The position numbers were made by a program, and so were the translations under genes. A stretch of DNA of 49,155 bases from a virus. Lineage: Duplodnaviria; Heunggongvirae; Uroviricota; Caudoviricetes. This document shows positions 1-49,155 of the stretch, piece after piece. Positions within the stretch are counted from its first letter, which is position 1. Each line of letters opens with the position of its first letter. The stretch lies in the IMG/VR virus record IMGVR_UViG_647533161_000005; one strand, written 5' to 3'. The notes under the pieces are model-generated. The model searched no databases. It saw nothing but the letters and a program-made list of their open reading frames with translations, and had not been told where the DNA came from.

Positions 1-1118
1 TCAAATAACCAACTTAACCCATTCCTGACCTCGAGTATCGTTATAGCGATCGGTGGTTGCCTGGACTTTATGTCCTAGTAATGTTTTTGTATCGATACCC
101 TGTGCACGGTACAGCCGTTCTGATAGAGAGCGTTGTTCATGAAATGTTGGCGGAGTTTTTCCTGCTGGTGGAATTATCCCAGCCAGATCCCGTGCTTTGG
201 CAAAGTAGTCGCTCAGGTTGTCTTTACTCATCGGCTTCGGTTGTTTCTGGTGCCGACTATGGATTAGATATGGACTTAATATTCTGTCTCGGCACCCATC
301 AATAACTTCTTTTAACGTTATCCCAATGGCATCACAGCGTAGTGTAAGCGGTAACGCCAGACGCATTCCGGTTTTTCCCTGGGTGATATGCAAGTGTTCG
401 TTCCACACATCTGAAAAACGCATGTGGCAAATGTCATCACGGCGCTGACCAGTAACAATCGCAAGAAGCATTGCGTTACGGATAAAGTGTTTTTCAGGCG
501 TTGCATTGTAAATTTTTGCCAGTCTTCCATGGTGAGCCTGGCTCTGGTTACTTTAGGGATCGGTTTACGGGTAGCCTCCGGAGGATTCCATCCAGGAGGA
601 ACTTCCCCTGCATGCTGTGCTTCTTTATAAATATCAACCCATAATCCACGATTTACTCTCGCTGTGCTGACCATGTCTTTATCCAGCCACTCATCCAGTA
701 TTAATGCAAAGTCTCTTACTTCCAGTTCTTTCAATGGGTGGTTTCCCAGACGGGAAACCAGGTATGCAGCCATTCGAGTTTTTTCTTTGTGAGTTGTAGC
801 TGCAATATCTCCATTTTTCAGTCGCGTGTCCTGTATTTTCAGATATCGATCAACCCATGCCTTTAATCTGATACCCCGACGTTTTGTTGCTGACGGACTT
901 TCATCAATTTTGCGCATGAAATATTCAGCTTCTGCTGCAGCTATTCGCTGATTGGCTGTGGAAGCGATTTTTTCTGCCTTACCTTTGTCTGTTCCGAGTC
1001 CGTGAAATTTTCCAGTCACAGGATTTTTATACTGGTAGTAAACTCTGCCAGTTCTGCGATCAAACTTTTCGTAAAGACCGGCTACGTCAGTGCTGTTTTT
1101 TCGTGGCCTCGGTGACAT
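1..1118 (-). CDS. int: Phage tyrosine integrase, reading frame split by a 1-nt shift at a homopolymer near 514-518
   Basis: ORF 318..1118 reads as an integrase N-terminal (arm/core-binding) region and ORF 1..471 as the catalytic region (LLAIVTGQRRDDICHMRFSDV... motif). The frames join as ...DWQK|IYNATPEKHFIRNAMLLAIVTGQR if the A5 run (T5 on plus strand, about 514-518) is read as A6. Stop codon at position 1-3; overlaps xis start as is typical. Confidence 0.85.
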
Positions 1119-1356
1119 GAGTTAAAATCTCCTTCAGTGCATCATCATCGCCAGTATGAATTTCCGGCGCAATTCCCGTTTCACCAGGCCCAACAAATAC
1201 TGCTCGGCGATCTATCAGCCAACGCCCACGAATTTTTTGTGGTCTTGGAACGATGTATCCTAGTTTTCCGTATTTCACCAGGGTAGTGTTTGTTATTGGG
1301 AGACTGAACCGTTTTGGTTTCCACTCGTCGAGCGTTATCAGGTACTGTTCGCTCAT
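1087..1356 (-). CDS. xis: Excisionase-like DNA-binding protein
   Basis: Small basic ORF immediately upstream of and overlapping int. ATG at 1356 preferred over the GTG at 1365 because a GGAG sits 9 nt upstream of it. Confidence 0.65.
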   Translation of the reverse strand: MSEQYLITLDEWKPKRFSLPITNTTLVKYGKLGYIVPRPQKIRGRWLIDRRAVFVGPGETGIAPEIHTGDDDALKEILTHVTEATKKQH

Positions 1357-1417
1357 GGCTATCACTCCGGAACGCGCCAGTTGCAGAATATCAACGACAA
1401 CTGGCGACGGTTGAACA

Positions 1418-3874
1418 TTAAAAATCAGCCTGACTCGGGATCAGTTTTTGCCAGATAACTGAAACGTATTTTGCCTGGTAACGGGCGTCATCAAGTGCAT
1501 TATGGCGCTCACCTTCGAATGGAATAGCCGTTCTGGCATCGAAGTCTATGGCTTTCCCCAGCTCAACGATTGTGCGTACATCGCGATCGTTGTAGTAACG
1601 CCACGGGCAGGGGATCCCCTGCCGTTCGTATGAACGGCGCAAAATCGTGTTGTCGAAGTTGGCTCCATTTCCCCAGACCTGAACAAAAAATTCGCCGGAG
1701 TTTTCGTCGATAAATTCCCGCAATTGTAACAGTGCATCATCTAACGGGATTTCATCGGTCATAATGGCAGATTGCGCTTCGCGTGATTGCTTAAGCCACC
1801 ATTTAATGGTGTCCCGATCAATGACTCCGCCAGCAGTTTCCAGATCGATAGTCTTACTAAATTCCGGTCCCATATCTCCGGTTTGCGGATCGAAAAATAT
1901 TGCACCTATTGAGATAATCGGGGCATCTGGATTTTTTCCCATGGTTTCAAGGTCGATCATTAGATGGTCACACGTCCCGCTGGTGGATGTGCCTTTATGA
2001 TGACCGTTCACCTTAACTGAGTGATCTGTCGCCTCGCCAGTTTCACTATCGCTATCGTGATGCTGATTGCCGCCAGGGTTCTCCTTGTGTGGATGTTCAG
2101 TGCCTTCCATTTCCTCCGGATCATTTTCCTGAACTTCAACCTGATTCTCTTCATTGAATGTTTCCTGGTATGTTGCGTCGCCCATCACCGCGCCACAATC
2201 AGGGCAGTTGCCGCCGCCGGTCTGACCGCAGGCGGTGCAGATCTTTTCCGGTTCCTGTTGCACTACTGGTTCAGGTTGTTTCGTTTCTGGCTCGTTTTGT
2301 AACGCATTTGGGCTGTTTTGTTCCGCTTTCTGGCCGTTCTGTTCCGTTTCTTGCTGGTTCTGGTTCACAGAATCGCGGGTTTCCATCCCCTTGACCCATT
2401 TCGGATCATTCGGGTCGCTAATCCCTGCAACAAATTCTCCGCGAGAGGCCGCAAGCAACTTATCGGCGTCAGGCTGGCTGATATTGGCTGCCTGCATAAT
2501 TTTGTTTACTTCGTCAGCGGTAACTTTTACCTGATTAACCGGATCTATCTGTGCCTGAGTATCCAGCGATTGCGTGTCCTGGCGATGTTCAGTTGTATTC
2601 GGCTCCATTGCTTCAGTCGTTGCCTGTTCATCTGCCATTGCGTCAGACGGTTGTGATTTTTCCTCATTATTTTTTTCTTCTTCTGTTTCGCGTTCAGCAG
2701 CCAGTTCGCGGTTAACTTCTTCCAGGATATCTTTTTCCGGTGTATGTCGTGCAGCAGCGAGAGTTTCCTCGGTAGGGTTCTCGTGATCAGTTTCCGTCAA
2801 ATAGGCGTTGATATACCCCTGAAGGCGTCCCGGGTAGTGATAAAATTCAGGGTGTGCGCTTCGGATAAGTGCAAAAATAGCGGCGCGGGAATAATCCAGG
2901 ATACCCGGGATTGCGCGAAGTGCTGCGGACCATTCTTTGAACGGACTTTCTTTCTTCCGGACGACTTCTTTTGCGCGACGATAAACGCTGCCCGGAATTT
3001 CATAAATATTAAAATCCATCGGAAGTGTGGCCGCTGCAATCTCCACATCCAGCGTATCGAAGGTGTGTACTAAATTCGGATTGCGATCGGTTTTGTTCCC
3101 TCCACCGGCATTAGCACCGGAAGCCGTGCGGGTGATGCGTGAAACACGATTTCCTTTCATCCACTCTTTTGTCAGCAGACCGCGATCGGTGTAGTCAGCG
3201 CCCAGGTATGCTTCGAAAAAAGCAGTCATCAGTCCCAGGTCTGAATTACCAGGATTAGGGAAAACTTTGTCCGTGTCACGAACCAGTTTGTGGAGATCGC
3301 GAATTTCCAGCGGTTCGAGTTGCGCTGCTTTATTTGAGATGGCCAGCGCGGTAACGGCGGGAAGTTTTTCATCCTGTGCGTTATGTAATGTGCGCAGTTC
3401 GTCCCGCGAAACGTGTGTGATCGGTTTTTCGCTGCCGTGCTGTGCCAGCCATCGAACAGGCAGAATCTGACCTGAAACCGGCAGGAGCATGTTCTCCTCA
3501 ATCTCAGCCATGTTTTCGCCGTTGACGTTGGTATTGTCAGTGCTGGCTGGTTTATCCTGAACAGAGGGCGAGGGCGCGATAAGTACCATTGTGATACCAT
3601 CTTCACCGCCCTTTTCGTATCGGTTGCAGAATTCGGTATCAAACACGCCTTCCGGAGGAAGGTCATTCACAACGGGTAAATGGACGCGAACAGGTTTTTT
3701 AAAATCCTCTTTGTCAAATCCGGCATCGTCCATTGCGACAACACCGCGTGATATTGCAACCGATAATTTTTTTGCTGTGCGCCAGTAAAAACCGCCTTTA
3801 ATTCCAAGACGTTTTCTGATTTTGTCATTTTTGGCTTCGTAATATAGTGCAATTTCTTCTTTATCAGTGCTCAT
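1418..3874 (-). CDS. RecE-like exonuclease: RecE N-terminal-like region, central CxxC...CxxC zinc ribbon and acidic/Q-rich linker, C-terminal DnaQ-like (DEDDh) 3'-5' exonuclease domain
   Basis: 817-aa ORF. The N-terminal third resembles the E. coli RecE N-terminus as I recall it (NVNGENMAEIEENMLLP..., WLAQHGSEKP..., KVFPNPGNSDLGL..., GLLTKEWMKGNRVS...). The C-terminus has DEDDh-like motifs (MIDLETMG..., WGNGANFD..., HNALDDARYQA). Confidence 0.8.
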   Translation of the reverse strand: MSTDKEEIALYYEAKNDKIRKRLGIKGGFYWRTAKKLSVAISRGVVAMDDAGFDKEDFKKPVRVHLPVVNDLPPEGVFDTEFCNRYEKGGEDGITMVLIAPSPSVQDKPASTDNTNVNGENMAEIEENMLLPVSGQILPVRWLAQHGSEKPITHVSRDELRTLHNAQDEKLPAVTALAISNKAAQLEPLEIRDLHKLVRDTDKVFPNPGNSDLGLMTAFFEAYLGADYTDRGLLTKEWMKGNRVSRITRTASGANAGGGNKTDRNPNLVHTFDTLDVEIAAATLPMDFNIYEIPGSVYRRAKEVVRKKESPFKEWSAALRAIPGILDYSRAAIFALIRSAHPEFYHYPGRLQGYINAYLTETDHENPTEETLAAARHTPEKDILEEVNRELAAERETEEEKNNEEKSQPSDAMADEQATTEAMEPNTTEHRQDTQSLDTQAQIDPVNQVKVTADEVNKIMQAANISQPDADKLLAASRGEFVAGISDPNDPKWVKGMETRDSVNQNQQETEQNGQKAEQNSPNALQNEPETKQPEPVVQQEPEKICTACGQTGGGNCPDCGAVMGDATYQETFNEENQVEVQENDPEEMEGTEHPHKENPGGNQHHDSDSETGEATDHSVKVNGHHKGTSTSGTCDHLMIDLETMGKNPDAPIISIGAIFFDPQTGDMGPEFSKTIDLETAGGVIDRDTIKWWLKQSREAQSAIMTDEIPLDDALLQLREFIDENSGEFFVQVWGNGANFDNTILRRSYERQGIPCPWRYYNDRDVRTIVELGKAIDFDARTAIPFEGERHNALDDARYQAKYVSVIWQKLIPSQADF

Positions 3875-3951
3875 TGATAAACCTCATTACAGATTTAAGG
3901 GTGAACAAATCCCTGCCATTGCTGGCATATAAAAATGAAACCGGATATTAA

Positions 3952-4155
3952 TTACGGTGCTGTTTTAAGCCCCGCCGGGATTTCGTTATTGTCCATGTGA
4001 ATAACTTTATCGACCGGATAACAGTTGCCGGGAATTTTCTGTTCCGCTGCGGCAGCCATGCATTCTTTCATTGAGTTGTACATGCCGGTGATTGCATCAA
4101 GCGACTCACCAGTATTGAGATGTACAGTCAGAATGAGTACGAATAATGTGTTCAT
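3952..4155 (-). CDS. Small hypothetical protein with N-terminal signal-peptide-like segment
   Basis: ORF MNTLFVLILTVHLNTGESL... with GGAGAG about 5 nt upstream of the ATG at 4155; 4-nt overlap with the dicB stop. Confidence 0.45.
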   Translation of the reverse strand: MNTLFVLILTVHLNTGESLDAITGMYNSMKECMAAAAEQKIPGNCYPVDKVIHMDNNEIPAGLKTAP

Positions 4156-4340
4156 CGCCACTCTCCGAAAATACCGAGTTTAAGAAGGGCAATTCTGGAG
4201 AGTATGGAATTGTCATTCAGCAGGTAGGGTTCATATTTTCTCATATTGATTGCATCCTCGGTGAAATCCCTGTTACTGAGCAGAACACCAATATTAAAGC
4301 ACCCGTCAGACGTATTAACGTTTGGTAGTGACGTTTCCAT
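4152..4340 (-). CDS. dicB: DicB-like cell division inhibitor
   Basis: 62-aa ORF, METSLPNVNTSDGCFNIGVLLSNRDFTEDAINMRK..., matching my recollection of K-12 DicB (same length, LPNVNTSxGCFxIGV...FTEDAINxRK). Confidence 0.75.
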   Translation of the reverse strand: METSLPNVNTSDGCFNIGVLLSNRDFTEDAINMRKYEPYLLNDNSILSRIALLKLGIFGEWR

Positions 4341-4350
4341 TATCGCGTCC

Positions 4351-4908
4351 TCAACAATGAATTTTTAGCAATTGCTCCACAGTCATATTTTTAATTGCGC
4401 TCCGGTTTACAAGAGTCCATCCTTGTTTCTCCAGATAAAACCGGAAGGTATCCAGGGTGCAGACCATTGCGCCGTCAGGAACGGTTTCAGTGAATTTGAT
4501 ATTGCCGTGTTCGTCGAGACGGATAACCAGGGTGCGTCCGTCCCCGTGAATCATTTTGTCGGGAGACGGGGCGTTATTCTGGCGCAGTTCTTCCTCCATG
4601 CGATCGAACTCAGCGATGTAGGCTTCTTTGAAAGTTGCGGCTTTTTTACCTGTGAACCCCATCACCAGGAAAACGAAGCCGTTTTTGGTGATTTGGTACA
4701 TGGGGCGTTTTTCGCCTTTGGCGTCGGTGTAGGTAACGGGCGTAAAATTGCGCTCGTTAAAATCTTCAGAGCATTCTAGCGTTTCAATTTTGCGCAGAAC
4801 GTCCTTGTGCATTTTGCGGAAGAACTCTGCAACCGCAACAGACGTAGTGACAGCGCGACCATTTTCGATGGTTACGTCAGGGTGAGAAAGGGTAGGGATA
4901 GTAGCCAT
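4351..4908 (-). CDS. Rha-family phage regulatory protein
   Basis: Pattern VTIENGRAVTTSVAVAEFFRKMHKDVLRKI...KNGFVFLVMGFTGKKAATFKEAYIAEFDRME is typical of the Rha domain. Start placed at the internal ATG (4906-4908) preceded by AGAGG; the longer 4351..5205 ORF extension looks non-coding. Confidence 0.75.
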   Translation of the reverse strand: MATIPTLSHPDVTIENGRAVTTSVAVAEFFRKMHKDVLRKIETLECSEDFNERNFTPVTYTDAKGEKRPMYQITKNGFVFLVMGFTGKKAATFKEAYIAEFDRMEEELRQNNAPSPDKMIHGDGRTLVIRLDEHGNIKFTETVPDGAMVCTLDTFRFYLEKQGWTLVNRSAIKNMTVEQLLKIHC

Positions 4909-5384
4909 AATGGCAGCCTCTTGGTTGAGTATTAATAACTCACCACCAAGGTTTTCCACGACCATAAGGGTGGTGAGGCGTACAGGGGTGGAAATACCGG
5001 TCAACCAAGAATCCGGCCAGCCTTGCAGCTGCCCTGCACGCCCCACCATAATCTGAATGTGGCTGTGCTTGACGCATAAAAAAACCGCCTGAGCGCGGTT
5101 ATGCGCTTGATTGAATTCCGGGTTTCCACGCCCGGCACCCGTTTTATGAGGTGCAGGTGCACTATAATTCCACCCGTTCTGGTTTTCAATAGCTACATTC
5201 AACATTTTCTCTTACCTTTCATCACCGAAGTGAACTTTGTTGATGCGGTGCCTGGTGCCTCCAGGTGACGTTAACCAGTTAACAATTAACGCCGGATACA
5301 GAGAATCCACCCATAACACTGTTTTTGGTTTTAACTGTTCCGCGTGCGCTTAGCCGCATTCACCGCATCACAAAATTCACTTTA

Positions 5385-5437
5385 AAAAGGGTGGCAGAGC
5401 AGTCACGGAGTAGAACTGATGCCACCAAAGACTACAC
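5385..5437 (-). ncRNA. dicF: DicF-like small RNA with intrinsic terminator
   Basis: Minus-strand sequence ...CTTTGGTGGCATCAGTTCTACTCCGTGACTGCTCTGCCACCCTTTTT closely matches my recollection of K-12 DicF (TTTGGCGGTATCAGTTTTACTCCGTGACTGCTCTGCCGCCCTTTTT), with paired changes GGCGG to GGTGG and CCGCC to CCACC that keep the terminator stem. Ends are approximate. Confidence 0.6.
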
Positions 5438-5735
5438 ATGGGTATTGTGGCGGGGCTGTCACTTAAGCGTATGGTCAACCTGACAACCCGGTGCATTTTC
5501 TGGAGCAATGGAGGAAACCCCAGCCATACTTACCGCCGCGCCATTTCGCGGATTGCCACAACCGGAAGCGCACGATCGAATTAAATTTAACGACGACCTA
5601 TACAGAGAGACTAACTTCGCCGGGCGCTTTCGTGTTATGCCCTGACTTTTCAGGGATATATCCTTTTTAGTAAACTGTCAGTGCCGGATTCTTATCCGTG
5701 TCCGGCGCACGCACTCTACCTCACCTGTGAATAAA

Positions 5736-6122
5736 TTAATGATTAATTGATATTTTGTTGTTTGATTCAACTTTCCCATCGGATGTGTGATGCTTTAAAT
5801 CACAGGAATTAATACTGCTCGCTGTAAAATGATTTTCAAGGGGAGCTATTCGAATCCCTTTCTTTTTCATTAACAAGCCAAATCCTTTATTAATGATGTC
5901 CATTAATTCCAGGAAGTATTTTTCATGTAAATCCTGGTTATCAGAGAGCTGCTTCTCTTCGTACAGACCGATAAAGGCACGACGCACGTTACCGGATATA
6001 GTATCGATGGTTTCTTTTTCTACGGTACTCAGGTCAAGAGTCGCCAGTTGAGAGCGAACCACATTCGATGCCATTTCCTGGAATGGTACTGGTAAATCTT
6101 TAAATTCCATCGTCAACCTCAT
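5736..6122 (-). CDS. Hypothetical protein (early left operon)
   Basis: 128-aa ORF with ATGA overlap to the ydfA stop. An alternative ATG at 6110 (MEFKDL...) has GAGG 7 nt upstream. Confidence 0.5.
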   Translation of the reverse strand: MRLTMEFKDLPVPFQEMASNVVRSQLATLDLSTVEKETIDTISGNVRRAFIGLYEEKQLSDNQDLHEKYFLELMDIINKGFGLLMKKKGIRIAPLENHFTASSINSCDLKHHTSDGKVESNNKISINH

Positions 6123-6274
6123 CAGTCAGTGTTTCTGGTTAACCAGCGACGCGCGCCAGCTTCAGTTTGAAACGTTTTGCTTCTGGTATACGTCATCGCG
6201 GTAAACGTGCCGTCCTGGTTGGGAAACACGCCGCATACCAGAGATTCGTTGTTGCCAAGATCGATAGTATCCAT
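6122..6274 (-). CDS. ydfA: YdfA-like small protein (DUF1391 family)
   Basis: MDTIDLGNNESLVCGVFPNQDGTFTAMTYTRSKTFQTEAGARRWLTRNTD closely matches my recollection of K-12 YdfA (51 aa). Start taken at the internal Met. Confidence 0.7.
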   Translation of the reverse strand: MDTIDLGNNESLVCGVFPNQDGTFTAMTYTRSKTFQTEAGARRWLTRNTD

Positions 6275-6328
6275 GCTGACCTCATTTCCCCTTAACGCCA
6301 GGGTAGCGGAACTGTTTGCTGAGAACAC

Positions 6329-6480
6329 CGTGCGGTGTCTTGATGAGTAGAATTTAGAATAACCTAAGAATTATGGTCAAGCTTTTTGTGTAGAAAAACC
6401 TAAGCTTTTTGATGTAAAAAACACAAGCATTTGAAAGTTTGTGCTTTTTATTACAGAGAGTGGCGAAAAAAAAGGGAGGG
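6329..6480. promoter_or_regulatory. Putative leftward early promoter/operator region (OL-like) between dicA and ydfA
   Basis: AT-rich intergenic region with repeated ACCTAAG/CTTAGGT-type motifs (aacctaagaatt, aacctaagcttttt) that recur in the dicA-dicC intergenic region. Confidence 0.4.
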
Positions 6481-6888
6481 TTATTTATTTGCGCTTCTTT
6501 TGCGAGCTTTGAGTAGTTCTTCAAAAAGTTTGTTGAAATTCTCAACTCGAGCACGCATCTCTGACAACAGAGCCTTTTGCTCTGACTCAGGCAGTGCGTC
6601 GAACAGTTGAAGCAACTCTTTTTGATCTTCTGTCAGATTAACTGGCTGATTATCTGGGATCGGTTCGCCTGGTTGCTTATCTTCATCTCCAAAAAGAAGC
6701 CAAGTCGGCGAGCACTGAAGCGCCTGGCTCAGTGCGAATAATCTCTTCCCCGCTGGCTGTGTTTCATCTCTTTCCCATTGAGAAATTGTTACGTGAGCCA
6801 CTTTGACCAGCTTACCTAATGCGGCCTGAGACAGTTTTAATTTTTTACGCCTGTATAAGAGGCGAGCACCGAAGGTTTCGTTTTTCAT
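6481..6888 (-). CDS. dicA: DicA-like HTH repressor (CI/C2 analogue)
   Basis: 135-aa ORF with an HTH (LSQAALGKLVKVAHVTISQWERDETQPAGKRLFALSQALQCSPTWLLFGDEDKQP) and C-terminus ...MRARVENFNKLFEELLKARKR matching my recollection of K-12 DicA; divergent from the dicC-like gene. Confidence 0.85.
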   Translation of the reverse strand: MKNETFGARLLYRRKKLKLSQAALGKLVKVAHVTISQWERDETQPAGKRLFALSQALQCSPTWLLFGDEDKQPGEPIPDNQPVNLTEDQKELLQLFDALPESEQKALLSEMRARVENFNKLFEELLKARKRSANK

Positions 6889-6964
6889 ATTAGGTAATTC
6901 TAATTTTTCTTGACTTAGGTTTCTCTACGATCTAGTTTCCTTAGGAAAATCTAAGGAGTTCGAT
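6889..6964. promoter_or_regulatory. Divergent promoter/operator region (OR-like) between dicA and dicC
   Basis: 76-bp spacer between divergent repressor and Cro-like genes, containing TTGACTTAGGT, CCTTAGG and CTAAGG repeat elements. Confidence 0.55.
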
Positions 6965-7192
6965 ATGTTGAAAATTGATGCTATAGCGTTTTTTGGCAGC
7001 AAAACAAAGCTTGCCAATGCCGCAGGAGTTAGGCTGGCAAGCGTTGCTGCATGGGGGAAACTGGTTCCTGAAGGTCGCGCGATGCGTCTACAGGAGGCAT
7101 CCGGCGGGGAACTTCAGTACGACCCCAAAGTTTATGACGAATATCGTAAGGCAAAGCGGGCGGGGCGGTTGAACAATGAAAATCACCCCTGA
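6965..7192 (+). CDS. dicC: DicC-like Cro-type regulator
   Basis: 75-aa ORF MLKIDAIAFFGSKTKLANAAGVRLASVAAW... divergent from dicA; size, position and sequence fit DicC. Confidence 0.75.
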   Translation: MLKIDAIAFFGSKTKLANAAGVRLASVAAWGKLVPEGRAMRLQEASGGELQYDPKVYDEYRKAKRAGRLNNENHP

Positions 7193-7727
7193 ACAGGTTT
7201 GTGAGGCTCTGGATGCCTGGGTATGTCGACCAGGAATGACACAGGAGCAAGCGACGATATTAATCACGGAAGCATTCTGGGCTCTGAAAGAACGCCCGAA
7301 CATCGATGTTCAACGCGTCACGTTTAATGATGGCGAGGTTGATCAACGGGCGCTGGGCGTTAACCGGGTGAAGATATTCGAACGCTGGAAAGCTATCGAC
7401 ACCAGGGATAAGCGGAAAAAATTCACGGCGCTGATTCCGGCAATTATGGAGGCTATCCGAATTAGTGATTTCAGGTTGTATCGTGAGATCAGTGATGGAA
7501 AAAGCATTACGTACATGATCGCCGGATTAAACAAAGAATATGGCGATGTGGTGGAGTCCGGGCTGCTTTTTGCGGATCCAGCTGTTGTGGAACGTGAGAC
7601 TGACGAGCTTATAGAAAAAGCTATTGCTTTCAAGCATGCGTATCGTCAGCAATATCAATATTACTTTGCAGATAAACAAATGTCTGCCAGGGGTTTGTAT
7701 GAGTATCGATGCACTACGATGGGCTAA
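7176..7727 (+). CDS. YdaT-like early regulatory protein (positional analogue of cII)
   Basis: 183-aa ORF directly after the Cro-like gene. The central segment (KIFERWKAIDTRDKRKKFTALIPAIMEAI) resembles what I recall of YdaT-family proteins; this is the weakest identification in the early region. Confidence 0.5.
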   Translation: MKITPEQVCEALDAWVCRPGMTQEQATILITEAFWALKERPNIDVQRVTFNDGEVDQRALGVNRVKIFERWKAIDTRDKRKKFTALIPAIMEAIRISDFRLYREISDGKSITYMIAGLNKEYGDVVESGLLFADPAVVERETDELIEKAIAFKHAYRQQYQYYFADKQMSARGLYEYRCTTMG

Positions 7728-8739
7728 AAAGGTGAAAACCGGCAGTTCATCCAGTAAGTCTGTATTGACCTGGCTTGCTGATATGTGCGGTGCCGATTTG
7801 TGTGCATACCCGTCTGTATCTGCACTGGCAGAAGTAACGGAACTGAACAAAAAGACTGTGCAGGACAGCTTACGACACCTGATGGAGATTGGGTTAATTG
7901 TTGATACCGGTGAGAGAAAAGGCAGAACAAAGCAAATTGTGGTGTACCGACTTATCGGTGTAGAAGAAAGTGTTGCCGAGCCTGAATACACCCAAAAACG
8001 GGAGTCTTTAAAGGTGGGTAAAATTGGTGCTGTTAATAAAAACAGTACCGAAAATGGTTATGTTTCAGCACAAAACAGACCCAAAAACGGAACTCTTAGC
8101 TGCATGGAAAATAACCAAAGACACCCAAATTTTCCATCAAAGACACCCAAAAACGGATCACGGAACCCAAAGGAACCCAAAGATCTAAACCCCACACATA
8201 ACGCACGCGAGAGTGCTCCGACCAGTGAGCAGGAAGTTTTGTCGTTACAGGCAGCACCCCTTGTATTCCTGGATGGCCTGAGCGAACCCATCGGAAAATT
8301 TCCGATGACCGATAGCTGGTATCCGTCACGGGATTTTCGACGACGGGCTGCGTTGTGGGGGATGGCTTTGCCGGAGACAGAATTTACACCTGCTGAACTT
8401 GCCGCCTTCCGGGACTACTGGGCAGCGGAGGGGAAAGTGTTTACGCAGATTCAGTGGGAGCAGAAATTCGCCCGTCACGTAAATCACGTCAGGGCGCAGG
8501 TTAAACCAGTCAGCAAGGGGGTAAACCATGCAGCAGCACCAGGTGGCACCGCATCACGGGCAGTTCAGGAAATTCGGGCAGCACGTGAGCAGTGGGAACG
8601 TGAAAACGGATTTATCAGCGACGGAAACGGTCTGGAAGCTGTGGGAACTCATGGGGGAGGTTTATTCGAACCGCTGGACCCAGAAGAACGGGGCCGCACC
8701 TTCGAAGCTCTGGATTGCACAGATTGGCGCGATGACTGA
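7699..8739 (+). CDS. Replication initiation protein (N-terminal HTH, DnaT-like C-terminal region) containing an internal iteron array
   Basis: ATG at 7699 gives MSIDALRWAKKV... with a winged-HTH-like N-terminus. The ACCCAAAAACGG-type repeats lie inside the gene, as lambda ori lies inside O. Confidence 0.75.
   Translation: MSIDALRWAKKVKTGSSSSKSVLTWLADMCGADLCAYPSVSALAEVTELNKKTVQDSLRHLMEIGLIVDTGERKGRTKQIVVYRLIGVEESVAEPEYTQKRESLKVGKIGAVNKNSTENGYVSAQNRPKNGTLSCMENNQRHPNFPSKTPKNGSRNPKEPKDLNPTHNARESAPTSEQEVLSLQAAPLVFLDGLSEPIGKFPMTDSWYPSRDFRRRAALWGMALPETEFTPAELAAFRDYWAAEGKVFTQIQWEQKFARHVNHVRAQVKPVSKGVNHAAAPGGTASRAVQEIRAAREQWERENGFISDGNGLEAVGTHGGGLFEPLDPEERGRTFEALDCTDWRDD
7985..8190. repeat. Iteron array, probable phage origin of replication
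   Basis: Direct repeats acacccaaaaacgg (about 7988), gacccaaaaacgg (about 8078), acacccaaaaacgg (about 8143) plus degenerate copies (acacccaaatttt, aacccaaagg, aacccaaagatc). Confidence 0.55.
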
Positions 8740-9193
8740 GCAGCAAATCCGACAGGTCTGCCGCCAGTGCATGGACCGCTGCCGGGCGGGTGAAACATGG
8801 CCTCCGGACCTGGCTGAGTTTGTGGCGCTGATTTCAGAAAGCGGGGCCAATCCATTTGGCCTGACGGTGGATGCTGTGATGGAGGAGTACCGCCGCTGGC
8901 GTGATGAGTCCTGGCGATATGACGGAAGCGACAAATATCCGTGGCCTCAGCCTGTGCTGTACCACATCTGCCTCGAAATGCGTACCAGAGGGATTGAGCG
9001 CCAGATGACGCAGGGTGAGTTAAAACGACTTGCAGAACGGCAACTGACGAAATGGGCAAAGCATGTTGGTAACGGGATGAGTGTTCCGCCAGTGCGACGA
9101 CAACTGGAAGGGGCGAAACACCCGCAAGGGCCAACGCCAATTGAACGGCTGAAACAGGAATACGAACGCCGGAAGGCAGCTGGTTTTATTTGA
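8528..9193 (+). CDS. Replication protein P family (helicase loader)
   Basis: C-terminal two thirds align with my recollection of lambda P (..FVALISESGANPFGL.., YPWPQPVLYHICLEMR.., KRLAERQLTKWAKHV..). AAGGGGG sits 6 nt upstream of the ATG at 8528; an alternative start is the ATGA overlap at 8732. Confidence 0.7.
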   Translation: MQQHQVAPHHGQFRKFGQHVSSGNVKTDLSATETVWKLWELMGEVYSNRWTQKNGAAPSKLWIAQIGAMTEQQIRQVCRQCMDRCRAGETWPPDLAEFVALISESGANPFGLTVDAVMEEYRRWRDESWRYDGSDKYPWPQPVLYHICLEMRTRGIERQMTQGELKRLAERQLTKWAKHVGNGMSVPPVRRQLEGAKHPQGPTPIERLKQEYERRKAAGFI

Positions 9194-9226
9194 ATCTGAG
9201 AAACGATTTTGTCGGAGGAAATTTTA

Positions 9227-9997
9227 ATGGAAACCGTATTTGACGCACTGAAAGCAATGGGAAAAGCCACATCGGTAGAACTGGCCGCGCGACTTGATAT
9301 CAGTCGTGAAGAGGTTCTCAACGAGCTGTGGGAACTCAAAAGAAATGGCGTCGTTGATAAAACTGGTCACACCTGGTTTCTGGCTGGCGAAGGTGAATCC
9401 CGGGTAACCGAAGAGCGGCCAGTAAAATCTGAAGCACAGGATATGCTGACCGGGGAGGTCGAACAAAAAGTTACCGCAGACATGATGATTGAGTTTATCG
9501 GTCAGGATGGTGCTAAAACGTGTGAGGAACTGGCGGGTAAGTTCGGCGTCAGTACTCGCAAGGTTGCCTCCACGCTGGCGGTGGTAACCGCAACGGGGCG
9601 GCTGGCACGCGTTAATCAGAACGGTAAATTTCGTTACTGCATGCCGGGCGATAATTTACCAGCAGAGCCGAAAGCCGCGCTGGTAACGGAAAGTGATGGT
9701 AAGGCCTTTCCTCAGCCAGCAGGTGCTGCGTTACCAGTCCGGGAAGCCGCAACACAGGAAGAAATTAAAACAGAAACTGTGGCGGACATTGTGCAGCCGT
9801 TGCCATCGTTTACCGAAACGCAAGCAGATGAGCTGATTTTTCCGTCCCTTCGCAGGGCAAACCTGGCGCTGCGCAGGGCGAAAAGTGATGTTCAGAAGTG
9901 GGAGCGAGTCTGCGCCGCGCTGCGGGAGCTGAACAAGCACCGGGATATTGTTCGACAGATTAGTGATTCTTCCCGCCGTGTTGTATCGGAAAAGTGA
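9227..9997 (+). CDS. Hypothetical protein with N-terminal winged-helix-like region
   Basis: ORF with GGAGG 9 nt upstream of the ATG at 9227; N-terminus [43 protein letters not shown] looks like a wHTH. Confidence 0.6.
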
Positions 9998-10012
9998 TTG
10001 CCGGAGGCGCTT

Positions 10013-10405
10013 ATGGCAAAAGTATTTACACCAGAAGAGCGGGAAGAAGTGAAGGCGCGCATTGTGGAATTCGTGCGCCTGAGCGGACGAGAAACTTTTC
10101 GACAACTGGCAGATAAAACGGGTGTCAGTAAGACCGCTATTCGTCGTTTATCTGGTGCGCTTGCGGCCAGTGGTGATGTCTGGCTCTCTGGTTGCGGGGT
10201 ATTTCCATCAGAGCAGGCGTATCGCGTATGGCGTAAGACACCGGAGAAGGCTGCTGACCCGACACTGATTCGAAAGTTACCTGACGGAGAAATACGTCGT
10301 TACAACAGACGGCAGAACATAATTTGTCGTGAGTGCCGCCAGAGCGAAGTCATGCAGCGTGTGCTGGCGTTCTATCGGGGAAACTTTCAGGAGGTGATGG
10401 AGTGA
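10013..10405 (+). CDS. Hypothetical protein, possible HTH
   Basis: ORF with GGAGG upstream of the ATG at 10013; contains an HTH-like segment (TGVSKTAIRRL). Confidence 0.55.
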   Translation: MAKVFTPEEREEVKARIVEFVRLSGRETFRQLADKTGVSKTAIRRLSGALAASGDVWLSGCGVFPSEQAYRVWRKTPEKAADPTLIRKLPDGEIRRYNRRQNIICRECRQSEVMQRVLAFYRGNFQEVME

Positions 10406-10698
10406 GGGTGAGAGTTTATATTGCCGGTCCAATGACGGGATATGAAAATTTCAACCGTGAGGCGTTTCACAAGGCGGAAGAGGAACTGAAACGGGAAGGG
10501 CATACCGTCTTAAACCCGGCAGTACTTCCGGACGGGCTGACACAGCCGCACTACATGGATATTTGCATGGCAATGATTCGTTGTGTGGATGCGATTTACA
10601 TGCTGAATGGCTGGCAGCGGTCAGCGGGCGCTAAGGCAGAGCTGGCACTGGCGGAGAAACTGGGGCATGCGGTGATTTATCAGGAGGTGGCTCAATGA
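10402..10698 (+). CDS. DUF4406-like protein (nucleoside 2-deoxyribosyltransferase-like fold)
   Basis: Motif VYIAGPMTGYENFNREAFHKAEEELKREGHTVLNPA is typical of this family. Probable GTG start 8 nt after AGGAGG, overlapping the upstream stop. Confidence 0.6.
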   Translation: MRVRVYIAGPMTGYENFNREAFHKAEEELKREGHTVLNPAVLPDGLTQPHYMDICMAMIRCVDAIYMLNGWQRSAGAKAELALAEKLGHAVIYQEVAQ

Positions 10699-11156
10699 GA
10701 GAGGTTAACTATGAGGCGCTTCGTGAGGCAGCACAAAACTATCAGTCGACGCTGGCGTGGTATCAGGCTATCCCGGACAGCCCAAATGCTGAACGGGATT
10801 GTGATGCGGCTCTTGCTGCGTTTAAGCGTCACATCCGTCATCGGGAAGCGGATATTATCGCTGATTTGCTGGATGGACTGGAAGAAGCAAAATCACAACT
10901 CAACGAGCAGCGTGAGTATTACGAAGGCGTTATCTCTGATGGGAGTAAGCGTATTGCTGAACTGGAAGCGCGGGAAGTTCAATTACCGACTCGCTACGAC
11001 CTTCGATATGGACATCCGATAAATGCAGATGAGCGACATGTCATGATACCTAAAGAAAATGGCAGTTGGCTTTACCTGATTGACCTAGAACACGCATTAC
11101 GCGTCGCTGGCATTCGCATCAAAGGAGAGGAGCATGGAAATAAAACCAGAGGATGA
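10695..11156 (+). CDS. Hypothetical protein
   Basis: 153-aa ORF with ATGA overlap to the upstream gene; no recognisable family. Confidence 0.55.
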   Translation: MREVNYEALREAAQNYQSTLAWYQAIPDSPNAERDCDAALAAFKRHIRHREADIIADLLDGLEEAKSQLNEQREYYEGVISDGSKRIAELEAREVQLPTRYDLRYGHPINADERHVMIPKENGSWLYLIDLEHALRVAGIRIKGEEHGNKTRG

Positions 11157-11490
11157 GTTAAGCAATATCGTTTTATTTCCGGTAAAAGAGGATGACCCTC
11201 GTAATCAGGTTAATTTTCTTTATGAGTCATCGGAAAGACCATATTGTCATCACGCCTCTGTTCGGGTTGACGAAAAAGAGCGTCAGGTCCGCTGTAAAAT
11301 CTGCGGTGCAGTTGTGGAGCCGTTTGACTGGATGCTCTCTGTGGCGAAAAGAGAAACCAGACTGGCAGATGATGTAAGGCTATTGCGCCAGGAGGAACAG
11401 GAAAGGCGGAAAAATATAGAAAAGTTAATTCAGATTGAGCGTAACGCGAAAGCGCGGATATGCAGGGCGACAAAATCCAGAACTGAATAA
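11134..11490 (+). CDS. Hypothetical protein with putative zinc ribbon
   Basis: 118-aa ORF with CHH...CKICG metal-binding-like motif; overlaps the upstream gene end. Confidence 0.5.
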   Translation: MEIKPEDELSNIVLFPVKEDDPRNQVNFLYESSERPYCHHASVRVDEKERQVRCKICGAVVEPFDWMLSVAKRETRLADDVRLLRQEEQERRKNIEKLIQIERNAKARICRATKSRTE

Positions 11491-11585
11491 TTAAATTTAG
11501 CACTGTTAAAAATTTTATCCTTAACCGGAGGGATTTCTGCACCCTCAGAACATCAGGAGGCCGCCCGAAAGGGCGGTAATGAAAA

Positions 11586-11993
11586 ATGACTGAATTAACA
11601 AAAGAGCAATTAATCGAAGAAGCCAAATTAAAAATAGCGATTGCGAAATGCCACACGAATTCAGGGATGGCACGGGTAGAGGGTGAGTTATTCAAAATTG
11701 CACTGGCATCGCTAGAAGCGGAACCGATAGCGTGGAAATGCGGCGAAAACATAATCCTGTTTAATCCTGACACAGTTGAAGCATACGCAAAACGTGCGGA
11801 GATATCACCTAAACCACTATTCGCAGCTCCACCTGTGCCGGTTGTGTCTGAAGAACTGGTTAAAGCCGTGCGCTTCTATGAAAAGGTTAAGCGTGAAAAT
11901 CCGCCAGTCGAAACCGGAGCATGGAAAGACGCTGTTGACTGGGTGCTCAAAGAGGCCTGCCAGGTTGTAAACACTGGCATCAAAGGAGACTGA
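11586..11993 (+). CDS. Hypothetical protein
   Basis: 135-aa ORF; shares the motif AAPPVPVVSEE with the 328-aa protein encoded at 12357..13343. Confidence 0.55.
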   Translation: MTELTKEQLIEEAKLKIAIAKCHTNSGMARVEGELFKIALASLEAEPIAWKCGENIILFNPDTVEAYAKRAEISPKPLFAAPPVPVVSEELVKAVRFYEKVKRENPPVETGAWKDAVDWVLKEACQVVNTGIKGD

Positions 11994-11994
11994 T

Positions 11995-12360
11995 ATGGCA
12001 CTGACGAAAAAACAACGTGCAGAATTGCGCATGAAGTTTGGCGGTCGCTGTGCTTATTGCGGCTGTGAACTTGGCGAAAAGTGGCATGCAGACCATGTAA
12101 AACCGGTCATTCGTTTTAATGGAAATATGCTTCACCAGGAACGTGACGATATATCCAACATGGTTCCGGCATGCCACCCATGCAATCTGCACAAGCATTG
12201 CAGTAGCCTGGAAGACTATCGGCGAATTATCAGTGATGGTCGTCGTGAATTCCTTGCGTCCGGGAAAGGCAAAGCGCTGGTTCGTATGGGATTGGTTGAA
12301 ATGAAATCTGACCCGGTTGTGTTCTGGTTTGAAAAATATCAAGAAGGGGCTACAGCATGA
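11995..12360 (+). CDS. HNH endonuclease
   Basis: CAYCGCE...HADHVKP...CHPCNLHK matches the HNH motif arrangement (CxxC, His-Asn-His core, second CxxC). Confidence 0.8.
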   Translation: MALTKKQRAELRMKFGGRCAYCGCELGEKWHADHVKPVIRFNGNMLHQERDDISNMVPACHPCNLHKHCSSLEDYRRIISDGRREFLASGKGKALVRMGLVEMKSDPVVFWFEKYQEGATA

Positions 12361-13343
12361 CCACTATTACCAATAAGAAACAGTATCCCAGCGAGCAATA
12401 TCTTAATGAGCTTATCACCAACATAGAGTTTGCTGCAAGGGCACCAGTTGAAGTCGTGAGCGCAATGGCAGCAGAGCTACAGAAGCGGCGCGAAGCTGAT
12501 AGCGCAGAACCAGTTGCTTATATTTTCAAACATCCGGCCGGGAAATTATTCTGGGCTTTAACGGATGAAAGCAATAAAGAGCAAGCGGACGTTATTCCTG
12601 TTTATGCCGCCCCTCCAGTGCCAGTAGTATCTGAAGAAAAACCAATGCCTAACCCTCTTAAAATGTACGCGGTCGATGATGTTGCCGCTATTGCAGAGGT
12701 GAGAGGCTGGAATGCCTACCGCGCCGCCATGCTTCAGAGTCAGGGGGAAGGCAACCCTCATGTAACCCCGGCTCGCCTGCCTGGTGGTTTCACCATTGAG
12801 GATGCGAAGGTGTTACATGAAGACCTTGTACGTAGCCACATAAGCCAGGCTTTAAGTGGCGAAAAGATGAAAAAGAAAGATCGCGATGCTGATTTGCGCT
12901 GGATTCATGGCGTAATAGTTCAGGCCGCGTGGTTTGTAAAGGCATCACTGGAGCAGAATGCACTATCGGGCAACTCTCCGGTAATTCCTGGTGAGGTGTT
13001 GTCCGCAATCCGGGAGGTTGCCAGGATTCGCGCCGATTTCGATGATTTTGACGGTGACAGGCGAGGTATCGGTGATTGTCTGGATGAGGCCGAGCAAGAG
13101 CTTATCGTTACCATTAACAAATATGCCAGTCAGTTGGCAGTAGAGCCGGTAGTACCTGATGACGTTCTGGAACAGACAGTAGCGTCGCCAGCGCTAGGTA
13201 ACCAGGTTAGCGAATTAACAATGTGGGTTAAACGACTGGTCAGTCAACTGAAAAAAGCTCAGCCGGACTGCAAATTACCGGAGAAGGCGATGGATTACCT
13301 GAAACGAAATGGACTGATAAGCGTGGAGGATGTTTTACGATGA
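12357..13343 (+). CDS. Hypothetical protein
   Basis: 328-aa ORF with ATGA overlap to the HNH gene; no recognisable family. Confidence 0.55.
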   Translation: MTTITNKKQYPSEQYLNELITNIEFAARAPVEVVSAMAAELQKRREADSAEPVAYIFKHPAGKLFWALTDESNKEQADVIPVYAAPPVPVVSEEKPMPNPLKMYAVDDVAAIAEVRGWNAYRAAMLQSQGEGNPHVTPARLPGGFTIEDAKVLHEDLVRSHISQALSGEKMKKKDRDADLRWIHGVIVQAAWFVKASLEQNALSGNSPVIPGEVLSAIREVARIRADFDDFDGDRRGIGDCLDEAEQELIVTINKYASQLAVEPVVPDDVLEQTVASPALGNQVSELTMWVKRLVSQLKKAQPDCKLPEKAMDYLKRNGLISVEDVLR

Positions 13344-13463
13344 ATATTTAGACTAAAGAGTTTGTAACGCTATGTAAGTGATTTTTTCTGGTTTAGATAT
13401 TTATATGTCCGGCCAAATTGAGGTGTGTTTAAATGTTATTGCACATTGATTGTAGGGGGAATA

Positions 13464-13643
13464 ATGAAAAACGCATTGCAGTTTTTGTTTGTTGCGTTCT
13501 GGTTGTTCGCATCATGTATGCCCATCATCTTCACAGCAAGGTATATGGAAAAAATTGATGTTTTGATATTAATGTTTGGACATATAAATGCCCTTTTTTT
13601 AGGGGTGTTCATGGCGGTCATGTGCATTGAATACTGGCGGTAA
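13464..13643 (+). CDS. Small hydrophobic membrane protein
   Basis: MKNALQFLFVAFWLFASCMPIIF...GVFMAVMCIEYWR, two hydrophobic segments, in an AT-rich stretch just upstream of hok. Confidence 0.4.
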   Translation: MKNALQFLFVAFWLFASCMPIIFTARYMEKIDVLILMFGHINALFLGVFMAVMCIEYWR

Positions 13644-13901
13644 ATACAGCGAACGCCATTGGTTTAGTTGGATATTTACTGTGCCGGACAAAAACGGTTT
13701 GCGGGGAAATCTTAGTTAAGTAGAATAACTGCGGGTGCTTGAGGCTATCTGTCTCAGGCATGAACACCAAAAGGCAGATAGAGAAAAGCCCCAGTTAACA
13801 TTACGCGTCCTGCAAGACGCTTAACATTAATCTGAGGCCATATCTATGCGACACATAGAGATTAGCCTCTTACGGACCGAAAGGTCAAGGAGAAGCAGGC
13901 T

Positions 13902-14057
13902 ATGAAGCAGCAAAAGGCGATGTTAATCGCCCTGATCGTCATCTGTTTAACCGTCATAGTGACGGCACTGGTAACGAGGAAAGACCTCTGCGAGGTACGA
14001 ATCCGAACCGGCCAGACGGAGGTCGCTGTCTTCACAGCTTACGAACCTGAGGAGTAA
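13902..14057 (+). CDS. hok: Hok/Gef-family type I toxin
   Basis: 51-aa product MKQQKAMLIALIVICLTVIVTALVTRKDLCEVRIRTGQTEVAVFTAYEPEE, matching HokD/RelF as I recall it. Below the 60-aa cut-off of the supplied ORF track. Confidence 0.85.
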   Translation: MKQQKAMLIALIVICLTVIVTALVTRKDLCEVRIRTGQTEVAVFTAYEPEE

Positions 14058-14125
14058 GAGACCAGGCGAGGGAGAAATCCCTCGCCACCTCTGATGTGGC
14101 AGGCATCCTCAACGCACCCGCACTT

Positions 14126-14150
14126 AACCCGCTTCGGCGGGTTTTTGTTT
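14126..14150 (+). terminator. Rho-independent terminator downstream of hok
   Basis: Hairpin aacccgc-ttcg-gcgggtt followed by a T-run. Confidence 0.6.
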
Positions 14151-14411
14151 TATTTTCAACGCATTTGAAGTTCTGGACGGTGCCGGAATAGAATCAAAAA
14201 TACTTAAGTAGCGCGCAGGGATAAGAGGGATGGTCCCTTAAAGGGGAGAGCTAATTATCCGGAAGGATTCTGATGATGAACATCGAAGAACTGCGTAAAA
14301 TTTTTTGTGAAGATGGCCTCTATGCTGTGTGCGTTGAAAATGGAAATATTGTTAGCCATTACCGCATTGTGTGTTTGCAAAAAATGGGGCTGCGTTAATT
14401 AATTTTGTGGA

Positions 14412-14593
14412 NNNNNNNNNNNNNNNNNNNNNNNNNNNNNNNNNNNNNNNNNNNNNNNNNNNNNNNNNNNNNNNNNNNNNNNNNNNNNNNNNNNNNNNNN
14501 NNNNNNNNNNNNNNNNNNNNNNNNNNNNNNNNNNNNNNNNNNNNNNNNNNNNNNNNNNNNNNNNNNNNNNNNNNNNNNNNNNNNNNNNNNNNN
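14412..14593. other. Assembly gap (182 N) with duplicated flanks
   Basis: N-run; 14071..14411 is repeated at 14594..about 14937 with homopolymer-length differences. Confidence 0.9.
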
Positions 14594-14796
14594 GGAGAAA
14601 TCCCTCGCCACCTCTGATGTGGCAGGCATCCTCAACGCACCCGCACTTAACCCGCTTCGGCGGGTTTTTGTTTTTATTTTCAACGCATTTGAAGTTCTGG
14701 ACGGTGCCGGAATAGAATCAAAAATACTTAAGTAGCGCGCAGGGATAAGAGGGATGGTCCCTTAAAGGGGAGAGCTAATTATCCGGAAGGATTCTG

Positions 14797-15048
14797 ATGA
14801 TGAACATCGAAGAACTGCGTAAAATTTTTTGTGAAGATGGCCTCTATGCTGTGTGCGTTGAAAATGGAAATATTGTTAGCCATTACCGCATTGTGTGTTT
14901 GCAAAAAAATGGGGCTGCGTTAATTAATTTTGTGGATGCCCGAGTGACGGACGGATTTATCTTGCACGACGGTGAGTTTGTCACTTCATTACAGGCATTG
15001 AAAGAGATCGGAATAAAAGCTGGCTTTTCTGCTTTTTCAGAAGAATAA
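14797..15048 (+). CDS. Small hypothetical protein (position corresponds to rem of the K-12 Qin prophage)
   Basis: 83-aa ORF; a truncated, frameshifted copy sits in the left flank of the gap. Size and position between hok and the DUF968 gene suggest a Rem homologue, but I cannot verify the sequence. Confidence 0.5.
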   Translation: MMNIEELRKIFCEDGLYAVCVENGNIVSHYRIVCLQKNGAALINFVDARVTDGFILHDGEFVTSLQALKEIGIKAGFSAFSEE

Positions 15049-15114
15049 ACTCATCTACAATCTTGCGCGGGGCTGAACTCCCGCTGAGTAACACCGTGCC
15101 ACCGGAGAAAACCG

Positions 15115-15393
15115 ATGGCACGCAACGCAAAATATTACAATCATGATAATTCGACCGTTCTTGCCCACACGCACGAGCGGTATTCTCATGCATTTAAGTC
15201 AGACTGGTACCAGCATCCCCCATGCACTGAAGAACAGGCCGAGTGGCTAATTCAGTGCTACCGCAGACACGGATACGAGATTAAGAAAGCCCTCAGCCTC
15301 GATTATCGTCACTGGATAATCTCCGTCAGGCTCCCTTACTCCGAACGGCCACCGCGTCCGTCCCGCACATTCCAGCAACGCATCTGGAGGTAA
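15115..15393 (+). CDS. Hypothetical protein
   Basis: 92-aa ORF whose 3' end contains the GGAGG for the downstream DUF968 gene (translational coupling). Confidence 0.45.
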   Translation: MARNAKYYNHDNSTVLAHTHERYSHAFKSDWYQHPPCTEEQAEWLIQCYRRHGYEIKKALSLDYRHWIISVRLPYSERPPRPSRTFQQRIWR

Positions 15394-15394
15394 C

Positions 15395-16453
15395 GTGCGG
15401 GTATTACTTCGACCTGTTCTGGTACCGGAACTTGGGCTGGTGGTGCTAAAACCGGGCCGTGAATCCATGCCGGTATTCCACAATACCCGGGTACTGGTGG
15501 AGCCGGAACCGAAAAGCATGCGTAATCTGTCGTCCGGGGTCGTTCCTGCCGTTCGCCAGCCGCTGGCGGAGGATAAATCATTACTGCCATTTTTCAGCGA
15601 CGAACGAGTGATTCGTGCTGCTGGTGGCGCTGGCGCATTGTCTGACTGGTTACTGCGCCATGTTAAATCCTGCCAGTGGCCACACGGCGATTATCACCAC
15701 AGTGAAACCGTCATTCACCGTTATGGTACCGGCGCAATGGTGTTGTGCTGGCACTGCGACAACCAGCTGCGCGACCAGACCTCCGAATCACTCGGGCAAC
15801 TTGCTCACCAAAACCTGTCTGCATGGATGATTGACGTCATACGCCATGCAATGAATGGCTCGCAGGAACGGGAATTATCGCTGGCTGAATTATCCTGGTG
15901 GGCGGTCCGCAATCAGGTGGCGGACGCGCTACCGGAAGCGGTATTACGTCGTTCGCTGGGGTTGCGTGCGGAAAAAATCCGCTCAATGTACCGTGAAAGC
16001 GACATCGTACCGGGAGAGCAGACCGCCACCAGCATACTGAAACAGCGCACAAAAAATCTTGCGCCGCTGCCTCACGCCCACCAGCAACAGAACCCACCAC
16101 AGGAAAAGACGGTGGTCAGCATTGCCGTTGATCCGGAATCTCCGGCTCAGTATCTCCAGCGCCAGAAACCACAACGGGAAGAGATGCCTGTATACACGCG
16201 CTGGGTAAAAACGCAGAAATGCATGACGTGTGGCAATCAGGCAGATGATCCGCATCACATCATTGGTCATGGACTGGGAGGGATGGGAACAAAGGCTGAC
16301 GATTTGTTTGTTATTCCGCTGTGTCGTAAATGCCATAACGAACTACACGCCGGGGTAAAAGATTTTGAAGAAAAACACGGTAGTCAGTTGTTGTTGCTGA
16401 TTCGTTTTTTAATGCACGCGAGAAATTCGGGTGTTCTGAAGTGGAAAGCATAA
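15395..16453 (+). CDS. DUF968-family protein (YdfU-like)
   Basis: C-terminal motif CMTCGNQADDPHHIIGHGLGGMGTKADDLFVIPLCRKCHNELH is typical of YdfU-like prophage proteins; GTG start after GGAGG. Confidence 0.7.
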   Translation: MRVLLRPVLVPELGLVVLKPGRESMPVFHNTRVLVEPEPKSMRNLSSGVVPAVRQPLAEDKSLLPFFSDERVIRAAGGAGALSDWLLRHVKSCQWPHGDYHHSETVIHRYGTGAMVLCWHCDNQLRDQTSESLGQLAHQNLSAWMIDVIRHAMNGSQERELSLAELSWWAVRNQVADALPEAVLRRSLGLRAEKIRSMYRESDIVPGEQTATSILKQRTKNLAPLPHAHQQQNPPQEKTVVSIAVDPESPAQYLQRQKPQREEMPVYTRWVKTQKCMTCGNQADDPHHIIGHGLGGMGTKADDLFVIPLCRKCHNELHAGVKDFEEKHGSQLLLLIRFLMHARNSGVLKWKA

Positions 16454-16822
16454 ATGACCGAACGCATAGAATTTGTTTTGCCTTACTCGCCGACGGTGAA
16501 CACTTACTGGCGACGCCGTGGCAGCACATATTTTGTATCAAAAGCCGGGGAGCGTTATCGCCGGGCAGTGGCGCTTATTGTTCGCCAGCAGCGACTGAAA
16601 TTAAGCCTGTCCGGACGGCTGGCAATAAAAATTATTGCAGAGCCACCGGATAAGCGTCGTCGTGACCTGGACAATATTCTGAAAGCACCACTGGATGCGC
16701 TGACGCACGCGGGGTTGTTAATGGACGATGAGCAGTTTGATGAAATCAATATTGTACGTGGCCAGCCAGTATCTGGTGGACGGCTGGAGATAAGAATTAC
16801 AGAGGTGGGTGTGCATGAATAA
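16454..16822 (+). CDS. rusA: RusA-family Holliday junction resolvase
   Basis: 122-aa ORF with PDKRRRDLDNILKAPLDALTHAGLLMDDEQ and GGRLEIRITE motifs, matching RusA. Confidence 0.85.
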   Translation: MTERIEFVLPYSPTVNTYWRRRGSTYFVSKAGERYRRAVALIVRQQRLKLSLSGRLAIKIIAEPPDKRRRDLDNILKAPLDALTHAGLLMDDEQFDEINIVRGQPVSGGRLEIRITEVGVHE

Positions 16823-17504
16823 CCAGTATTTACAGTTTGTTCGTGAGCAACTCATGATTGCCACTGCAGATCTCAGTGGGTCGACAAAATGCCAGCTGGA
16901 AGCCTGGCAGGAAAATGCCCTGTTCGATACAGGGCGTTACAGACGCAAAAAAATTCGTTACCGCGATGAGGTAACCGGAAAAATGATCACGCGGGATAAT
17001 CCCCCGATCCAGGGTAAACAATCACTGGCGAAAGGCTCATCAATTGCGCTGGTCAGTCCTGTTGAGTTTGCAACATCATCGTGGCGGCGTGCTGTTCTGG
17101 AACTGGAAGAACATCAGAAGGCGTGGTTGTTGTGGTGTTATGGCGGAAACATTTGCTGGGAGCATCAGATCGCGATAACGCAGTGGGGGTGGAGTGAATT
17201 TAAAACTCAGTCCGGCTCCAGAAAAATTGCAGTGAAAACGCTGGAGCGTGTGAAGAAGTTGATCTGGCTGGCGGCACAGGATGTCAGAGGATGGGTTACC
17301 GGGTGTGAGGTCTACCAGAGACAGGAGCTTGCCAGACTGTGTGGAGTTAAGCCTGATAACTGGAGCCATAATTATGCGAACTACTGGCGTGAGATGTGCG
17401 ATATTTTTAAGCGCCTCGATAGAGAATCCTTGATTTGCTCCGTGAAAATAAGAGCGCAACAAAAAGCGACCTTTTCACGACGAGATATTGCAAAAGTCAA
17501 TTAA
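16815..17504 (+). CDS. Late-gene antiterminator Q family protein
   Basis: Position directly upstream of a tR'-like terminator and the lysis cassette, and overall resemblance to Q-type antiterminators of Qin/DLP12-like prophages. ATG at 16815 overlaps the rusA stop. Confidence 0.7.
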   Translation: MNNQYLQFVREQLMIATADLSGSTKCQLEAWQENALFDTGRYRRKKIRYRDEVTGKMITRDNPPIQGKQSLAKGSSIALVSPVEFATSSWRRAVLELEEHQKAWLLWCYGGNICWEHQIAITQWGWSEFKTQSGSRKIAVKTLERVKKLIWLAAQDVRGWVTGCEVYQRQELARLCGVKPDNWSHNYANYWREMCDIFKRLDRESLICSVKIRAQQKATFSRRDIAKVN

Positions 17505-17593
17505 ATCGCGTATGTTTCGTATAAATCTGATATTTTGCCGATTTTGTACGTGATGGCAAAGTAAGAAAAAACCACCGCCAGGTGGTTTTTTTT
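17505..17593 (+). promoter_or_regulatory. Putative late promoter (PR'-like) region with tR'-like intrinsic terminator (17569..17593)
   Basis: Intergenic region after Q with TATAAAT and TTGCCG elements and the hairpin accacc-gcca-ggtggt followed by T8. Confidence 0.5.
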
Positions 17594-17716
17594 ATGTCCG
17601 AAAATCGCGTCAGTACAGTAAACGCGCTGGTGGTTGCGAATACGGGTCTTTCAGCTTGCCGGCTTTTTCGACAAGAGTTATTGGTATGTCACGTTAACCG
17701 GAAAAGGGAAAAAGAC

Positions 17717-17914
17717 ATGCTAAAACAGCAGGATATGACAGAAGCCGCCAGAGTGGTGTTTAATGAATTAAGCGTTACCGACCCGGCGACAGTCAGGGAG
17801 ATTGCACAGAATACTTACCTTTCACGCGAACGCTGCCAGTTAATACTGACCCAGCTTGTTATGGCGGGTCTGGCAGACTATCAGTTTGGTTGTTACAGAC
17901 ACCTTCAGTCCTGA
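17717..17914 (+). CDS. Small hypothetical protein, possibly DNA-binding
   Basis: 65-aa ORF MLKQQDMTEAARVVFNELSVTDPATVREIAQNTYLSRERCQLILTQLVMAGLADYQ... with AAGGGA upstream, followed by its own terminator. Confidence 0.45.
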   Translation: MLKQQDMTEAARVVFNELSVTDPATVREIAQNTYLSRERCQLILTQLVMAGLADYQFGCYRHLQS

Positions 17915-17927
17915 AGGCTTTTTTATT
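17902..17927 (+). terminator. Rho-independent terminator
   Basis: Hairpin ccttcag-tc-ctgaagg followed by cttttttattt. Confidence 0.6.
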
Positions 17928-18228
17928 TGTGGTAAATGGGCGGCTGGTGGGTGTGGTGGTTGTTGCTTTCCCGTTGCTGAAAAAGAAAACGCCAGACTGT
18001 TAGCCGGGTATCAGTTAGCGGGAGAAATTTTTAAATACTTCACAATTCAGGCGGTTGACTGTTGTCTGGTTTGCGGGGAGTTTGTTAAAAGAAACTGGCA
18101 TGGTGAATCCCCCTGTGCGGAGGGGCAATCAGCGAGTAGGTATATGGGATAATCGCGGATTCAGGTGCTGGTACTGAATTCACCGGGAGGCACCCGGCAC
18201 CATGCAATGGCACATAGCGCCACTCTCC

Positions 18229-18255
18229 AGCCCCTCTCCGGAGGGGCTGTTTATA
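18229..18255. terminator. Hairpin terminator downstream of the minus-strand gene 18284..18619
   Basis: Hairpin agcccctc-tccg-gaggggct. Confidence 0.5.
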
Positions 18256-18283
18256 TTGATTTTGTCAGATGTGAGTAAACTCC

Positions 18284-18619
18284 TTATGGACTTTGTTGTT
18301 TTAGCCCATAAGGACATATTTGCAGAGTGCAACGGTTATTAAAGCATTCATTCAATACGTTATCTGTATTTGTAGGGCATTCCTGGCTGTTTTTGATTAA
18401 ATTCCAGAATGTTTTATTGAATGGTACTACGTTGTAAATGGTTACAGGTAGCACTTTGTTATTGAGCATGATACCTGTGTGAGTCAGTGTAAATATACTT
18501 TCAGGAGGTAAGAAAGCATCCGATTGATACCAGATTATTAATTTTATTTTACTCCATATGACTGAAAAAGATATTCCGCATGATGGCTGGATAACTGTAT
18601 CAATCACAATCCACTTCAT
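18284..18619 (-). CDS. Hypothetical protein encoded antisense to the late operon in an AT-rich island
   Basis: 111-aa ORF with hydrophobic N-terminus ([30 protein letters not shown]), an AT-rich upstream region (18620..18860) and a hairpin just past its stop. Confidence 0.5.
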
Positions 18620-18879
18620 TTAGTTTCCTTGTTTATGCCTTGCTGGTGATGTTCTGAAAAGTATAAATGATATTTTTGATTGTAAACCATAGAGCAGAAT
18701 TATTTTTCTGATGTTGTTTATTGTTTATTTAAATGCAGGGTGGTTTATATCTCGTCTTGTAGTTTATCCATGCATATCTGCTTGATGATGAGGTTTTTAT
18801 TTAAGGTATGGTTTTGTGTTTTTTCTGTATTACATGTCAGGTATTTTAAAGAATCATTTTTCAGATGGTGGAAAGAACC

Positions 18880-19068
18880 ATGGCATTTAAACACTATGAT
18901 GTTGTCAGGGCGGCGTCGCCGTCAGATCTTGCGGAAAAGCTGACACATAAACTGAAAGAGGGCTGGCAGCCGTTTGGTAGTCCGGTGGCCATAACCCCTT
19001 ATACCCTGATGCAGGCGATTGCAGCAGAAGGTGATGTGGTGGTCAGTGGTGCAACTGAGCCGGAGTGA
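18880..19068 (+). CDS. DUF1737-like small protein commonly found upstream of holins
   Basis: MAFKHYDVVRAASPSDLAEKLTHKLKEGWQPFGSPVAI... is typical of this family. Confidence 0.65.
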   Translation: MAFKHYDVVRAASPSDLAEKLTHKLKEGWQPFGSPVAITPYTLMQAIAAEGDVVVSGATEPE

Positions 19069-19375
19069 TACTACGTCATCGTACTGGCCCGGCATTCCAG
19101 GCCATAAAAGACGGTCTGGCAGTGGGACTAAATGCACTGACGCTGACGGATATTACCAAAAATGCAACGTATGGCGTTGAGATAGAAAGTCTGGTGCTGG
19201 AGATAAATGCACCGGCATCATCATAAAAAGTGAGCCAGTCAAATGGAAGGTATCGTTAAACTCACCGGTAGTGTCAGTGGGTCGTCTGAGACGCCTGCAT
19301 GAGTTATCAGAGCCATCAGTACTTAACTGGTGGCTTTTTTATTGTTGTCAGCTTCCGGATAACGGGAGACGGGGT

Positions 19376-19591
19376 ATGTACCAGATGGAAAAAATCACAA
19401 CAGGTGTGTCATACACCACGTCAGCGGTGGGAACGGGCTACTGGTTCCTGCAGTTGCTGGACAGGGTTTCCCCGTCTCAGTGGGCGGCAATAGGCGTGCT
19501 GGGGAGTCTGCTGTTTGGGCTGCTGACATATCTGACTAACCTGTATTTCAAAATCAAAGAGGACCGGCGTAAGGCGGCGCGGGGAGAGTAA
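19376..19591 (+). CDS. S: Class II holin, phage 21 S-like (pinholin) with dual-start motif
   Basis: [71 protein letters not shown] resembles S21 as I recall it; Met1 and Met4 give 71/68-aa forms. Confidence 0.85.
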
Positions 19592-19595
19592 AGTG

Positions 19596-20486
19596 ATGAA
19601 TAAAAAATATGAACTGGTTGTTAAGGGGATAAATAATTACGGGGATAAGGTTACTGTTACTGTGAAGTCGGAAGGTGACGGGCAAGCGTCGCTGTTGTTG
19701 CCAGATGTGGCGATTAGTCTTGACCGTACTGAAGGTGCCACGCTGGAGTTTTACGAAGCTGAGGCGAAAAAGCAGGCGAAGCAGTTTTTCATGGATGTTG
19801 CTGCCGGGTTATGTGAATGGAACGAACCGTTGCCGGAAAAGCGCCCCGTAATTTTAGAGGCGCAGGATGTGTTGATAACCTACAAAGGAAAGCTACCGGG
19901 AAGAATTACTTGTTCTCTGAAGATGCCGCCGTCAACACTGCGGTCAGAAAAAGATGATGTTGAATCACGTATTGAAAAACTGGAGAGCTACGTCGTTGAG
20001 CTGAATAAGAAATGGTCGATATTGGTGCCTTCTGGCGATGAAAAGCAGTTTGCTGCGTTTGACGATTATTGTCGGAAAGTGATGAGCAGAAATCTCGCAG
20101 AGTGTTTCAGTATTCATAATGATAATTTCAGTGACCCGGAATGGGAGTGTAACCGGCCATCCTTTGTTGTATCCGGTGATGCTGGGAAAATAACCATCTC
20201 AGAAAATGGGAAAGTAACACCTCCATCGCACCAGCACAGTGAGGAGCTCATTGAATTTGCCATTGATTACCTGAAGAACAATAAAAAGCAGGGGCTGATG
20301 AAGCGCGTTGGCCGTTGCATGGGATATCTTCAGGTAGCCGCTGAGATTGAAGCGCTGGCCAGTGGTGCTGATAAGGATGCAATTGTGCGGGAGGCTCTTC
20401 TTCGTGATTTTAATACTCCACCCTTTAAAAAAGGGCCGGCTTACTGGCTTCATCCGGGGCTGACTTATCTTAAAGTGCGTATTTAG
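19596..20486 (+). CDS. Hypothetical protein inserted between holin and endolysin
   Basis: 296-aa ORF with GGGGAGAG upstream of the ATG; visibly lower GC than its neighbours; no recognisable family. Confidence 0.65.
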   Translation: MNKKYELVVKGINNYGDKVTVTVKSEGDGQASLLLPDVAISLDRTEGATLEFYEAEAKKQAKQFFMDVAAGLCEWNEPLPEKRPVILEAQDVLITYKGKLPGRITCSLKMPPSTLRSEKDDVESRIEKLESYVVELNKKWSILVPSGDEKQFAAFDDYCRKVMSRNLAECFSIHNDNFSDPEWECNRPSFVVSGDAGKITISENGKVTPPSHQHSEELIEFAIDYLKNNKKQGLMKRVGRCMGYLQVAAEIEALASGADKDAIVREALLRDFNTPPFKKGPAYWLHPGLTYLKVRI

Positions 20487-20522
20487 TGGGCCAGGGACAG
20501 CGGCTGAATATTTAATATATCC

Positions 20523-21056
20523 ATGAACACCAAAATCAAATACGGCCTGTCGGCTGCCGTTCTGGCGCTGATTGCCGCTGGTGCGCCTGCGCCTGACATT
20601 CTCGACCAGTTTCTGGATGAAAAGGAAGGCAACCACACCACGGCATACCGTGATGGTGCAGGTATCTGGACCATCTGCCGTGGTGCCATCATGGTGGATG
20701 GCAAACCTGTCGTTCCGGGCATGAAGTTGTCGAAGGAAAAATGCGACCAGGTTAACGCCATTGAGCGTGATAAAGCGCTGGCGTGGGTGGAGAAAAACAT
20801 CAGAGTGCCGCTGACCGAACCCCAGAAAGCGGGGATCGCGTCATTCTGTCCGTACAACATTGGTCCCGGTAAGTGTTTCCCGTCGACGTTTTACAGACGA
20901 ATTAATGCTGGTGATCGAAAAGGTGCCTGCGAAGCGATTCGCTGGTGGATTAAGGACGGTGGCAGAGACTGCCGTATTCGTTCAAACAACTGTTACGGTC
21001 AGGTATCCCGTCGTGACCAGGAGAGCGCGCTGGCGTGCTGGGGTATCGACAGATAA
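20523..21056 (+). CDS. R: SAR endolysin (phage 21 R-like lysozyme)
   Basis: N-terminal signal-anchor-release segment (LSAAVLALIAAGAPA) followed by a lysozyme region with the E...D...T-like catalytic region (EGNHTTAYRDGAGIWTICRG), similar to R21. Confidence 0.85.
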   Translation: MNTKIKYGLSAAVLALIAAGAPAPDILDQFLDEKEGNHTTAYRDGAGIWTICRGAIMVDGKPVVPGMKLSKEKCDQVNAIERDKALAWVEKNIRVPLTEPQKAGIASFCPYNIGPGKCFPSTFYRRINAGDRKGACEAIRWWIKDGGRDCRIRSNNCYGQVSRRDQESALACWGIDR

Positions 21057-21212
21057 GCAGAATATTTTGCTGAAAAATGAGGAATGGCCACGCGGGCGGA
21101 TAACACGAAATCCTGCGAACTGGCGAAACGTAAGTGAATAAAAGTAAAAACCCCGTTTGTTGGCACCAAGCGAGGTTTTGTGTTTCTGACCTTGAGTAAG
21201 GCAAGGGAGAAC

Positions 21213-21395
21213 ATGGCGAAGTGTAAACGAATTCTGTTGAGGTTGACTATGAAAAATGGCCTTGAACTGAAAGCGCCTGTAACTGATGACATCAGCAGAG
21301 CACTGGCTTTTGCCATTAAGTGGGTGGCGGTCGGTGTTGCTGTGTCCCCGATGCTGTATGGGCTGGCAAAACTGGTCATTGCGTTGAAATCGTGA
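21213..21395 (+). CDS. Small membrane protein
   Basis: 60-aa ORF with AAGGGAGA upstream and a hydrophobic C-terminal half. Confidence 0.4.
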
Positions 21396-21409
21396 AGGGA
21401 GGATTAAGC

Positions 21410-21541
21410 ATGTCAGACAAACTCATAACGCTGGCGAAGATCCTCTGTGTAATTGTCGGCATTTCATTTTCACTAATGCTGGTTGCTCTTTTTCTTTCCA
21501 TGGCCTGGATGATGTTGTCTTCGTCGGGGTTGCTGGGGTGA
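21410..21541 (+). CDS. Small membrane protein
   Basis: 43-aa [46 protein letters not shown] with a strong AAGGGAGGA 7 nt upstream. Confidence 0.5.
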
Positions 21542-22011
21542 ACATAAACCGAATGCTTTCCGCGTTTATCGTTATTCTGCTGGTGGCCTGTGGTGCGCTG
21601 TGGATGGCAACAGACCATTACCGTGATAACGCGATTACCTACAAAGCGCAGCGCGATAACAAAGCCAGTGAACTGAAGCTGGCGAACGCAACCATTACTG
21701 ATATGCAGGTGCGCCAGCGCGATGTTGCTGCGCTCGATGCAAAATACTCGAGGGAATTAGCCGATGCGAGAGCTGAAAATGAAACTCTTCGCGCTGACGT
21801 TGCCGCTGGTCGTAAGCGCCTGCGGATCAACGCCACCTGTCCAGGCTCCGTGCGTGAAGCCCCCACCACCTCCGGCGTGGATAATGCAACCGGCCCCCAA
21901 CTGGCAGACACCGTTACACGGGATTATTTCACCCTCAGAGAGCGGCTGATGACGATGCACAAGCAACTGGAAGGGGCACAGGACTATATCCGCACTCAGT
22001 GCCTGAAATAA
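21538..22011 (+). CDS. Rz: Rz i-spanin
   Basis: Matches lambda Rz as I recall it ([14 protein letters not shown]...[23 protein letters not shown]...[17 protein letters not shown]). Start is either GTG 21538 or ATG 21553. Confidence 0.85.
21764..21949 (+). CDS. Rz1: Rz1 o-spanin lipoprotein, embedded in the +1 frame of Rz
   Basis: [10 protein letters not shown]...[30 protein letters not shown] matches lambda Rz1. Confidence 0.85.
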
Positions 22012-22321
22012 GTTTTGTTGATGCGCCGTATCGTCGCTATATTCCCTCATTAACAGAGACCGCAGCCCGACAGGGAGACTCCTCTGCGCGAGTGTGCGGG
22101 GATAATTAAAAACGATGCACACCGGGTTTTTACCGCGTTAATGATTCGCGGGTTTATCCCGGTGCGATGGTGGAAGAAACAGGAAGCTGTATTACAGAAA
22201 GTGCTACTACTGTATCCCGATGCGATGTATGTAATGTGAGTCAGATAATGGCACAGGATGTGGTGATGTGGCAGTCTGGAACACAGGATATATTGTCAGA
22301 ATAAGACCCGTAGGAATAAAA

Positions 22322-22648
22322 ATGAAAAGACGCCTTTTACTACTTTTTCTGTTATCTGTCCTGGCAGTGGGATGCTCGCAGCAAAAAGCTGATGAGCCCC
22401 GGCAATTAGTGACGGTGTATCCACGATATCCGGAATATGCTGCAGCAAATTATATCAAGGGGCTGGTTGAGGTTAAGTTCGATATTGGTGCTGATGGGAC
22501 TGTGACACGGATCGTTTTTCTCCGCTCAGAGCCTCATAATTTGTTTCGTGATGAAGTGGTGAAGGCCATGGCGAAATGGCGATTTGAAAAGAATCGCCCC
22601 TGTCAGGGAGTGAAGAGACAATTTATCTTTACGCCGTCACGTCCTTGA
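22322..22648 (+). CDS. Lipoprotein with TonB C-terminal-like region
   Basis: MKRRLLLLFLLSVLAVGCSQ has a lipobox; the body has a TonB-C-like pattern (YPRYPEYAAANYIKGLVEVKFDIGADGTVTRIV...AMAKWRF). Confidence 0.6.
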   Translation: MKRRLLLLFLLSVLAVGCSQQKADEPRQLVTVYPRYPEYAAANYIKGLVEVKFDIGADGTVTRIVFLRSEPHNLFRDEVVKAMAKWRFEKNRPCQGVKRQFIFTPSRP

Positions 22649-22770
22649 TGCTTCCAGGTAGAGAGGGGCTGGACGCAGGAGAAAAATGAAAGAGCCAGCG
22701 GTTATATTTTTGTCATGGCTGACGAGGAATGATGGAAGAAGGCGTTGTATGCCACACAACGCCTCACTGT

Positions 22771-23124
22771 TCATTTCTTCTTTTTCTCTGGTGGAACCCG
22801 ATGAATAAGAGTTGCACTGGTTTCCGATGAGATGGCGATATACTCGGGCAAAGTATGCTGGCAGTTTTCCAACTGGTCAAAAATACCTGCTCTCGTCTGT
22901 TGCAATGCCTGCAGCATGCGGCGGCAATGCGCCTTGCTTTTACTAACCATCTTTCCTTCCTCTATCAGTCGCTGCGTGAACTCATCATGTAATACCAGGT
23001 AAATGCGGATGTTATCGGTTTTGGCTACGCAGCATAGTACAAAACGGACAGGTGCATCCCGGGACGGGGGAGGCGTCACATGTCCCTGTGATGGTTGTTC
23101 CGGGTAATGCACTGTGTGGGGCAT
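22771..23124 (-). CDS. Hypothetical protein (uncertain; overlaps the next ORF)
   Basis: 117-aa ORF on the minus strand between the lysis cassette and cos; no family assignment. Confidence 0.3.
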   Translation of the reverse strand: MPHTVHYPEQPSQGHVTPPPSRDAPVRFVLCCVAKTDNIRIYLVLHDEFTQRLIEEGKMVSKSKAHCRRMLQALQQTRAGIFDQLENCQHTLPEYIAISSETSATLIHRVPPEKKKK

Positions 23125-23263
23125 AAAAATGTCCGATAATTTTACTTTCTACCGCAGTTAGTTGATTCGTTGGTCCTGGTAGCACATTGGGCGAGGATTT
23201 AAATGCCAGGCAACTGAAGGATGATGTTGCAAGGGAGATAGCGAGAATATTTCTGATTTTCAT
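23012..23263 (-). CDS. Small secreted cysteine-rich protein (uncertain; may be part of one frameshifted gene with 22771..23124)
   Basis: MKIRNILAISLATSSFSCLA signal peptide, five Cys downstream, GAGG upstream of the ATG. Confidence 0.35.
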   Translation of the reverse strand: MKIRNILAISLATSSFSCLAFKSSPNVLPGPTNQLTAVESKIIGHFYAPHSALPGTTITGTCDASPVPGCTCPFCTMLRSQNR

Positions 23264-23411
23264 TTGATGATGCCTCTGTGTGAAATGACGGTAAACGACG
23301 CACTTGTGCCGGCACATAATAGCAAGCACCATAATAGATCAGATTCGATTCTTGCTGTAAGTGATAATTATTCTCGTTTTCGGGTCCTTTCCGTCGATCC
23401 AACAGGTTACG

Positions 23412-23423
23412 GGGCGGCGACCT
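23412..23423. other. cosN cohesive-end site
   Basis: GGGCGGCGACCT followed by CGCGGGTTTTCGCTATTTATGAAAATTTTCCGG, matching the lambda left end as I recall it. Confidence 0.8.
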
Positions 23424-23605
23424 CGCGGGTTTTCGCTATTTATGAAAATTTTCCGGGAACCATGTCCGGTTTCTCTTCAAGTTAACTATATGAAAAATAA
23501 AAAAGAGGTCTTCTGTGAACCGGACATGCACAAAAAATAGACATGTAAGCCGGACATGACCGGTTTTGTTGTGATTGTGAAGTGAGAGTTTTTGCGAGGT
23601 GAGGA
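23424..23605. promoter_or_regulatory. cosB-like terminase-binding region
   Basis: Three CCGGACATG-core repeats (23461-23469 inverted, 23510-23518, 23540-23548) between cosN and the small terminase start. Confidence 0.6.
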
Positions 23606-24115
23606 GTGGCTACGCAGACTGAAGTTGCCAGGCATTTAAGTCTGACCGATCGCCAGCTTCGCAGATTGCAGAAATTGCCGGGTGCCCCGATATCGAATAA
23701 GCGAGGGCAACTGGATCTGGATGCCTGGCGCGATTTTTACATATCGTATCTGAGAAGAAGTAAAAACGATGTGCCTGATGGCGATAGCGAAGACGACTAT
23801 GAGGAGAAATTGCTTATTGCCAGATGGGAACTGACAGCAGAACAGGCTGTTACACAGCAGTTAAAAAATGAGGTGTCAAAAGGAAAACTTATTGATACCG
23901 GGTTCTGTATTTTTGCCCTCAGCAAGCTGGCAATGGCGTTATCCAGTACGCTTGATTCCATCCCTTTATCCATGCAGCGACAGTTTCCTGATTTAACACC
24001 GCGCCATCTTGACCATCTGAAAACCCTTATTGCGAAGGGGGCAAATCAGTGTGCGCGGGCGGGGGATAAATTACCGGATTTACTCGATGAATATATCAGA
24101 GCAACAACTGAATAA
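23606..24115 (+). CDS. nu1: Terminase small subunit (Nu1-like)
   Basis: ..FCIFALSKLAMALSSTLDSIPLSMQRQFPDLTPRHLDHLK.. matches lambda Nu1; GTG start after GAGGTGAGGAG. Confidence 0.85.
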   Translation: MATQTEVARHLSLTDRQLRRLQKLPGAPISNKRGQLDLDAWRDFYISYLRRSKNDVPDGDSEDDYEEKLLIARWELTAEQAVTQQLKNEVSKGKLIDTGFCIFALSKLAMALSSTLDSIPLSMQRQFPDLTPRHLDHLKTLIAKGANQCARAGDKLPDLLDEYIRATTE

Positions 24116-26015
24116 TATGATGAGTGCTGTCACAACAGCATTACAGCCCCTGATAAGGGCATTGCCGGTGACGCCAGTTGAATGGGCTGATCAAAATTAT
24201 TATCTGCCTAAAGAATCTTCATATGGTGAGGGAGAATGGAAAACGCTGCCGTTCCAGATCGCCATCATGAACAGCATGGGGAATGATCAGATCCGGACTG
24301 TTAATCTGATTAAATCTGCCCGTGTTGGCTATACAAAGATGTTGCTGGGGGTGGTCGGGTATTTTATTGAGCATAAATCCCGAAACAGTCTGCTTTTTCA
24401 GCCCACGGATTCTGCCGCTGAAGATTTTATGAAGTCTCACGTGGAGGCGACGATTCGGGATGTGCCATGTCTGAAAGACCTTTTTCCATGGCTGGGGCGT
24501 AAACATCGTGACAATACCCTCACGCTGAAACGCTTTTCATCGGGTGTGGGTTTCTGGTGCCTGGGCGGCGCTGCCGCCAAAAACTACCGTGAAAAATCCG
24601 TGGACGTGGTCTGCTATGACGAACTTTCCTCGTTCGAACCGGATGTCGAAAAAGAGGGTTCGCCAACCCTGCTTGGGGATAAACGTATTGAGGGCTCTGT
24701 ATGGCCCAAATCCATTCGCGGCTCGACGCCTAAAATCAAAGGCACCTGCCAGATCGAAAAAGCGGCCAACGAGTCGGCGCATTTCATGCGTTTTTATGTG
24801 CCCTGCCCACACTGTGGGGAGGAGCAGTATCTGAAATTTGGCGATGAATCCACGCCTTTTGGCCTTAAATGGGAGAAGGACAGCCCCGAAAGCGTTTTCT
24901 ACCTCTGTGAACATCATGGCTGCGTGATCCATCAGTCTGAGCTTGACCAGAGCAACGGGCGGTGGATCTGTGAAAACACGGGGATGTGGACCCGTGACGG
25001 TCTGACGTTTTTCAGCGCCGCGGATAATGAAATTCCGCCGCCGCGCTCCATCACGTTCCATATCTGGACAGCGTACAGTCCGTTCACCACCTGGGTACAG
25101 ATAGTCTATGACTGGCTGGATGCACTGAAAGATCCCAACGGCCTGAAAACCTTTGTGAACACCACGCTGGGCGAGACCTGGGAAGAGGCCGTGGGCGAAA
25201 AACTCGATCACCAGGTGCTGATGGATAAGGTTGTGCGTTACACGGCGGCGGTGCCTGCCCGGGTGGTTTATCTGACGGCGGGCATTGACTCGCAGCGAAA
25301 CCGTTTTGAGATGTATGTCTGGGGATGGGCACCGGGAGAGGAAGCTTTTCTGGTGGATAAAATCATCATTATGGGGCGTCCTGATGAGGAAGAGACGCTG
25401 TTACGTGTGGATGCGGCGATCAACAAAAAATACCGCCATGCGGATGGCACCGAAATGACCATTTCCCGTGTCTGCTGGGACACCGGGGGGATCGATGGTG
25501 AAATCGTCTACCAGAGGTCAAAAAAACACGGTGTTTTCCGTGTGCTGCCGGTAAAAGGCGCGTCTGTCTATGGCAAGCCGGTGATCACCATGCCGAAAAC
25601 CCGCAATCAGCGGGGCGTTTATCTGTGTGAAGTGGGGACGGACACCGCAAAAGAAATTCTCTATGCCCGTATGAAAGCCGAGCCCACGCCTGCGGATGAA
25701 GCCACGTCGTATGCCATCCGTTTTCCTGATGATCCGGAGATTTTTTCGCAGACAGAGGCGCAGCAACTGGTCGCGGAAGAGCTTGTGGAGAAGTGGGAAA
25801 AAGGAAAGATGCGTCTGCTGTGGGATAACAAAAAGCGGCGTAACGAAGCGCTGGACTGCCTGGTGTATGCCTACGCGGCATTACGTGTGTCCGTGCAACG
25901 CTGGCAGCTTGATCTGGCTGTACTGGCAAAATCCCGGGAAGAAGAGACGACCCGGCCAACCCTTAAAGAACTGGCAGCGAAGCTGTCCGGAGGAGTGAAT
26001 GGTTACAGTCGCTGA
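24087..26015 (+). CDS. A: Terminase large subunit (gpA-like)
   Basis: MNISEQQ...VEWADQNYYLPKESSYGEGEWKTLPFQ...KSARVGYTKMLLG...CPHCGEEQYLKFGD... matches lambda gpA throughout. Confidence 0.95.
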   Translation: MNISEQQLNNMMSAVTTALQPLIRALPVTPVEWADQNYYLPKESSYGEGEWKTLPFQIAIMNSMGNDQIRTVNLIKSARVGYTKMLLGVVGYFIEHKSRNSLLFQPTDSAAEDFMKSHVEATIRDVPCLKDLFPWLGRKHRDNTLTLKRFSSGVGFWCLGGAAAKNYREKSVDVVCYDELSSFEPDVEKEGSPTLLGDKRIEGSVWPKSIRGSTPKIKGTCQIEKAANESAHFMRFYVPCPHCGEEQYLKFGDESTPFGLKWEKDSPESVFYLCEHHGCVIHQSELDQSNGRWICENTGMWTRDGLTFFSAADNEIPPPRSITFHIWTAYSPFTTWVQIVYDWLDALKDPNGLKTFVNTTLGETWEEAVGEKLDHQVLMDKVVRYTAAVPARVVYLTAGIDSQRNRFEMYVWGWAPGEEAFLVDKIIIMGRPDEEETLLRVDAAINKKYRHADGTEMTISRVCWDTGGIDGEIVYQRSKKHGVFRVLPVKGASVYGKPVITMPKTRNQRGVYLCEVGTDTAKEILYARMKAEPTPADEATSYAIRFPDDPEIFSQTEAQQLVAEELVEKWEKGKMRLLWDNKKRRNEALDCLVYAYAALRVSVQRWQLDLAVLAKSREEETTRPTLKELAAKLSGGVNGYSR

Positions 26016-26205
26016 ACTGCAGGCGCTGCGTCAGGCGCGCCTTGATTTATTAACCGGTAAACGGGTGGTGTCTGTCCAGAAAGATGGACGAAGAATTGAA
26101 TATACGGCGGCCTCTCTGGATGAGCTTAACCGTGCGATCAATGATGCTGAGTTGGTACTGGGGACAACCCGCCGTCGCCGTCGTCCGCTGGGAGTGAGGT
26201 TATGA
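25999..26205 (+). CDS. W: Head-tail joining protein gpW
   Basis: ..LLTGKRVVSVQKDGRRIEYTAASLDEL.. matches lambda W. Confidence 0.9.
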   Translation: MVTVAELQALRQARLDLLTGKRVVSVQKDGRRIEYTAASLDELNRAINDAELVLGTTRRRRRPLGVRL

Positions 26206-27794
26206 AACGAACGCCTGTCCTGATTGATGTGAACGGCGTTCCGCTTCGGGAGAGCCTCAGCTACAACGGGGGCGGCGCAGGATTTGGCGGGCAAATGGCG
26301 GAGTGGTTGCCACCGGCGCAGAGTGCCGATGCGGCCCTGCTGCCCGCGTTGCGTCTGGGGAATGCCCGGGCAGATGATCTGGTGCGCAATAACGGGATAG
26401 CGGCCAATGCGGTGGCCCTGCATAAGGATCACATTGTCGGGCATATGTTTCTTATCAGCTACCGCCCGAACTGGCGCTGGTTGGGGATGCGGGAGACCGC
26501 GACAAAAAGTTTTGTCGATGAGGTGGAGGCGGCCTGGTCAGAATACGCAGAAGGGGTGTTTGGCGAGATCGACGTGGAAGGGAAACGCACGTTTACAGAA
26601 TTTATTCGTGAAGGTGTGGGCGTTCATGCGTTTAACGGCGAAATCTTTGTGCAGCCGGTCTGGGATCCGGAGAGCACGCAACTGTTTCGTACGCGTTTTA
26701 AAGCCGTGAGTCCGAAACGGGTGGACACGCCAGGACATGGTATCGGGAACCGTTTTCTGCGGGCCGGGGTGGAGGTCGATCGATATGGTCGTGCCGTTGC
26801 GTACCATATCTGTGAGGATGATTTTCCGTTCTCCGGGAGTGGACGATGGGAACGGATCCCGCGTGAACTTCCCACCGGGCGTCCGGCCATGCTGCATATT
26901 TTCGAGCCGGTGGAGGACGGGCAGACCCGTGGGGCTAATCAGTTTTACAGCGTTATGGAACGGCTGAAGATGCTCGATTCCCTGCAGGCAACACAGCTTC
27001 AGTCGGCCATAGTGAAGGCGATGTATGCAGCGACGATTGAAAGTGACCTTGATACCGAAAAGGCCTTTGAATATATCGCCGGTGCGCCGCAGGGGCAGAA
27101 GGATAATCCGCTTATTAATATTCTGGATAAGTTCTCCACCTGGTATGACACGAATAGCGTGACGCTGGGCGGTGTCAAAATTCCGCACCTTTTCCCCGGT
27201 GATGATCTGAAACTTCAGACCGCGCAGGATTCAGACAATGGATTTTCGGCGCTTGAACAGGCGCTGCTGCGGTATATCGCCGCCGGTCTTGGCGTTTCCT
27301 ACGAACAGTTGTCCCGTGATTACTCGAAGGTCAGTTATTCAAGTGCCCGCGCATCCGCCAATGAGTCGTGGCGCTATTTTATGGGGCGGCGAAAATTTAT
27401 TGCGTCCCGGCTGGCCACGCAGATGTTTTCCTGCTGGCTGGAAGAGGCACTTCTTCGGGGGATTATTCGTCCGCCACGGGCACGTTTTGATTTTTATCAG
27501 GCGCGATCAGCCTGGTCACGGGCTGAGTGGATTGGAGCCGGAAGAATGGCCATTGACGGGCTCAAGGAGGTTCAGGAATCAGTGATGCGCATTGAGGCCG
27601 GACTGAGCACGTATGAGAAAGAGCTGGCGCTGATGGGCGAGGATTATCAGGACATTTTCCGCCAGCAGGTCAGGGAATCTGCAGAGCGGGAAAAAGCCGG
27701 ACTCTCACGTCCGGTGTGGATAGCGCAGGCGTATCAGCAGCAGATAGCGGAGAGTCGCAGGCCGGAAGAGGAGACAACACCACGTGAGACGTAA
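26202..27794 (+). CDS. B: Portal protein (gpB-like)
   Basis: 530-aa ORF in gpB position, lambda-like in size and context. Confidence 0.9.
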   Translation: MKRTPVLIDVNGVPLRESLSYNGGGAGFGGQMAEWLPPAQSADAALLPALRLGNARADDLVRNNGIAANAVALHKDHIVGHMFLISYRPNWRWLGMRETATKSFVDEVEAAWSEYAEGVFGEIDVEGKRTFTEFIREGVGVHAFNGEIFVQPVWDPESTQLFRTRFKAVSPKRVDTPGHGIGNRFLRAGVEVDRYGRAVAYHICEDDFPFSGSGRWERIPRELPTGRPAMLHIFEPVEDGQTRGANQFYSVMERLKMLDSLQATQLQSAIVKAMYAATIESDLDTEKAFEYIAGAPQGQKDNPLINILDKFSTWYDTNSVTLGGVKIPHLFPGDDLKLQTAQDSDNGFSALEQALLRYIAAGLGVSYEQLSRDYSKVSYSSARASANESWRYFMGRRKFIASRLATQMFSCWLEEALLRGIIRPPRARFDFYQARSAWSRAEWIGAGRMAIDGLKEVQESVMRIEAGLSTYEKELALMGEDYQDIFRQQVRESAEREKAGLSRPVWIAQAYQQQIAESRRPEEETTPRET

Positions 27795-29232
27795 TCTTTC
27801 ACACATTATTGCCGCAGCATTCAATGAACCGCTGCTTCTGGAGCCCGCCTATGCGCGGGTTTTCTTTTGCGCGCTCGGGCGCGAGATAGGGGCAGCAAGT
27901 CTTTCGGTACCACAACAACAGGTACAGCTTGATGCTCCCGGAATGCTGGCTGAAACGGACGAGTACATGGCCGGAGGTAAACGACCGGCCCGTGTTTACC
28001 GGGTGGTGAACGGTATTGCTGTACTGCCGGTGACCGGCACGCTGGTGCACCGGCTGGGCGGTATGCGGCCATTTTCCGGAATGACAGGCTATGACGGCAT
28101 TGTCGCCTGTCTTCAGCAGGCAATGGCGGATAGCCAGGTGCGGGGCGTACTGCTGGACATTGACAGTCCGGGCGGGCAGGCCGCCGGCGCGTTTGACTGC
28201 GCTGACATGATTTACCGCCTCCGTCAGCAGAAGCCGGTCTGGGCACTGTGCAATGACACTGCCTGTTCTGCAGCCATGCTGCTGGCGTCGGCCTGCTCCC
28301 GACGGCTGGTTACCCAGACATCCCGTATCGGCTCCATTGGCGTGATGATGAGCCATGTCAGCTATGCCGGTCATCTGGCGCAGGCCGGTGTGGATATCAC
28401 GCTGATTTATGCCGGGGCGCACAAGGTGGATGGCAATCAGTTTGAAGCGTTGCCGGCAGAGGTTCGCCAGGACATGCAGCAGCGGATTGATGCGGCGCAC
28501 CGGATGTTTGCCGAAAAAGTGGCGATGTATACCGGGTTGTCTGTGGATGCGGTCACGGGAACAGAGGCCGCCGTTTTTGAAGGTCAGTCCGGCATTGAGG
28601 CCGGGCTGGCGGATGAATTAATCAATGCGTCGGATGCCATCAGTGTGATGGCCACGGCGCTGAACAGTAATGTCAGAGGAGGCACTATGCCGCAATTAAC
28701 TGCAACGGAAGCCGCCGTGCAGGAGAACCAGCGAGTGATGGGGATCCTGACATGCCAGGAAGCGAAAGGACGTGAACAGCTTGCCACGATGCTGGCAGGG
28801 CAACAGGGCATGAGCGTTGAACAGGCCCGGGCGATTCTGGCCGCGGCGGCACCGCAGCAGCCGGTGGCATCCGCGCAGAGTGAAGCCGATCGCATTATGG
28901 CGTGTGAAGAAGCGAACGGTCGTGAACAACTGGCGGCTGCACCACTGGCGGATGCCGGGCCCTCACTTCGTGATCAGATCATGGCCCTGGATGAGGCAAA
29001 AGGGGCAGAAGCGCAGGCTGAAAAACTGGCGGCCTGCCCGGGAATGACCGTGGAGAACGCCCGGGCTGTGCTGGCTGCGGGATCAGGTAAGGCCGAACCG
29101 GTCTCTGCATCCACAACCGCCCTGTTTGAACATTTCATGGCGAATCATTCACCGGCAGCGGTGCGGGGTGGCGTGTCACAGACGTCAGCAGACGGTGATG
29201 CGGACGTGAAAATGCTCATGGCCATGCCATGA
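27784..29232 (+). CDS. C: Head maturation protease gpC (S49-type) with nested in-frame scaffold (Nu3-like) region
   Basis: ..AFNEPLLLEPAYARVFFCAL.., ..YRVVNGIAVLPVTGTLV.., ..VWALCNDTACSAAMLLASACSRRLVTQTSRIGSIGVMM.. match lambda C. Confidence 0.9.
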   Translation: MRRNLSHIIAAAFNEPLLLEPAYARVFFCALGREIGAASLSVPQQQVQLDAPGMLAETDEYMAGGKRPARVYRVVNGIAVLPVTGTLVHRLGGMRPFSGMTGYDGIVACLQQAMADSQVRGVLLDIDSPGGQAAGAFDCADMIYRLRQQKPVWALCNDTACSAAMLLASACSRRLVTQTSRIGSIGVMMSHVSYAGHLAQAGVDITLIYAGAHKVDGNQFEALPAEVRQDMQQRIDAAHRMFAEKVAMYTGLSVDAVTGTEAAVFEGQSGIEAGLADELINASDAISVMATALNSNVRGGTMPQLTATEAAVQENQRVMGILTCQEAKGREQLATMLAGQQGMSVEQARAILAAAAPQQPVASAQSEADRIMACEEANGREQLAAAPLADAGPSLRDQIMALDEAKGAEAQAEKLAACPGMTVENARAVLAAGSGKAEPVSASTTALFEHFMANHSPAAVRGGVSQTSADGDADVKMLMAMP

Positions 29233-29268
29233 AGTCAGTGCTGACCATCAATATGAGGTTTTAACAAA

Positions 29269-29616
29269 ATGGTGACGAAAACCATCACTGAACAGCGTGC
29301 GGAAGTACGTATTTTTGCCGGTAATGATCCGGCTCATACCGCCACAGGCAGCAGCGGGATTTCTTCCGCAACACCGGCTCTGACGCCCCTGATGCTGGAT
29401 GAAGCCACCGGGAAACTGGTGGTCTGGGATGGACAGAAAGCCGGTAGTGCGGTTGGCATACTGGTACTGCCGCTTGAAGGCACAGAGACAGCGCTGACGT
29501 ATTACAAGTCGGGAACCTTTGCGACGGAGGCAATCCACTGGCCTGAAAGTGTGGATGAACACAAAAAGGCAAATGCCTTTGCCGGCACAGCCCTGAGTCA
29601 CGCGGCTCTGCCGTAA
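29269..29616 (+). CDS. D: Head decoration protein gpD
   Basis: ..DPAHTAT...PALTPLMLD...KLVVWDG...AVGIL...LTYYKSGTF... matches lambda D. Confidence 0.9.
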   Translation: MVTKTITEQRAEVRIFAGNDPAHTATGSSGISSATPALTPLMLDEATGKLVVWDGQKAGSAVGILVLPLEGTETALTYYKSGTFATEAIHWPESVDEHKKANAFAGTALSHAALP

Positions 29617-29673
29617 CACGTTATCAGGCCACCATGGTGGCCTGACTGATTTCTGAATGAAAGGAACTGATTT

Positions 29674-30702
29674 ATGGGATTGTTTACGACCCGCCAGTTA
29701 CTCGGTTATACCGAACAAAAAGTTAAATTCCGTGCGCTATTTCTGGAGCTGTTTTTCCGCCGTACGGTGAATTTCCACACCGAAGAGGTGATGCTGGACA
29801 AAATTACCGGAAAAACGCCGGTGGCGGCCTATGTCTCCCCGATCGTTGAAGGAAAAGTGCTGCGCCATCGTGGTGGTGAAACCCGCGTGTTGCGTCCGGG
29901 CTACGTCAAGCCGAAACACGAATTTAATTACCAGCAGGCGGTTGAGCGCCTTCCTGGTGAAGATCCATCTCAACTGAATGATCCGGCTTACCGCCGTCTG
30001 CGTATCATTACCGATAACCTCAAACAGGAAGAGCACGCCATTGTCCAGGTGGAAGAAATGCAGGCGGTAAATGCTGTGTTGTATGGCAAATACACCATGG
30101 AAGGAGACCAGTTCGAGAAAATTGAGGTCGATTTTGGCAGGTCGACGAAGAATAACATCACTCAGGGTAGTGGTAAGGAGTGGTCAAAACAGGATCGTGA
30201 CACGTTCGATCCTACACATGATATTGACCTCTACTGCGACCAGGCCAGCGGTCTTGTGAATATTGCCATTATGGACGGTACCGGCTGGCGTCTTCTGAAT
30301 GGTTTTAAGCTGTTCCGCGAAAAACTGGATACCCGTCGCGGTTCAAATTCTCAACTCGAAACGGCAGTGAAAGATCTGGGCGCAGTGGTGTCCTTCAAGG
30401 GGTATTACGGCGATCTGGCCATTGTGGTGGCGAAAACGTCTTATATAGCAGAAGACGGTATCGAAAAACGTTATCTTCCAGATGGCATGCTGGTTCTGGG
30501 GAATACTGCTGCAGATGGGATCCGTTGTTACGGTGCCATTCAGGATGCTCAGGCGTTGTCCGAAGGTGTGGTGGCCTCTTCCCGTTATCCGAAACACTGG
30601 CTGACGGTAGGGGATCCCGCCCGTGAATTTACCATGACGCAGTCCGCGCCGCTGATGGTGTTGCCGGACCCGGATGAGTTTGTGGTGGTACAGGTGAAAT
30701 AA
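29674..30702 (+). CDS. E: Major capsid protein gpE
   Basis: ..YVSPIV.G.V.R.RGG...PGYVKPKHE.N...KLDTRRGSNS.LETAVKDLG...GDPAREFTM.QSAPLM.L.DPDEFV.VQ matches lambda E. Confidence 0.95.
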   Translation: MGLFTTRQLLGYTEQKVKFRALFLELFFRRTVNFHTEEVMLDKITGKTPVAAYVSPIVEGKVLRHRGGETRVLRPGYVKPKHEFNYQQAVERLPGEDPSQLNDPAYRRLRIITDNLKQEEHAIVQVEEMQAVNAVLYGKYTMEGDQFEKIEVDFGRSTKNNITQGSGKEWSKQDRDTFDPTHDIDLYCDQASGLVNIAIMDGTGWRLLNGFKLFREKLDTRRGSNSQLETAVKDLGAVVSFKGYYGDLAIVVAKTSYIAEDGIEKRYLPDGMLVLGNTAADGIRCYGAIQDAQALSEGVVASSRYPKHWLTVGDPAREFTMTQSAPLMVLPDPDEFVVVQVK

Positions 30703-30753
30703 TCCGTGAGCGGGGGCGAAATGCCCCCGTGTCTTTTTTCACAGGGGGCTGAT

Positions 30754-31128
30754 ATGGCAACGAAAGAGCAAAATCTGAAACGGCTTGATGAACTGGCCCT
30801 GATTCTGGGGCGTGAGCCGGATATATCCGGGAGTGCCGCAGAGATAGCGCAGCGGGTGGCAGAATGGGAAGAGGAAATGCAGTCATCCGGCGATGATGTA
30901 CAGGTTATGAATATGGATATCCGGGAGCGGGAAACCGCGGCTCATGATGTTCGTGAGGAAACATCCGGCGCGTTAACGCGCATCAGAGTTCTGACCTGCC
31001 TCCATCTCTGTGGCGTTGATGGTGAAACGGGGGAATCCGTTGAGCTTGCGGATGTTGGTCGGGTGATTCTGATTATGTCCTCAGATGCAAAAACACACGT
31101 TGATGGTGGAATGGCTGTTTATGCGTGA
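30754..31128 (+). CDS. FI: DNA packaging protein FI-like
   Basis: Position between E and FII; ATG at 30754 preceded by GGGGG. Confidence 0.7.
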   Translation: MATKEQNLKRLDELALILGREPDISGSAAEIAQRVAEWEEEMQSSGDDVQVMNMDIRERETAAHDVREETSGALTRIRVLTCLHLCGVDGETGESVELADVGRVILIMSSDAKTHVDGGMAVYA

Positions 31129-31474
31129 TTTTCAGAATGCCTTTGATGCCGCCCTTGCCGGGGTGGACAGTACGATTGTTGAAGTGATGGGGATCCGTGC
31201 GCAGTTCACCTCCGGAGCACAACGTGGCGGCGAAGTTCAGGGGGTTTTTGACGATCCGGAGTCGCTGGGTTTTGCCGGTGGCGGGGTCCGTATTGAAGGA
31301 AGCAGCCCGTCATTATTTGTGCGGACGGATACGGTGCGTGCCGTGCGGCGTGGTGACACGCTGACCATTAACGGCGAGATGTTCTGGGTGGATCGTGTTT
31401 CTCCGGATGACGGGGGAAGCTGTTATCTCTGGCTCAACCGTGGGCAACCACCCGCTGTTAACCGGCGACGATAA
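31121..31474 (+). CDS. FII: Head completion protein FII
   Basis: ..FDAALAGVDSTI...GVFDDPE...GVRIEGSSPSLFVRTD.VR..RRGDTLTI....FWVDRVSPDDGGSC.LWL.RG.PPAVNRRR matches lambda FII. Confidence 0.9.
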   Translation: MRDFQNAFDAALAGVDSTIVEVMGIRAQFTSGAQRGGEVQGVFDDPESLGFAGGGVRIEGSSPSLFVRTDTVRAVRRGDTLTINGEMFWVDRVSPDDGGSCYLWLNRGQPPAVNRRR

Positions 31475-31489
31475 ACGCAGGGGGAAATT

Positions 31490-32023
31490 ATGGCGATAAA
31501 AGGGCTTGATCAGGCGATTGATAATCTGAGCCGGGTTCGTAAAAACGCCATTCCGGCGGCTTCAGCAATGACGATTAACCGCGTGGCCACAACGGCGATT
31601 AATCAGTCTTCATCACAGGTTGCCCGGGAGACAAAGGTACGCCGGAAACTGGTTAAGGAACGGTCCAGACTGAAACGGGCGACGGTCAGAAATCCGAACG
31701 CAAAAATTATCGTTAACCGCGGTGATCTTCCAGTGATTAAGCTGGGGATCAGGATGCTGGGCCGTCGTCCGAACAGCATACTTAAAGCCGGTCAGCATCG
31801 GTATCAGCGGGCATTCATTCAGCGATTAAAAAACGGTCGCTGGCATGTCATGCAGCGTGTGGCCGGGAAAAACCGTTACCCTATTGATGTGGTGAAAATC
31901 CCGATGGCGGCCCCACTGAAACAGGCGTTTGATGAGAATGTTGACCGTATCCGGCGTGAACGCCTGCCCGGAGAACTGGCATCCGCGCTGAAACAACAAC
32001 TGAGGATTGCGATAAAACGATGA
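31490..32023 (+). CDS. Z: Minor tail protein Z
   Basis: MAIKGLDQAIDNLSR...INRVA..AI.QS.SQVARETKVRRKLVKER.RLKRATV.NP matches lambda Z. Confidence 0.9.
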   Translation: MAIKGLDQAIDNLSRVRKNAIPAASAMTINRVATTAINQSSSQVARETKVRRKLVKERSRLKRATVRNPNAKIIVNRGDLPVIKLGIRMLGRRPNSILKAGQHRYQRAFIQRLKNGRWHVMQRVAGKNRYPIDVVKIPMAAPLKQAFDENVDRIRRERLPGELASALKQQLRIAIKR

Positions 32024-32415
32024 AACACACTGATATCCGTGCTGCAGTGCTGGATGCACTCGAGCAGCATGAACACGGGGCGACGCTGTTTGATGGTCGC
32101 CCCGTTGTTTTTGACGAAGAGGATTTTCCTGCGATCGCGGTTTATCTGACGGATGCAGAGTATACCGGTGAAGAGCTGGATGCAGATACCTGGCGGGCCA
32201 CACTGCATATTGAGGTGTTTTTACCGGCACAGGTACCGGATTCAGAGCTTGATCAGTGGATGGAAAGCCGGATTTATCCGGCGATGACTGCGATCCCGGC
32301 ACTGGCAGGACTGATTACCACGATGGTTACGCAGGGCTATGAGTATCGTCGTGATGACGATATGGCGTTATGGAGCTCTGCGGATCTGACTTATTCCATT
32401 ACATACGAGATGTGA
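32020..32415 (+). CDS. U: Minor tail protein U
   Basis: [75 protein letters not shown] matches lambda U. Confidence 0.9.
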
Positions 32416-32422
32416 GGACGAT

Positions 32423-33172
32423 ATGGCAACACCAAATCCCCTGGAGCCGGTAAAAGGTGCCGGTACCACTCTGTGGGTTTACAACGGCAAGGGTGATGCT
32501 TATGCAAACCCGTTGTCAGACGCTGACTGGCAGCGACTGGCTAAGGTGAAGGATCTGACGCCGGGCGAGATGACGGCAGAATCCTACGATGATAACTACC
32601 TGGATGATGAAGACGCAGACTGGACCGCGACCGGGCAGGGGCAGAAATCTGCAGGTGATACCAGTTTTACGCTGGCCTGGAAACCGGGAGAGGAAGGTCA
32701 GAAAGGGCTTATAGGCTGGTTTGAAAGCGGCGATGTCCGGGCCTATAAAATCCGTTTTCCGAATGGCACGGTGGATGTGTTTCGTGGCTGGGTCAGCAGT
32801 ATCGGTAAGGCCGTGACGGCGAAAGAAGTGATCACCCGCACGGTGAAAGTCACTAACGTGGGTAAACCTTCTGTAGCGGAAGAACGCAGCAAAATTACGC
32901 CGGTCAGTGCGATTAAGGTGACGCCGACATCCGGTACGGTGGCAAAAGGGAAAACAACCACCCTGACCGTTACTGTGGAACCGGAAAATGCAACGGATAA
33001 GACATTCAGGGCGATTTCCGCCGATCCATCAAAAGCCACCATTAGCGTGAAAGATATGACGATTACTGTGACGGGGGTTAAGGATGGAAAAGTCAGCATC
33101 CCTGTGATTTCCGGTAATGGTCAGTTTGCTGCGGTGGCTGAAATTACCGTTAATAATGTGCCGGGTAGCTAA
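32423..33172 (+). CDS. V: Major tail protein V with C-terminal Ig-like region
   Basis: Position and lambda V-like N-terminal region; C-terminal region with Ig-like repeats ([31 protein letters not shown]...). Confidence 0.9.
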
Positions 33173-33190
33173 AGAGCTGAGAGATAAGCG

Positions 33191-33622
33191 ATGTTCCTGA
33201 AAACAGAACAATTTGAATATAACGGTGTATCCGTCACGCTTTCTGAGCTGTCTGCGCTGCAGCGTATTGAGCATCTTGCCCTCCTGAAACGGCGGGCAGA
33301 AGAGGCTGAAGCCAGCGGCAACCTGCAGGTGAGTGTGGAAGATCTTGTCAGAACCGGCGCGTTTCTGGTGGCGATGTCCCTGTGGCATAACCATCCACAG
33401 AAAACGCAGTCACCGTCAATGAATGAGGCCGTGATGAAGATAGAGCAGGAAGTGCTCACCACCTGGCCTGCTGATGCCATTGCCCGGGCGGAAGACGTGG
33501 TGTTGCGTCTGTCCGGGATGATCGAAGCTGTTCGTCCGGATACTGATATTACTGAAGTGGCGAAAAATAACACGCTGACTGATGATGATTTTTCTGCGGG
33601 AAAGTCTTCGACGGTGAGCTGA
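33191..33622 (+). CDS. G: Tail assembly chaperone G
   Basis: ORF in the gpG position, ending shortly after a GGGAAAG slippery heptamer. Confidence 0.85.
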   Translation: MFLKTEQFEYNGVSVTLSELSALQRIEHLALLKRRAEEAEASGNLQVSVEDLVRTGAFLVAMSLWHNHPQKTQSPSMNEAVMKIEQEVLTTWPADAIARAEDVVLRLSGMIEAVRPDTDITEVAKNNTLTDDDFSAGKSSTVS

Positions 33623-34062
33623 ACTTTGCCCTCAGACTGGCGCGTGAGATGGGGAGACCCGACTGGCGCGCCATGCTTGCCGGGATGACATCCACCGAAT
33701 ATGCCGACTGGCACCGTTTTTACCGCACGCATTATTTTCAGGATACCCAGCTGGATATGCATTTTTCCGGGCTGACGTACGCTGTACTCAGCCTGTTTTT
33801 TTGCGATCCGGATATGCATCCCTCTGATTTCAGTCTGCTTGTCCCCCGGCATGAGGAAGAGCAGGTGGAGAGGCCGGATGAGGACAAAATGCTGATGCAG
33901 AAAGCGGCAGGACTTGCCGGAGGCGTCCGGTTCGGTGGGGACGGAGGGGGCGATATTTTATCGTCTGCGGATGTGGCGGATGTCATGGTGGATGATGCCG
34001 CATTAATGATGGCTTCAGCGGGGATTCCGGGAGGTGTGAGATATGTCCCAGCCGGTTGGTGA
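33191..34062 (+). CDS. G-T: Tail assembly chaperone G-T fusion produced by programmed -1 frameshift at 33598..33604
   Basis: Slippery sequence G GGA AAG in the G frame; the -1 frame continues as GKVFDGELNFALRLAREMGRPDWRAMLAGM... (T region) to the stop at 34062. Confidence 0.8.
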
Positions 34063-37000
34063 TCTTGTTATTGACCTGAGTCTGGATGCGGTCCGTTTCG
34101 ATGAGCAGATGAGCCGGGTAAGGCGTCATTTTTCAGGTCTGGATACTGACGCCAGAAAAACCGCAACTGTCGTTGAGCAGGGGCTGAGCCACCAGGCGCT
34201 GGCTGCACAAAAAGCAGGGATTTCCGTCGGGCAGTATAAAGCGGCCATGCGAACCCTGCCCGCACAGTTTACGGATATCGCCACGCAGCTTGCCGGTGGT
34301 CAGAATCCCTGGCTGATCCTGCTGCAACAGGGCGGTCAGGTGAAGGACTCCTTCGGCGGGATGATCCCCATGTTCAGGGGGCTTGCCGGTGCGATCACCC
34401 TGCCGATGGTCGGGGTCACCTCGCTGGCGGTGGCGACAGGTGCGCTGGTGTACGCCTGGTACCAGGGAGATTCCACGCTTTCAGCGTTTAATAAAACCCT
34501 GGTTCTTTCCGGTAATCAGTCCGGACTGACTGCCGATCGCATGCTGACGCTCTCCAGAGCCGGACAGGCCGCAGGGCTGACGTTTAACCAGGCGAGTGAG
34601 TCACTGGCAGCCATGGTGAATGCCGGTGTGCGTGGTGGTGAACAGTTTGATGCCATCAACCAGAGTGTCGCGCGTTTTGCTTCTGCATCCGGTGTGGAGG
34701 TGGACAAGGTTGCAGAGGCTTTCGGAAAACTGACCACTGACCCGACGTCGGGGCTGATTGCGATGGCGAAGCAGTTCCATAACGTGACGGCGGAGCAGAT
34801 TGCGTATGTTGCTCAGTTGCAGCGTTCCGGCGATGAAACCGGGGCATTGCAGGCGGCGAACGAGGCCGCAACGAAAGGGTTTGATGACCAGACCCGCCGC
34901 CTGAAAGAGAACATGGGCACGCTGGAGACCTGGGCAGACAGGACAGCGCGGGCATTCAAATCCATGTGGGATGCGGTGCTGGATATTGGTCGTCCTGATA
35001 CCGCGCAGGAGATGCTGATTAAGGCAGAGGCTGCGTTTAAGAAAGCAGACGACATCTGGAATCTGCGCAAGGATGATTATTTTGTTAACGATGAAGCGCG
35101 GGCGCGTTACTGGGATGATCGTGAAAAGGCCCGTCTTGCGCTTGAAGCCGCCCGAAAGAAGGCTGAGCAGCAGACTCAACAGGACAAAATGCGCAGCAGC
35201 AGAGCGATACCGAAGCGTCACGGCTGAAATATACCGAAGAGGCGCAGAAGGCTTACGAACGGCTGCAGACGCCGCTGGAGAAATATACCGCCCGTCAGGA
35301 AGAACCTGAACGAAGNNNNNNNNNNNNNNNNNNNNNNNNNNNNNNNNNNNNNNNNNNNNNNNNNNNNNNNNNNNNNNNNNNNNNNNNNNNNNNNNNNNNN
35401 NNNNNNNNNNNNNNNNNNNNNNNNNNNNNNNNNNNNNNNNNNNNNNNNNNNNNNNNNNNNNNNNNNNNNNNNNNNNNNNNNNNNNNNNNNNNNNNNNNNN
35501 NNNNNNNNNNNNNNNNNNNNNNNNNNNNNNNNNNNNNNNNNNNNNNNNNNNNNNNNNNNNNNNNNNNNNNNNNNNNNNNNNNNNNNNNNNNNNNNNNNNN
35601 NNNNNNNNNNNNNNNNNNNNNNNNNNNNNNNNNNNNNNNNNNNNNNNNNNNNNNNNNNNNNNNNNNNNNNNNNNNNNNNNNNNNNNNNNNNNNNNNNNNN
35701 NNNNNNNNNNNNNNNNNNNNNNNNNNNNNNNNNNNNNNNNNNNNNNNNNNNNNNNAGGATGATTATTTGTTAACGATGAAGCGCGGGCGCGTTACTGGGA
35801 TGATCGTGAAAAGGCCCGTCTTGCGCTTGAAGCCGCCCGAAAGAAGGCTGAGCAGCAGACTCAACAGGACAAAAATGCGCAGCAGCAGAGCGATACCGAA
35901 GCGTCACGGCTGAAATATACCGAAGAGGCGCAGAAGGCTTACGAACGGCTGCAGACGCCGCTGGAGAAATATACCGCCCGTCAGGAAGAACTGAACAAGG
36001 CACTGAAAGACGGGAAAATCCTGCAGGCGGATTACAACACGCTGATGGCGGCGGCGAAAAAGGATTATGAAGCGACGCTGAAAAAGCCGAAACAGTCCGG
36101 CGTGAAGGTGTCTGCGGGCGATCGTCAGGAAGACAGTGCTCATGCTGCCCTGCTGACGCTTCAGGCAGAACTCCGGACGCTGGAGAAGCATGCCGGAGCG
36201 AATGAGAAAATCAGCCAGCAGCGCCGGGATTTGTGGAAGGCGGAGAGTCAGTTCGCGGTACTGGAGGAGGCGGCGCAACGTCGCCAGCTGTCTGCACAGG
36301 AGAAATCCCTGCTGGCGCATAAAGATGAGACGCTGGAGTACAAACGCCAGCTGGCTGCACTTGGCGACAAGGTTACGTATCAGGAGCGCCTGAACGCGCT
36401 GGCGCAGCAGGCGGATAAATTCGCACAGCAGCAACGGGCAAAACGGGCCGCCATTGATGCGAAAAGCCGGGGGCTGACTGACCGGCAGGCAGAACGGGAA
36501 GCCACGGAACAGCGCCTGAAGGAACAGTATGGCGATAATCCGCTGGCGCTGAATAACGTCATGTCAGAGCAGAAAAAGACCTGGGCGGCTGAAGACCTGC
36601 TTCGCGGGAACTGGATGGCAGGCCTCAGGTCCGGCTGGAGTGAGTGGGAAGAGAGTGCCACGGACAGTATGTCGCAGGTAAAAAGTGCTGCCACGCAGAC
36701 CTTTGATGGTATTGCACAGAATATGGCGGCGATGCTGACCGGCAGTGAGCAGAACTGGCGCAGCTTCACCCGCTCCGTGCTGTCCATGATGACAGAAATT
36801 CTGCTGAAGCAGGCAATGGTGGGGATTGTCGGGAGTATCGGCAGCGCTATTGGCGGGGCTGTTGGTGGTGGCGCATCCGCGTCAGGCGGTACAGCCATTC
36901 AGGCAGCTGCGGCGAAATTCCATTTTGCGACCGGAGGATTTACGGGAACCGGCGGCAAATATGAGCCAGCGGGGATTGTCCACCGCGGGGAGTTTGTCTT

Positions 37001-37289
37001 CACGAAGGAGGCAACCAGCCGGATTGGTGTCGGGAACCTGTACCGCCTGATGCGGGGCTATGCGGAAGGGGGGTATGTGGGTGCTGCCGGAAGTCCGGCG
37101 CAGATGCGGCGGGCCGAAGGCATTAATTTTAATCAGAACAATCACGTGGTGATTCAGAACGACGGTATCAACGGACAGGCCGGGCCGCAGCTGATGAAAG
37201 CGGTGTATGAGATGGCCCGTAAAGGTGCGCAGGATGAGCTCCGGCTGCAGTTGCGTGATGGCGGTCTGTTATCGGGGAGCGGGCGATGA
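34043..37289 (+). CDS. H: Tail tape measure protein gpH, interrupted in this assembly by an artificial gap with duplicated flanks
   Basis: N-terminal ORF 34043..35227 and C-terminal ORF 36045..37289 are both lambda H-like. Removing the redundant 35070..35755 gives a contiguous ORF of about 850 aa, close to lambda gpH size. Confidence 0.85.
35316..35755. other. Assembly gap (440 N) with duplicated flanks
   Basis: N-run; 35070..35315 is repeated at 35756..about 36000 with homopolymer-length differences. Confidence 0.9.
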
Positions 37290-37615
37290 AAACATTTCGC
37301 TGGAAAGTGAAGCCGGATATGGAGGTGAACTCGCAGCCATCGGTGCGTGAAGTGCGTTTTGGTGACGGGTACTCACAGCGTATGGCGGCAGGGCTGAATG
37401 CTGACCTGAAAACATACAGGGTGACGCTTTCCGTGACCCGGGAGGAGGCCCGGCATCTGGAAGCGTTCCTGGCAGAGCACGGTGGCTGGAAGGCATTTTT
37501 GTGGAAGCCACCCTATGCATACCGGCAGATAAAGGTGATCTGTGCCGGGTGGTCTGCGCGGGTCGGGATGTTGCGCGTTGAGTTCAGCGCGGAGTTTAAG
37601 CAGGTGGTGAACTGA
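37286..37615 (+). CDS. M: Minor tail protein M
   Basis: MKTFRWKVKP.M.V.S.PSVR.VRFGDGYSQR...GLNA.LKTY.VTLSV.REEA..LE.FL.EHGGWK.FLW.PPY matches lambda M. Confidence 0.9.
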   Translation: MKTFRWKVKPDMEVNSQPSVREVRFGDGYSQRMAAGLNADLKTYRVTLSVTREEARHLEAFLAEHGGWKAFLWKPPYAYRQIKVICAGWSARVGMLRVEFSAEFKQVVN

Positions 37616-38313
37616 TGCAGGATATTCACGAAGAAAGTCTGAACGAGTCGGTTAAGTCAGAGCAGTCACCGCGGGTGGTACTCTGGGAAATCGACCTGAC
37701 GGTGCAGGGCGGTGAGCGGTATTTTTTCTGCAATGAGCTGAATGAAAAAGGGGAGCCGGTGACCTGGCAGGGGCGTGAATATCAGGCGTACCCGATTGAG
37801 GGGAGTGGCTTTGAGATGAGCGGGAAGGGCAGCAGTGCCAGACCGTCGCTGACGGTGTCCAATCTGTTCGGTCTGGTCACCGGGATGGCGGAAGACCTGC
37901 AGAGTCTGGTGGGGGCCACGGTGGTCCGCCGCCGGGTGTATGCCCGTTTTCTGGATGCGGTGAATTTCGTTGCGGGCAATCCGGAGGCCGACCCGGAGCA
38001 GGAGCTGACGGACCGGTGGGTGGTGGAGCAGATGTCAGCGCTGACAGCCATGACGGCCTCGTTTGTGCTGGCCACACCGACCGAGACGGACGGGGCGCTG
38101 TTTCCCGGTCGTATCATGCTGGCGAACACCTGTATGTGGACCTACCGCTCTGATGAGTGTGGTTACACGGGCGGGGCTGTGGCGGATGAGTTCGATAAAC
38201 CCACCACGGATATCCGTAAGGACAGATGCAGCAAGTGCATGCGCGGGTGTGAACTGCGCAGGAATGTCGGCAATTTTGGCGGTTTCCTTTCCATTAATAA
38301 ACTTTCGCAGTAA
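37615..38313 (+). CDS. L: Minor tail protein L
   Basis: ..VVLWEIDLT..GGERYFFCNE.NEKGEPVTWQGR.YQ.YPI.GSGFE..GKG...PGRIMLANTC.WTYR.DECGY.G.AVADE.D.PT.DI.KD.CSKC matches lambda L. Confidence 0.9.
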   Translation: MQDIHEESLNESVKSEQSPRVVLWEIDLTVQGGERYFFCNELNEKGEPVTWQGREYQAYPIEGSGFEMSGKGSSARPSLTVSNLFGLVTGMAEDLQSLVGATVVRRRVYARFLDAVNFVAGNPEADPEQELTDRWVVEQMSALTAMTASFVLATPTETDGALFPGRIMLANTCMWTYRSDECGYTGGAVADEFDKPTTDIRKDRCSKCMRGCELRRNVGNFGGFLSINKLSQ

Positions 38314-38323
38314 ATCCCGGTTT

Positions 38324-39067
38324 ATGACACAGACTGAATCAGCGATTCTGGCACATGCCCGGCGGTGTGCGCCTGCGGAGTCGTGCGGCTTCGTGATAAG
38401 CACGCCGGAGGGGGAGTGGTATATCCCTTGTGTGAATATTTCCGCGGAGCCGGAGGCGTATTTTCGTATCGCACCGGAAGACTGGCTGCGGGCAGAGATG
38501 CAGGGGGAGATTGTGGCACTGGTCCACAGTCATCCCGGTGGGCTGCCCTGGCTGAGCGAGGCTGACCGGCGGCTGCAGATAAAAAGCGCACTGCCCTGGT
38601 GGCTGGTCTGCCGGGGTGACATTCACAAATTCCGCTGTGTGCCACATCTGACGGGACGGCGCTTTGAGCACGGGGTGACGGACTGTTACACGCTGTTCCG
38701 GGATGCTTATCATCTGGCGGGGACTGAAATGCCGGATTTTCATCGCGAGGATGACTGGTGGCGCAACGGCCAGAACCTTTACCTGGACAATATGGCGGTC
38801 ACCGGCTTTTACCGGGTGCCCCTGTCCTCTGCACAGGCGGGCGATATTCTGCTGTGCTGCTTTGGTGCTTCGGTACCGAACCATGCCGCCATTTACTGCG
38901 GTAACGGTGAGCTGCTTCACCATCTGCCTGAACAACTGAGTAAACGGGAGAGGTATTCCGAAAAATGGCAACGACGAACGCATTCTGTCTGGCGTCACCG
39001 CCACTGGCACGCATCTGCCTTCACGGGGATTTACAACGATTTGGCCGCCGCCTCAGCCTGTATGTGA
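38324..39067 (+). CDS. K: Tail assembly protein K (JAB/MPN and NlpC/P60-like regions)
   Basis: MTQTESAILAHARRCAPAESCGFVIS...ALVHSHPGG (JAB-like HxH) and a C-terminal Cys/His peptidase-like region; position between L and I. Confidence 0.85.
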   Translation: MTQTESAILAHARRCAPAESCGFVISTPEGEWYIPCVNISAEPEAYFRIAPEDWLRAEMQGEIVALVHSHPGGLPWLSEADRRLQIKSALPWWLVCRGDIHKFRCVPHLTGRRFEHGVTDCYTLFRDAYHLAGTEMPDFHREDDWWRNGQNLYLDNMAVTGFYRVPLSSAQAGDILLCCFGASVPNHAAIYCGNGELLHHLPEQLSKRERYSEKWQRRTHSVWRHRHWHASAFTGIYNDLAAASACM

Positions 39068-39645
39068 ACACGGCAGCGGAAGCCATTCGCGCCCTGTCGA
39101 TGCAGATGCCGGGCTTTCGCCGTCAGATGAACGAAGGCTGGTACCAGATACGTATTGCCGGTGATGACACGGCACCGGAGGCGGTGTACGCCCGTCTTCA
39201 CGAACAGCTGGGTGAGGGAACGGTCATCCACATTGTGCCGCGACTGGCCGGGGCCGGAAAGGGTGGACTGCAGATTGTGCTGGGGGCGGCAGCCATCGTG
39301 GGCTCTTTCTTCACGGCCGGTGCCTCGATGGCGTTATGGGGTACAGCCCTGAGTGCCGGCGGTTTTTCTGCCACCACAATGCTGTTTTCACTGGGTGCCA
39401 GCATGATACTGGGCGGTGTGGCCCAGATGCTGGCCCCGAAGGCAAAAACACCGGATTACCGCGCAACGGATAACGGCAGACAGAACACGTACTTTTCCTC
39501 GCTGGATAACATGATTGCCCAGGGGAACCCGATGCCGGTGCCTTACGGGGAAATGCTGGTTGGCTCCCGCCGTATATCCCAGGACATCAGCACCCGTGAT
39601 GAAGGCGGGGGCGGAAAGGTCGTGGTTATCGGGCGGCAGGGGTAA
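38965..39645 (+). CDS. I: Tail assembly protein I
   Basis: ..LASP..ARICL.GDLQRFGRR..L.V.T.AEAIRAL...P.FR.......YQ.RIAG.D...VIHIVPR.AGA..GG.QIVLGAAAI.GSFFTAGA...YFSSLDNM.AQGN..PV.YGEM.VGSR matches lambda I. Confidence 0.85.
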   Translation: MATTNAFCLASPPLARICLHGDLQRFGRRLSLYVNTAAEAIRALSMQMPGFRRQMNEGWYQIRIAGDDTAPEAVYARLHEQLGEGTVIHIVPRLAGAGKGGLQIVLGAAAIVGSFFTAGASMALWGTALSAGGFSATTMLFSLGASMILGGVAQMLAPKAKTPDYRATDNGRQNTYFSSLDNMIAQGNPMPVPYGEMLVGSRRISQDISTRDEGGGGKVVVIGRQG

Positions 39646-39660
39646 AAAGAATAAAAAAAT

Positions 39661-39690
39661 CCCGCAGTGATCGCGGACAGGAACTGCGGG
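39661..39690 (-). terminator. Hairpin with adjacent T-run on the minus strand (I-J spacer)
   Basis: Stem cccgcagt/actgcggg (8 bp, 14-nt loop) preceded on the plus strand by an A-rich run. Confidence 0.4.
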
Positions 39691-39858
39691 AGAGTTACGA
39701 AGATTAAGTGTAAGGAATTATTCTTATATCACGACAAAAAAATTAACGCAGAGAAATTATACGCGCCACAGTCAGTTTGTGAAAATGTGAAGATATTCAG
39801 AATTTTTATGCCATTACCGGTTTTAACCAACAGGATTATCGGTGGGCATGAAAGAAAA

Positions 39859-39890
39859 CCCCGGTATCTGCTGATACCGGGGTTTCTCTT
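39859..39890. terminator. Bidirectional hairpin terminator (I-J spacer)
   Basis: Stem ccccggtatc/gataccgggg with tgct loop, flanked by an A-rich run upstream and tttctcttt downstream. Confidence 0.5.
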
Positions 39891-39988
39891 TAGCATGGCA
39901 GAAATGTGTTTCATGCTTTTCGGGCGAAGGATATCCGACTTCTGTACGGAATGGCAAGTGGCGGTTAATTTATTCAGGGGAAGGCTGT

Positions 39989-42900
39989 ATGGGAAAAGGT
40001 GGCGGTAAGGCACACACGCCTCGTGAGGCGAAGGATAATCTCAAATCCACGCAGATGATGAGCGTGATTGATGCGATTGGTGAGGGACCGATAGAAGGTC
40101 CGGTGAAGGGACTGCAGAGTATCCTGGTGAACAAAACCCCGCTGACGGACACGGACGGTAATCCCGTGATACACGGTGTGACGGCGGTCTGGCGCGCCGG
40201 GGAGCAGGAGCAGACACCACCGGAAGGCTTTGAGTCCTCCGGTGCTGAAACCGGACTGGGCGTGGAAGTGACGAAGGCAAAACCGGTGACGCGCACCATT
40301 ACGTCCGCGAACATTGACCGCCTGCGGGTTACCTTCGGGGTGCAGTCACTGGTGCAGACCACGTCAAAGGGCGACCGTAATCCTTCCTCTGTCCGGATTC
40401 TGATTCAGTTACAGCGTAATGGCCGCTGGGTGACGGAAAAGGATGTCACCATTAACGGCAAGACCACCTCGCAGTTCCTGGCCTCGGTGATTCTGGATAA
40501 TCTGCCTCCCCGGCCCTTTAACATCCGGATGGTCAGGGAGACGGCGGACAGCACCACGGACCAGCTGCAGAATAAGACGCTGTGGTCGTCATACACCGAA
40601 ATCATCGATGTGAAACAGTGCTACCCGAACACGGCCATTGTGGGGCTGCAGGTGGATGCGGAGCAGTTCGGCGGCCAGCAGATGACGGTGAACTACCATA
40701 TCCGCGGTCGCATCATCCAGGTGCCGTCAAACTATGACCCGGAAAAACGCACGTACAGTGGTATCTGGGACGGCAGTCTGAAACCGGCATACAGCAACAA
40801 CCCGGCCTGGTGCCTGTGGGACATGCTGACTCACCCGCGCTACGGCATGGGAAAACGTCTGGGGGCGGCGGATGTGGACAAGTGGGCGCTGTATGCCATC
40901 GGGCAGTACTGCGACCAGACGGTCCCGGATGGTTTCGGGGGGACCGAGCCGCGGATGACCTTTAATGCGTACCTGGCACAACAGCGTAAGGCGTGGGACG
41001 TTCTCAGTGATTTCTGCTCTGCGATGCGCTGTATGCCGGTATGGAACGGCCAGACGCTGACGTTCGTTCAGGACCGTCCGTCGGATGTGGTGTGGCCGTA
41101 CACCAACAGCGATGTGGTGGTGGATGATAACGGCGTGGGTTTCCGCTACAGCTTCAGTGCCCTGAAGGACCGGCACACGGCAGTGGAGGTGAATTACACC
41201 GACCCGCAGAACGGCTGGCAGACCTCCACGGAACTGGTGGAAGACCCGGAAGCCATACTGCGCTACGGACGCAACCTGCTGAAGATGGACGCGTTCGGCT
41301 GTACCAGCCGCGGTCAGGCCCACCGTGCCGGGCTGTGGGTGATAAAGACCGAACTGCTGGAAACGCAGACGGTGGATTTCACGCTCGGGTCACAGGGGCT
41401 GCGTCACACACCCGGTGACATCATTGAAATCTGTGATAACGACTATGCCGGGACCATGACCGGCGGACGTGTCCTGTCCATCGATGCCGCCAGCCGTACC
41501 CTGACGCTGGACCGGGAGGTGACACTGCCGGAGACCGGCACGGCCACTGTTAATCTGATTAACGGCAGCGGTAAGCCGGCGAGCGTGGCCATCACCGCAC
41601 ACCCCGCGCCTGACCGGATACAGGTCAGCACCCTGCCGGATGGTGTGGAGACATACGGTGTGTGGGGACTCTCCCTGCCGTCACTGCGTCGTCGCCTGTT
41701 CCGCTGTGTCTCCATCCGGGAAAACACGGACGGCACCTTTGCCATCACGGCGGTGCAGCACGTACCTGAAAAAGAAGCCATCGTGGATAACGGGGCCCGC
41801 TTTGAGCCGCAGTCAGACACCCTGAACAGCGTTATCCCACCGGCAGTGCAGCACCTGACGGTGGAGGTGAGCGCAGCTGACGGCCAGTATCTGGCGCAGG
41901 CTAAATGGGACACGCCGCGGGTGGTGAAGGGCGTGCGCTTCAGTCTGCGCCTGACCAGTGGTAAGGGAACGGATGCCAGACTGGTGACCACCGCCATCAC
42001 CGCAGACACGGAGCACCGTTTCAGCGGCCTGCCACTGGGGGAATACACCCTGACGGTGCGGGCCATTAACAGCTACGGCCAGCAGGGCGAACCTGCGACC
42101 ACCACCTTCCGGATTGCCGCACCGGCAGCACCGTCGCGGATTGAGCTGACGCCGGGGTATTTTCAGATAACGGCGGTCCCGCGTCTTGCGGTGTATGACC
42201 CGACGGTACAGTTTGAATTCTGGTTCTCAGAAAAACGCATCACGAACACGGCACAGGTGGAAAAATCTGCCCGTTATCTGGGGACCGGCAGTCAGTGGAC
42301 TGTCCAGGGGAGCCGGATTAAGCCGGGGACGGATTTCTGGTTTTACGTGCGAAGCGTCAACCTGGTGGGAAAATCTGCTTTTGTGGAAGCCAGCGGGCAG
42401 CCCAGCAATGATGGTGAAGGGTATCTGGAAATTTTCCGGGGGCTGATAGATGAGACGCTTCTGGGCCAGGCACTGAAAGAGCGCATTGATGCTTCAGCGC
42501 TGCGTACGGAGGTCACGCAACTGGAAGAAGACATCCGTCAGCGGATGGACACGGATATCGCAGAAGTGACCCGGAAAATCGGGAAGGCGGAAAACAGCCT
42601 CACGCAGCTGGTTGCGAAAAAGAATGAGGACCAGACACTGGCCATCGCGCAGGTGAGCCAGAAAGTGGACCGGGTGAGCAGTGAAATCTCACAGACTGTC
42701 AGCCAGGGGCAGTCAGAAAACGCCCGACAGATAGCACAGGTCCGCCAGTACGTGGATAAAAAAGGGAGTGAAATTACCTCGACCACGGATAAAAAGCTGG
42801 GTGACCAGGCCGTGACCATACAGCAAATCCAGCGGGTTCAGTCAGACACGCGCAATGAGCTGAATGCCATGTATATGCTGAAGGTGCAGAAAACAAAAAA

Positions 42901-43681
42901 CGGTATTCCCTATGTGGCCGGGATTGGTGCGGGGATTGAGGATGTTGATGGTCAGACGCTGAGCAGTATTCTGCTGCAGGCGGACCGTATCGCGATGATT
43001 ACCCCGGAGAATGGCAACACCACGCCGCTGTTTGTGGCGCAGGGGAATCAGCTGTTCATGAACGACGTGTTCCTGAAGCGACTGTTTGCGGTGAGCATCA
43101 CGTCATCCGGCAATCCTCCTACGTTTTCCCTGACGCCGGATGGCAGGCTGACAGCCCGCAATGCGGATATCAGTGGAGCCATCACGGCGAATACCGGCAC
43201 GCTCAATAATGTCACCATTAACGAGAACTGTGTCATCAGAGGGAAACTGTCTGCAAACCAGATTGAAGGCGATCTCGTTAAAACAGTGGGTAAGGCTTTC
43301 CCCCGTGACTCCCGTGCACCGGAGCGTTGGCCATCAGGAACCATTACCGTCAGGGTTTATGACGATCAGCCGTTTAACCGGCAGATTGTTATTCCGGCGG
43401 TGGCTTTCAGCGGTGCCAGACATGAGCGGGAGAACAGCGATACTTATTCGTCATGCCGCCTGATAGTACGGAAAAACGGTGCTGAAATTTATAACCGTAC
43501 CGCGCTGGATAATACGCTGATTTACAGTGGTGTTATTGATATGCCTGCTGGTCGCGGCCACATGACGCTGGAGTTTTCTGTATCAGCATGGTGGGTAAAT
43601 GGCTGGTATCCCACAGCAAGTATCAGCGATTTGCTGGTTGTTGTGATGAAGAAAGCCACTGCAGGCATCACGATTAGCTGA
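39989..43681 (+). CDS. J: Tail tip / host specificity protein J
   Basis: 1230-aa ORF matching lambda J along its length ([19 protein letters not shown]...[16 protein letters not shown]...[34 protein letters not shown]...). Confidence 0.95.
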
Positions 43682-43700
43682 ATTTTATAACCCCAATACG

Positions 43701-43726
43701 GGCGCCAGAAATGGCGCCTTTTTTAT
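43701..43726 (+). terminator. Rho-independent terminator after J
   Basis: ggcgcca-gaaa-tggcgcc followed by ttttttatt. Confidence 0.6.
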
Positions 43727-43748
43727 TGCAGAAAAGCGAGAGGTAATT

Positions 43749-44348
43749 ATGCGTAAAGTTTGTGCAGCCATTTTGTCCGCAGCCATCTGTCTGTCCGTAT
43801 CCGGTGCGCCTGCATGGGCGTCTGAACATCAGCCCACACTGAGCGCGGGGTATCTTCATGCCCGTACGAACGCTCCCGGCAGCGATAATCTGAACGGGAT
43901 TAACGTGAAATACCGTTATGAGTTTACGGACGCGCTGGGGCTGATTACGTCCTTCAGTTATGCCAATGCTGAGGATGAGCAAAAAACGCACTACAGCGAT
44001 ACCCGCTGGCATGAAGATTCCGTGCGTAACCGCTGGTTCAGCGTGATGGCGGGGCCGTCTGTACGCGTGAATGAATGGTTCAGCGCGTATGCGATGGTGG
44101 GTGTGGCTTACAGCCGTGTGTCGACTTTCTCCGGGGATTATCTCCGCGTAACTGACAACAAGGGGAAAACGCACGATGTGCTGACCGGAAGTGATGACGG
44201 TCGCCACAGCAACACGTCTCTGGCGTGGGGGGCTGGCGTGCAGTTTAACCCGACCGAATCCGTAACCATTGACCTTGCTTATGAAGGTTCCGGTAGTGGC
44301 GACTGGCGAACGGATGCATTTATTGTTGGTATCGGATACCGTTTCTGA
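43749..44348 (+). CDS. lom: Lom-like outer membrane protein (Ail/Lom family)
   Basis: Signal peptide then a beta-barrel-like sequence ending GYRF; position after J as in lambda. Confidence 0.85.
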   Translation: MRKVCAAILSAAICLSVSGAPAWASEHQPTLSAGYLHARTNAPGSDNLNGINVKYRYEFTDALGLITSFSYANAEDEQKTHYSDTRWHEDSVRNRWFSVMAGPSVRVNEWFSAYAMVGVAYSRVSTFSGDYLRVTDNKGKTHDVLTGSDDGRHSNTSLAWGAGVQFNPTESVTIDLAYEGSGSGDWRTDAFIVGIGYRF

Positions 44349-44452
44349 CAACAGACGCCGATTTATCTTCTGTAAATATTGTTATGATACGCAGGTTCAT
44401 CCACCTTATGGGGTGAACTGCGTTTGAGGAAACGTAAAGTTACACTGTCCTG

Positions 44453-44487
44453 AAGCCCGTGGCGTCACTGCTGCGGGCTTTTTTTAT
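44453..44487 (+). terminator. Rho-independent terminator after lom
   Basis: agcccg...cgggct stem followed by T7. Confidence 0.5.
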
Positions 44488-44499
44488 TGGTGGAAAAGT

Positions 44500-47400
44500 A
44501 TGACAGTAAAAATTTCTGGCGTGCTTAAAGATGGCACAGGAAAACCAGTACAGAACTGCACCATTGTGCTGAAGGCCAGACGAACCAGCAGCACGGTGGT
44601 GGTGAACACGGTGGCCTCTGAAAATCCGGATGAAGCCGGACGTTACAGCATGGATGTTGAGCATGGCCAGTACAGCGTCACCCTGCTGGTTGAAGGTTTT
44701 CCGCCTTCACATGCCGGGACCATTACCGTCTATGAAGGTTCCAGACCAGGTACGCTGAATGATTTTCTCGGTGCCATGACGGAGGATGATGTCCGACCGG
44801 AGGCACTGCGCCGCTTTGAGCAGATGGTGGAAGAGGTGTCACGTAACGCCTCCGCGGTTGCACAGAATACGGCAGCCGCGAAAAAATCAGCCAGCGATGC
44901 CAGTGCATCAGCCAGCGAGGCGGCAACTCATGCAACCGATGCTGCAGCCTCAGCACGTGCCGCCAGCACGTCAGCCGGACAGGCCGCGTCGTCGGCTCAG
45001 TCAGCGTCTTCCAGCGCAGGAACGGCATCGACAAAGGCCCGTGAAGCAGCAAAAAGTGCTGCTGCTGCAGAGTCATCAAAAAGCGCGGCAGCTACCAGCG
45101 CCAGTGCCGCGAAAACGTCAGAAACGAATGCCGCAGCATCACAAAAATCGGCAGCCACTTCTGCATCCACAGCGACCATGAAGGCGTCAGAAGCTGCCAC
45201 CTCGGCACGGGGTGCGGCGGCCTCAAAAGAGGCAGCGAAATCTTCAGAAACGAATGCATCATCAAGTGCCAGTAGTGCAGCTTCCTCGGCAACGGCGGCA
45301 GGAAATTCCGCGAAGGCGGCAAAAACGTCCGAGACGAACGCTAAGTCTTCTGAAACAGCAGCGGGACAGAGCGCCTCAGCTGCGGCAGGTTCAAAAACAG
45401 CGGCTGCATTATCTGCCAGTGCCGCGTCAACAAGTGCCGGGCAGGCCTCAGCCAGTGCCACCGCCGCCGGAAAATCGGCAGAAAGCGCCGCATCATCCGC
45501 TTCAACAGCCACAACGAAGGCTGGCAAAGCCACTGAGCAAGCCACTGCAGCAGCGAGGTCTGCTTCTGCAGCAAAAACCTCTGAAACAAATGCAAAGACT
45601 TCAGCAGACAATGCTGCTTCCTCTAAGGCGGCAGCCGCATCGTCAGCCAGTTCAGCGGCGTCATCGGCATCATCTGCGTCTGCTTCAAAAGATGAGGCGA
45701 CCAGACAAGCGTCAGCAGCGAAAGGTAGTGCCACGACAGCAACAACGAAAGCATCAGAGGCGGCAGGCAGTGCGACGGCTGCATCTCAGAGCAAAGTTGC
45801 TGCTGAATCCGCGGCAACGCGCGCCGAGACAGCAGCAAAACGGGCAGAGGATATTGCATCCGCCGTGGCGCTGGAGGATGCGAGCACGACGAAAAAGGGG
45901 ATAGTACAGCTCAGCAGTGCAACAAACAGCACCAGTGAAAAGCTGGCGGCAACGCCAAAGGCAGTTAAAACTGTTAAAGATAGTTCAGTTCAAAAAACTG
46001 GCGACACAATGGGAGGGCAGTTAAAAATCAGCACGATAAATGCTCTTCGAATATTCAACCAAGCCTTTGGCCTTATTTTTAGGCGTTCCGAAGATCATCT
46101 TCATCTTATTCCGACTAATGAAGGGGAGGGGAAAATGGAGACATCGGTTCATTAAGACCATTCTCTATAAACTTAAGATCAGGGTTGGTGTCCATCGGTA
46201 ATGGACTAAAAGTTGGTGGTAGTGTTACTGGTAATTTGACCGGAAACGCAGATACTGCGACCAAGATCAAGACAGCACGTAAGATTGGGGGCGTGGCATT
46301 TGATGGATCGGCAGATATCAACTTGCCTGGAGTCAACGCTACCGGTAATCAAAACACTACAGGTAATGCTGCGACCGCCACGAAACTTCAGGCAGCCAGA
46401 ACGATTAACGGTGTGTCATTTGATGGTAGTGCAAATATCACATTGACCCCTTCAAATATTGGGGCATTGGCATTAACTGGAGGGACTCTTTCAGGTGGTT
46501 TAACTGCTGCTGGTGAGGTTATTTCAAGGTCAGCAAATGGTCTGCGTATTGCCTATGGCAACTATGGATTCTTTATCCGAAATGATGGATCAAACACATA
46601 TTTTATGTTGACAGATTCGGGTAACAGTCTTGGTACGCACAATAGCTTAAGGCCGTTTATAATTAGTAACCATACTGGCAATGTTACAATTGCAACTAAA
46701 TTAAACGCGAGTGGTGGTATCACTGGATCTTTATCGGGTAATGCAAGCACAGCAACCAAATTGCAAACTGCAAGGACAATTAACGGCGTAAAATTTGACG
46801 GCTCGGCAAATATTGAAGCGTTTCCGCCAGGTGTTCCGCTGCCGTGGCCATCAGATACACCACCTGCAGGTTATGCGATCATGCAGGGGCAGACGTTTGA
46901 TAAGGCAGCATATCCGAAACTGGCTATTGCCTATCCTTCAGGTGTTATTCCAGATATGCGCGGCTGGACAATCAAGGGCAAACCCGCCAGTGGCCGGGCC
47001 GTATTGTCTCAGGAACAGGACGGCATAAAATCGCACACCCACAGCGCCAGCGCATCCAGTACGGATTTGGGGACGAAAACCACATCGTCGTTTGATTACG
47101 GCACTAAATCCACGAATAACACCGGGGCGCATACGCACAGTCTGAGTGGCTCTACGGGGTCTGCCGGTGTTCATACTCATGGTAATGGTATTCGTTGGCC
47201 AGGAGGCGGCGGTTCTGCGTTAGCATTTTATGATGGCGGTGGGTTCACTTATGTCCAGAATTCACAGTATCAAGTAAGCCCGGAGACTTCTTCCTATAGA
47301 TCGTATTATCAACGTATTCAGACACAGTCAGCAGGTGCTCATACCCACTCGCTGTCTGGTACTGCAGCAAGTTCTGGCGCACATGCACATACTGTAGGTA

Positions 47401-47525
47401 TTGGTGCGCATACGCACTCCGTTGCGATTGGTTCACATGGACACACCATCACCGTTAACGCTGCGGGTAACGCGGAAAACACCGTCAAAAACATCGCATT
47501 TAACTATATTGTGAGGCTTGCATAA
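44500..47525 (+). CDS. stf: Side tail fiber protein (Stf-like), split into two ORFs by a 1-nt frameshift at the G4A4 run near 46128-46135
   Basis: ORF 44500..46155 (Stf N-terminus with long Ala/Ser/Thr-rich repeat region) and ORF 46185..47525 (C-terminus with GxHxH-type repeats). With one extra A the reading is ...[37 protein letters not shown]..., joining the frames. Confidence 0.85.
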
Positions 47526-48109
47526 TGGCATTCAGAATGAGTGAACAAGCACGGACCATAAAAATTTATAATCTGCTGGCCGGAACTAATGAATTTATTG
47601 GTGAAGGTGACGCATATATTCCGCCTCATACAGGTCTGCCAGCAAACAGTACCGATATTGCACCACCAGATATTCCTGCTGGCTTTGTGGCTGTTTTCAA
47701 CAGTGATGAGGCATCGTGGCATCTCGTTGAAGACCATCGGGGGAAAACGGTTTATGACGTAGCGTCAGGGGACGAGTTATTTATTTCTGAACTCGGTCCG
47801 TTACCGGAAAATGTTACCTGGTTATCGCCGGAAGGGGAGTTTCAGAAGTGGAACGGCACAGCCTGGGTGAAGGATACGGAAGCAGAAAAACTGTTCCGGA
47901 TCCGGGAGGCGGAAGAAACAAAAAACAACCTGATGCAGGTAGCCAGTGAGCATATTGCGCCGCTTCAGGATGCTGCAGATCTGGAAATTGCAACGGAGGA
48001 AGAAACCTCATTGCTGGAAGCCTGGAAAAAGTATCGGGTGTTGCTGAACCGTGTTGATACATCAACTGCACCTGATATTGAGTGGCCTACGAACCCTGTC
48101 AGGGAGTAA
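47525..48109 (+). CDS. tfa: Tail fiber assembly protein (Tfa)
   Basis: [59 protein letters not shown]... matches lambda Tfa; TAATG overlap with stf. Confidence 0.9.
47940..48109 (+). repeat. Direct repeat copy 1 (tfa 3' end)
   Basis: About 170 bp that recur at 48985..49155 with roughly 85-90 percent identity by eye. Confidence 0.7.
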
Positions 48110-48122
48110 TCATTGGGATTAT

Positions 48123-48166
48123 GCCGCAGCACGTCTTAAGCAAGAACGTGCTGCGGTTGGATGCTA
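48123..48166 (+). terminator. Hairpin terminator after tfa
   Basis: ccgcagcacg...cgtgctgcgg stem followed by a T-rich tract. Confidence 0.5.
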
Positions 48167-48820
48167 TTTTTTCCCTGAAGCGGAAAACATTACTACAGTA
48201 CCTTGAACCTTGGTTTTAACATTCTCGAAATGCTCTGAGAGTATATGTGTTAAGCCTTCTTCGGAATCTTTTGTGTTTGAAAAGATGCCTTTCTGATTGT
48301 AAATGCGCATCAGTTTTTGACCGAAGCTATTGTGCACAACTCCATCGCCAAGAATTGTGGCTCCGTATAGAGTTCCATCGTCAGTTAAGGCCTGCGCCGC
48401 ATTGCGTATTACACAGCTTTTTGTAGATATATTTCCAGGCAGGCAGTGAAGAAGGTAAAACATGGAAATGGAATCAAATTGACCATGTAACGCCGCGGGA
48501 TAAGGTTCAAAAACATCATGGCTAATTTTATGTTTAATTTTTGATTCCCCAGCCCTTGTAGATGCCGCGTTCAGGCTAGCTTCGTTCAAATCCATTAAAG
48601 ATATCAGACTACTCTCAGGTACGTGAGTAAGGTAAAACCCAGTTCCAACACCAATATCCAGATGGTTGTTACCTACATGTTCCAGAAAGTGTGGAAGAAG
48701 GTGTTCCTTTGTAGGACATCCCCATGCAAGCCGATTTGATACTCCCAAAACCCACCAGTCATAAAGCTTTAGGGTAAGTGGTGTGTAAATTTTAGCCCCA
48801 TCATCTGTGTTTTTTTTCAT
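48164..48820 (-). CDS. Class I SAM-dependent methyltransferase
   Basis: GxGxG SAM-binding motif (LDIGVGTGFYL) and a downstream acidic residue; AT-rich, on the opposite strand to the tail genes. Start at the second ATG (GGTGA upstream); an alternative is 48832. Confidence 0.7.
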   Translation of the reverse strand: MKKNTDDGAKIYTPLTLKLYDWWVLGVSNRLAWGCPTKEHLLPHFLEHVGNNHLDIGVGTGFYLTHVPESSLISLMDLNEASLNAASTRAGESKIKHKISHDVFEPYPAALHGQFDSISMFYLLHCLPGNISTKSCVIRNAAQALTDDGTLYGATILGDGVVHNSFGQKLMRIYNQKGIFSNTKDSEEGLTHILSEHFENVKTKVQGTVVMFSASGKK

Positions 48821-48888
48821 TGATTTCACCATGTTATAGTTTTATTTGTGAATTAAATCAATTATGGCGATGAATTACAAGGGGTTAA

Positions 48889-49155
48889 ATGCTGCCGCAG
48901 CATAGCGATATTGAAATAGCCTGGTATGCTTCGATACAGCAGGAGCCGAATGACTGGAAGACCGTCACCACACAGTTCCACATCCAGGAATTCAGTGAGT
49001 ATATTGCGCCACTGCAGGATGCTGTAGATCTGGAAATCGCAACGGCGGAAGAAAGATCGTTGCTGGAGGCATGGAATAAATATCGGGTATTGTTGAATCG
49101 TGTTGATACATCAACTGCACCTGATATTGAGTGGCCGACTTCACCTGCAGAGTAA
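48889..49155 (+). CDS. Tfa-like C-terminal-domain protein (chimeric or remnant tail fiber assembly gene)
   Basis: 88-aa ORF with an unrelated N-terminus and a C-terminal half nearly identical to the Tfa C-terminus. Confidence 0.5.
48985..49155 (+). repeat. Direct repeat copy 2 (tfa-like 3' end)
   Basis: Same as copy 1; encodes ...[50 protein letters not shown]. Confidence 0.7.

What the first reader, a model, noticed from the sequence alone, without database searches (positions are those of the whole stretch)
5385..5437. DicF-like sRNA with conserved terminator (compensatory changes) but divergent 5' region
The 3' half matches DicF closely, and the terminator stem differs from the K-12 version by paired substitutions (GGCGG/CCGCC to GGTGG/CCACC) that preserve pairing, which supports a functional RNA. 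The 5' portion, which in DicF contacts targets such as ftsZ mRNA, appears to differ (GTAGTCTTTGGTGG here), so target specificity may have shifted. The K-12 sequence is recalled from memory.
Basis: partly seen in the sequence, partly recalled or inferred. Interest (0 to 1): 0.5.

Follow-up and report, generated by a model that had tools for sequence, protein, structure and literature searches.

The report
DicF sRNA allele with swapped 5' seed
This is a genuine copy of the prophage small RNA DicF (minus strand) that keeps the hairpin-loop part which pairs with ftsZ but carries a different 5' single-stranded arm; about 4% of complete E. coli genomes have this allele, it is unannotated where the rows were listed, and it is one of several mix-and-match sRNA versions found at this prophage position.

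Summary
Confirmed. Rfam DicF (RF00039) matches window 5389-5440 on the minus strand over the full model, at 61.1 bits (threshold 48; K-12 DicF scores 76.7). Against K-12, the outer stem has one true compensatory pair (C-G to U-A) and one U.G to C-G change. A natural U.G intermediate exists. The 5' block is 9/33 identical, while the flanks are 91-97% identical.

Published mutagenesis places ftsZ pairing in the 3'/loop region, which is retained here, and xylR pairing in the 5' end, which is replaced here. Predicted binding energies (kcal/mol, K-12 versus this allele):
- ftsZ: -14.8 versus -11.3, kept.
- pykA: -10.5 versus -14.2, kept.
- xylR: -15.8 versus -5.4, lost.

The allele occurs in 207 of 5426 complete E. 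coli genomes, in several mosaic prophage contexts, and in no deposited phage record.

Its 5' arm (CCAUGU...) belongs to a family of 5' arms used by sister sRNAs at the same locus. Those sisters have other terminator hairpins and score below the Rfam threshold or not at all. The locus therefore looks like a modular sRNA cassette and this allele like a natural chimera.

It is a new member of a known family. Expression, the mature 5' end and any new targets are untested. Interest is moderate.

The parts
5389..5440 (-). DicF-family sRNA body (allele 'T2'): 5' single-stranded arm, bipartite terminator hairpin, final C
   Evidence: Rfam RF00039 at 61.1 bits (gathering score 48), model 1-52/52. Predicted fold -15.8 kcal/mol, with the same architecture as K-12.
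5427..5440 (-). Divergent 5' single-stranded module, CAUGUGUAGUCUUU. It replaces K-12's UUUCUGGUGACGUUU, the xylR-pairing seed.
   Evidence: The 5' block is 9/33 identical to K-12 while the flanks are 91-97% identical. It is unpaired in the predicted fold. It shares the CCAUGU prefix with the 5' arms of sister sRNAs at the same locus.
5420..5426 (-). 5' arm of the outer terminator stem (GGUGGCA). U5424 is the compensatory position and C5421 the U.G-to-C-G position.
   Evidence: Rfam structure line. Pair counts are CG:14 UA:4 UG:1 other:1 for one pair and UG:14 CG:6 for the other.
5390..5396 (-). 3' arm of the outer terminator stem (UGCCACC). A5392 pairs with U5424.
5400..5418 (-). Inner stem (CAGU 5415-5418 / ACUG 5400-5403) and 11-nt loop UCUACUCCGUG (5404-5414). 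The loop holds the anti-Shine-Dalgarno ACUCCG that pairs with the ftsZ and pykA ribosome-binding sites.
   Evidence: Identical to K-12 except U-to-C at 5413. Predicted pairing of CUCCG with ftsZ -12..-8, and of UACUCCGUGACUG with pykA -18..-5.
5384..5388 (-). U5 tail of the Rho-independent terminator (a typical Hfq-binding 3' end)
   Evidence: Read directly from the sequence. Identical in K-12.
5451..5490 (-). Conserved upstream hairpin of the precursor transcript (CGGGUUGUCAGGUUGACCAUACGCUUAAGUGACAGCCCCG)
   Evidence: The upstream block is 45/48 identical to K-12. Predicted hairpin in both sequences. It served as the anchor that recovered all allele types.
5215..5383 (-). Conserved spacer downstream of DicF. 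In K-12 this spacer leads to dicB; here it leads to the isrK-C4-Rha insert.
   Evidence: 140/144 identical to K-12.
5736..6328 (-). Upstream genes of the dicBF-type operon: a DUF1391 (YdfA-like) ORF at 6122-6328 and a 128-aa hypothetical ORF at 5736-6122. DicF lies about 295 nt 3' of the latter.
   Evidence: PGAP annotation of the identical region in strain 7/2. Pfam DUF1391, E 1.9e-27.
6481..7192 (.). Immunity switch: DicA/CI-like HTH repressor (6481-6888, minus) and divergent P22_Cro-like gene (6965-7192, plus)
   Evidence: Same layout as dicA/dicC in the K-12 Qin prophage.
4152..4340 (-). dicB (62 aa), the protein cell-division inhibitor of the same operon
   Evidence: Pfam DicB, E 1.3e-32. 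PGAP annotation.

Best explanation
The feature is a real allele of the prophage small RNA DicF. It is encoded on the minus strand inside a dicBF-type early operon of a lambdoid prophage. The gene order is repressor/Cro, YdfA-like gene, hypothetical gene, DicF, then isrK-C4-Rha, then DicB.

Shown: it has the DicF architecture. That is a short single-stranded 5' arm, a bipartite G+C-rich terminator hairpin whose 11-nt loop carries the anti-Shine-Dalgarno ACUCCG, and a U5 tail.

Inferred from K-12: it is released from the operon transcript by termination at its own hairpin plus 5' processing. It then acts with Hfq by base pairing.

The hairpin-loop module is the part that pairs with the ftsZ and pykA ribosome-binding sites, and it is essentially unchanged. 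Repression of ftsZ, and hence inhibition of cell division, and repression of pykA are therefore predicted to be kept.

The 5' module is the part that pairs with xylR in K-12. Here it has been replaced by a different arm of the 'CCAUGU...' family, which is shared with sister sRNAs at the same locus. xylR control is therefore predicted to be lost, manX pairing weakened, and an unknown set of 5'-arm targets possibly gained.

The C-G to U-A change keeps the terminator stem intact. The path went through a U.G wobble that still exists in nature.
For: - Family and structure: Rfam DicF at 61.1 bits, full length; K-12 scores 76.7. Predicted fold energy is equal to K-12, -15.8 versus -15.9 kcal/mol.
- Context: the dicBF-type operon is confirmed by PGAP annotation of 100%-identical DNA and by Pfam.
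- Stem: one compensatory pair, with the natural U.G intermediate in L157, L161 and L173.
- Which part of DicF binds which target: PMC5069750 and PMC5861419.
- Ensemble binding energies for K-12 versus this allele: ftsZ -14.8/-11.3, pykA -10.5/-14.2, xylR -15.8/-5.4, manX -14.2/-8.3. Chimeras show that xylR binding follows the 5' arm only: K-12 5' arm plus variant body gives -15.9, and variant 5' arm plus K-12 body gives -5.4.
- Sister alleles lacking the DicF loop bind ftsZ and pykA weakly, -3 to -8.
- Persistence: the allele is in 207 of 5426 complete E. coli genomes and 43 IMG/VR loci. It sits in several mosaic contexts, with or without the isrK-C4 insert, with ydfC or the 128-aa ORF upstream, and with dicB directly downstream. 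This argues that it persists through recombination.
Against: - No expression data exist for this allele.
- The 14-nt indel removes the AU-rich loop in which K-12 DicF's annotated 5' end lies. That end is attributed to RNase E in the literature, and the hairpin around it is my prediction. The mature 5' end here is therefore unknown, and the divergent arm may be longer, shorter or absent in the mature RNA.
- Neighbouring spacer DNA with no known role is as conserved as the loop (97%), so loop conservation is not evidence of selection.
- The single compensatory pair can be explained by terminator function alone.
- Binding energies are predictions made on K-12 target sequences. The U-to-C loop change and the G-to-A change in the 3' arm both fall in the predicted ftsZ duplex and weaken it slightly.
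- No genome-wide target prediction was possible.
Confidence: 0.65

Rival explanations
1. Processing variant. The divergent 5' stretch is not part of the mature RNA. With the K-12 RNase E site deleted, cleavage happens elsewhere, for example just before UUUGG. This would give a 5'-truncated DicF that acts only through its loop and 3' region, so there is no new seed, only loss of the old one.
For: - The 14-nt indel removes the AU-rich loop (CAAU|UUUCUGG) where K-12's annotated 5' end lies, together with the 3' arm of the predicted precursor hairpin.
- The only U-rich stretch left near the hairpin is GUC|UUUGG. This is judged against the RNase E preference for AU-rich single strands, which I take from general knowledge.
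- Ensemble binding to ftsZ and pykA stays favourable when the 5' arm is shuffled, though weaker: means of -8.8 and -8.4 kcal/mol against -11.3 and -14.2 for the intact allele.
Against: - Sister alleles keep a conserved CCAUGU prefix and a (C)C-UUUGG suffix around a hypervariable core. That pattern is easier to explain if this stretch is in the mature RNA and under selection.
- No cleavage data exist either way.
Confidence: 0.15
2. Relic. The locus is a decaying DicF copy that now serves only as an intra-operon Rho-independent terminator or attenuator of the early-left transcript. It has no trans-acting role, and the 5' change is neutral damage.
For: - Many E. coli genomes carry several canonical dicF copies: 7042 places in 3975 genomes. 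At least one genome carries both types (NZ_OZ392478.1). One copy could therefore drift.
- Flanking spacer is as conserved as the RNA.
- The compensatory pair is needed for termination alone.
- One natural haplotype has a broken pair (C.A, L089), which shows some tolerance of stem damage.
Against: - The divergence is confined to a roughly 20-33-nt block between 91-97% identical flanks. That looks like module replacement, not diffuse decay.
- The replacing arm is shared with, and varies among, other sRNA-like alleles at the same locus.
- The allele is found in many prophage backgrounds and in 207 genomes.
- The whole loop and U-tail architecture typical of Hfq-dependent sRNAs is intact.
Confidence: 0.15

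Closest known systems
DicF of the Qin cryptic prophage, E. coli K-12 (b1574; Rfam RF00039)
   Same: - Same position in a dicA/dicC - ydfA... - dicF - dicB operon.
- Same bipartite terminator hairpin, loop ACUCCGUGACUG and U5 tail; the hairpin plus tail is 39/43 identical.
- Above the Rfam threshold.
- Predicted ftsZ and pykA pairing is retained.
   Different: - The 5' arm is replaced: CAUGUGUAGUC instead of UUUCUGGUGACG, with 14 nt fewer upstream.
- The outer stem has C-G to U-A and U.G to C-G changes; the loop has a U-to-C change.
- The Rfam score is 15.6 bits lower.
- The 11-bp xylR duplex of K-12 (nt 5-15 with xylR +10..+20) is absent.
- An isrK-C4-Rha module sits between dicF and dicB.
The multiple dicF copies of EHEC O157:H7 (Melson & Kendall 2019, as cited in PMC7873438 and PMC9438474)
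   Same: Prophage-borne DicF copies in lambdoid prophages, and more than one copy per genome.
   Different: An O157:H7 genome (PV15-279) shows 4 places matching the canonical K-12-type query, which equals the four reported copies. No O157:H7 strain appeared among the 28 sampled rows of the 207 carriers of this allele. The studied EHEC copies therefore appear to be canonical. This is indirect: the paper itself was not available.
Sister sRNA-like alleles at the same prophage locus (here T3-T9, e.g. L175, L180, L185, L281)
   Same: - Same conserved upstream hairpin and same downstream spacer.
- Same layout of 5' arm, then GGCGG...CCGCC terminator hairpin, then U-tail.
- The 5' arm of this allele shares CCAUGU with them. 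L281's arm, CCAUGUGAAGUAGC, is the closest.
   Different: - Their hairpin loops are unrelated to DicF's and have no ACUCCG.
- They score below the Rfam threshold (43.5 and 38.8 bits) or not at all.
- They are predicted to bind ftsZ and pykA weakly.

Membership tests
DicF RNA (Rfam RF00039) | Scores at or above the family's gathering score against the covariance model, over the full length | tested here: met
   61.1 bits against a gathering score of 48, model 1-52/52, E 4.6e-11. K-12 control scores 76.7 bits.
DicF RNA (Rfam RF00039) | Bipartite Rho-independent terminator hairpin (7-bp outer stem, 4-bp inner stem, 11-nt loop) followed by a U run | tested here: met
   All 11 model pairs are standard pairs here. 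Minimum free energy is -15.8 kcal/mol, z-score -2.45. 99.1% of cells are paired across 20 haplotypes. The U5 tail is at 5384-5388.
DicF RNA (Rfam RF00039) | Loop and 3' region complementary to the ftsZ ribosome-binding site (the defining antisense function) | tested here: met
   Computational only. The ACUCCG loop is identical. Predicted CUCCG:CGGAG pairing at ftsZ -12..-8. Ensemble binding is -11.3 versus -14.8 kcal/mol for K-12, against -3.7 to -7.9 for sister alleles. The region assignment comes from PMC5069750.
DicF RNA (Rfam RF00039) | 5' seed UUUCUGGUGAC(G), which pairs with xylR codons 4-7 | tested here: not met
   Only 2 of 11 positions match in the Rfam alignment. Predicted xylR binding is -5.4 versus -15.8 kcal/mol, equal to the shuffled-arm background of -4.7 +/- 1.9. 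This feature defines the K-12 allele rather than the Rfam family, whose model marks these columns as variable.
DicF RNA (Rfam RF00039) | Located in the dicBF-type early operon of a lambdoid prophage, downstream of ydfA-like genes and upstream of dicB, under a DicA/CI-like repressor | tested here: met
   PGAP annotation of identical DNA, Pfam DUF1391, DicB, HTH_3 and P22_Cro, and comparison with Qin. An isrK-C4-Rha insert separates dicF from dicB.
DicF RNA (Rfam RF00039) | Biogenesis by termination or RNase III at the 3' end and RNase E at the 5' end; Hfq dependence | not testable with these tools
   Known for K-12 only (PMC9438474). The K-12 5'-end site is deleted here.
DicF RNA (Rfam RF00039) | Blocks cell division (filamentation) when expressed | not testable with these tools
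   Needs an experiment.

The most novel reading that the evidence does not exclude
The dicF position of lambdoid prophages is a modular, hypervariable sRNA cassette. Between a conserved upstream hairpin and a conserved downstream spacer, at least 7-10 different 5' arms reassort with at least 6 different terminator-hairpin/loop modules. Observed combinations include A+1, A+4, A+5, B+1', C+2, C+3, D+2, E+2 and F+3. The arms comprise the canonical UUUCUGGUGAC and a CCAUGU-[4-18 variable nt]-CC family.

On this reading the window's RNA is a natural chimera: a CCAUGU-family arm on the DicF hairpin. Prophages would be swapping sRNA 'seeds' to retarget host genes, in the way they swap immunity or tail-fibre modules. 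Most of these alleles are absent from Rfam, and none was annotated in the genome rows listed.
Probability: 0.45. Interest if true: 0.6.

Novelty: new member of a known kind. Interest (0 to 1): 0.38.

Why it matters
DicF is a textbook prophage sRNA that links prophage state to host cell division, sugar metabolism and, in EHEC, virulence. It is known to use two separate pairing regions.

A common natural allele, found in about 4% of complete E. coli genomes, keeps one region and swaps the other. That makes it a ready-made natural experiment on how sRNA target sets evolve. It also means strains that are 'DicF-positive' by family search need not share the same regulon; for example, xylose control may be absent.

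The wider pattern of reassorting arms and hairpins at this locus, if functional, would show that prophages diversify host-directed sRNAs by module exchange.

On the practical side, none of the DicF copies in the listed genomes is annotated. The sister alleles fall below the Rfam threshold, so they are invisible to standard pipelines.

Tried and rejected
- RNA.duplexfold on full sequences gave unrealistically long duplexes with large loops. I replaced it with ensemble dimer free energies, chimeras and shuffled-arm controls.
- I searched the window for a site complementary to the new 5' arm, allowing up to 3 mismatches. Only the gene itself matched, so there is no evident target within the prophage.
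- Melson & Kendall 2019 (PMC6628830) and Faubladier & Bouché 1994 (PMC205167) are not in the library. The latter reported dicF-like prophage sequences in other strains and may already show variant forms (from memory, unverified).
- Literature searches for DicF-like variants, alleles or seed variation found nothing describing this allele.
- The genome-contig scan with the loop core found DicF only in Escherichia and Shigella representatives and in a few MAG contigs. The hits in Nonomuraea and an archaeal MAG lack the rest of DicF and are chance matches to an 18-base pattern.
- I considered that the AUG in the CCAUGU arm starts a small ORF; here it would give MCSLWWHQFYSVTALPPFLK. I rejected this because there is no Shine-Dalgarno sequence upstream. 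In addition, the variable cores of the sister arms differ in length by non-multiples of 3, so neither frame nor stop is conserved.
- A genome-wide target prediction for the new arm could not be run, because no whole genome is accessible to the tools.
- No tRNA lies in the window.

Full report

Yes. A scan of the whole window against Rfam 15 finds DicF (RF00039) at 5389-5440 on the minus strand. The match covers all 52 model positions at 61.1 bits (gathering score 48), with E = 4.6e-11. A local permissive scan gives the same single hit.

The RNA reads 5'-CAUGUGUAGUCUUUGGUGGCAUCAGUUCUACUCCGUGACUGCUCUGCCACCC, followed by UUUUU at 5388-5384. It is 3 nt short at the 5' end and includes most of the U tail. 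The quoted string GTAGTCTTTGGTGG is minus-strand sequence.

I fetched the K-12 MG1655 gene rather than rely on memory. dicF (b1574) is UUUCUGGUGACGUUUGGCGGUAUCAGUUUUACUCCGUGACUGCUCUGCCGCCC, and it scores 76.7 bits against the same model.

**2. What differs from K-12?**

In the outer stem, one pair is changed on both sides: C-G becomes U5424-A5392. One pair is changed on one side: U.G becomes C5421-G5395. One loop base changes from U to C (5413).

Segment identities from the pairwise alignment with the Qin locus are as follows.

| Segment | Identical to K-12 |
|---|---|
| Upstream precursor hairpin block | 45/48 |
| 5' block (includes a 14-nt indel) | 9/33 |
| Hairpin plus tail | 39/43 |
| Downstream spacer | 140/144 |

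The divergence is therefore a sharply bounded replacement of the 5' single-stranded arm, not general drift. The predicted fold keeps the K-12 architecture and stability, at -15.8 versus -15.9 kcal/mol.

**3. How strong is the covariation argument?**

I collected DicF copies from IMG/VR viral contigs and species-representative genomes and reduced them to 20 distinct haplotypes. On the Rfam structure, 99.1% of cells are paired.

Exactly one pair shows double-sided change: CG in 14 haplotypes, UA in 4, UG in 1, unpaired in 1. One further pair varies between U.G and C-G.

The U.G intermediate (GGUGG/CCGCC) exists on this allele's own background, in L157, L161 and L173. A broken C.A version exists on the canonical background, in L089.

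The compensatory path C-G to U.G to U-A is thus visible in nature. It is still a single pair, and probably a single event inherited by one haplotype group. It supports a needed hairpin, but a terminator alone would need that hairpin too.

**4. Where is it?**

A 1-kb stretch around the RNA is 100% identical to many E. coli chromosomes. PGAP annotation of one of them, strain 7/2, together with Pfam, gives the following order on the minus strand:
- CI/DicA-like repressor (6481-6888), with a divergent P22_Cro-like gene (6965-7192, plus strand)
- DUF1391/YdfA-like ORF (6122-6328)
- 128-aa hypothetical ORF (5736-6122)
- DicF (5389-5440)
- conserved spacer
- isrK (5078-5154) and C4 RNA (4966-5053)
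- Rha-family gene
- DicB (4152-4340)
- DUF1482 (3952-4161)
- exonuclease, excisionase and integrase

This is the dicBF early operon of a lambdoid prophage, as in Qin, with an extra isrK-C4-Rha module between dicF and dicB.

**5. Which part of DicF does what?**

Balasubramanian et al. 2016 (PMC5069750) used mutants and compensatory mutants. They showed that the 3' region of DicF pairs with the ftsZ ribosome-binding site, while the 5' end pairs with xylR. A further mutation affects both ftsZ and pykA. Azam & Vanderpool (PMC5861419) place the manX site at the 3' end of DicF.

The part that is conserved here is the ftsZ-binding part.

**6. Predicted consequences**

I computed ensemble dimer binding free energies with ViennaRNA against K-12 target sequences. 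Target windows ran from -50 to +30 around the start codon, and to +70 for manX.

| Target | K-12 DicF (kcal/mol) | This allele (kcal/mol) |
|---|---|---|
| ftsZ | -14.8 | -11.3 |
| pykA | -10.5 | -14.2 |
| xylR | -15.8 | -5.4 |
| manX | -14.2 | -8.3 |

Chimeras show that xylR binding follows the 5' arm alone. The K-12 arm on this hairpin gives -15.9, and this arm on the K-12 hairpin gives -5.4. The background with a shuffled arm is -4.7 +/- 1.9.

In the minimum-energy dimers, K-12 nt 5-15 form 11 contiguous pairs with xylR +10..+20, and this duplex is absent for the variant. CUCCG pairs with ftsZ -12..-8, and UACUCCGUGACUG pairs with pykA -18..-5, for both alleles.

These are predictions. They say that the ftsZ and pykA functions are probably kept and the xylR function lost.

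**7. How common is it, and is it one lineage?**

- The allele is in 207 of 5426 complete E. coli genomes, at 80% or more coverage of a 91-nt query and 95-100% identity.
- The canonical allele is in 3971 of 5426 genomes, with up to 7 places per genome.
- Neither allele is annotated in the rows listed.
- None of 50,697 deposited phage records has this allele; the 22 records that match do so only over the part shared with canonical DicF.
- In IMG/VR, 43 loci carry it, with minor variants in the arm (AUGCGUAGUC, AUGUGUAGUA).
- Its surroundings are mosaic: with or without the isrK-C4 insert, with ydfC or the 128-aa ORF upstream, and with dicB directly downstream in L148, L150 and L159.
- It can co-occur with a canonical copy in the same genome, as in NZ_OZ392478.1.
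- An O157:H7 genome shows four places matching the canonical query, equal to the four copies reported for EHEC (PMC7873438). No O157:H7 strain appeared among the 28 sampled carriers. The EHEC copies studied so far therefore appear to be canonical, but this is indirect.

**8. Where does the new arm come from?**

I anchored searches on the conserved upstream hairpin instead of on DicF itself. This showed that the same slot, between the conserved hairpin and the conserved spacer CUUUUUAAAGUGAAUUUUGUG, holds a series of sRNA-like alleles.

The 5' arms seen are:
- A: UUUCUGGUGAC (canonical)
- B: CCAUGUGUAGUC (this window)
- C: CCAUGUUGAUUACC
- D: CCAUGUUGAUUGGUACC or ...UUUGUACC
- E: CCAUGUUGAGUAUUGACC
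- F: CCAUGUGAAGUAGC
- also CCAUGUUGAGGCUUGUGUGAGACC, CCAUGUUGGGAUUUACCUC and ACAGCCACUGC

The hairpins seen are:
- 1: DicF
- 2: GGCGGCAUCAG-UUUCAUUGCUGG-CUGAUGUCCGCC
- 3: GGCGGGUAUC...GAUACCCGCC
- 4, 5 and 6: three further hairpins

The combinations reassort. Counts among the fetched loci are A+1 135, B+1' 43, C+3 34, C+2 10, D+2 7 or more, E+2 3, A+4 2, A+5 1 and F+3 1.

All of them fold as a 5' arm plus terminator hairpin plus U tail. Against Rfam DicF, type A+4 scores 43.5 bits and D+2 scores 38.8, both below threshold; the others score nothing at E of 0.1 or better. Type C+3 alone is in 206 of 5426 complete genomes.

Predicted ftsZ and pykA binding tracks hairpin 1, and xylR binding tracks arm A.

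The window's RNA is therefore best described as a CCAUGU-family arm joined to the DicF hairpin. Its GGUGGC arm is also closer to hairpin 2's GGCGGC than to K-12's GGCGGU.

**9. Main uncertainty**

The 14-nt indel removes the AU-rich loop in which K-12 DicF's annotated 5' end lies, and one arm of the small precursor hairpin predicted around it. The literature attributes that 5' end to RNase E (PMC9438474).

The mature 5' end of this allele is therefore unknown. If cleavage moved to just before UUUGG, the RNA would have no 5' arm at all. No expression data were available, and no genome-wide target search could be run.

**10. Verdict**

- It is a member of the known DicF family by every testable defining feature except the K-12-specific xylR seed.
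- It is a common but undescribed allele, so I class it as a new member of a known kind, of moderate interest.
- The more interesting lead is the modular set of alleles at this locus.

Noticed in passing
window 4351-5205 (-), with isrK 5078-5154 (-) and C4 4966-5053 (-): An isrK + C4 antisense-RNA + Rha-family gene module sits between dicF and dicB; K-12 Qin has nothing there. It resembles a P1/P7 immI or Gifsy-1 isrK-anrP antirepressor control region.

The 284-aa 'Rha family' CDS called by PGAP runs straight through both Rfam RNAs on the same strand. Its residues 14-109 match Pfam Phage_ASH, while the Rha domain starts only at residue 120. Either the N-terminus is over-called (an internal Met at 'MATIPTLSHPDV' is a candidate start) or the Ash 'protein family' is a translation of RNA genes.

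A sigma-70-like promoter (TTGAAA-17-TATAGT, 5189 to 5161, minus strand) lies immediately upstream of isrK.
   Followed up: partly
IMG/VR loci, e.g. L175:1570-1619(-), L180:5167-5215(-), L185:4785-4845(-), L182, L176, L281: The dicF slot holds at least nine sRNA-like allele types, built from reassorting 5' arms and terminator hairpins between conserved flanks. Most are below the Rfam DicF threshold or undetected. Type C+3 (L185) is in 206 of 5426 complete E. coli genomes, unannotated in the rows listed.
   Followed up: partly
window 5236-5319 (-): PGAP annotates a 'DicB, incomplete, missing C-terminus' pseudogene inside the conserved dicF-dicB spacer. That spacer is 97% identical to K-12, where nothing is annotated. 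The call looks like an artefact of protein-homology calling or an N-terminally extended DicB model.
   Followed up: no
E. coli genome hits H16-H55 and H78-H97: Neither the canonical nor the variant DicF is annotated in any listed RefSeq genome ('none' under the match), even though both pass the Rfam gathering score. K-12 MG1655 is the exception, since its annotation is curated.
   Followed up: no
window 18069-18258 (+); L180:5002-5155(-), L185:4621-4775(-), L175:1376-1581(-): There is a full STnc100 match (132 bits) elsewhere in the window. In related loci the conserved spacer just downstream of the dicF slot gives weak sub-threshold STnc100 matches (30-37 bits). The two share a motif of the form CACC(U/G)GGAGGCACC(A/C)GGCACC. 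This may be a recurring RNA element of the early operons, for example a nut- or put-like antitermination site; that is speculation.
   Followed up: no
window 13733-13904 (+) and 47868-48066 (+): A hok/sok-type sok antitoxin RNA (106.7 bits) and an IS009 RNA (225 bits) are also present in the window.
   Followed up: no
L134 (Veillonella parvula MAG), L136 (Collinsella MAG), L135 (Proteobacteria MAG): Canonical E. coli-type DicF loci occur on contigs binned into unrelated MAGs. This is most likely binning contamination by E. coli prophage DNA.
   Followed up: no
NZ_OZ392478.1 (4401688-4401778 and 4814841-4814941); IMG genomes 2563366825 and 2703718818: The variant and a canonical DicF co-occur in the same genome on different prophages, so some strains express two DicF versions with different 5' arms.
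   Followed up: partly

Follow-up and report, generated by a model that had tools for sequence, protein, structure and literature searches.

A probable array of exchangeable accessory genes in the delayed-early rightward operon of a lambdoid Escherichia coli prophage

The window, which is the whole 49,155-nucleotide stretch of DNA that was analysed, is an E. coli prophage, lambdoid and of Rac/Qin type. Copies of the block studied here that are 100% identical occur as annotated prophage DNA adjoining potC in RefSeq genomes, E. coli Z1002 among them, with the surrounding gene order int-xis-exo...cro-ydaT-O-P-[block]-hokD-rem-DUF968-rusA-Q. The block is flanked upstream by a DnaT-like O analogue and a lambda-P-like protein and downstream by sok/hokD. 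The genes belong to the early rightward operon, where they occupy the place of ren/nin, and the eight packed small ORFs that the original prediction had described on the plus strand between the replication genes and hok, at 9227-13343, are all present as placed (Table 1). The early right operon of K-12 Rac, ydaS-ydaT-ydaU-ydaV-ydaW, has the same layout of cro-like gene, ydaT-like gene, replication genes and YdaW-type gene, except that its replication genes are DUF1376/DnaC-like rather than DnaT-like/P-like, and that it contains nothing of the later genes beyond YdaW, whereas the block here continues with g2-g8. In addition, an unannotated ninth ORF outside the eight lies between g8 and sok, as the last variable cassette ahead of sok/hok; its protein cluster recurs in 19 of 82 unique intervals, and Pfam and PHROG searches gave no match for it.

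Table 1. Features of the block and its right border (window positions).
Feature	Length	Coordinates	Strand	Remarks
g1	256 aa	9227..9997	+	
g2	130 aa	10013..10405	+	
g3	98 aa	10402..10698	+	GTG start
g4	153 aa	10695..11156	+	
g5	118 aa	11134..11490	+	
g5/g6 intergenic spacer		11491..11585	+	part of the g5 cassette
g6	135 aa	11586..11993	+	
g7	121 aa	11995..12360	+	
g8	328 aa	12357..13343	+	
Ninth ORF	59 aa	13464..13643	+	small membrane type, two hydrophobic segments; GGGGG ribosome-binding site

All eight are real coding genes, because their dN/dS values against non-identical homologues (0.06-0.49) indicate purifying selection. A GGAG-type ribosome-binding site lies 6-10 nt ahead of every start except that of g6, where a hairpin separates AGGAGG from the ATG. 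The predicted partial translational coupling is seen in four stop/start overlaps, 4 nt long at g2/g3 (GTGA), g3/g4 (ATGA) and g7/g8 (ATGA) and 23 nt long at g4/g5, while gaps of 15, 95 and 1 nt separate g1/g2, g5/g6 and g6/g7, respectively. The g5/g6 spacer contains a GC hairpin at ~11560-11577 (RNA fold -28.4 kcal/mol, z=-2.3). A consensus scan of the plus strand met its first good terminator-like site at 14126, past hok, and found none within the block; promoter-like hits did not exceed the frequency seen in shuffled sequence.

The array is already catalogued, in that every gene belongs to an existing Pfam or PHROG family (PHROG match for 8/8, Pfam above cut-off for 5/8). The earlier domain guesses of wHTH, HTH, DUF4406, zinc ribbon and HNH are all borne out. 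None of the families is a well-characterised nin family (NinB-NinI), so the proposal that the lambda nin genes are replaced stands for nin itself, but the ren slot is kept by g2. Likewise, the statement that no role can be assigned fits most of the products, whose roles are not experimentally known, but is too strong for g1 (YdaW), g2 (Ren), g3 (NDT/N-glycosidase superfamily) and g4 (Ead/Ea22).

The first two genes would encode winged-helix proteins associated with the replication module. The DUF1627 protein g1 (PF07789, E=9e-99; phrog_630, E=3e-135) is the orthologue of K-12 Rac YdaW, with 60% identity across 154 aa (E=8e-64); K-12 YdaW ends after ~residue 151, as against 256 aa in g1. Two winged-helix domains (~residues 1-60 and 85-140) are followed by a Pro/acidic linker and a C-terminal helical region, and the second of them weakly resembles g2 (E=6e-4). 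Full-length g1 occurs in 1570 of 5426 complete E. coli genomes (dN/dS 0.36). The DUF977 protein g2 (PF06163, E=2e-41; phrog_142 'Ren-like exclusion protein', E=1e-43) is a homologue of lambda Ren, composed of a wHTH and a C-terminal motif. Lambda Ren matches phrog_142 as well (1.6e-41), aligns with g2 in BLASTP at 29% identity over 90 aa (E=4e-9), has the same C-terminal ECRQS..M.RVLA.Y motif, and is likewise encoded downstream of P in the pR operon. It is, however, undetected by the Pfam DUF977 model; g2 is 34 residues longer owing to an insertion, and g1 separates P from g2, unlike lambda P-ren. Because g2 is a Ren homologue, the lambda order P-ren is kept, with the ren slot conserved rather than replaced. 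In all 38 unique g1-seeded IMG/VR intervals g2 comes next after g1, in two alleles (~60% and ~100% identity). Ren is reported to interact with Rex proteins and to have a presumed link with replication (bioRxiv 10.1101/2021.04.19.439022), and ydaW, overexpressed as the truncated K-12 allele, blocked the retron-Sen2 toxin RcaT in a screen (preprint, bioRxiv 10.1101/2020.06.22.160242). Literature hints of counter-defence, all indirect, are limited to these two proteins; by analogy with Ren of lambda and YdaW of Rac, g1 and g2 probably modulate responses linked to replication or to abortive infection of the Rex or retron type.

The DUF4406 protein g3 (PF14359, E=6e-38; phrog_355) is a minimal nucleoside 2-deoxyribosyltransferase (NDT)/nucleotide N-glycosidase-like domain with an S-x-G-x3-E motif. 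Its family comprises 12,253 50%-cluster representatives at E<=1e-3, with invariant residues G9, G13, F22, P39, P43, S74, G76, E80 and A84. The family profile matches PDB 2a0k (NDT, E=2.7e-4), 4jen (MilB CMP N-glycosidase) and 5vto, aligning full-length with 2a0k and 4jen of the superfamily that includes NDT, MilB, BcmB and DNPH1-type enzymes. Specifically, E80 aligns with the G-T-x-x-E column of the PDB profile matches, the Glu of which is the catalytic residue of NDT/MilB-type enzymes. The score against PF05014 is 14.4 bits, under the 28.8 cut-off. Since g3 has 98 residues as compared with 140-190 in the superfamily enzymes, it lacks several substrate-binding elements. It is present in 1202 of the 5426 genomes (dN/dS 0.13), and may be a small nucleotide/nucleoside N-glycosidase-type enzyme.

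Three further genes appear to draw on one hyper-mosaic pool of Ea22/DUF551 modules. Ead/Ea22-like g4 (PF13935, 46.7 bits, cut-off 27; phrog_250) consists of an N-terminal segment, a coiled coil and its own C-terminal domain; compared with the chains of the PDB, including the lambda Ea22 CTD, whose structure is solved, the protein gave no sequence match at a meaningful E-value. The last ~15 codons of g4 contain the ribosome-binding site of g5 and are part of the g5 cassette; exchange points pile up at ~11100, near the end of g4, which accompanies g3 in 24 of 28 IMG/VR intervals. In g6, a chimera, an N-terminal 'IALASLEAEP(I/V)A' module is joined by the linker 'AAPPVPVVSEE' to a C-terminal module common with phrog_250 (matches: phrog_660 positions 3-143 of 193; phrog_250 positions 319-354), and the linker is also the site of an internal exchange point (11820-11840). 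The full-length g6 allele is present in 135 of the 5426 genomes and parts of it in 1088. Likewise g8 is a five-module chimera, with matches to phrog_6847 (residues 1-97), phrog_14306 (202-294) and the phrog_660 C-terminus (281-328); the module pattern is visible in the homologue alignment, and the DUF551 domain that most relatives have C-terminally is missing. At least 7972 protein clusters (90% identity) contain pieces of g8, parts of which occur in 1933 of the 5426 genomes, including 666 places on plasmids, and the full-length allele in exactly 128. The AF2 model of g8 (pLDDT 45.7) was unusable, and structure-based assignment was unsuccessful. One identical RefSeq genome has g8 called as 205 aa; the 328-aa, ATGA-coupled reading is favoured because homologues have the same N-terminal modules.

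The mosaic build, in which an N-terminus and a coiled coil are combined with swappable C-terminal domains, matches that published for Ea22 variants (PMC10834534). The Ea22/Ead family lies between exo and xis in lambda/Stx phages, whereas the block lies in the pR operon past the replication genes; in Stx phage ArgO145, homologous DNA is in the leftward region. Ea22 is pro-lysogenic (PMC7093339). By analogy, g4, g6 and g8 would be oligomeric Ea22-type scaffolds with swappable end domains that tune the lysis/lysogeny decision or host physiology.

The unnamed family of g5 (phrog_1621, E=3e-55; sub-threshold TFIIB zinc ribbon) is limited to Enterobacterales. A disordered N-terminus precedes a C-x-H...C-x2-C zinc ribbon with near-invariant C38, H40, C54 and C57, and a single long C-terminal helix, probably a coiled coil, contains the conserved LRxEExxRRxNIEKLIQIERNAKARI. 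The AF2 model (pLDDT 73.5) has strands at 43-54 and a helix at 63-117; Foldseek against the PDB returned only a TFIIB ribbon (E=0.2) and no structure-based assignment. The gene is present in 1679 of the 5426 genomes (dN/dS 0.13), and the g5/g6 spacer has accumulations of homology end points at 11520 and 11580. Its product would be a zinc-ribbon coiled-coil protein with a partner.

The motif CxxC...HxDH...N...CxxC..H is intact in g7, a predicted free-standing HNH nuclease (PF01844, 31.7 bits, cut-off 21.4; phrog_2118, E=1e-56), which may be selfish or promote recombination. It resembles phage homing endonucleases and NinG/Rap in being a small HNH protein with a zinc-binding CxxC pair, encoded by an intergenic cassette in many contexts, but it covers only positions 161-275 of the 301-position phrog_2118 and thus has no DNA-binding extension. 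Homology begins sharply at ~11980 (73 HSPs) and stops at ~12360 (69 HSPs). The gene follows at least five different genes and precedes at least eight, all of which begin with ATGAC[CG]ACT[AT]TTACC in an ATGA overlap, and the joints (13 nt upstream, 17 nt downstream) are conserved across these contexts. A doubtful reading makes g7 an active homing-type endonuclease with HNH-less junctions just ahead of MTT(I/F)T-type genes as its targets; cutting there would drive the spread of g7 and an unusually high turnover of adjacent cassettes. The sharp bounds, the fixed ATGA register before genes alike only in their first ~17 nt, the intact motif, a purifying selection stronger than on any other of the eight genes (dN/dS 0.06), and the common scars (complete in 385 genomes, partial only in 324 more; some 55-aa ORFs terminate with an HNH tail) point that way. 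Against it, no clean empty site matching the g6|g8 junction was found, nuclease-free cassettes also have conserved junctions, and ordinary homologous recombination at shared joints accounts for what is seen.

Rather improbable is the reading of the genes as replication/recombination housekeeping accessories equivalent to lambda ren/nin genes, with g1/g2 aiding replication initiation, g7 acting as a NinG/Rap-like junction nuclease and g3 in nucleotide salvage. The constant place of g1-g2 next after the replication genes, the Ren likeness of g2, the NDT likeness of g3 and the description of Ren as likely replication-involved (bioRxiv 10.1101/2021.04.19.439022) agree with it. However, the weak NinG match of g7 (E=1.4e-3, 18.9 bits) is under the Pfam cut-off of 25.4, NinB-NinI are unmatched, and the prophage already encodes RusA and a DUF968/HNHc_6 protein downstream. 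Furthermore, g3-g8 are dispensable, because each is missing from most related prophages.

The block is not co-inherited; its genes are interchangeable and are probably shuffled singly among E. coli lambda-like prophages. Singly, g1, g3, g5 and g7 occur in 385-1679 of the 5426 complete genomes. The original prediction had treated the block as a unit, and here the co-occurrence check failed: all eight genes are together in 128 genomes, exactly the count with the rare chimeric g8 allele, and in one of the 38 unique g1-seeded intervals. Across IMG/VR loci the order g1>g2>(g3 g4)>g5>g6>g7>g8>hok is kept, presence is combinatorial, and g1-g2 and g3-g4 are the only linked pairs. The g2-to-hok interval exists in 82 different sequences (1.1-6.7 kb); the 82 protein clusters encoded there come in 47 arrangements, and the alternative cassettes include QueH and a Mom-like protein. 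Cassette frequencies are biased, because g1, g5 and g7 served as seeds for this sample, which contains close relatives only (>=95% identity). The array has conserved anchors, on the left replication gene P and then the YdaW-like/Ren-like pair g1-g2, and on the right sok/hok, rem, DUF968, RusA and Q. Homology break points pile up at 9200, 10380-10400, 11100, 11520-11580, 11980, 12360, 13680-13720 and 14140, which are gene boundaries, and at the AAPPVPVVSEE linker.

A single early module of cooperating products for host takeover, anti-restriction or anti-defence, functions that the original prediction had raised, would fit the tight coupling, the lack of internal terminators, the early-operon position, the hints for Ren and YdaW, and the QueH and Mom-like alternatives, but is highly improbable given the rarity of the full set, the many arrangements, the limited linkage and PADLOC matches that are generic HNH only. 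Nothing supports the anti-defence idea for the whole set.

We therefore favour, with a probability of about 0.72, the view that 9227-13343 is a variable array of accessory genes within the delayed-early rightward operon of this Rac/Qin-type E. coli prophage. Every gene forms a cassette complete in itself and is joined to the operon through a short conserved junction, made up of the upstream gene's last codons, which double as Shine-Dalgarno sequence, and the stop/start overlap, and sometimes reaching five codons into the gene that follows (MTT(I/F)T). From the break-point positions we infer that these junctions, with conserved linkers in Ea22/DUF551-type proteins (EAEPVA, AAPPVPVVSEE, GNSPV(T/I)P), serve as recombination joints; selection against disrupted genes would also leave the surviving break points concentrated at gene boundaries. 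The eight-gene combination seen here would be one clonal outcome of shuffling, with products that work separately and form no complex. If the joints act in this way, cassettes and modules would therefore be gained, lost and swapped singly among prophages, of which an E. coli cell usually carries several.

The region holding the eight early genes (g1–g8) is one clonal arrangement of a hypervariable accessory-gene array in a common E. coli prophage type. Translation of the window confirmed eight consecutive plus-strand open reading frames at 9227–13343, with sizes matching those of the original prediction. As read directly from the DNA, a GGAG-type ribosome-binding site lies ahead of every start, and neighbouring genes either overlap (GTGA at g2/g3, ATGA at g3/g4 and g7/g8, 23 nt at g4/g5) or are separated by gaps of 15 nt (g1/g2), 1 nt (g6/g7) and 95 nt (g5/g6). 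The array is preceded by genes for an O analogue with a DnaT domain and for a protein resembling lambda P, and followed by sok/hokD, rem and the genes for a DUF968 protein, RusA and Q. A consensus scan detected no terminator-like site on the plus strand within the array, the first convincing one being located 3′ of hok at 14126, and promoter-like matches in the array do not exceed their frequency in shuffled sequence. Rfam identified no known RNA within the array, all matches (sok, DicF, IsrK, C4, STnc100, IS009) falling outside it. All eight genes show dN/dS values of 0.06–0.49 against non-identical homologues and are therefore genuine coding genes.

Positions of the array genes and other features in the window, with prevalence among 5426 complete E. 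coli genomes
Feature	Position	Strand	Genomes with full-length copies	Remark
g1	9227–9997	+	1570/5426	YdaW-like
g2	10013–10405	+		Ren-like
g3	10402–10698	+	1202/5426	DUF4406
g4	10695–11156	+		Ea22-like
g5	11134–11490	+	1679/5426	zinc ribbon and helix
g6	11586–11993	+	135/5426	chimera
g7	11995–12360	+	385/5426	HNH nuclease (predicted)
g8	12357–13343	+	128/5426	chimera
Whole array	9227–13343	+	128/5426	
Hairpin upstream of g6	11555–11588	+		GC-rich
g8 start difference	12357–12728 (13158–13529 in Z1002 locus L001)	+		
Small ORF	13464–13643	+		59 aa (72 aa from GTG 13425); two hydrophobic segments, GGGGG ribosome-binding site; between g8 and sok/hok
C4 antisense RNA, IsrK, DicF	4966–5440	−		Rfam above gathering score; leftward early region
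YdaT-toxin-family protein	7176–7727	+		comes after cro
Duplicates around run of N	14071–14411; 14594–14934			about 340 bp each
Run of N	14412–14593			182 nt
DUF968 protein	15395–16453	+		after rem, beside RusA; putative HNHc_6 nuclease domain
STnc100	18069–18258	+		Rfam above gathering score; 3′ of Q
IS009	47868–48066	+		Rfam above gathering score; near right end of window

Many RefSeq E. coli chromosomes contain annotated prophage DNA that matches the 4.2-kb stretch at 100% identity, and the source of the stretch is a Rac/Qin-type lambdoid prophage. In strain Z1002, for example, the prophage adjoins potC and reads int-xis-exo-dicB-...-cI-like-cro-ydaT-O-P-[block]-hokD-rem-DUF968-rusA-Q-lysis-terminase. 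Since the DUF968 protein carries a putative HNHc_6 domain, the early right operon of the prophage contains at least two HNH-type genes. The two duplicates around the run of N differ by one A in a homopolymer; the arrangement (14071–14934) resembles a gap within rem between scaffold ends that overlap, so the truncated first copy of rem would be an assembly artefact. The small ORF between g8 and sok/hok, whose protein cluster is present in 19 of 82 related intervals, has no match in Pfam or PHROG and was missed by the RefSeq annotation of Z1002.

The original prediction treated the eight genes as a block, and the counts of full-length copies show that their co-occurrence does not extend beyond clonal copies. 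Specifically, the whole array is present in 128 genomes, the same count as for its rarest chimera, g8, versus 385–1679 for g1, g3, g5 and g7. In genomes with any match, the number of matching places has a median of 2 and reaches 12. In 227 loci from IMG/VR, retrieved with g1, g5 or g7 as seed, we located the eight proteins together with the anchors (P and g1–g2 on the left, sok/hok on the right), and found that the order g1>g2>(g3 g4)>g5>g6>g7>g8>hok is always colinear, with genes present in varying combinations. Of the 38 unique g1-seeded intervals reaching hok, g2 is present in 38, g3 in 13, g4 in 12, g5 in 18, g6 and g8 in 5 each, and g7 in 1; g1–g2 (38/38) and g3–g4 (24/28) are the only linked pairs. 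The g2-to-hok interval is represented by 82 sequences of 1.1–6.7 kb, comprising 82 protein clusters in 47 arrangements, with QueH, a weak Mom-like protein, DUF7167 and many DUF551 chimeras among the alternative cassettes. With that many arrangements, and with all eight genes together in just one of the 38 intervals, the joint function implied for the block lacks support. Homology and the literature point to separate activities for the eight products, which fits the independent inheritance of their genes.

When the window is compared with the IMG/VR loci by BLASTN, break points cluster on gene boundaries, at 9200, 10380–10400, 11100, 11520–11580, 11980, 12360, 13680–13720 and 14140. The one break point within a gene, at 11820–11840, corresponds to the AAPPVPVVSEE linker of g6. 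We infer that short conserved joints and linkers may serve as recombination sites at which cassettes, or protein modules, are swapped among co-resident prophages; selection against broken genes would likewise concentrate break points at boundaries.

The joints are illustrated by g7, which is predicted to be an intact HNH nuclease. It exceeds the PF01844 cut-off (31.7 versus 21.4 bits) and retains the complete motif, including catalytic His, Asn and both CxxC pairs (C19-x2-C22, H31-A-D-H34, N55, C60-x2-C63, H66). On the question of a homing endonuclease, the g7 cassette keeps a fixed register across many contexts, and a clean empty allele was not found in related loci. At least five different genes precede it, their last codons (..KGD/KGE/KES, AAGGAGAnTGA) forming the g7 Shine-Dalgarno sequence, and at least eight different genes follow it, sharing only ATGAC[CG]ACT[AT]TTACC (MTT(I/F)T), with an ATGA overlap every time. 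In addition, some 55-aa ORFs (for example those of protein cluster 13) are made up of an MTTIT-type module and the final 15 HNH residues, which meet at a DPV/EPV microhomology, and 324 complete E. coli genomes contain partial g7 only. These ORFs and partial copies look like what deletion of the HNH cassette would leave behind, and g7 may be selfish. Two likenesses to known systems are incomplete: g7 falls below the NinG/Rap cut-off (PF05766; 18.9 versus 25.4 bits), aligning through the HNH-like core alone (profile positions 93–147), and its PADLOC match to PtuB of Septu (E=2.8e-8) is a generic HNH match with no PtuA-like ATPase in the vicinity. None of the remaining seven genes gave a meaningful PADLOC match, and PADLOC and NCBIfam together returned generic HTH and HNH matches only, with no membership of a defence system or named family.

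Three further genes draw on the Ea22/DUF551 pool. g4 exceeds the Pfam Ead_Ea22 cut-off (46.7 versus 27 bits) through an N-terminal and coiled-coil signature, while g6 and g8 have no Pfam match, match PHROGs piecewise and are chimeras of modules from this pool. The pieces of g8 are common to at least 7972 protein clusters, mostly ending in DUF551, and its alignment resolves five modules with recurrent linkers (EAEPVA, AAPPVPVVSEE, GNSPV(T/I)P). We considered that a phrog_660-type gene had been split by insertion of the HNH gene, g6 being its N-half and the g8 C-terminus its C-half; a search for uninterrupted g6–g8 alleles yielded divergent relatives only and no clean empty site, and this idea was dropped because general module shuffling better explains the common pieces. 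Sequence searches of the PDB gave nothing meaningful for g4 or g8 singly and no match to the solved lambda-type Ea22 C-terminal domain, and the AlphaFold2 model of g8 (pLDDT 45.7) was too poor for a fold search. For the identical sequence in Z1002, RefSeq places the g8 start at an ATG further into the frame, which gives a 205-aa product and leaves 368 nt without annotation; the 328-aa ORF is supported by the conservation of the ATGA coupling and by homologues that have these N-terminal modules too. Upstream of g6, a hairpin (GCCGCCC-GAAA-GGGCGG; RNA fold z −2.3) lies between AGGAGG and the start codon, and might bring the Shine-Dalgarno sequence near the ATG or modulate g6 translation. E. coli plasmids, presumably phage-plasmids, also contain g8 modules, at 666 places, and the pool therefore extends beyond chromosomal prophages. 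Ea22/Ead genes belong to the exo-xis (pL) region, whereas g4, g6 and g8 are located in the pR operon. Two reports describe Ea22 as pro-lysogenic and the Ea22 proteins of lambda and vB_EcoS_P27 as tetramers in solution (PMC7093339, PMC10834534), and mosaicism of the ea22 gene has already been described (PMC10834534).

g3 belongs to DUF4406 (129.7 bits versus a cut-off of 22), a very large family with 12,253 representatives at 50% identity. Its score against Nuc_deoxyrib_tr (PF05014) is below the gathering cut-off (14.4 versus 28.8 bits), DUF4406 being a sister family. A single-sequence search of the PDB with g3 gave nothing meaningful; only the family profile (30 homologues) reached NDT-type enzymes, namely nucleoside 2-deoxyribosyltransferase 2a0k (E=2.7e-4, positions 1–95) and the CMP N-glycosidases MilB and BcmB. 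By this profile match, g3 has the flavodoxin-like NDT fold with its conserved Glu. In particular, among the invariant residues (G9, G13, F22, P39, P43, S74, G76, E80, A84), S74, G76 and E80 align with the CGTAFE/PGTHIE motifs, placing a Glu in the G-T-x-x-E column; the Glu of this G-T/S-x-x-E column is the catalytic nucleophile in NDT enzymes. Ten DUF4406 fusion proteins revealed no second Pfam domain. The most likely activity of g3 is that of an N-glycosidase acting on nucleotides or nucleosides. g5 has no Pfam family and is confined to Enterobacterales in a homologue search; across its homologues C38, H40, C54 and C57 are near-invariant and the C-terminal helix is highly conserved. In its AlphaFold2 model (pLDDT 73.5) the N-terminus is disordered and is followed by a small zinc ribbon and a single helix of 55 residues, and Foldseek against the PDB recovered a TFIIB-type zinc ribbon alone (E=0.2), with no functional lead.

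The winged-helix pair g1–g2 is conserved after the replication genes in these prophages. g1 belongs to DUF1627 (PF07789; 328 bits versus a cut-off of 28.1, E=9e-99) and is 60% identical over 154 aa to YdaW of K-12 Rac (E=8e-64), identifying it by homology as a YdaW orthologue with two predicted winged-helix domains. YdaW had been considered as a DUF977 homologue of g2 and was rejected as such, matching g1 instead. g2 matches PF06163 (DUF977; E=2e-41) and, together with lambda Ren, phrog_142 ('Ren-like exclusion protein') at about 1e-42; BLASTP against Ren (29% identity, E=4e-9) aligns a common C-terminal ECRQS..M.RVLA.Y motif. Lambda Ren (1781–2071 of L229, the lambda locus holding ren) has no Pfam match, despite its clear homology to DUF977 proteins; because of that homology and the same PHROG, DUF977 could carry a Ren-like annotation. 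P ends at 9193 and g2 begins at 10013, in the pR operon 3′ of P; g2 being a Ren homologue, the lambda order P-ren is kept, with g1 inserted between. Toothman and Herskowitz reportedly described in 1980 that ren protects lambda against Rex exclusion. Ren is co-transcribed with O and P, is described as likely to have a replication role and interacts with Rex proteins in two-hybrid assays (bioRxiv 10.1101/2021.04.19.439022), and overexpressed ydaW is among the prophage genes that block RcaT, the toxin of retron-Sen2 (bioRxiv 10.1101/2020.06.22.160242). By analogy, a possible anti-defence role gains indirect support, and this for g1 and g2 alone among the eight. Two more novel readings, that g1–g2 would be a dedicated counter to replication-sensing abortive infection (Rex, retron-type toxins) and that g7 would cut the MTT(I/F)T gene-start junctions, driving the shuffling of Ea22/DUF551 cassettes and modules, seem to us improbable.

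The array is real yet ordinary, and its families are already catalogued. The view that their functions are unknown was largely right; searches of the literature on DUF1627, DUF977, DUF4406 and DUF551 brought up functional studies only on the blocking of RcaT by YdaW and on Ea22. For annotation, DUF977 is to be linked to lambda Ren, the RefSeq g8 is too short and the small membrane ORF is absent. Tight packing with translational coupling does not, in a prophage early operon, amount to a functional module; in this case it is how independent cassettes join one transcript. The region is a good natural catalogue of dispensable early genes, with 82 protein clusters at one site. Counter-defence and lysogeny-tuning genes usually reside in such hot spots, which makes it reasonable to screen the cassettes one by one; the best candidates are the widespread g5, the predicted DUF4406 enzyme g3 and the Ren/YdaW pair.

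Follow-up and report, generated by a model that had tools for sequence, protein, structure and literature searches.

It is very probable that the stretch between the tR'-like terminator (about 17594) and the holin start (19376) is a mosaic accessory interval of a prophage resident between potC and potB, and that the active cargo of this interval is iraL, the gene of an anti-adaptor that acts on the sigma-S adaptor RssB. The interval measures 1.78 kb, in agreement with the figure of about 1.8 kb given in a first-pass annotation of the same DNA. That annotation had treated it as an AT-rich moron site and had stated that none of its products is recognisable; the latter statement fails, since the 111-aa product of the minus-strand gene passes the NCBIfam model NF007393 and is identical to a protein already described, IraL. 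The features of the interval are collected in Table 1. The term window is used below for the whole 49,155-nucleotide stretch that was analysed.

Table 1. Features between Q and the holin gene (positions in the window)
Feature	Position	Strand	Evidence or remark
Q, 229 aa			PF06323; 690 nt
Putative late promoter pR'	17488..17526	+	-35 TTGCAA 17488..17493, -10 TATGTT 17511..17516, spacing 17; read by eye
tR'-like bidirectional intrinsic terminator	17564..17594	.	13-bp stem between A-run and T-run; -16.7 kcal/mol, z -6.2
65-aa conserved phage protein, phrog_331, winged-helix-like (weak but consistent)	17717..17914	+	PGAP CDS WP_001309418.1; phrog_331 E 5e-36
Hairpin with T6 run over the stop codon of the 65-aa gene, possible terminator	17902..17925	+	weak: -6.8 kcal/mol, z -1.4
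DUF3927 C-terminal fragment, 24 codons	17929..18003	+	Pfam DUF3927 profile positions 32-53 of 53 only
STnc100 sRNA gene (Rfam RF02076) with Rho-independent terminator	18069..18258	+	132.4 bits, gathering threshold 47
STnc100 terminator hairpin	18228..18249	+	-20.3 kcal/mol, z -4.2; 0/200 shuffles as good
iraL, 111-aa RssB anti-adaptor of the IraM/IraL/RssC family	18284..18619	-	NCBIfam; identity to CFT073 IraL
iraL 5' UTR, 33 nt, start 18652	18620..18652	-	published 5' RACE
AT-rich iraL promoter/regulatory region	18653..18879	-	96.9% identity to CFT073
DUF1737 ORF, N-terminal remnant of a nanS-p-type 9-O-acetyl esterase gene	18880..19068	+	Pfam DUF1737 E 3e-17
53-aa ORF, C-terminal remnant of the same esterase gene	19065..19226	+	tblastn to NanS-p residues 610-640, E 6e-6
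P21-type class II holin, right end of the accessory interval	19376..19591	+	Pfam PF04971 E 7e-33; PGAP

The prophage and its late region

To judge from its sequence, the window is a lambdoid E. coli prophage inserted between potC and potB, a site that it shares with the "potB island" prophage of UPEC CFT073. Positions 17500..18900 are 100% identical to strain 7/2 and to many other E. coli strains, and the coordinates of the coding sequences called by PGAP in strain 7/2 coincide with the open reading frames of the window wherever they were compared. By the annotation of that strain the prophage looks complete, with the gene order integrase, excisionase, exonuclease, dicB, repressor/cro, replication genes, hokD, rem, DUF968, RusA, Q, lysis genes, terminase, head, tail, lom and tail fibre. 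Runs of N occupy 14413..14593 and 35316..35755, corresponding in the strain 7/2 annotation to hokD and to the inside of the tape-measure gene respectively. A tRNA scan across the window found none, so the tRNA cluster of Stx phages is absent. No stx open reading frame was found in 17505..19375, and on that ground the prophage is not classed as Stx-converting.

The late promoter pR' is putative, a weak sigma-70-like element placed by its likeness to the lambdoid pR'/qut architecture. It would straddle the Q stop codon, with its -35 falling within the Q reading frame, and a further -10-like element, TATAAA, follows its -10 at 17520..17525. The candidate scores 8/12 and is therefore under the threshold of the promoter scan. 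Judged by eye, the tR' hairpin lies approximately 70 nt past TATAAA, an arrangement that would suit a short transcript from pR' with the size that StxS has in Stx phages. Rfam matches over the pR'-tR' segment (STnc370, Phe_leader, isrK and RNAI) were rejected, all being below gathering and driven by the terminator.

To the right of the holin gene a 297-aa open reading frame (19593..20486) precedes the lysozyme gene. It is a full-length member of phrog_1085, made up of an N-terminal DUF1327/YdfR part and about 190 extra residues, and is represented in PGAP by a truncated YdfR pseudogene only. The segment 19932..20516 is missing from the Stx2 phage compared, and 19900..20520 is covered to at least 80% in 493 E. 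coli genomes.

Identity of the minus-strand gene

The 111-aa open reading frame previously proposed on the minus strand is present, and comparison with the published sequence identifies it as iraL, a gene that has already been characterised. The protein scores 162 bits against NF007393 (anti-adapter protein IraM; cut-off 121), with residues 1-110 on profile positions 1-113 of 114, and so belongs to the family. It is 100% identical to IraL of UPEC CFT073, with which it shares the RefSeq accession WP_000871291.1. By the criterion of PMC4045071 a gene counts as iraL if its full coding region is 95% or more identical to that of CFT073; here the two coding regions differ at two nucleotides, both synonymous. 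A PDB match was obtained to the solved IraM chain 8twd (E 9e-32), a Pfam search with the protein gave no match, and in PHROGs the entry for IraL is phrog_4407, which is labelled 'unknown function'. It has been shown in CFT073 that IraL raises both the level and the stability of sigma-S in log phase (Hryckowian et al. 2014, mBio; PMC4045071). The same study established that IraL contacts only the N-terminal (receiver) domain of RssB, that it sits on the CFT073 potB island and that K-12 is without it (PMC4045071).

The product name given by PGAP, 'anti-adapter protein IraM', together with the name of NF007393 and a local identity to K-12 IraM of 62%, might suggest that this gene is IraM proper, which in K-12 is an anti-adaptor under the control of PhoP/PhoQ and is switched on by Mg2+ starvation. 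We consider this very improbable. NF007393 is a subfamily model that spans both IraM and IraL, and against the full identity to IraL stands an identity to K-12 IraM of 59.5%, which leaves the gene outside IraM sensu stricto, a name that would call for 95% identity or more to the K-12 gene as well as a promoter dependent on PhoP. When K-12 iraM and its flanks were compared with the window, only the coding sequence aligned, at 71% DNA identity, and the upstream regions gave no matches. A non-homologous promoter fits the different regulation that has been reported for iraM and iraL, the reported condition for the latter being log phase and its contact with RssB being confined to the N-terminal domain (PMC4045071). 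The PGAP name thus hides the log-phase allele, IraL.

Together with its upstream region iraL is present in 1446 of 5426 complete E. coli genomes (27%), usually as a single copy. Identity over this segment is at least 99% in 799 of them, 95-99% in 620 and 90-95% in 27.

Promoter, transcription start and base composition

The 5' RACE sequence of the CFT073 iraL mRNA was published as ACATCACCAGCAAGGCATAAACAAGGAAACCA (PMC4045071). The first 30 nt of that end, ACATCACCAGCAAGGCATAAACAAGGAAAC, match the minus strand of the window exactly (30/30) at 18652..18623, which places the start and fixes the length of the untranslated leader as given in Table 1. The -10 element, TATACT, occupies 18665..18660 (-13..-8) and is intact relative to CFT073, while a -35-like GGTTTA/TTTACA is found at 18681..18688. 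The 260 nt upstream of iraL, at 96.9%, exceed the identity to CFT073 of at least 96% that was asked of a shared promoter, and start and -10 coincide; from -100 to +33 there are three SNPs, at -1, -28 and +31. In K-12 the segment from -100 to +33 plus the coding region was enough for iraL expression (PMC4045071), and with the coincidence of the CFT073 start at 18652 the gene has the promoter of its own that is expected of a moron. The log-phase RACE end of CFT073 also bears out the earlier proposal that the gene is transcribed against the late operon. The sequence AAATGATATTTTTGATT (18666..18682), between the -10 and the -35, shows by eye a loose likeness to a Fur box, and higher IraL has been reported in a fur mutant of CFT073 (PMC7157518). 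Neither a Fur box nor a PhoP box, both looked for by eye, is put forward for this promoter. At the other end of the gene, 35 nt separate the iraL stop codon from the hairpin at 18228..18249, which on the minus strand is not followed by a U-tract.

The composition of the gene is as distinctive as its promoter. GC content is 0.345 in the iraL coding sequence and 0.304 in 18620..18879, against 0.515 for the window, and outside the island no N-free segment of equal length falls so low. The low GC is confined to about 18260..18880, that is to iraL and its promoter region, which are the lowest-GC real sequence of the prophage. The 65-aa gene (0.485) and the STnc100 segment (0.553) are ordinary, so the AT-richness formerly ascribed to the whole island holds for iraL and its upstream region and not for the remainder. 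GC3 is 0.34 in iraL vs 0.41-0.68 in 15 other genes. Apparent minima of GC at 14300..14600 and 35300..35750 were discarded as products of N-masking, not AT-rich DNA. Composition unlike that of the flanks is joined by patchy presence, as expected of a moron, the Qin prophage of K-12 being without iraL. The view that iraL is transcribed as an independent, compositionally foreign unit is thus supported, and rests on the mapping of the CFT073 5' RACE end to 18652.

STnc100 beside iraL

A small RNA gene had been overlooked in the first-pass annotation. The STnc100 covariance model is matched over its full length (positions 1-206 of 206) by a gene of 190 nt. The hairpin that had been reported at 18229..18255 as a second terminator is real and strong, at the slightly different position in Table 1; it does not stand free but forms the 3' end of STnc100. 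On the minus strand PGAP has placed a partial 'hypothetical protein' pseudogene (18088..18213) exactly antisense to STnc100, probably as an artefact, the sRNA itself having gone unannotated.

STnc100 lies directly 3' of, and convergent with, an IraM-family gene in CFT073, Stx2_EH2201 and vB_EcoS-640R1, so that with the window the pairing of STnc100 with iraL or iraM is found in four phages. There are two STnc100 copies in vB_EcoS-640R1, and Stx2_EH2201 has a copy after stx2B; beside K-12 iraM none was found. Earlier work placed STnc100 75 nt downstream of stx2 (PMC12370729) and detected transcription of the copies in EHEC EDL933 by RNA-seq and, for one of them, by Northern blot (PMC5331693). 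The Hfq-bound sRNA EcOnc27 overlaps the STnc100 copy after stx2B (PMC12711010), and a kinship of STnc100 with PasD has been proposed (bioRxiv 10.64898/2026.05.13.724894). Other Rfam sRNAs of the window are C4 antisense RNA, isrK and DicF on the minus strand near dicB (4966..5440), sok beside hokD (13733..13904) and IS009 near the end of the tail-fibre gene (47868..48066).

The 65-aa gene and the mosaic structure of the interval

The 65-aa plus-strand gene of the first-pass annotation was likewise found, as the first open reading frame after tR' and with coordinates equal to those of the PGAP coding sequence in strain 7/2. PHROGs labels its family 'unknown function'. A protein search returned 274 homologues, with 76-100% identity among the 120 matches listed, from Escherichia, Shigella, Salmonella, Klebsiella, Citrobacter and Buttiauxella, and the NCBI name of these is often "TrmB family transcriptional regulator". 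The 65-aa module is present in 2142 of the 5426 E. coli genomes (about 40%), in at most seven copies per genome.

The Pfam TrmB model gives 19.4 bits with the 65-aa protein itself, below the cut-off of 25.6; among 25 family members DprA_WH was matched in 20 and TrmB in 19 at E<=0.01. An AlphaFold2 model built on an alignment of 25 sequences has three helices with a poor pLDDT of 67, a Foldseek search of the PDB with this model gave nothing below E 3.6, and a profile search of PDB sequences gave chance-level matches only. The assignment as a winged helix therefore rests on Pfam matches below threshold, and the indications for it are weak but consistent. As to the terminator claimed for this gene, a hairpin and T-run are indeed present on the plus strand at 17902..17917, although the hairpin is a weak one that 20 of 200 shuffles equal.

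Taken together, three terminator-like hairpins on the plus strand between Q and the holin gene (the tR' hairpin and those at 17902..17917 and 18228..18249), and eleven terminator-like sites vs 2.3 expected from shuffles, could be taken to indicate that the interval serves the late operon chiefly as a cis-regulatory leader, in which terminators are read through by Q-modified polymerase and open reading frames are incidental. We think this quite improbable: two of the three hairpins can be assigned to identifiable genes (the Rfam model of STnc100 includes its terminator; the hairpin at 17902 is weak), iraL has documented expression and function of its own, and related prophages differ freely in what they carry here.

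The interval does not form a single AT-rich island; it is a mosaic in which three modules are accompanied by remnants of genes. On the left, the module shared with Stx2 phages starts at a joint at 17568, within the tR' hairpin. From there to 17954 the DNA is 89-94% identical to many Stx2 phages and to phiP27; in Stx2_EH2201 the module follows a different Q gene, of 381 nt vs 690 nt in the window. The joint between the 65-aa module and the STnc100/iraL module falls at approximately 17945..17954, where homology to Stx2 phages stops (17954) and near-identity to CFT073 begins (about 17950), inside the DUF3927 gene. CFT073 carries this gene in full (43 aa), and the window has only its 3' end.

Beyond the iraL promoter lie two open reading frames that are the two ends of one internally deleted nanS-p-type esterase gene. 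When NanS-p, the 645-aa esterase of a Stx2 phage, was taken as reference, the DUF1737 reading frame, which PGAP flags as incomplete, aligned by tblastn to residues 1-88 with 68% identity and lay on positions 1-58 of 634 in phrog_143. The 53-aa reading frame lay on positions 582-632 of the same family. An intact NanS-p would have about 640 aa and an esterase domain; here only residues 1-88 and 610-640 are represented.

The full 1.4-kb combination was found in 175 genomes only, vs 1446 with iraL and 2142 with the 65-aa module. The 65-aa module was probably acquired separately from the STnc100/iraL module, and the DUF3927 fragment and the two nanS-p halves are remnants of decay. Gene remnants, the 'unknown function' labels of phrog_4407 and phrog_331 and the want of a Pfam match for the 111-aa protein are what speaks for an uncharacterised AT-rich moron with unrecognisable products, possibly spurious open reading frames in a decaying intergenic region. 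As an account of the interval this is scarcely credible. NCBIfam, the PDB and the literature identify the 111-aa protein, so that such a description survives for the 65-aa gene only; and iraL with its promoter persists in over a quarter of complete E. coli genomes, while the 65-aa protein crosses genera.

Possible action of the cargo

For the gene of the identical protein in CFT073 the literature shows leftward transcription, opposite in direction to the late operon, during exponential growth from a sigma-70-type promoter of its own, the start corresponding to 18652. The product engages the receiver domain at the N-terminus of RssB, this adaptor is then unable to deliver sigma-S (RpoS) to ClpXP, and sigma-S builds up in log phase (PMC4045071; for the mechanism also the IraM-RssB structure paper PMC10844676). 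The same would be expected in a lysogen carrying this prophage, whose general stress response might thus be pre-armed. In such a lysogen tR' and the downstream terminators would be predicted to spare iraL collision with late transcription, and read-through driven by Q on induction would oppose iraL.

A further proposal, which we consider improbable, is that STnc100 and iraL form a conserved convergent pair acting as one switch around the one hairpin common to both, with the 65-aa protein perhaps an unrecognised regulator of the late operon. Were this so, read-through from either side, or late transcription driven by Q, would yield antisense RNA to the other gene, and prophage induction or expression of the sRNA would shut off the stabilisation of sigma-S by IraL.

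As iraL, its promoter, its location on the potB prophage and STnc100 have all been published, the present analysis carries small weight as discovery. Its use lies in corrections: the gene named IraM by PGAP is better called IraL, the label of the PHROGs family can be amended, and the interval can be described as a Stx2 toxin locus without stx and without nanS.

Comparison with known systems

The closest counterpart is the IraL locus of CFT073, which has the same 111-aa protein, potC/potB prophage site, mapped start and -10 element. The flanks are also the same, from the 3' end of DUF3927 through STnc100 to the DUF1737 remnant and beyond, with near-identity over about 17950..19300. The left neighbours differ, CFT073 having a 273-aa antiterminator, IS200, three tRNAs and the full DUF3927 gene where the window has a 229-aa Q of PF06323, tR' and the 65-aa gene.

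K-12 IraM (b1160) is a member of the same protein family, encoded by a small minus-strand gene whose upstream DNA is very AT-rich (GC 0.26), and as K-12 iraM adjoins prophage e14 it is also phage-associated. It differs in its non-homologous promoter and in the absence of an adjoining STnc100. According to the literature it is regulated by PhoP and Mg2+ and contacts both RssB domains; an IraM-RssB structure has been described (PDB 8twd; PMC10844676).

The Stx2 phages Stx2_EH2201, 2851 and 1717 have the same order of Q, tR', 65-aa gene, STnc100, minus-strand IraM-family gene, nanS-p headed by DUF1737 and holin. In Stx2_EH2201 the full interval reads Q, 65-aa gene, methylase, three tRNAs, stx2AB, STnc100, iraM-type gene on the minus strand, nanS-p and holin, and its alignment to the window skips the segment from the methylase through the tRNAs to stx. 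The 65-aa gene of the Stx2 phages has 92% DNA identity to that of the window and 18040..19037 of the window aligns to Stx2_EH2201 at 70%, whereas the methylase, tRNAs and stx2AB have no counterpart and nanS-p is cut to its head and tail. By this comparison the window has, in this interval, the framework of the toxin locus of Stx2 phages, from which methylase, tRNAs and stx are missing.

The comparison also reveals a third, mostly unannotated allele of the IraM family after stx2B in many Stx2c and Stx2a phages. This allele, of 107 aa, is encoded on the minus strand immediately behind stx2B and STnc100 (8475..8798 of Stx2_EH2201) and differs from the IraL of the window, with 72% amino-acid identity to IraL and 65% to K-12 IraM. 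It occurs in 41 phage records, nearly all of them Stx2c-, Stx2a- or Stx2-converting (2851 and 1717 included), and is unannotated in most of the records among those listed; no paper describing it was found in the literature searched.

The Qin prophage of K-12 shares the backbone, with hokD, rem, ydfU/DUF968 and Q on one side and an essQ-type holin, ydfR and lysozyme on the other, and it also shares the trait of having its cargo partly on the opposite strand. The cargo itself is unrelated, consisting of ynfS, cspF, cspB and ynfU (cold-shock paralogues) and not of iraL and STnc100. With cspB, cspF and ynfU at this position in Qin, and a methylase, tRNAs and stx2AB in Stx2_EH2201, the earlier reading of a moron site is upheld, and the differing contents in Stx2_EH2201, K-12 Qin and CFT073 mark the interval as a genuine variable cargo site.

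Follow-up and report, generated by a model that had tools for sequence, protein, structure and literature searches.

A long-form YdfR (DUF1327) family gene between the holin and endolysin genes of a temperate phage

What is a gene of 296 codons doing between the holin and the endolysin of a tailed phage, and does its position among the lysis genes tell us its function? The window analyzed here, a stretch of 49,155 nucleotides from a virus of the Caudoviricetes (IMG/VR record IMGVR_UViG_647533161_000005), contains such a gene. A sequence-only reading had described it as unrecognised, as an insertion into a cassette that normally runs from S to R without an intervening gene, and as a candidate for lysis timing, superinfection exclusion or abortive infection. 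The gene and its surroundings are as follows (window coordinates).

19376 to 19591, plus strand: S21-type class II holin (pinholin type), 71 codons with a dual start (M1/M4)
19583 to 19586, plus strand: GGAG Shine-Dalgarno motif of the 296-aa gene, within the coding end of the holin
19596 to 20486, plus strand: long-form YdfR-family gene, 296 aa, soluble and modular (ORF list, phrog_1085, RefSeq name, dN/dS)
20523 to 21056, plus strand: endolysin R of the T4-lysozyme family (Pfam Phage_lysozyme, E 2.4e-24)
21538 to 22011, plus strand: Rz spanin (Pfam Phage_lysis, E 2e-47; ORF list)
21764 to 21949, plus strand: Rz1, embedded in Rz and closing the lysis cassette (ORF list)

The reading frame is intact and starts with ATG, with an in-frame GTG one codon upstream (ORF list); it begins 4 nt past the holin stop and ends 36 nt short of the Phage_lysozyme gene. 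The holin is recognised by Pfam Phage_holin_2_1 (E 7.2e-33) and by phrog_9876 and phrog_20 (annotated 'holin'), and its 3' end bears the ribosome binding site of the 296-aa gene: GGAG lies 9 nt ahead of the ATG, where the window reads GGGGAGAGTAAAGTGATG. With 46.2% GC the gene is poorer than the holin (54.2%), R (54.5%) and the window as a whole (50.8%). No transmembrane segment is found in the protein (the highest 19-residue Kyte-Doolittle mean is 0.75); it lacks the transmembrane segment or signal sequence of membrane lysis factors such as holins and antiholins, and the AF2 model consists of soluble strand-plus-helix (alpha/beta) domains. The Q antiterminator gene is located upstream and no promoter-like site for the gene is found on the plus strand. 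On the low GC, the ribosome binding site, the missing membrane segment and the co-expression with the late operon, the sequence-only reading is thus borne out. A weak terminator-like hairpin occurs in the last codons of the gene (20445-20462, plus strand), in a scan that returned 11 sites in the region against 5.4 expected by chance, and might itself be a chance match.

A number of observations concern the neighbors. The Gly/Ala-rich and hydrophobic N-terminus of the endolysin suggests that it is of the SAR type, and at its start (window 20487-20525, ATATATCCATG) a Shine-Dalgarno motif is not obvious. Two small frames between the endolysin and Rz (21180-21395 and 21410-21541, both plus strand) match phrog_1115 and phrog_4906, both annotated 'unknown function'; both have hydrophobic stretches and they may be small membrane proteins of the lysis cassette. 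Immediately 5' of the holin is a 67-aa frame with DUF1737 (E 4e-17), marked as truncated in RefSeq, followed by a 53-aa frame (window 18865-19226). Between Q and the lysis cassette there is an island of 31-33% GC (window 18250-18850) with a minus-strand frame (18284-18619), named anti-adapter IraM in RefSeq, and the whole resembles a moron at the usual Q-S cargo site. On the 3' side of Rz/Rz1, a small gene for a 'TonB family protein' with a lipoprotein-like N-terminus (22268-22648, plus strand) occupies the position that bor has in lambda and in phage 86.

The gene turns out to belong to a family that is already catalogued. Residues 1-100 match Pfam DUF1327 (PF07041) with 137.9 bits, against a gathering cut-off of 25 bits (E 1.3e-40, profile positions 1-88 of 93), and the complete protein matches phrog_1085 from end to end (residues 1-296 on profile positions 1-296 of 296, E 7.6e-190), a group annotated as 'unknown function'. 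The same or near-identical proteins of 296 aa carry the name 'YdfR family protein' in RefSeq and nr. YdfR of E. coli K-12 (b1555, P76160), located in the cryptic prophage Qin, has its Pfam family in common with the window protein and is 47% identical to it over 78 aligned positions (residues 1-74 of each, E 6e-21). The description of the gene as unrecognised and without motif can consequently not be maintained, and the profile and structure search that had been proposed as a check leads to an existing Pfam and PHROG family, with no match among PDB profiles or in a fold search. The single-domain size of about 100-115 aa that goes with YdfR does not fit the window protein, which has 296 aa and three further modules. 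Overall, we are almost certain that the gene is a long-form member of the YdfR/DUF1327 family: a soluble accessory of the late operon, placed in the slot between S and R, served by a ribosome binding site in the end of the holin and built from separable modules. Four modules can be delineated.

19596 to 19820, plus strand: module A, aa 1-75, DUF1327 core (PF07041, alignment to K-12 YdfR, AF2)
19821 to 19949, plus strand: module B, aa 76-118, linker EPLPEKRPVILEAQDVLITYKGKLPGRITCSLKMPPSTLRSEK (alignments; low pLDDT)
19950 to 20147, plus strand: module C, aa 119-184, predicted helical or coiled-coil region (AF2, alignments)
20148 to 20483, plus strand: module D, aa 185-296, conserved orphan C-domain (alignments, dN/dS, pLDDT 75-93)

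When AF2 was given nothing but close homologues, the model was poor (pLDDT 50.6). A second run to which the Salmonella homologues were added gave a mean pLDDT of 65.3, with two confident domains and a low-scoring middle part, which is of medium quality overall. Module A is predicted as three strands and a long helix (pLDDT about 70-90) and, judging from the alignment, shares homology with the region sufficient for RNase E binding in K-12 YdfR. Short YdfR forms terminate within module B (for example the short form at locus L006). For module C the model places helices at 112-143 and 149-175 with low to medium confidence, and the alignments show this module replaced, lengthened or deleted across alleles. 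Module D is predicted as three strands and three helices; eleven of its residues are invariant (L226, G239, R240, L245, Q246, A248, P276, K278, W284, P287 and Y291), and it is also found as a free-standing gene. An internal duplication relating the N- and C-domain, considered in view of their common strands-then-helix layout, was rejected (hhalign probability 0.3%).

Across E. coli prophages the slot holds A+B, A+B+C+D, A+B+D, C+D, D with a different N-terminal part, or nothing at all. Along the gene, blocks with a dS of 0 adjoin blocks with a dS above 1, which is the signature of mosaic recombination. The N-domain has a dN/dS of 0.34 when deep alleles are compared and of 0.6-0.8 for close ones; for the C-domain it is 0.19-0.37 against divergent alleles, showing that the C-domain evolves under purifying selection.

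These numbers bear directly on the idea that the gene is merely a decaying, chimeric remnant, which is what the PGAP annotation implies: the identical and intact gene in NZ_CP030768 is called a pseudogene 'missing C-terminus'. Variants that are truncated or disrupted by insertions are, moreover, numerous. Nonetheless, 496 complete E. coli genomes have the frame intact (80% or more of its length), the C-domain has the low dN/dS given above, Salmonella retains all parts of the architecture at 28% identity, and the protein of 296 aa is present in nr as a normal 'YdfR family protein'. The conservation data largely refute the remnant reading, which we regard as very improbable, and the gene is not a chance frame. 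The pseudogene call is better seen as an annotation artefact, because the gene is conserved. It covers only the first 112 codons (L004:20001-20336, corresponding to window 19596-19931), recurs in RefSeq hits H170-H174, and leaves the C-terminal two thirds of the gene unannotated in several complete genomes. Among the long copies in IMG/VR two carry insertions, presumably mobile elements: one of about 2.6 kb in L066 (coiled-coil module at 489-680, C-domain at 3297-3608) and one of about 0.75 kb in L084, where the C-domain is split (4469-4708 and 5462-5581).

How often is the slot occupied? Some part of the gene is found at 6,175 places in 2,703 of the 5,426 complete E. coli genomes, which is about half, and at least 80% of it in 496. 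The C-domain alone as query finds 952 places in 777 of these genomes, and the S21-type holin 8,950 places in 2,466. The collection of 50,697 phage records includes 434 with an S21-type holin; the DUF1327 N-domain is present in 100 records and the C-domain in 5. The family is small and narrow, with 108 profile matches among 1.84 billion representative proteins; in 185,579 species-representative genomes the C-domain is seen at 3 loci only, all in Escherichia or Shigella. The comparison of cassettes that had been suggested as a check on sporadic insertion thereby gives a clear outcome: the slot is a defined one, the gene occupies it sporadically, and it is no core component of S21-type cassettes. 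No family with an established role was matched either, so that neither of the two outcomes that the sequence-only reading had set against its own proposal is seen. Its premise that S and R normally adjoin is wrong, however. The slot is filled in K-12 Qin, in a Shiga-toxin-type prophage of E. coli EDL933 (a 114-aa form), in Stx2_95 (a 329-aa form) and in phage 86, and H-19B has an unannotated gap of 400 nt between S and R. In 933W-type cassettes ydfR is absent and S and R lie 4 nt apart.

The empty sites suggest what the insertion may do to the neighboring endolysin gene. In 933W-type cassettes R uses the motif GGGGAGAG in the end of S, and the same motif serves ydfR in the window; the empty site at L095 reads GGGGAGAGTAAGCTGATG(R). 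Insertion of ydfR may lower or re-couple the translation of the endolysin. It might be argued that the gene is a regulator of lysis, which sets its timing via the pinholin or endolysin, or in cis by separating R from the ribosome binding site in S and lowering endolysin synthesis. The exact position at the S/R junction speaks for this, as do the capture of the Shine-Dalgarno motif that serves R in empty-site cassettes, leaving R without an obvious one, and the K-12 chain of S, 4 nt, ydfR and an ATGA overlap with R, which suggests coupled translation. Every homologue adjoins lysis genes, and T4 RIII, a soluble antiholin, provides a precedent for a cytoplasmic lysis regulator. Against it stand the missing membrane segment and the fact that about three quarters of the phage records with an S21-type holin do without the gene, including 933W-type phages that lyse normally. 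Moreover, N-only and C-only forms occur in the same slot, and homologues accompany three unrelated sets of holin and endolysin genes, where they lie upstream of the holin and are uncoupled from it. We consider a regulator of lysis rather improbable.

The latter argument depends on relatives beyond E. coli. Homologues in prophages of Salmonella and other enterobacteria (for example P0148, P0153, P0167 and P0280) either have the N-domain, helical part and C-domain of the window protein, at 26-31% identity, or consist of the C-domain only. Their C-domains have the same invariant residues and all are late-operon genes; unlike the window protein, they remain below the Pfam threshold for DUF1327. 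The Salmonella prophage homologue is located between Q and an HP1-type holin and lysozyme, and not between holin and endolysin as in the window. A distant enterobacterial prophage has a homologue consisting of the C-domain only, with Q on one side and a cassette of holin_8, holin_3_7 and GH19 genes on the other. These positions on the Q side indicate that the conserved feature is the head of the late operon rather than a particular holin or endolysin, and the three unrelated lysis cassettes beside the homologues weaken a holin-specific regulatory role. Of the roles proposed from the sequence, lysis timing has lost ground in this way. The retention of N-domain, coiled coil and C-domain at 28% identity in Salmonella further suggests that the long form is probably the ancestral architecture and K-12 YdfR a shortened version of it.

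On the 3' side of many C-domain genes we observe a convergent gene of about 105 aa that belongs to phrog_1853 and has no Pfam match.

L001:4214-4528, L005:2861-3181, L010:4832-5149 and L136:5412-5735, minus strand: phrog_1853 partner in E. coli, Salmonella and distant prophage loci

This partner adjoins a C-domain gene in 36 of the 39 IMG/VR loci in which it is found and is alone in the S-R slot in the other 3; all four phage records with the partner also have the C-domain gene. Conversely, 25 of the 80 IMG/VR loci with a C-domain contain the partner and 55 are partner-less. It is 46-48% identical in Salmonella and about 25% in the distant enterobacterial prophage (hhalign probability 95.6%). 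The window lacks it, as there are only 36 nt between the gene and R. In phage 86 nothing convincing was found in a search for a promoter of the partner gene. Enterobacterial lambdoid prophages whose lysis cassettes are of three unrelated types retain the pair, with 25-30% identity, where the late operon begins. A speculative proposal, to which we give a low probability, is that the conserved unit is not DUF1327 at all but the orphan C-domain with its phrog_1853 partner, a hitherto undescribed two-gene system of a late effector and a partner for the lysogenic phase. If true, the role of the pair could be in phage-phage conflict or in control of the lysis switch, and the window gene would be a partner-less version of the effector that docks on RNase E.

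A related reading takes the C-domain protein as the late effector and phrog_1853 as the lysogen-expressed component of a module for conflict between phages, either toxin and antidote or defence and self-immunity, the window containing a partner-less version fused to DUF1327. The close linkage just described fits such a module, as does conservation of the pair in Salmonella and in the distant prophage with unrelated lysis genes; the N-domain dN/dS of 0.6-0.8 between close alleles points the same way, and low GC and a sporadic, mosaic distribution are signs of accessory genes in general. The absence of the partner from the window and from 55 of the 80 C-domain loci would be odd for a toxin in need of an antidote. 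An own promoter was not detected, K-12 ydfR is silent during normal growth and harmless when overproduced (PMC13232886), and PADLOC gives no significant match. We judge a conflict module unlikely, and the defence and exclusion roles proposed from the sequence remain without support from PADLOC.

Direct searches for a function return little. NCBIfam gives no match of the protein better than E 0.2, and the defence search against PADLOC-DB 2.0 yields nothing significant (best PbeC, E 0.018, 11.3 bits, over a partial stretch). Pfam searched with the C-domain alignment at E <= 10 gives only scattered single-member noise, and PDB sequence profiles give nothing below E 0.04 for either the whole protein or the C-domain. 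A fold search with both domains found no match, nor any resemblance to a known RNA-binding or RNase-regulator fold.

The best lead, and the only experimental one, is provided by the K-12 homologue, a hit in the two-hybrid screen of Göpel et al. (2026; PMC13232886). Residues 1-72 of K-12 YdfR are enough to give a signal with RNase E (Rne) and RNase G (Rng) in the bacterial two-hybrid assay, and Strep-YdfR co-purifies Rne(1-598), the N-terminal half of RNase E, together with DNase-resistant nucleic acid; this was a co-purification from lysate with no nuclease treatment, and the contact with RNase E may be bridged by RNA (PMC13232886). Overproduction altered few transcripts and left growth unaffected, and the gene is silent under normal growth conditions (PMC13232886). 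All of these data concern a homologue of 103 aa that has the N-domain only, to which the window protein is linked by the 47% identity of the N-domain. Two other phenotypes were considered as clues and set aside. PMC13232886 cites an 'envelope integrity' phenotype for a ydfR mutant, which we were unable to find in the main text of PMC3879167; polarity of the deletion cassette on the SAR lysozyme gene downstream may account for it. A threefold rise in streptomycin MIC upon ydfR overexpression (PMC12924614) is too weak an effect to interpret.

Binding of RNase E and RNA by K-12 YdfR points to a role beyond the three that had been proposed from the sequence, and on this basis we weakly favour a late factor that acts on host RNA decay. 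In this mechanism, of which we infer all consequences for the phage, Q would turn on late transcription and a cytoplasmic protein would be made. Like the K-12 homologue, its N-domain would dock on RNA, on host RNase E (at the catalytic N-terminal half) or on both, and the helical middle part might let the protein oligomerise. The C-domain would be an independent effector or adaptor, which elsewhere works with or is controlled by the convergent partner of about 105 aa. The net outcome would be that RNA decays differently towards the end of the lytic cycle, for instance because the long late transcript is protected or RNase E is redirected, and the protein would be no part of the lysis machinery itself. 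We put this forward tentatively, as possible though clearly short of an even chance; it is weakened by the limits of the K-12 data given above, by the missing resemblance of either domain to an RNA-binding or RNase-regulator fold, by the medium confidence of the AF2 model and by the fact that the C-domain, the most conserved part of the protein, is unexplained by the RNase E data. The probability that is left beyond the favoured mechanism and its rivals goes to something else.

How much of this is new? The gene belongs to a catalogued family, of which it is an ordinary representative; the slot is a common one for that family, and the cassette architecture is not unusual. The new elements are modest: a modular and probably ancestral long form, an orphan C-domain, a conserved convergent partner, and the mis-annotation of long forms. 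Nonetheless, about half of the complete E. coli genomes and many Shiga-toxin phages contain a member of the family, and its place beside stx and the lysis genes is at the end of the late operon where expression is strongest. The family is also experimentally approachable, given that the ancestral architecture was apparently longer, with the K-12 'type' protein representing just its N-terminal third, that long forms are often wrongly called pseudogenes, and that the C-domain travels with a conserved partner. If the link with RNase E is true, a late gene of a temperate phage would be manipulating host RNA decay.

Finally, the window gene can be placed beside the systems that it resembles most. 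In K-12 Qin the order is essQ (holin), ydfR, rrrQ (lysozyme) and rzpQ, so that ydfR occupies the same slot and starts at the same 4 nt after the holin stop. K-12 YdfR has 103 aa, namely the N-domain and a short helix, whereas the window protein continues into a linker, a coiled coil and a conserved C-domain of 112 aa. Closer in size is gp05 of the Stx2-converting phage 86 (YP_794052.1, 'YdfR family protein', 268 aa), which lies in the same S-R slot and has the N-domain, linker and C-domain in common with the window protein. It differs in lacking the coiled-coil module and in having a convergent partner, gp06 (phrog_1853), on its 3' side; the window has no such gene. Further away, T4 Srd, T7 gp0.7 and phiKZ Dip are phage-encoded modulators of RNase E; the comparison concerns likeness of function only and not family membership, as a relationship in sequence or fold was not found. 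They are early or middle genes of virulent phages, whereas the window gene is a late gene of a temperate phage. Should the favoured mechanism hold, its product would be like them in binding RNase E and altering RNA decay.

Follow-up and report, generated by a model that had tools for sequence, protein, structure and literature searches.

The tail operon carried by the window, i.e., the whole stretch of 49,155 nucleotides of Caudoviricetes DNA analyzed here (IMG/VR record IMGVR_UViG_647533161_000005), has 343 bp between the tail assembly gene I and the tail tip/host specificity gene J (Table 1), and across positions 39650–39850 the GC content falls from approximately 0.60 to 0.31–0.38. This agrees with the original prediction, which described an AT-rich insertion of about 340 bp at this place. 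Its comparison with phage lambda needs to be corrected: J was said to follow I directly there, but the two genes are separated by a 60-bp gap (NC_001416, between 15445 and 15504), which contains a hairpin followed by a U run, both in the operon sense, and lacks the sRNA module described below.

Two strong hairpins flanked by A/T runs had been noticed in the spacer, and both are indeed present, with energies well below those of shuffled sequences. The arms of the left one, hairpin 1, occupy positions 39661–39668 and 39683–39690, preceded on the plus strand by A7 (39653–39659); on the minus strand its energy is −15.7 kcal/mol (z = −3.3 against shuffles). The arms of hairpin 2 (39856–39868 and 39873–39885) are complementary at 13 out of 13 positions and enclose a loop of four nucleotides, and the energies are −32.5 kcal/mol on the plus strand and −28.7 kcal/mol on the minus strand (z = −6.6 and −6.4, respectively), with none of the shuffles folding as well.

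ORFs of 113 amino acids (plus strand) and 94 amino acids (minus strand) extend across the I–J gap. The three spacer ORFs queried have no Pfam matches, a PHROG search of the spacer ORFs yielded at most a sub-threshold match to phrog_21778 (E = 0.095, the 94-aa ORF), and the ORFs are conserved neither in related spacers nor across spacer types, in line with the earlier statement that the spacer has no convincing ORF. An Rfam 15 search of positions 39000–40600 at a permissive E-value gave nothing above chance (the top match being PK-repZ, 18 bits against a threshold of 44), and a scan of the whole window at gathering thresholds placed no family in the spacer. A search for terminal inverted repeats or target-site duplications around the spacer returned short, chance-level matches only.

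Table 1. Features of the I–J spacer and its neighbors (window coordinates).
Feature	Position	Strand	Evidence or description
Tail assembly gene I (upstream neighbor)	38965..39645	+	ORF; Pfam PF06805 Lambda_tail_I, E = 1.8e-16
Rho-independent sRNA terminator (hairpin 1 of the original prediction)	39653..39690	-	CCCGCAGU...ACUGCGGG, then A + U7
Predicted primary transcript, sRNA of the PasB/EcOnc22 family, 97 nt	39653..39749	-	Promoter/terminator scan, alignment with the PasB locus, module profile
UUAAUCUUC, most conserved single-stranded motif, putative seed just 5' of the terminator	39699..39707	-	Conservation profile
AAG-AAU-AAU tract (39725-39717), then UUCCUUAC	39710..39725	-	Alignment of 54 sRNA variants
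Sigma-70 promoter	39756..39783	-	-35 TTCACA 39783-39778, 16-bp spacer, -10 TATAAT 39761-39756
Conserved dyad TCTGA-N6-TCACA, CRP-like	39786..39801	-	9/10 core positions; centered near -44.5 relative to the predicted start
Right-hand segment of the "long" spacer, 178 bp, separately inherited, invariant	39813..39988		Sequence comparison
Hairpin 2, terminator-like, T-rich tracts on both strands	39856..39891		Folding
Weak promoter-like match TTGCCA-18-TATCCT, 9/12	39928..39957	-	Promoter scan; sole candidate start for a second RNA
Tail tip/host specificity gene J (downstream neighbor)	39989..43681	+	ORF; gpJ annotation in all related loci

The Predicted Minus-Strand sRNA Gene

Hairpin 1 is a predicted intrinsic terminator of the minus strand, as the A7 stretch of the plus strand becomes the U7 tail there; an independent consensus scan also calls it a minus-strand terminator. 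The promoter directed toward it, located approximately 90 nt upstream on the minus strand, matches the sigma-70 consensus at 11 out of 12 positions according to the promoter scan, and its elements and spacing are those found in E2348/69, where the RNA is expressed. The predicted start is G39749 and the predicted end is approximately 39653. The 5′-end in E2348/69, estimated from the RNA-seq coverage, lies 15 nt downstream of the position equivalent to the predicted start; by analogy with the end mapped in that strain, the mature RNA may begin near 39736 and would then be approximately 84 nt long.

Folded alone, the predicted RNA consists of the terminator hairpin following approximately 57 nt of mostly open A/U-rich sequence, and its 5′ part comprises a U run, the (AAN)3 tract, a UUCC/CUCC motif, and the conserved UUAAUCUUC, whose ATCTT core is invariant among the spacers found by BLAST. 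The stem of hairpin 1 is also identical in all these spacers, while the loop is variable. The (AAN)n tract may represent a motif of the type bound by the distal face of Hfq, and the CC motif resembles an anti-Shine–Dalgarno sequence. The profile constructed for the module matches the window only once (39812–39654, E = 6.9e-43).

The dyad, TCTGAATATCTTCACA (39801–39786), is the sole site of this kind in the window, with 0.09 expected by chance. In the comparison of alleles, both pentamers are fixed, N6 exists in five or more versions, and the −35 region is variable; judged by the sequence, such a combination of fixed half-sites and a variable N6 looks typical of a site for a dimeric regulator. 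In CRP-dependent class II promoters, TGTGA-N6-TCACA is centered at −41.5. The center of the dyad at −44.5, counted from the predicted start, is 3 bp off this canonical position, and CRP is therefore named as a candidate regulator only. PasB is more abundant in LB than in DMEM rich in glucose, which CRP control could account for, but this is a weak argument, since the two conditions differ in other ways too.

Relationship to PasB and EcOnc22–24

PasB from enteropathogenic Escherichia coli (EPEC) O127:H6 E2348/69 is an RNA of 83 nt encoded on the minus strand (NC_011601.1, 1466343–1466261; Pearl Mizrahi et al. 2021, PMC8550237, Table S6). It has been confirmed by Northern blot with the probe AATCCCGCAGTGATCGCGGAGCT, has a log2 fold change of −6.8 in the hfq mutant, participates in 37 RIL-seq interactions, and is present at a higher level in the non-activating condition (PMC8550237). 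According to its coordinates, PasB lies in the gap between the tail assembly gene and the gpJ gene of E2348/69, both on the plus strand. The probe agrees with the plus strand of the window at 20 out of 23 bases (39658–39677), and the E2348/69 gap can be aligned with the window from the terminator across the sRNA body to the promoter, whose −35 and −10 elements and their spacing are identical.

Aligned pairwise over the whole RNA, the predicted window RNA is 74% identical to PasB and 74% identical to the allele of the O157:H7 Sakai prophage Sp15. PasB and the window RNA share the I–J locus of a lambdoid prophage, the antisense orientation, and the terminator stem with the U7 tail; IS009, reported for the flanks of PasB, is found near the window gene too. 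They differ in the 5′ body, the terminator loop, and the residue preceding ATCTTC (UUAAUCUUC in the window, UUGAUCUUC in PasB), and the 343-bp spacer of the window is of the "long" type, whereas the 240-bp spacer of E2348/69 is of the "short" type. In a recent survey (Zhu, Shabalina & Storz 2026, bioRxiv 10.64898/2026.05.13.724894), PasB variants are a few nucleotides apart, and the PasB seed is proposed at the position equivalent to UUAAUCUUC. At 74% identity, compared with these few nucleotides, the window allele is a divergent member of the known family and probably lies outside the published set of PasB variants.

Similarly, EcOnc22, EcOnc23, and EcOnc24 were described as three homologous Hfq-CRAC peaks in prophages Sp15, Sp14, and Sp11, respectively, of enterohemorrhagic E. 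coli (EHEC) O157:H7 Sakai (PMC4104026, Table S2); they produce Northern signals of approximately 85 nt and are destabilized in the hfq deletion strain, and no terminator was flagged near them by the screen of Tree et al. (PMC4104026). As this table is based on an older Sakai record, its coordinates were shifted by +128 to +146 to fit NC_002695.2. The shift was calibrated on AgvB1, by comparing the Rfam match in NC_002695.2 with the table entry. A second calibration by Rfam, in Sp12, gave no match, and the comparison of PasA with EcOnc51 was used instead; it is consistent with the shift, as +128 puts the end of the peak exactly on the terminator U run. In NC_002695.2, all three peaks fall into I–J gaps on the strand antisense to the tail genes and cover the predicted sRNA body, the shifted EcOnc22 peak lying inside the predicted Sp15 sRNA, over the U run, the seed, and the 5′ arm of the terminator. 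The module architecture of EcOnc22–24 is that of the window, with 74% identity to the window allele and with spacers of the short type.

We accordingly link EcOnc22–24 and PasB as one family, the link depending on the correction between the versions of the Sakai record. The link itself was not found in the sources: Table S6 of PMC8550237 gives no EHEC homologue, and EcOnc goes unmentioned in the 2026 survey. In a 2021 review, the targets of EcOnc22 were still listed as unknown, and searches of the literature by sequence strings and combinations of gene names retrieved nothing more.

The window RNA has in common with this family the locus and strand, a homologous sequence, and the terminator with U7, and we consider it highly probable that the I–J gap harbors a self-contained sRNA gene antisense to the tail operon, a "moron" of the PasB/EcOnc22–24 family. 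The original prediction had allowed for a small RNA gene, which was right as to the kind of the gene, specifically a member of this family, but its extent, the assignment of the strand, and the roles given to the hairpins have to be revised. It had drawn a unit of about 170 nt between both hairpins; the promoter is in the middle of that unit, and the RNA of approximately 84–97 nt ends at the left hairpin.

Family Alignments and Distribution

Matches to the spacer were found in 1847 out of 5426 complete E. coli genomes, in up to nine places per genome and almost always on the chromosome. In all 20 loci fetched, the match directly follows gene I or, in one truncated prophage, a remnant of the upstream tail gene, and where J is intact, the match precedes it. 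No annotated feature underlies the spacer among the matches listed.

A pattern scan of one genome per species produced 29 matches, of which two, both in E. albertii, are real; the other 27, considered as possible family members, were rejected as terminators occurring by chance in unrelated phyla. In agreement with this, Zhu et al. (2026; bioRxiv 10.64898/2026.05.13.724894) report a restriction to Escherichia and Shigella.

Among the 186 modules collected from the BLAST spacers and IMG/VR contigs, there are 66 different promoter-plus-sRNA modules, with 54 different predicted sRNAs of 90–103 nt; the BLAST set consists of 20 spacers, and the IMG/VR set, of 66 unique modules. Common to the modules are an A-rich stretch, the TCTGA-N6-TCACA dyad, −35 and −10 elements separated by a constant distance, GCGUUA where the RNA is predicted to begin, with a U run after it, UUAAUCUU, U(A/G)AUCUU(C/U), the stem CCCGCAG/CUGCGGG, and the U tail. 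The (AAN)3–4 tract followed by (C/U)UCC or UUCC is present in 54 out of 54 variants, and the remainder of the sRNA body and the terminator loop are variable. A large share of the IMG/VR sample was retrieved by a pattern requiring AATCTT and the terminator stem, and hence only the BLAST set gives an unbiased view of how well these two elements are conserved; there, too, the ATCTT core and the stem are invariant.

Structure conservation across relatives had been named as a check of the original prediction. RNAalifold applied to the 54 variants recovered the terminator only, with zero covarying pairs and no conserved 5′ structure. As the stem is identical in all variants, it offers no covariation signal for or against the terminator.

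The window allele is the commonest one in the IMG/VR sample, and spacers at least 99% identical to that of the window are present in 633 complete-genome records. Window-identical spacers are often seen in extraintestinal lineages of E. coli, and O157 strains carry many copies of the module. Strains with the identical spacer include ATCC 25922 (100% identity) and E. coli CE10. There are also tandem arrays with two sRNA modules in one I–J gap (e.g., loci L012, L083, and L091).

The Right-Hand Segment and the Pre-J Hairpin

The two halves of the long spacer are inherited separately. Across 1442 E. coli records, the right-hand segment shows at least 99% identity and always lies in an I–J spacer; it pairs with several different sRNA bodies, and the left half occurs with at least three right-hand contexts. 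Homology between the spacer types ends just upstream of the dyad.

Short spacers (235–254 bp; E2348/69, Sp15, and others) contain the hairpin CAGGCAyCC-TCCG-GGrTGCCTG followed by TTGTTTTT, in the operon sense, with one compensatory change (C-G to U-A). The hairpin preceding J in lambda occupies the same position as hairpin 2 and the short-spacer hairpin, although its sequence is unrelated. Since lambda, short spacers, and long spacers each carry such an element there, the operon-sense pre-J hairpin is ancestral, and hairpin 2 is not a part of the sRNA gene but the local version of this hairpin. The insertion relative to lambda is essentially the sRNA module, placed between the stop codon of I and the pre-J hairpin.

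Having T-rich tracts on both sides, hairpin 2 could, by its sequence, be active in either direction. Late transcription, being antiterminated by Q, would pass the hairpin. In lysogens, the pre-J hairpin could keep unmodified transcription from entering J; alternatively, it could stabilize a processed mRNA end.

Two proposals on the origin of the right half were rejected. As a decayed sRNA module plus the 3′-end of I (short repeats D1–D3), it yielded nothing with nhmmer, and the corresponding scores were reached by 107–227 out of 500 shuffles. As for the derivation of hairpin 2 from a longer relative, the sole variant context, in locus L075, turned out to be an IS3-family insertion.

Possible Mode of Action

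The near-consensus sigma-70 promoter (39783–39756, minus strand) would drive an RNA of approximately 84–97 nt that stops at hairpin 1 with its U7 tail. By homology, the sRNA would be expressed from the resident prophage, bound and stabilized by Hfq, and act in trans, base-pairing with mRNAs of the host and of the accessory genome. The U7 tail and the terminator would contact the proximal face of Hfq, and the AAG-AAU-AAU tract (39725–39717), the distal face. ARN motifs are established as determinants of Hfq distal-face binding. The distal-face reading is also in line with the finding of Tree et al. themselves (PMC4104026). Pairing would proceed through the open region beside the terminator, that is, UUAAUCUUC (39707–39699) and possibly the anti-Shine–Dalgarno-like UUCCUUA.

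For the window allele, the start site, the seed, and the trans mechanism are inferred, and at 74% identity to the studied alleles, its targets may differ from theirs. Complementary 10- and 11-mers within the window are no more common than in shuffled sequences, and hence point to no targets there.

Alternative Interpretations

The module might instead act mainly in cis, its antisense RNA or convergent promoter causing RNase III cleavage or transcriptional interference and thereby tuning J relative to the upstream genes; the converse form of this reading has the abundant late mRNA titrating the sRNA in the lytic cycle. Between I and J, the late transcript and the sRNA show full complementarity, the sRNA ending 7 nt past the stop codon of I, and the location of the module is fixed in every member, which would suit a cis function, including one exerted simultaneously with a trans role. 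Yet the sRNA overlaps neither the coding sequence of I nor the ribosome-binding site of J, a gene that begins at 39989, 240 nt away. PasB has 37 trans partners in RIL-seq and is made in lysogens, whose late operon is silent (PMC8550237). Moreover, short single-stranded motifs are kept among alleles that are approximately 74% identical, which favors pairing in trans and argues against a purely cis-antisense role, as the latter needs no such motifs and would constrain no sequence. We therefore consider a mainly cis-acting module quite unlikely. Since the sRNA is perfectly complementary to the I–J part of the late mRNA, the two could nevertheless titrate or cleave each other upon induction, alongside the trans action that we prefer.

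Other alternatives concern the limits of the gene. A single RNA of about 150–200 nt, or an inserted element, delimited by both hairpins would fit two strong hairpins flanked by A/T runs, but it is very improbable: there is a promoter inside the unit, pointing at hairpin 1, the homologous RNAs are 83–85 nt long (PMC8550237, PMC4104026), the two halves are inherited separately, and terminal inverted repeats and target-site duplications are absent. The last observation also speaks against the original suggestion of a remnant of an inserted element, as does the constancy of the promoter, the seed-like motif, and the stem in the 54 variants. Equally hard to sustain is the view that the gap is a linker without function, in decay, or holds a spurious small protein gene. 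A few phage records do annotate short hypothetical ORFs in the equivalent gap; however, the spacer ORFs have no Pfam matches and one sub-threshold PHROG match and are unconserved across spacer types, the promoter, the motifs, and the terminator are kept in 1847 genomes with up to nine places in each, and the homologues are abundant Hfq-bound RNAs (PMC8550237, PMC4104026). More deserving of attention, although still unlikely, is the proposal of two tandem sRNA genes, with the right-hand segment encoding a second minus-strand RNA of approximately 70 nt that would start at about 39921 and end at hairpin 2 with the tail UUUUCUUUC. On the minus strand, too, hairpin 2 is followed by a U-rich tail (−28.7 kcal/mol), a promoter-like site is situated at a suitable distance from it, and two-module I–J gaps exist elsewhere (e.g., L012, L083, and L091). 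On the other hand, promoter-like matches in the 1.6-kb region number three, against 0.9 ± 1.0 in shuffles, and hence a lone 9/12 match, which is weak and within the chance range, carries little weight. The right-hand segment has no homology to the PasB module by nhmmer or alignment and no match in the Rfam search, it has no diverged relatives and thus provides no comparative signal, and both lambda and the short spacers carry an operon-sense hairpin at this position without any such gene.

Comparison with Known Systems

Phage "morons" (Juhala et al. 2000, as cited in Tree et al. 2014, PMC4104026) are the closest general analogy to the sRNA module. As in morons, extra DNA is situated between genes that are close in lambda, it has its own predicted promoter and terminator, and it is expressed from the prophage in the case of the homologues; transcription autonomy has been observed for the homologues in lysogens (PMC8550237). 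The window module thus has the features that define a moron, namely, its own promoter and terminator, both predicted, and a place between genes adjacent in related phages. In contrast to morons, which are protein genes in the operon sense, the module carries a non-coding RNA read from the other strand, and its place is the tail operon, not the PR′ moron site.

AgvB and AsxR (RF02702 and RF02703) are likewise prophage-encoded and Hfq-dependent; they are conserved in the 3′ part but variable in the 5′ part, and an EHEC genome has several copies. However, these RNAs are 51–60 nt long, have a conserved 3′ domain of 42 nt, are located downstream of PR′, and are unrelated in sequence to the window sRNA. 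Neither RF02702 nor RF02703 matches the window, and by length, locus, and sequence the window sRNA falls outside the AgvB/AsxR group.

Significance of the Module

The family has already been validated in EPEC and EHEC, and for the window our result is mostly a correct annotation rather than a discovery. New are the link between PasB and EcOnc22–24, the anatomy of the gene throughout the family, with its promoter and dyad, the broader distribution, and the recognition of hairpin 2 as the counterpart of a pre-J hairpin that is also present in lambda. Roughly one in three complete E. coli genomes has the module; earlier work on the family dealt with only two or three alleles, known by two names that had not been connected. 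The gene escapes annotation pipelines, with no feature under the matches listed and no Rfam family. Alleles that have in common the promoter, the candidate regulator site, and the 3′ seed and differ in the 5′ body provide a set of constructs for testing effects on the host.

A broader and rather doubtful interpretation would treat the I–J gap as a site for RNA cassettes shuffled by recombination, occupied by an Escherichia-only family. In this interpretation, the promoter, the CRP-like dyad, and the 3′ seed with the terminator would stay fixed, while the 5′-ends would diversify, sometimes in tandem; the right-hand segment of the long spacer would encode a second sRNA or act as a bidirectional insulator; the dyad would tie the output of the prophage sRNA to a global regulator of the host such as CRP; and the abundant late mRNA would serve as a sponge removing the sRNAs on induction.

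Organization of the I–J gap in other loci

The PasB-type sRNA module, a gene with its own promoter and terminator, is not always single: some I–J gaps carry two modules in tandem (positions 701–1171 of L012, a locus of NZ_AP027217.1, and also L083, L091, and L165), each with a separate promoter and terminator, the two bodies having diverged from each other. Disrupted versions of the locus were observed as well. In L013 and L014, and also in L050, L053, L093, and L116, the sRNA body and terminator are retained, while the promoter is replaced and J is absent; the replacing sequence adjoins the sodC gene (Cu-Zn superoxide dismutase) on the opposite strand. At the same point, L015 carries an IS66-family element, and in L075 (4790–6010) the long spacer, that is, the gap of the type seen in the window, is interrupted by an IS3-family element.

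The 60-bp I–J gap of phage lambda (NC_001416; L261, 746–805) holds, in the operon sense, AAACCGCC-UGCG-GGCGGUUU followed by UGUCAUUU, a terminator-like hairpin immediately upstream of J.

Two exact copies of an 11-nt direct repeat, GGCGAAGGATA, are present, one within the spacer's right half (39923–39933) and the other within the 5′ end of J (40027–40037), probably by chance.

Other prophage RNAs in the window

The Rfam scan of the whole window matched six further prophage RNAs. One of them, IS009, is reported to be among the commonest structured RNAs near PasB (Zhu et al., 2026, bioRxiv 10.64898/2026.05.13.724894).

Further prophage RNAs matched by Rfam in the window
RNA	Position	Strand
C4 antisense RNA	4966–5053	−
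isrK	5078–5154	−
DicF	5389–5440	−
sok	13733–13904	+
STnc100	18069–18258	+
IS009	47868–48066	+

Immediately upstream of STnc100, positions 18025–18064 (plus strand) marginally match the sRNA-module profile (E = 0.2), and the sequence AAATTTTTAAATACTTCACAATT at this place is similar to the PasB upstream region AAAAATTCTGAATATCTTCACATTT; this likeness may reflect a promoter or regulator site in common.

Coordinates of the EcOnc RNAs

The EcOnc coordinates in Table S2 of Tree et al. (2014) are offset by approximately +128 to +146 bp relative to the current Sakai RefSeq record (NC_002695.2), at least from 1.94 Mb onward, and hence mapping these sRNAs onto NC_002695.2 requires a correction of +128 to +146 bp.

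Follow-up and report, generated by a model that had tools for sequence, protein, structure and literature searches.

The tail fibre assembly proteins of many phages (Tfa of lambda, U of Mu, G of P2; Pfam family Caudo_TAP) have in common a conserved C-terminal end of about 57 residues that is found in lambda, Mu, P1, P2 and APSE phages. Lambdoid phages also carry morons, such as lom and bor of lambda, and cargo or effector loci are located downstream of the tail fibre genes in prophages of EHEC/EPEC and in the Gifsy prophages of Salmonella. In the cryptic prophage DLP12 of E. coli K-12 the genes tfaD, ybcY and tfaX (b0561–b0563) lie in this order; ybcY is there a pseudogene that has lost its conserved start codon by a 2-nt deletion, and tfaX encodes 61 aa, has a divergent 3' part and is followed by appY-ompT.

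The DNA analysed here (the window, 49,155 nucleotides of a Caudoviricetes genome) is a lambdoid prophage inserted between potC and potB, and its last genes, a complete tfa, an intact ybcY and a short reading frame of 88 aa (the stub), have the gene order and orientation of the DLP12 region. They are the already known and annotated tfaD-ybcY-tfaX arrangement, and this region is quite likely to be the cargo-bearing right end of the prophage, made up of a widespread ybcY moron and a recombination scar.

Setting and distribution of the locus

The cassette of K-12-type strains is 98.6–98.7% identical to that of the window, with identical ybcY promoter hexamers and a stub that begins in the same chimeric way, and the K-12 ybcY pseudogene differs from the window gene by a few substitutions in addition to the 2-nt deletion. 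Unlike K-12 tfaX the stub reaches the natural tfa stop codon, and it is the final prophage gene before potB. The window ends exactly on this stop codon, so no gene is truncated there, and potB follows about 230 bp further on in identical genomes, which settles the question of what lies past the window end that had been raised in the initial annotation.

At 95% identity or more the cassette is present in 3,840 of 5,426 complete E. coli genomes (71%). The whole tfa-ybcY-stub arrangement occurs in 1,495 genomes and in 14 phage records, among them phages grown on K-12, C and ECOR13, and the cassette is also found in inducible lambdoid phages; the record of PhiR26_1 carries the remark "putative uncharacterized protein YbcY". 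A tfa gene without the cassette is found in lambda and in 72 E. coli genomes with tfa at potB. The block is the ybcY-tfaX locus of DLP12 and is present in 71% of the complete E. coli genomes, so that the event is neither recent nor unusual. The arrangement is real but ordinary, being common in lambda-like prophages of E. coli, and as a genome feature it carries little weight. A tandem module of two complete tfa genes with the methyltransferase as a conserved resident had been named as the finding that would speak against an acquired cargo gene; the conserved residence holds, but the second tfa copy is a fragment.

Two tfa 3' ends and a chimeric reading frame

The complete tail fibre assembly gene tfa (47525..48109, plus strand, 194 aa) matches Caudo_TAP with an E value of 1.9e-44, bears the label tail fiber assembly protein in genomes identical to the window, and is in its body about 95% identical to tfa of lambda; this lambda-like allele is here called W-type. 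Its GC content is 48.2%, compared to 50.8% for the window. The 3' end of the gene (47933..48090, plus strand) is repeated in direct orientation at 48982–49139, and the two copies can be aligned over 158 nt without gaps and in the same reading frame, with 137 of 158 positions identical (86.7%). The longest identical stretch is 38 nt (48050–48087), 11 of the 19 codon differences are synonymous, and about 19 nt ahead of each stop codon are divergent and contain an indel. Both copies match the C-terminal end of Caudo_TAP, showing that the repeat is due to homology and not to chance. The two direct repeats of about 170 bp in the initial annotation, both encoding a Tfa C-terminal region, are thus found by pairwise alignment, the length given being slightly generous but fair.

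The second copy is part of the 88-aa reading frame (48889..49155, plus strand), which matches phrog_2341, the TfaX type, over 88 of 88 positions (E 2.4e-60) and is a chimera. Its first ~29 codons (48889..48975, plus strand) come from the start of a phrog_3893-family gene that is truncated here and points away from ybcY, as identified by nucleotide alignment to Citrobacter freundii; residues 3–37 match phrog_3893 with an E value of 3.9e-5, and in C. freundii L015 the homologous reading frame is complete (80 aa, 4699–4941 on the minus strand) with a full-length phrog_3893 match (E 7.6e-38). The remainder (48982..49155, plus strand) is a tfaX-type remnant of a different tfa allele, here X-type, and covers only positions 75–131 of the 131 in Caudo_TAP (E 6.1e-25). 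When the product was compared to 50,697 phage records by tblastn, its residues up to about 26 matched solely records that carry the cassette, while from residues ~27–32 onwards the matches were to tfa of many phages. The N-terminus of the short reading frame is accordingly unrelated to Tfa, as had been proposed: compared to the Tfa proteins the stub retains the conserved C-terminal ~57 residues, but the N-terminal two thirds are gone and replaced by 29–31 residues of the phrog_3893 protein.

The 88-aa product is probably a non-functional fusion, a scar rather than a working chaperone. A residual function is conceivable, since the reading frame is conserved enough to form a PHROG family of its own, and this family together with the frame kept across the fusion, the many synonymous codon differences and a weak divergent promoter given for tfaX in K-12 (PMC3946193) could be taken as signs of a functional mini-chaperone or second fibre assembly factor in a compact tandem tail fibre module. 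Such a role is nevertheless very improbable: about 136 N-terminal residues of Tfa are missing, there is no cognate fibre gene, the N-terminal part derives from an unrelated gene, and RefSeq calls the stub a pseudogene missing its N-terminus. The stub also decays differently across genomes, with an altered or truncated C-terminal end in K-12, PhiR26_1 and strain QML220601, the latter two losing homology near 49121, and the reading frame is wholly absent from B2-type strains that retain ybcY.

Junctions of the foreign block and probable loss of the cassette

The foreign block of ~830 bp extends from 48158 to about 48985, directly after tfa and a lambda-type hairpin, and contains ybcY, a predicted region of divergent promoters and the 5' end (~29 codons) of the phrog_3893-family gene, which in Citrobacter likewise lies divergent to ybcY. 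When the window, lambda and C. freundii L015 are aligned together, the left junction falls at 48158..48163, the edge being at 48157/48158, 5–6 nt beyond the ybcY stop codon, where homology to the Citrobacter ybcY locus begins. The right junction (48976..48993, plus strand), located by aligning the window with the phrog_3893 gene of Citrobacter and with its own tfa, is an in-frame joint with CAGG-type microhomology between the phrog_3893 fragment and codon ~137 of tfa. The far end of the block is thereby fused in frame to the final ~57 codons from another tfa allele, which is ~13% diverged, and this fusion is the reason why there are two tfa 3' ends in direct orientation. Judged from these alignments both junctions are illegitimate and did not arise by homologous exchange between two tfa genes.

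The acquisition route suggested in the initial annotation, recombination between tfa-like sequences, does not agree with these edges. It would imply that a phage with a single tfa gained the methyltransferase by homologous recombination and that the repeats are the footprints of the event, and several observations are in line with it: homologous tfa 3' ends sharing the 38-nt identical block flank the cassette, relatives free of the cassette are known at the same attachment site, and the conserved tfa 3' end is common to many phages and could be a portable homology arm for exchange of cargo. Yet the edges of the block lie off the repeats, on the left past the tfa hairpin and on the right in a phrog_3893 gene joined to the middle of tfa by microhomology. 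A full-length tfa with an X-type interior was found neither in the phage collection, where the best match to the stub outside cassette-carrying phages is only ~88%, nor in three cassette-free prophages at potB, whose tfa is lambda-like up to the identical block. Acquisition through the repeats is therefore regarded as unlikely.

A target-site duplication, with the two tfa 3' ends arising when the cassette inserted and diverging in place since then, would also give direct repeats in the same frame bracketing an insert, but this is barely conceivable. The copies are 13% apart, yet the cassette varies by at most 5% across the 3,840 genomes; the sequences downstream of the two stop codons differ, the right copy having no hairpin, and the left junction is placed past the tfa stop codon and hairpin while the right one is located within tfa.

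In the reading preferred here the repeats seem to have more to do with how the cassette is lost than with how it was gained, and they probably mediate its loss. Homologous recombination between them would remove the cassette and restore a hybrid tfa that is intact. Prophages without ybcY are found at the same potB site in E2348/69, PEC148 and 20AR1039, the three of the 72 cassette-free genomes that were sequenced through the region and in which the allele switch is seen. Their tfa has no X-type-specific site through 48049 (the X base is shared at four sites, of which two are also variable in lambda), and from 48088 onward it is X-type and runs into the sequence downstream of the stub. The switch of alleles must then lie inside the 38-nt identical block, and from its position we infer that the change went from cassette-bearing to cassette-free.

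The ybcY gene as a methyltransferase gene and probable moron

The ybcY gene (48164..48820, minus strand) encodes a protein of 218 aa of the class I SAM-dependent methyltransferase superfamily, and the reading frame is intact. An upstream in-frame ATG at 48832 would give the 222 aa annotated by RefSeq (48164–48832), but the start is placed at 48820 because 33 of 33 aligned homologues begin at the second in-frame ATG. The initial annotation had these coordinates exactly right, as well as the lower GC content of the gene (41.2%, compared to 50.8% for the window), and a disruption of the reading frame, which it had named as counter-evidence, is not seen. Four Pfam models match above their gathering thresholds, Methyltransf_12 (37.5 bits, cutoff 30), Methyltransf_23 (29, cutoff 27), Methyltransf_25 (27.7, cutoff 27) and Methyltransf_11 (24.6, cutoff 21.2), and phrog_2132, the YbcY family with the orthologues of K-12 b0562, matches over 218 of 218 positions (E 4.2e-157), so that the family assignment that had been left to an HMM search is class I by Pfam and YbcY by PHROG. 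The structure model (pLDDT 90.4) has the seven-stranded alpha/beta fold of the class, its motif I is rich in glycine, strand 2 is followed by an acidic residue, and there is no additional domain in the 218 aa. The family has an invariant N-terminal motif, YDWWVL...N..AW.C.T, and an LLHCLPG motif, neither of which could be tied to any characterised enzyme with the tools used.

The close structural neighbours are all small-molecule, lipid or natural-product methyltransferases, among them insect JHAMT, UbiG, bacterial PmtA, C-methyltransferase domains of PKS, SgvM and BelI, with 11–21% identity to YbcY and TM-scores of ~0.55–0.67. PDB sequence and profile searches gave weak matches to JHAMT and UbiG, which support the fold class only, and no NCBIfam model came near its cutoff (CpaM 18.0 bits against 180, RquA 16.9 against 175, PmtA 15.7 against 390). 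A regular expression search found neither the (D/N/S)PP(Y/F/W) nor the PC motif of DNA methyltransferases, in line with the earlier remark that obvious target-recognition motifs of such enzymes are lacking, and DNA methyltransferases are absent among the best 50–60 structural matches. The modelled fold thus resembles small-molecule and lipid methyltransferases and not DNA methyltransferases. An enzyme acting on nucleic acid, either on phage or host DNA in anti-restriction or epigenetic control or on tRNA or rRNA, appears very improbable, as the best sequence and structure matches are to small-molecule or lipid enzymes, the 218 aa contain neither a DPPY/NPPY or PC motif nor a domain for target recognition, and the homologues are lone chromosomal genes in many genera without a restriction partner. 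A role in a defence system was rejected, the sole match in a PADLOC search being mad2 (E 0.009, 12.9 bits), which is not significant.

Omega values of 0.11–0.21 against the orthologues in Citrobacter, Salmonella and Enterobacter indicate that ybcY is under purifying selection and point to a functional gene. Even where DLP12 has shrunk to a minimal remnant of the type tfa'-ybcY-ompT, the gene is still intact. No neighbour gene is shared among seven homologue contexts outside E. coli (Enterobacter, two in Salmonella, two in Citrobacter, Yersinia, Aeromonas and another member of the Enterobacteriaceae), and relatives of ybcY adjoin cargo of the sodC, sopA, perC and ompT types. Literature searches turned up no functional study of ybcY, but only a SELEX promoter table, a mention of its genomic context near ompT and a negative result on Hha toxicity.

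A σ70 promoter is predicted upstream of ybcY (48833..48861, minus strand, TTGATT-17-TATAAC); this is the only match in the window, where chance would give 0. For ybcY of K-12 the genomic SELEX table for RpoD has an entry with identical hexamers and spacing, and the same source places an H-NS site in the spacer between ybcY and tfaX of K-12 (PMC3946193); this evidence is in vitro binding of RNA polymerase to K-12 DNA, where ybcY is a pseudogene. In the spacer between ybcY and the stub RefSeq annotates a "DinI family fragment" in strain EC11, which was disregarded because none of the three minus-strand frames has a Pfam match at E values up to 10. At the other end, a GC-rich hairpin is located between the convergent tfa and ybcY (48123..48157), starting 7 nt past the ybcY stop codon; the stem of its centroid structure is at -24 to -25 kcal/mol whichever strand is folded, with a z-score of about -4 to -4.5. 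A canonical intrinsic terminator was rejected at this position, as the terminator scan called none and the canonical T-run is absent. A homologous hairpin is found downstream of tfa in lambda, and the structure belongs to the tfa module and is probably a stop signal shared by tfa and ybcY.

By its sequence features ybcY behaves as a classic moron, with a predicted promoter of its own, a 3' hairpin, deviant GC content and purifying selection. Like the lambdoid morons it is a single gene in a tail-fibre-distal cargo position and sits between sequences that are adjacent in relatives, lambda having tfa and the hairpin without ybcY and the 72 potB-site genomes having no cassette; this position supports the earlier view of a cargo gene at the tail fibre hotspot. 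It differs from them in that its putative stop signal is that of the adjacent tfa module and did not come with the gene. In a lysogen ybcY would be transcribed leftward from its own σ70 promoter, independently of the late operon of the phage, and transcription would probably be damped by H-NS and end at the hairpin common to tfa. The product would be a cytoplasmic SAM-dependent methyltransferase that acts on a small molecule or a lipid and is kept for the benefit of the host.

Few cargo genes of E. coli prophages are as widespread as ybcY, and being intact, under purifying selection and kept in remnants it is a reasonable target for a knockout combined with metabolomics. The chimeric composition of TfaX, a phrog_3893 start and a tfa end, argues against calling it a tail fibre assembly protein in annotations. 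The locus also appears to be a clean natural case in which illegitimate joints create direct repeats that may later allow a homologous deletion restoring a working gene. Tentatively, YbcY could be a selectively maintained enzyme of lysogenic conversion, a stand-alone small-molecule or lipid methyltransferase that spreads as a single-gene unit among prophages and islands of Enterobacterales and is kept in E. coli, often beside ompT, after decay of the prophage since it would modify or detoxify one particular compound, either made by the host or met in the environment. If so, the flanking tfa repeats would make ybcY a reversibly losable cassette.

The right end of the prophage

The right end of the window carries J (39989–43681), lom (43749–44348), a side tail fibre gene, stf, in two ORFs (44500–46155 and 46185–47525), tfa (47525–48109; 194 aa, Caudo_TAP E 1.9e-44), a methyltransferase ORF on the minus strand (48164–48832) and an 88-aa ORF on the plus strand (48889–49155), whose 3' part, the stub, is a tfaX-type tfa remnant. 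Many E. coli chromosomes show 100% identity across 47400–49155, and in ATCC 25922 and strain 7/2 this stretch forms the right-hand end of a lambdoid prophage lying between potC, on the integrase side, and potB. The stub is the final prophage gene in these two strains, with potB about 230 bp away. It is complete in the window, which ends exactly at its stop codon, so that no feature is hidden past the window end.

By correspondence with strain 7/2 (L023; window 1–2500 and 49155 onward) the window apparently starts in potD/potC and comprises the entire ~48-kb prophage between potC and potB, with an integrase adjoining potC and the lysogen-expressed accessory genes dicB, hokD, rem, iraM, a ydaT-family toxin and lom. 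The stf gene (44500–47525) is broken into ORFs of 551 and 446 aa by one G missing from a G5 run at 46123–46131; in strain 7/2 the gene is intact (3,027 nt) and otherwise identical. The split could be a homopolymer sequencing error or a true inactivating frameshift, which would recall that of lambda PaPa stf. The N-terminal half of stf (44875–45600) contains five degenerate copies of a 33-nt repeat, 67–100% identical, coding for an Ala/Ser/Thr-rich region.

The YbcY methyltransferase

The methyltransferase, named "putative uncharacterized protein YbcY" in the record of phage PhiR26_1, is encoded by a gene with a GC content of 41.2%; the window as a whole has 50.8%. The protein scores above the Pfam thresholds of Methyltransf_12, 23, 25 and 11, and its match to phrog_2132, a family of unknown function, spans the full length (E 4e-157); all NCBIfam models fall far short of their cutoffs, and a PADLOC search gives no meaningful match. 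The 2,296 homologues found by database search occur in Enterobacterales, Aeromonas, Shewanella and Pasteurellaceae, and when 34 sequences are aligned, every homologue begins at M5 of the window protein, which makes 48164–48820 the best placement of the gene. This start is also favoured by a promoter-like TTGATT-17-TATAAC on the minus strand (48861–48833), the sole such match in the window with 0 expected by chance, since its candidate -10 element directly adjoins the upstream ATG at 48832; a GGTGA Shine-Dalgarno-like element precedes 48820. Identical hexamers and spacing are given for ybcY in a genomic SELEX table of the K-12 RpoD holoenzyme, which further assigns an H-NS site to the ybcY/tfaX spacer (PMC3946193). 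The convergent genes tfa and ybcY flank a 35-nt hairpin (48123–48157; -24 to -25 kcal/mol whichever strand is folded, z -4 to -4.5), which has no T-run and is not called by a terminator scan. What appears to be an annotation artefact is a 45-aa "hypothetical protein" of RefSeq (WP_001309429.1, plus strand, 48082–48219), which overlaps the stop codon of tfa, the hairpin and, on the opposite strand, the 3' end of ybcY.

Motif I (DIGVGTG), D81 and the family-specific motifs YDWWVL...N..AW.C.T and LLHCLPG are invariant in the alignment. An AlphaFold2 model built from it is confident (pLDDT 90.4, pTM 0.86), and its top Foldseek matches in the PDB (E 1e-11 to 1e-9, 13–21% identity) are JHAMT, a bacterial phosphatidylethanolamine N-methyltransferase, C-methyltransferase domains of PKS, SgvM and phosphoethanolamine methyltransferases. 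No DPPY/NPPY or PC motif is found in the sequence, which agrees with the initial annotation in speaking against a DNA methyltransferase, and we conclude that YbcY is a predicted small-molecule or lipid class I methyltransferase. Omega of ybcY is 0.21, 0.11, 0.17 and 0.12 against the orthologues of C. freundii, S. enterica, C. braakii and E. hormaechei respectively, and the gene is still intact in minimal DLP12 remnants that keep only int', tfa', ybcY and ompT.

Each homologue in other genera stands alone between long spacers, and they have no neighbour in common; the setting is often an island with sodC, sopA, perC, autotransporters or IS elements. They are associated with cargo of a virulence type in degraded prophage or cargo islands of Citrobacter braakii (L012–L014, 5001–10657), beside sodC for a periplasmic Cu,Zn superoxide dismutase, a SopA-like effector and DinI, and of Salmonella (L010, 1–4411), beside PerC and an autotransporter.

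Repeats, junctions and origin of the 88-aa ORF

A direct repeat of 158 nt brackets ybcY (47933–48090 and 48982–49139), with 137/158 positions identical in a common reading frame; the longest run free of mismatches is 38 nt (48050–48087), and the copies differ in the final ~19 nt ahead of each stop codon. The initial observation of a low-GC methyltransferase gene between repeats, the second with an unrelated N-terminus, is thus correct in every part. In strain QML220601 pin-ydfK-ynaM takes the place of tfa as upstream neighbour of ybcY, and bracketing by two tfa sequences is therefore no constant property of the cassette.

The sequence following tfa, hairpin included, is homologous to that after lambda tfa. 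Homology to the ybcY locus of C. freundii begins at 48158, 5–6 nt past the ybcY stop codon, and continues through the promoter region to 48975, inside the plus-strand ORF. Citrobacter has this ORF as a complete gene of 80 aa (L015 4699–4941, minus strand), whose full length matches phrog_3893 (E 7.6e-38); the window ORF retains only its first ~29 codons (E 3.9e-5 to phrog_3893). At the right edge (48976–48993) homology passes in frame to tfa codon ~137 through a short CAGG-type microhomology, and by tblastn residues 1 to ~26 are found only in cassette-bearing phages, while those from ~27–32 on match tfa of lambda, Mu, P1, P2, APSE and others. The N-terminus is thus a piece of the original divergent neighbour gene of ybcY, and the ~830-bp block has an illegitimate joint at each end. 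Cargo at the tail-fibre hotspot and an incomplete second tfa had been rightly proposed, but the proposed acquisition by homologous exchange between tfa sequences does not agree with these joints.

For strain EC11, RefSeq annotates the spacer between ybcY and the stub with a "DinI family" fragment that carries a frameshift (L020 4798–4877, minus strand; window 48907–48986); Pfam searches of every minus-strand frame there give no signal. In C. freundii an intact DinI-like gene lies directly downstream of ybcY (L015 5745–5996).

The beginning of the stub ORF (phrog_3893 piece and junction) is conserved from locus to locus, but the tfa-derived part decays variously. The K-12 stub has a divergent 3' part and an annotated product of 61 aa, homology in PhiR26_1 and QML220601 ends near 49121 and is followed by an alpha/beta hydrolase gene and ompT, and the B2-type strain A4 is without the stub, ybcY adjoining ompT, as in the published context of the B2-type strains CFT073, UTI89 and 536. 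RefSeq annotates the stub as a pseudogene, and judged by sequence it is probably a scar.

Cassette-free prophages and distribution

EPEC E2348/69 has a prophage at the identical potB site with a full-length tfa as last gene and without ybcY. A query of tfa body, repeat and the sequence downstream of the stub is covered in one piece by 72 genomes, and in three of these (E2348/69, PEC148 and 20AR1039) tfa has no X-specific base, that is, specific to the diverged allele of the stub, at 20 diagnostic sites up to 48049. The three follow the lambda-like W allele at 13–17 of the 20 sites; up to four shared X bases look like ordinary allele polymorphism. From 48088 on they are X-type, followed by the stub's own downstream sequence to potB, so the allele switches within the 38-nt identical block. 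Homologous recombination between the repeats would be expected to yield just this product, with 1,049 bp lost and an intact hybrid tfa regenerated. A cassette-free state could instead be the direct ancestor of the stub, but no full-length tfa with an X-type interior is found in the phage collection or the three cassette-free potB prophages, which counts against it. We infer that the change may have run from cassette-bearing to cassette-free. The E2348/69 prophage is itself decaying, with a shortened stf and an IS integrase-core fragment that abuts tfa and replaces its first ~25 nt (L018 3550–3858).

The tfa-ybcY-stub arrangement is old, very common and previously annotated, which the initial annotation overlooked. 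In the cryptic prophage DLP12 of E. coli K-12 MG1655 the order is tfaD, ybcY (pseudogene), tfaX, appY, ompT, and the 872-bp cassette without repeats (48110–48981) is present at at least 95% identity in 3,840 of 5,426 complete E. coli genomes (98.6–98.7% in K-12-type strains). The complete arrangement is found in 1,495 genomes (at least 80% of the query covered) and in 14 phage records, among them phages propagated on K-12, C and ECOR13. The K-12 pseudogene is due to a 2-nt deletion where an A8 run meets the conserved start codon (L009 6788–6810; window 48817–48822), taking out the ATG common to all homologues; among the inspected sequences it is confined to the K-12 type. No functional study of ybcY was found in the literature searched, where the gene is named only in the promoter table, in a mention of its genomic context beside ompT, for uropathogenic strains, and in a negative result on Hha toxicity. 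The remaining interest lies in the substrate of this prophage cargo enzyme, which is highly prevalent and maintained by selection.
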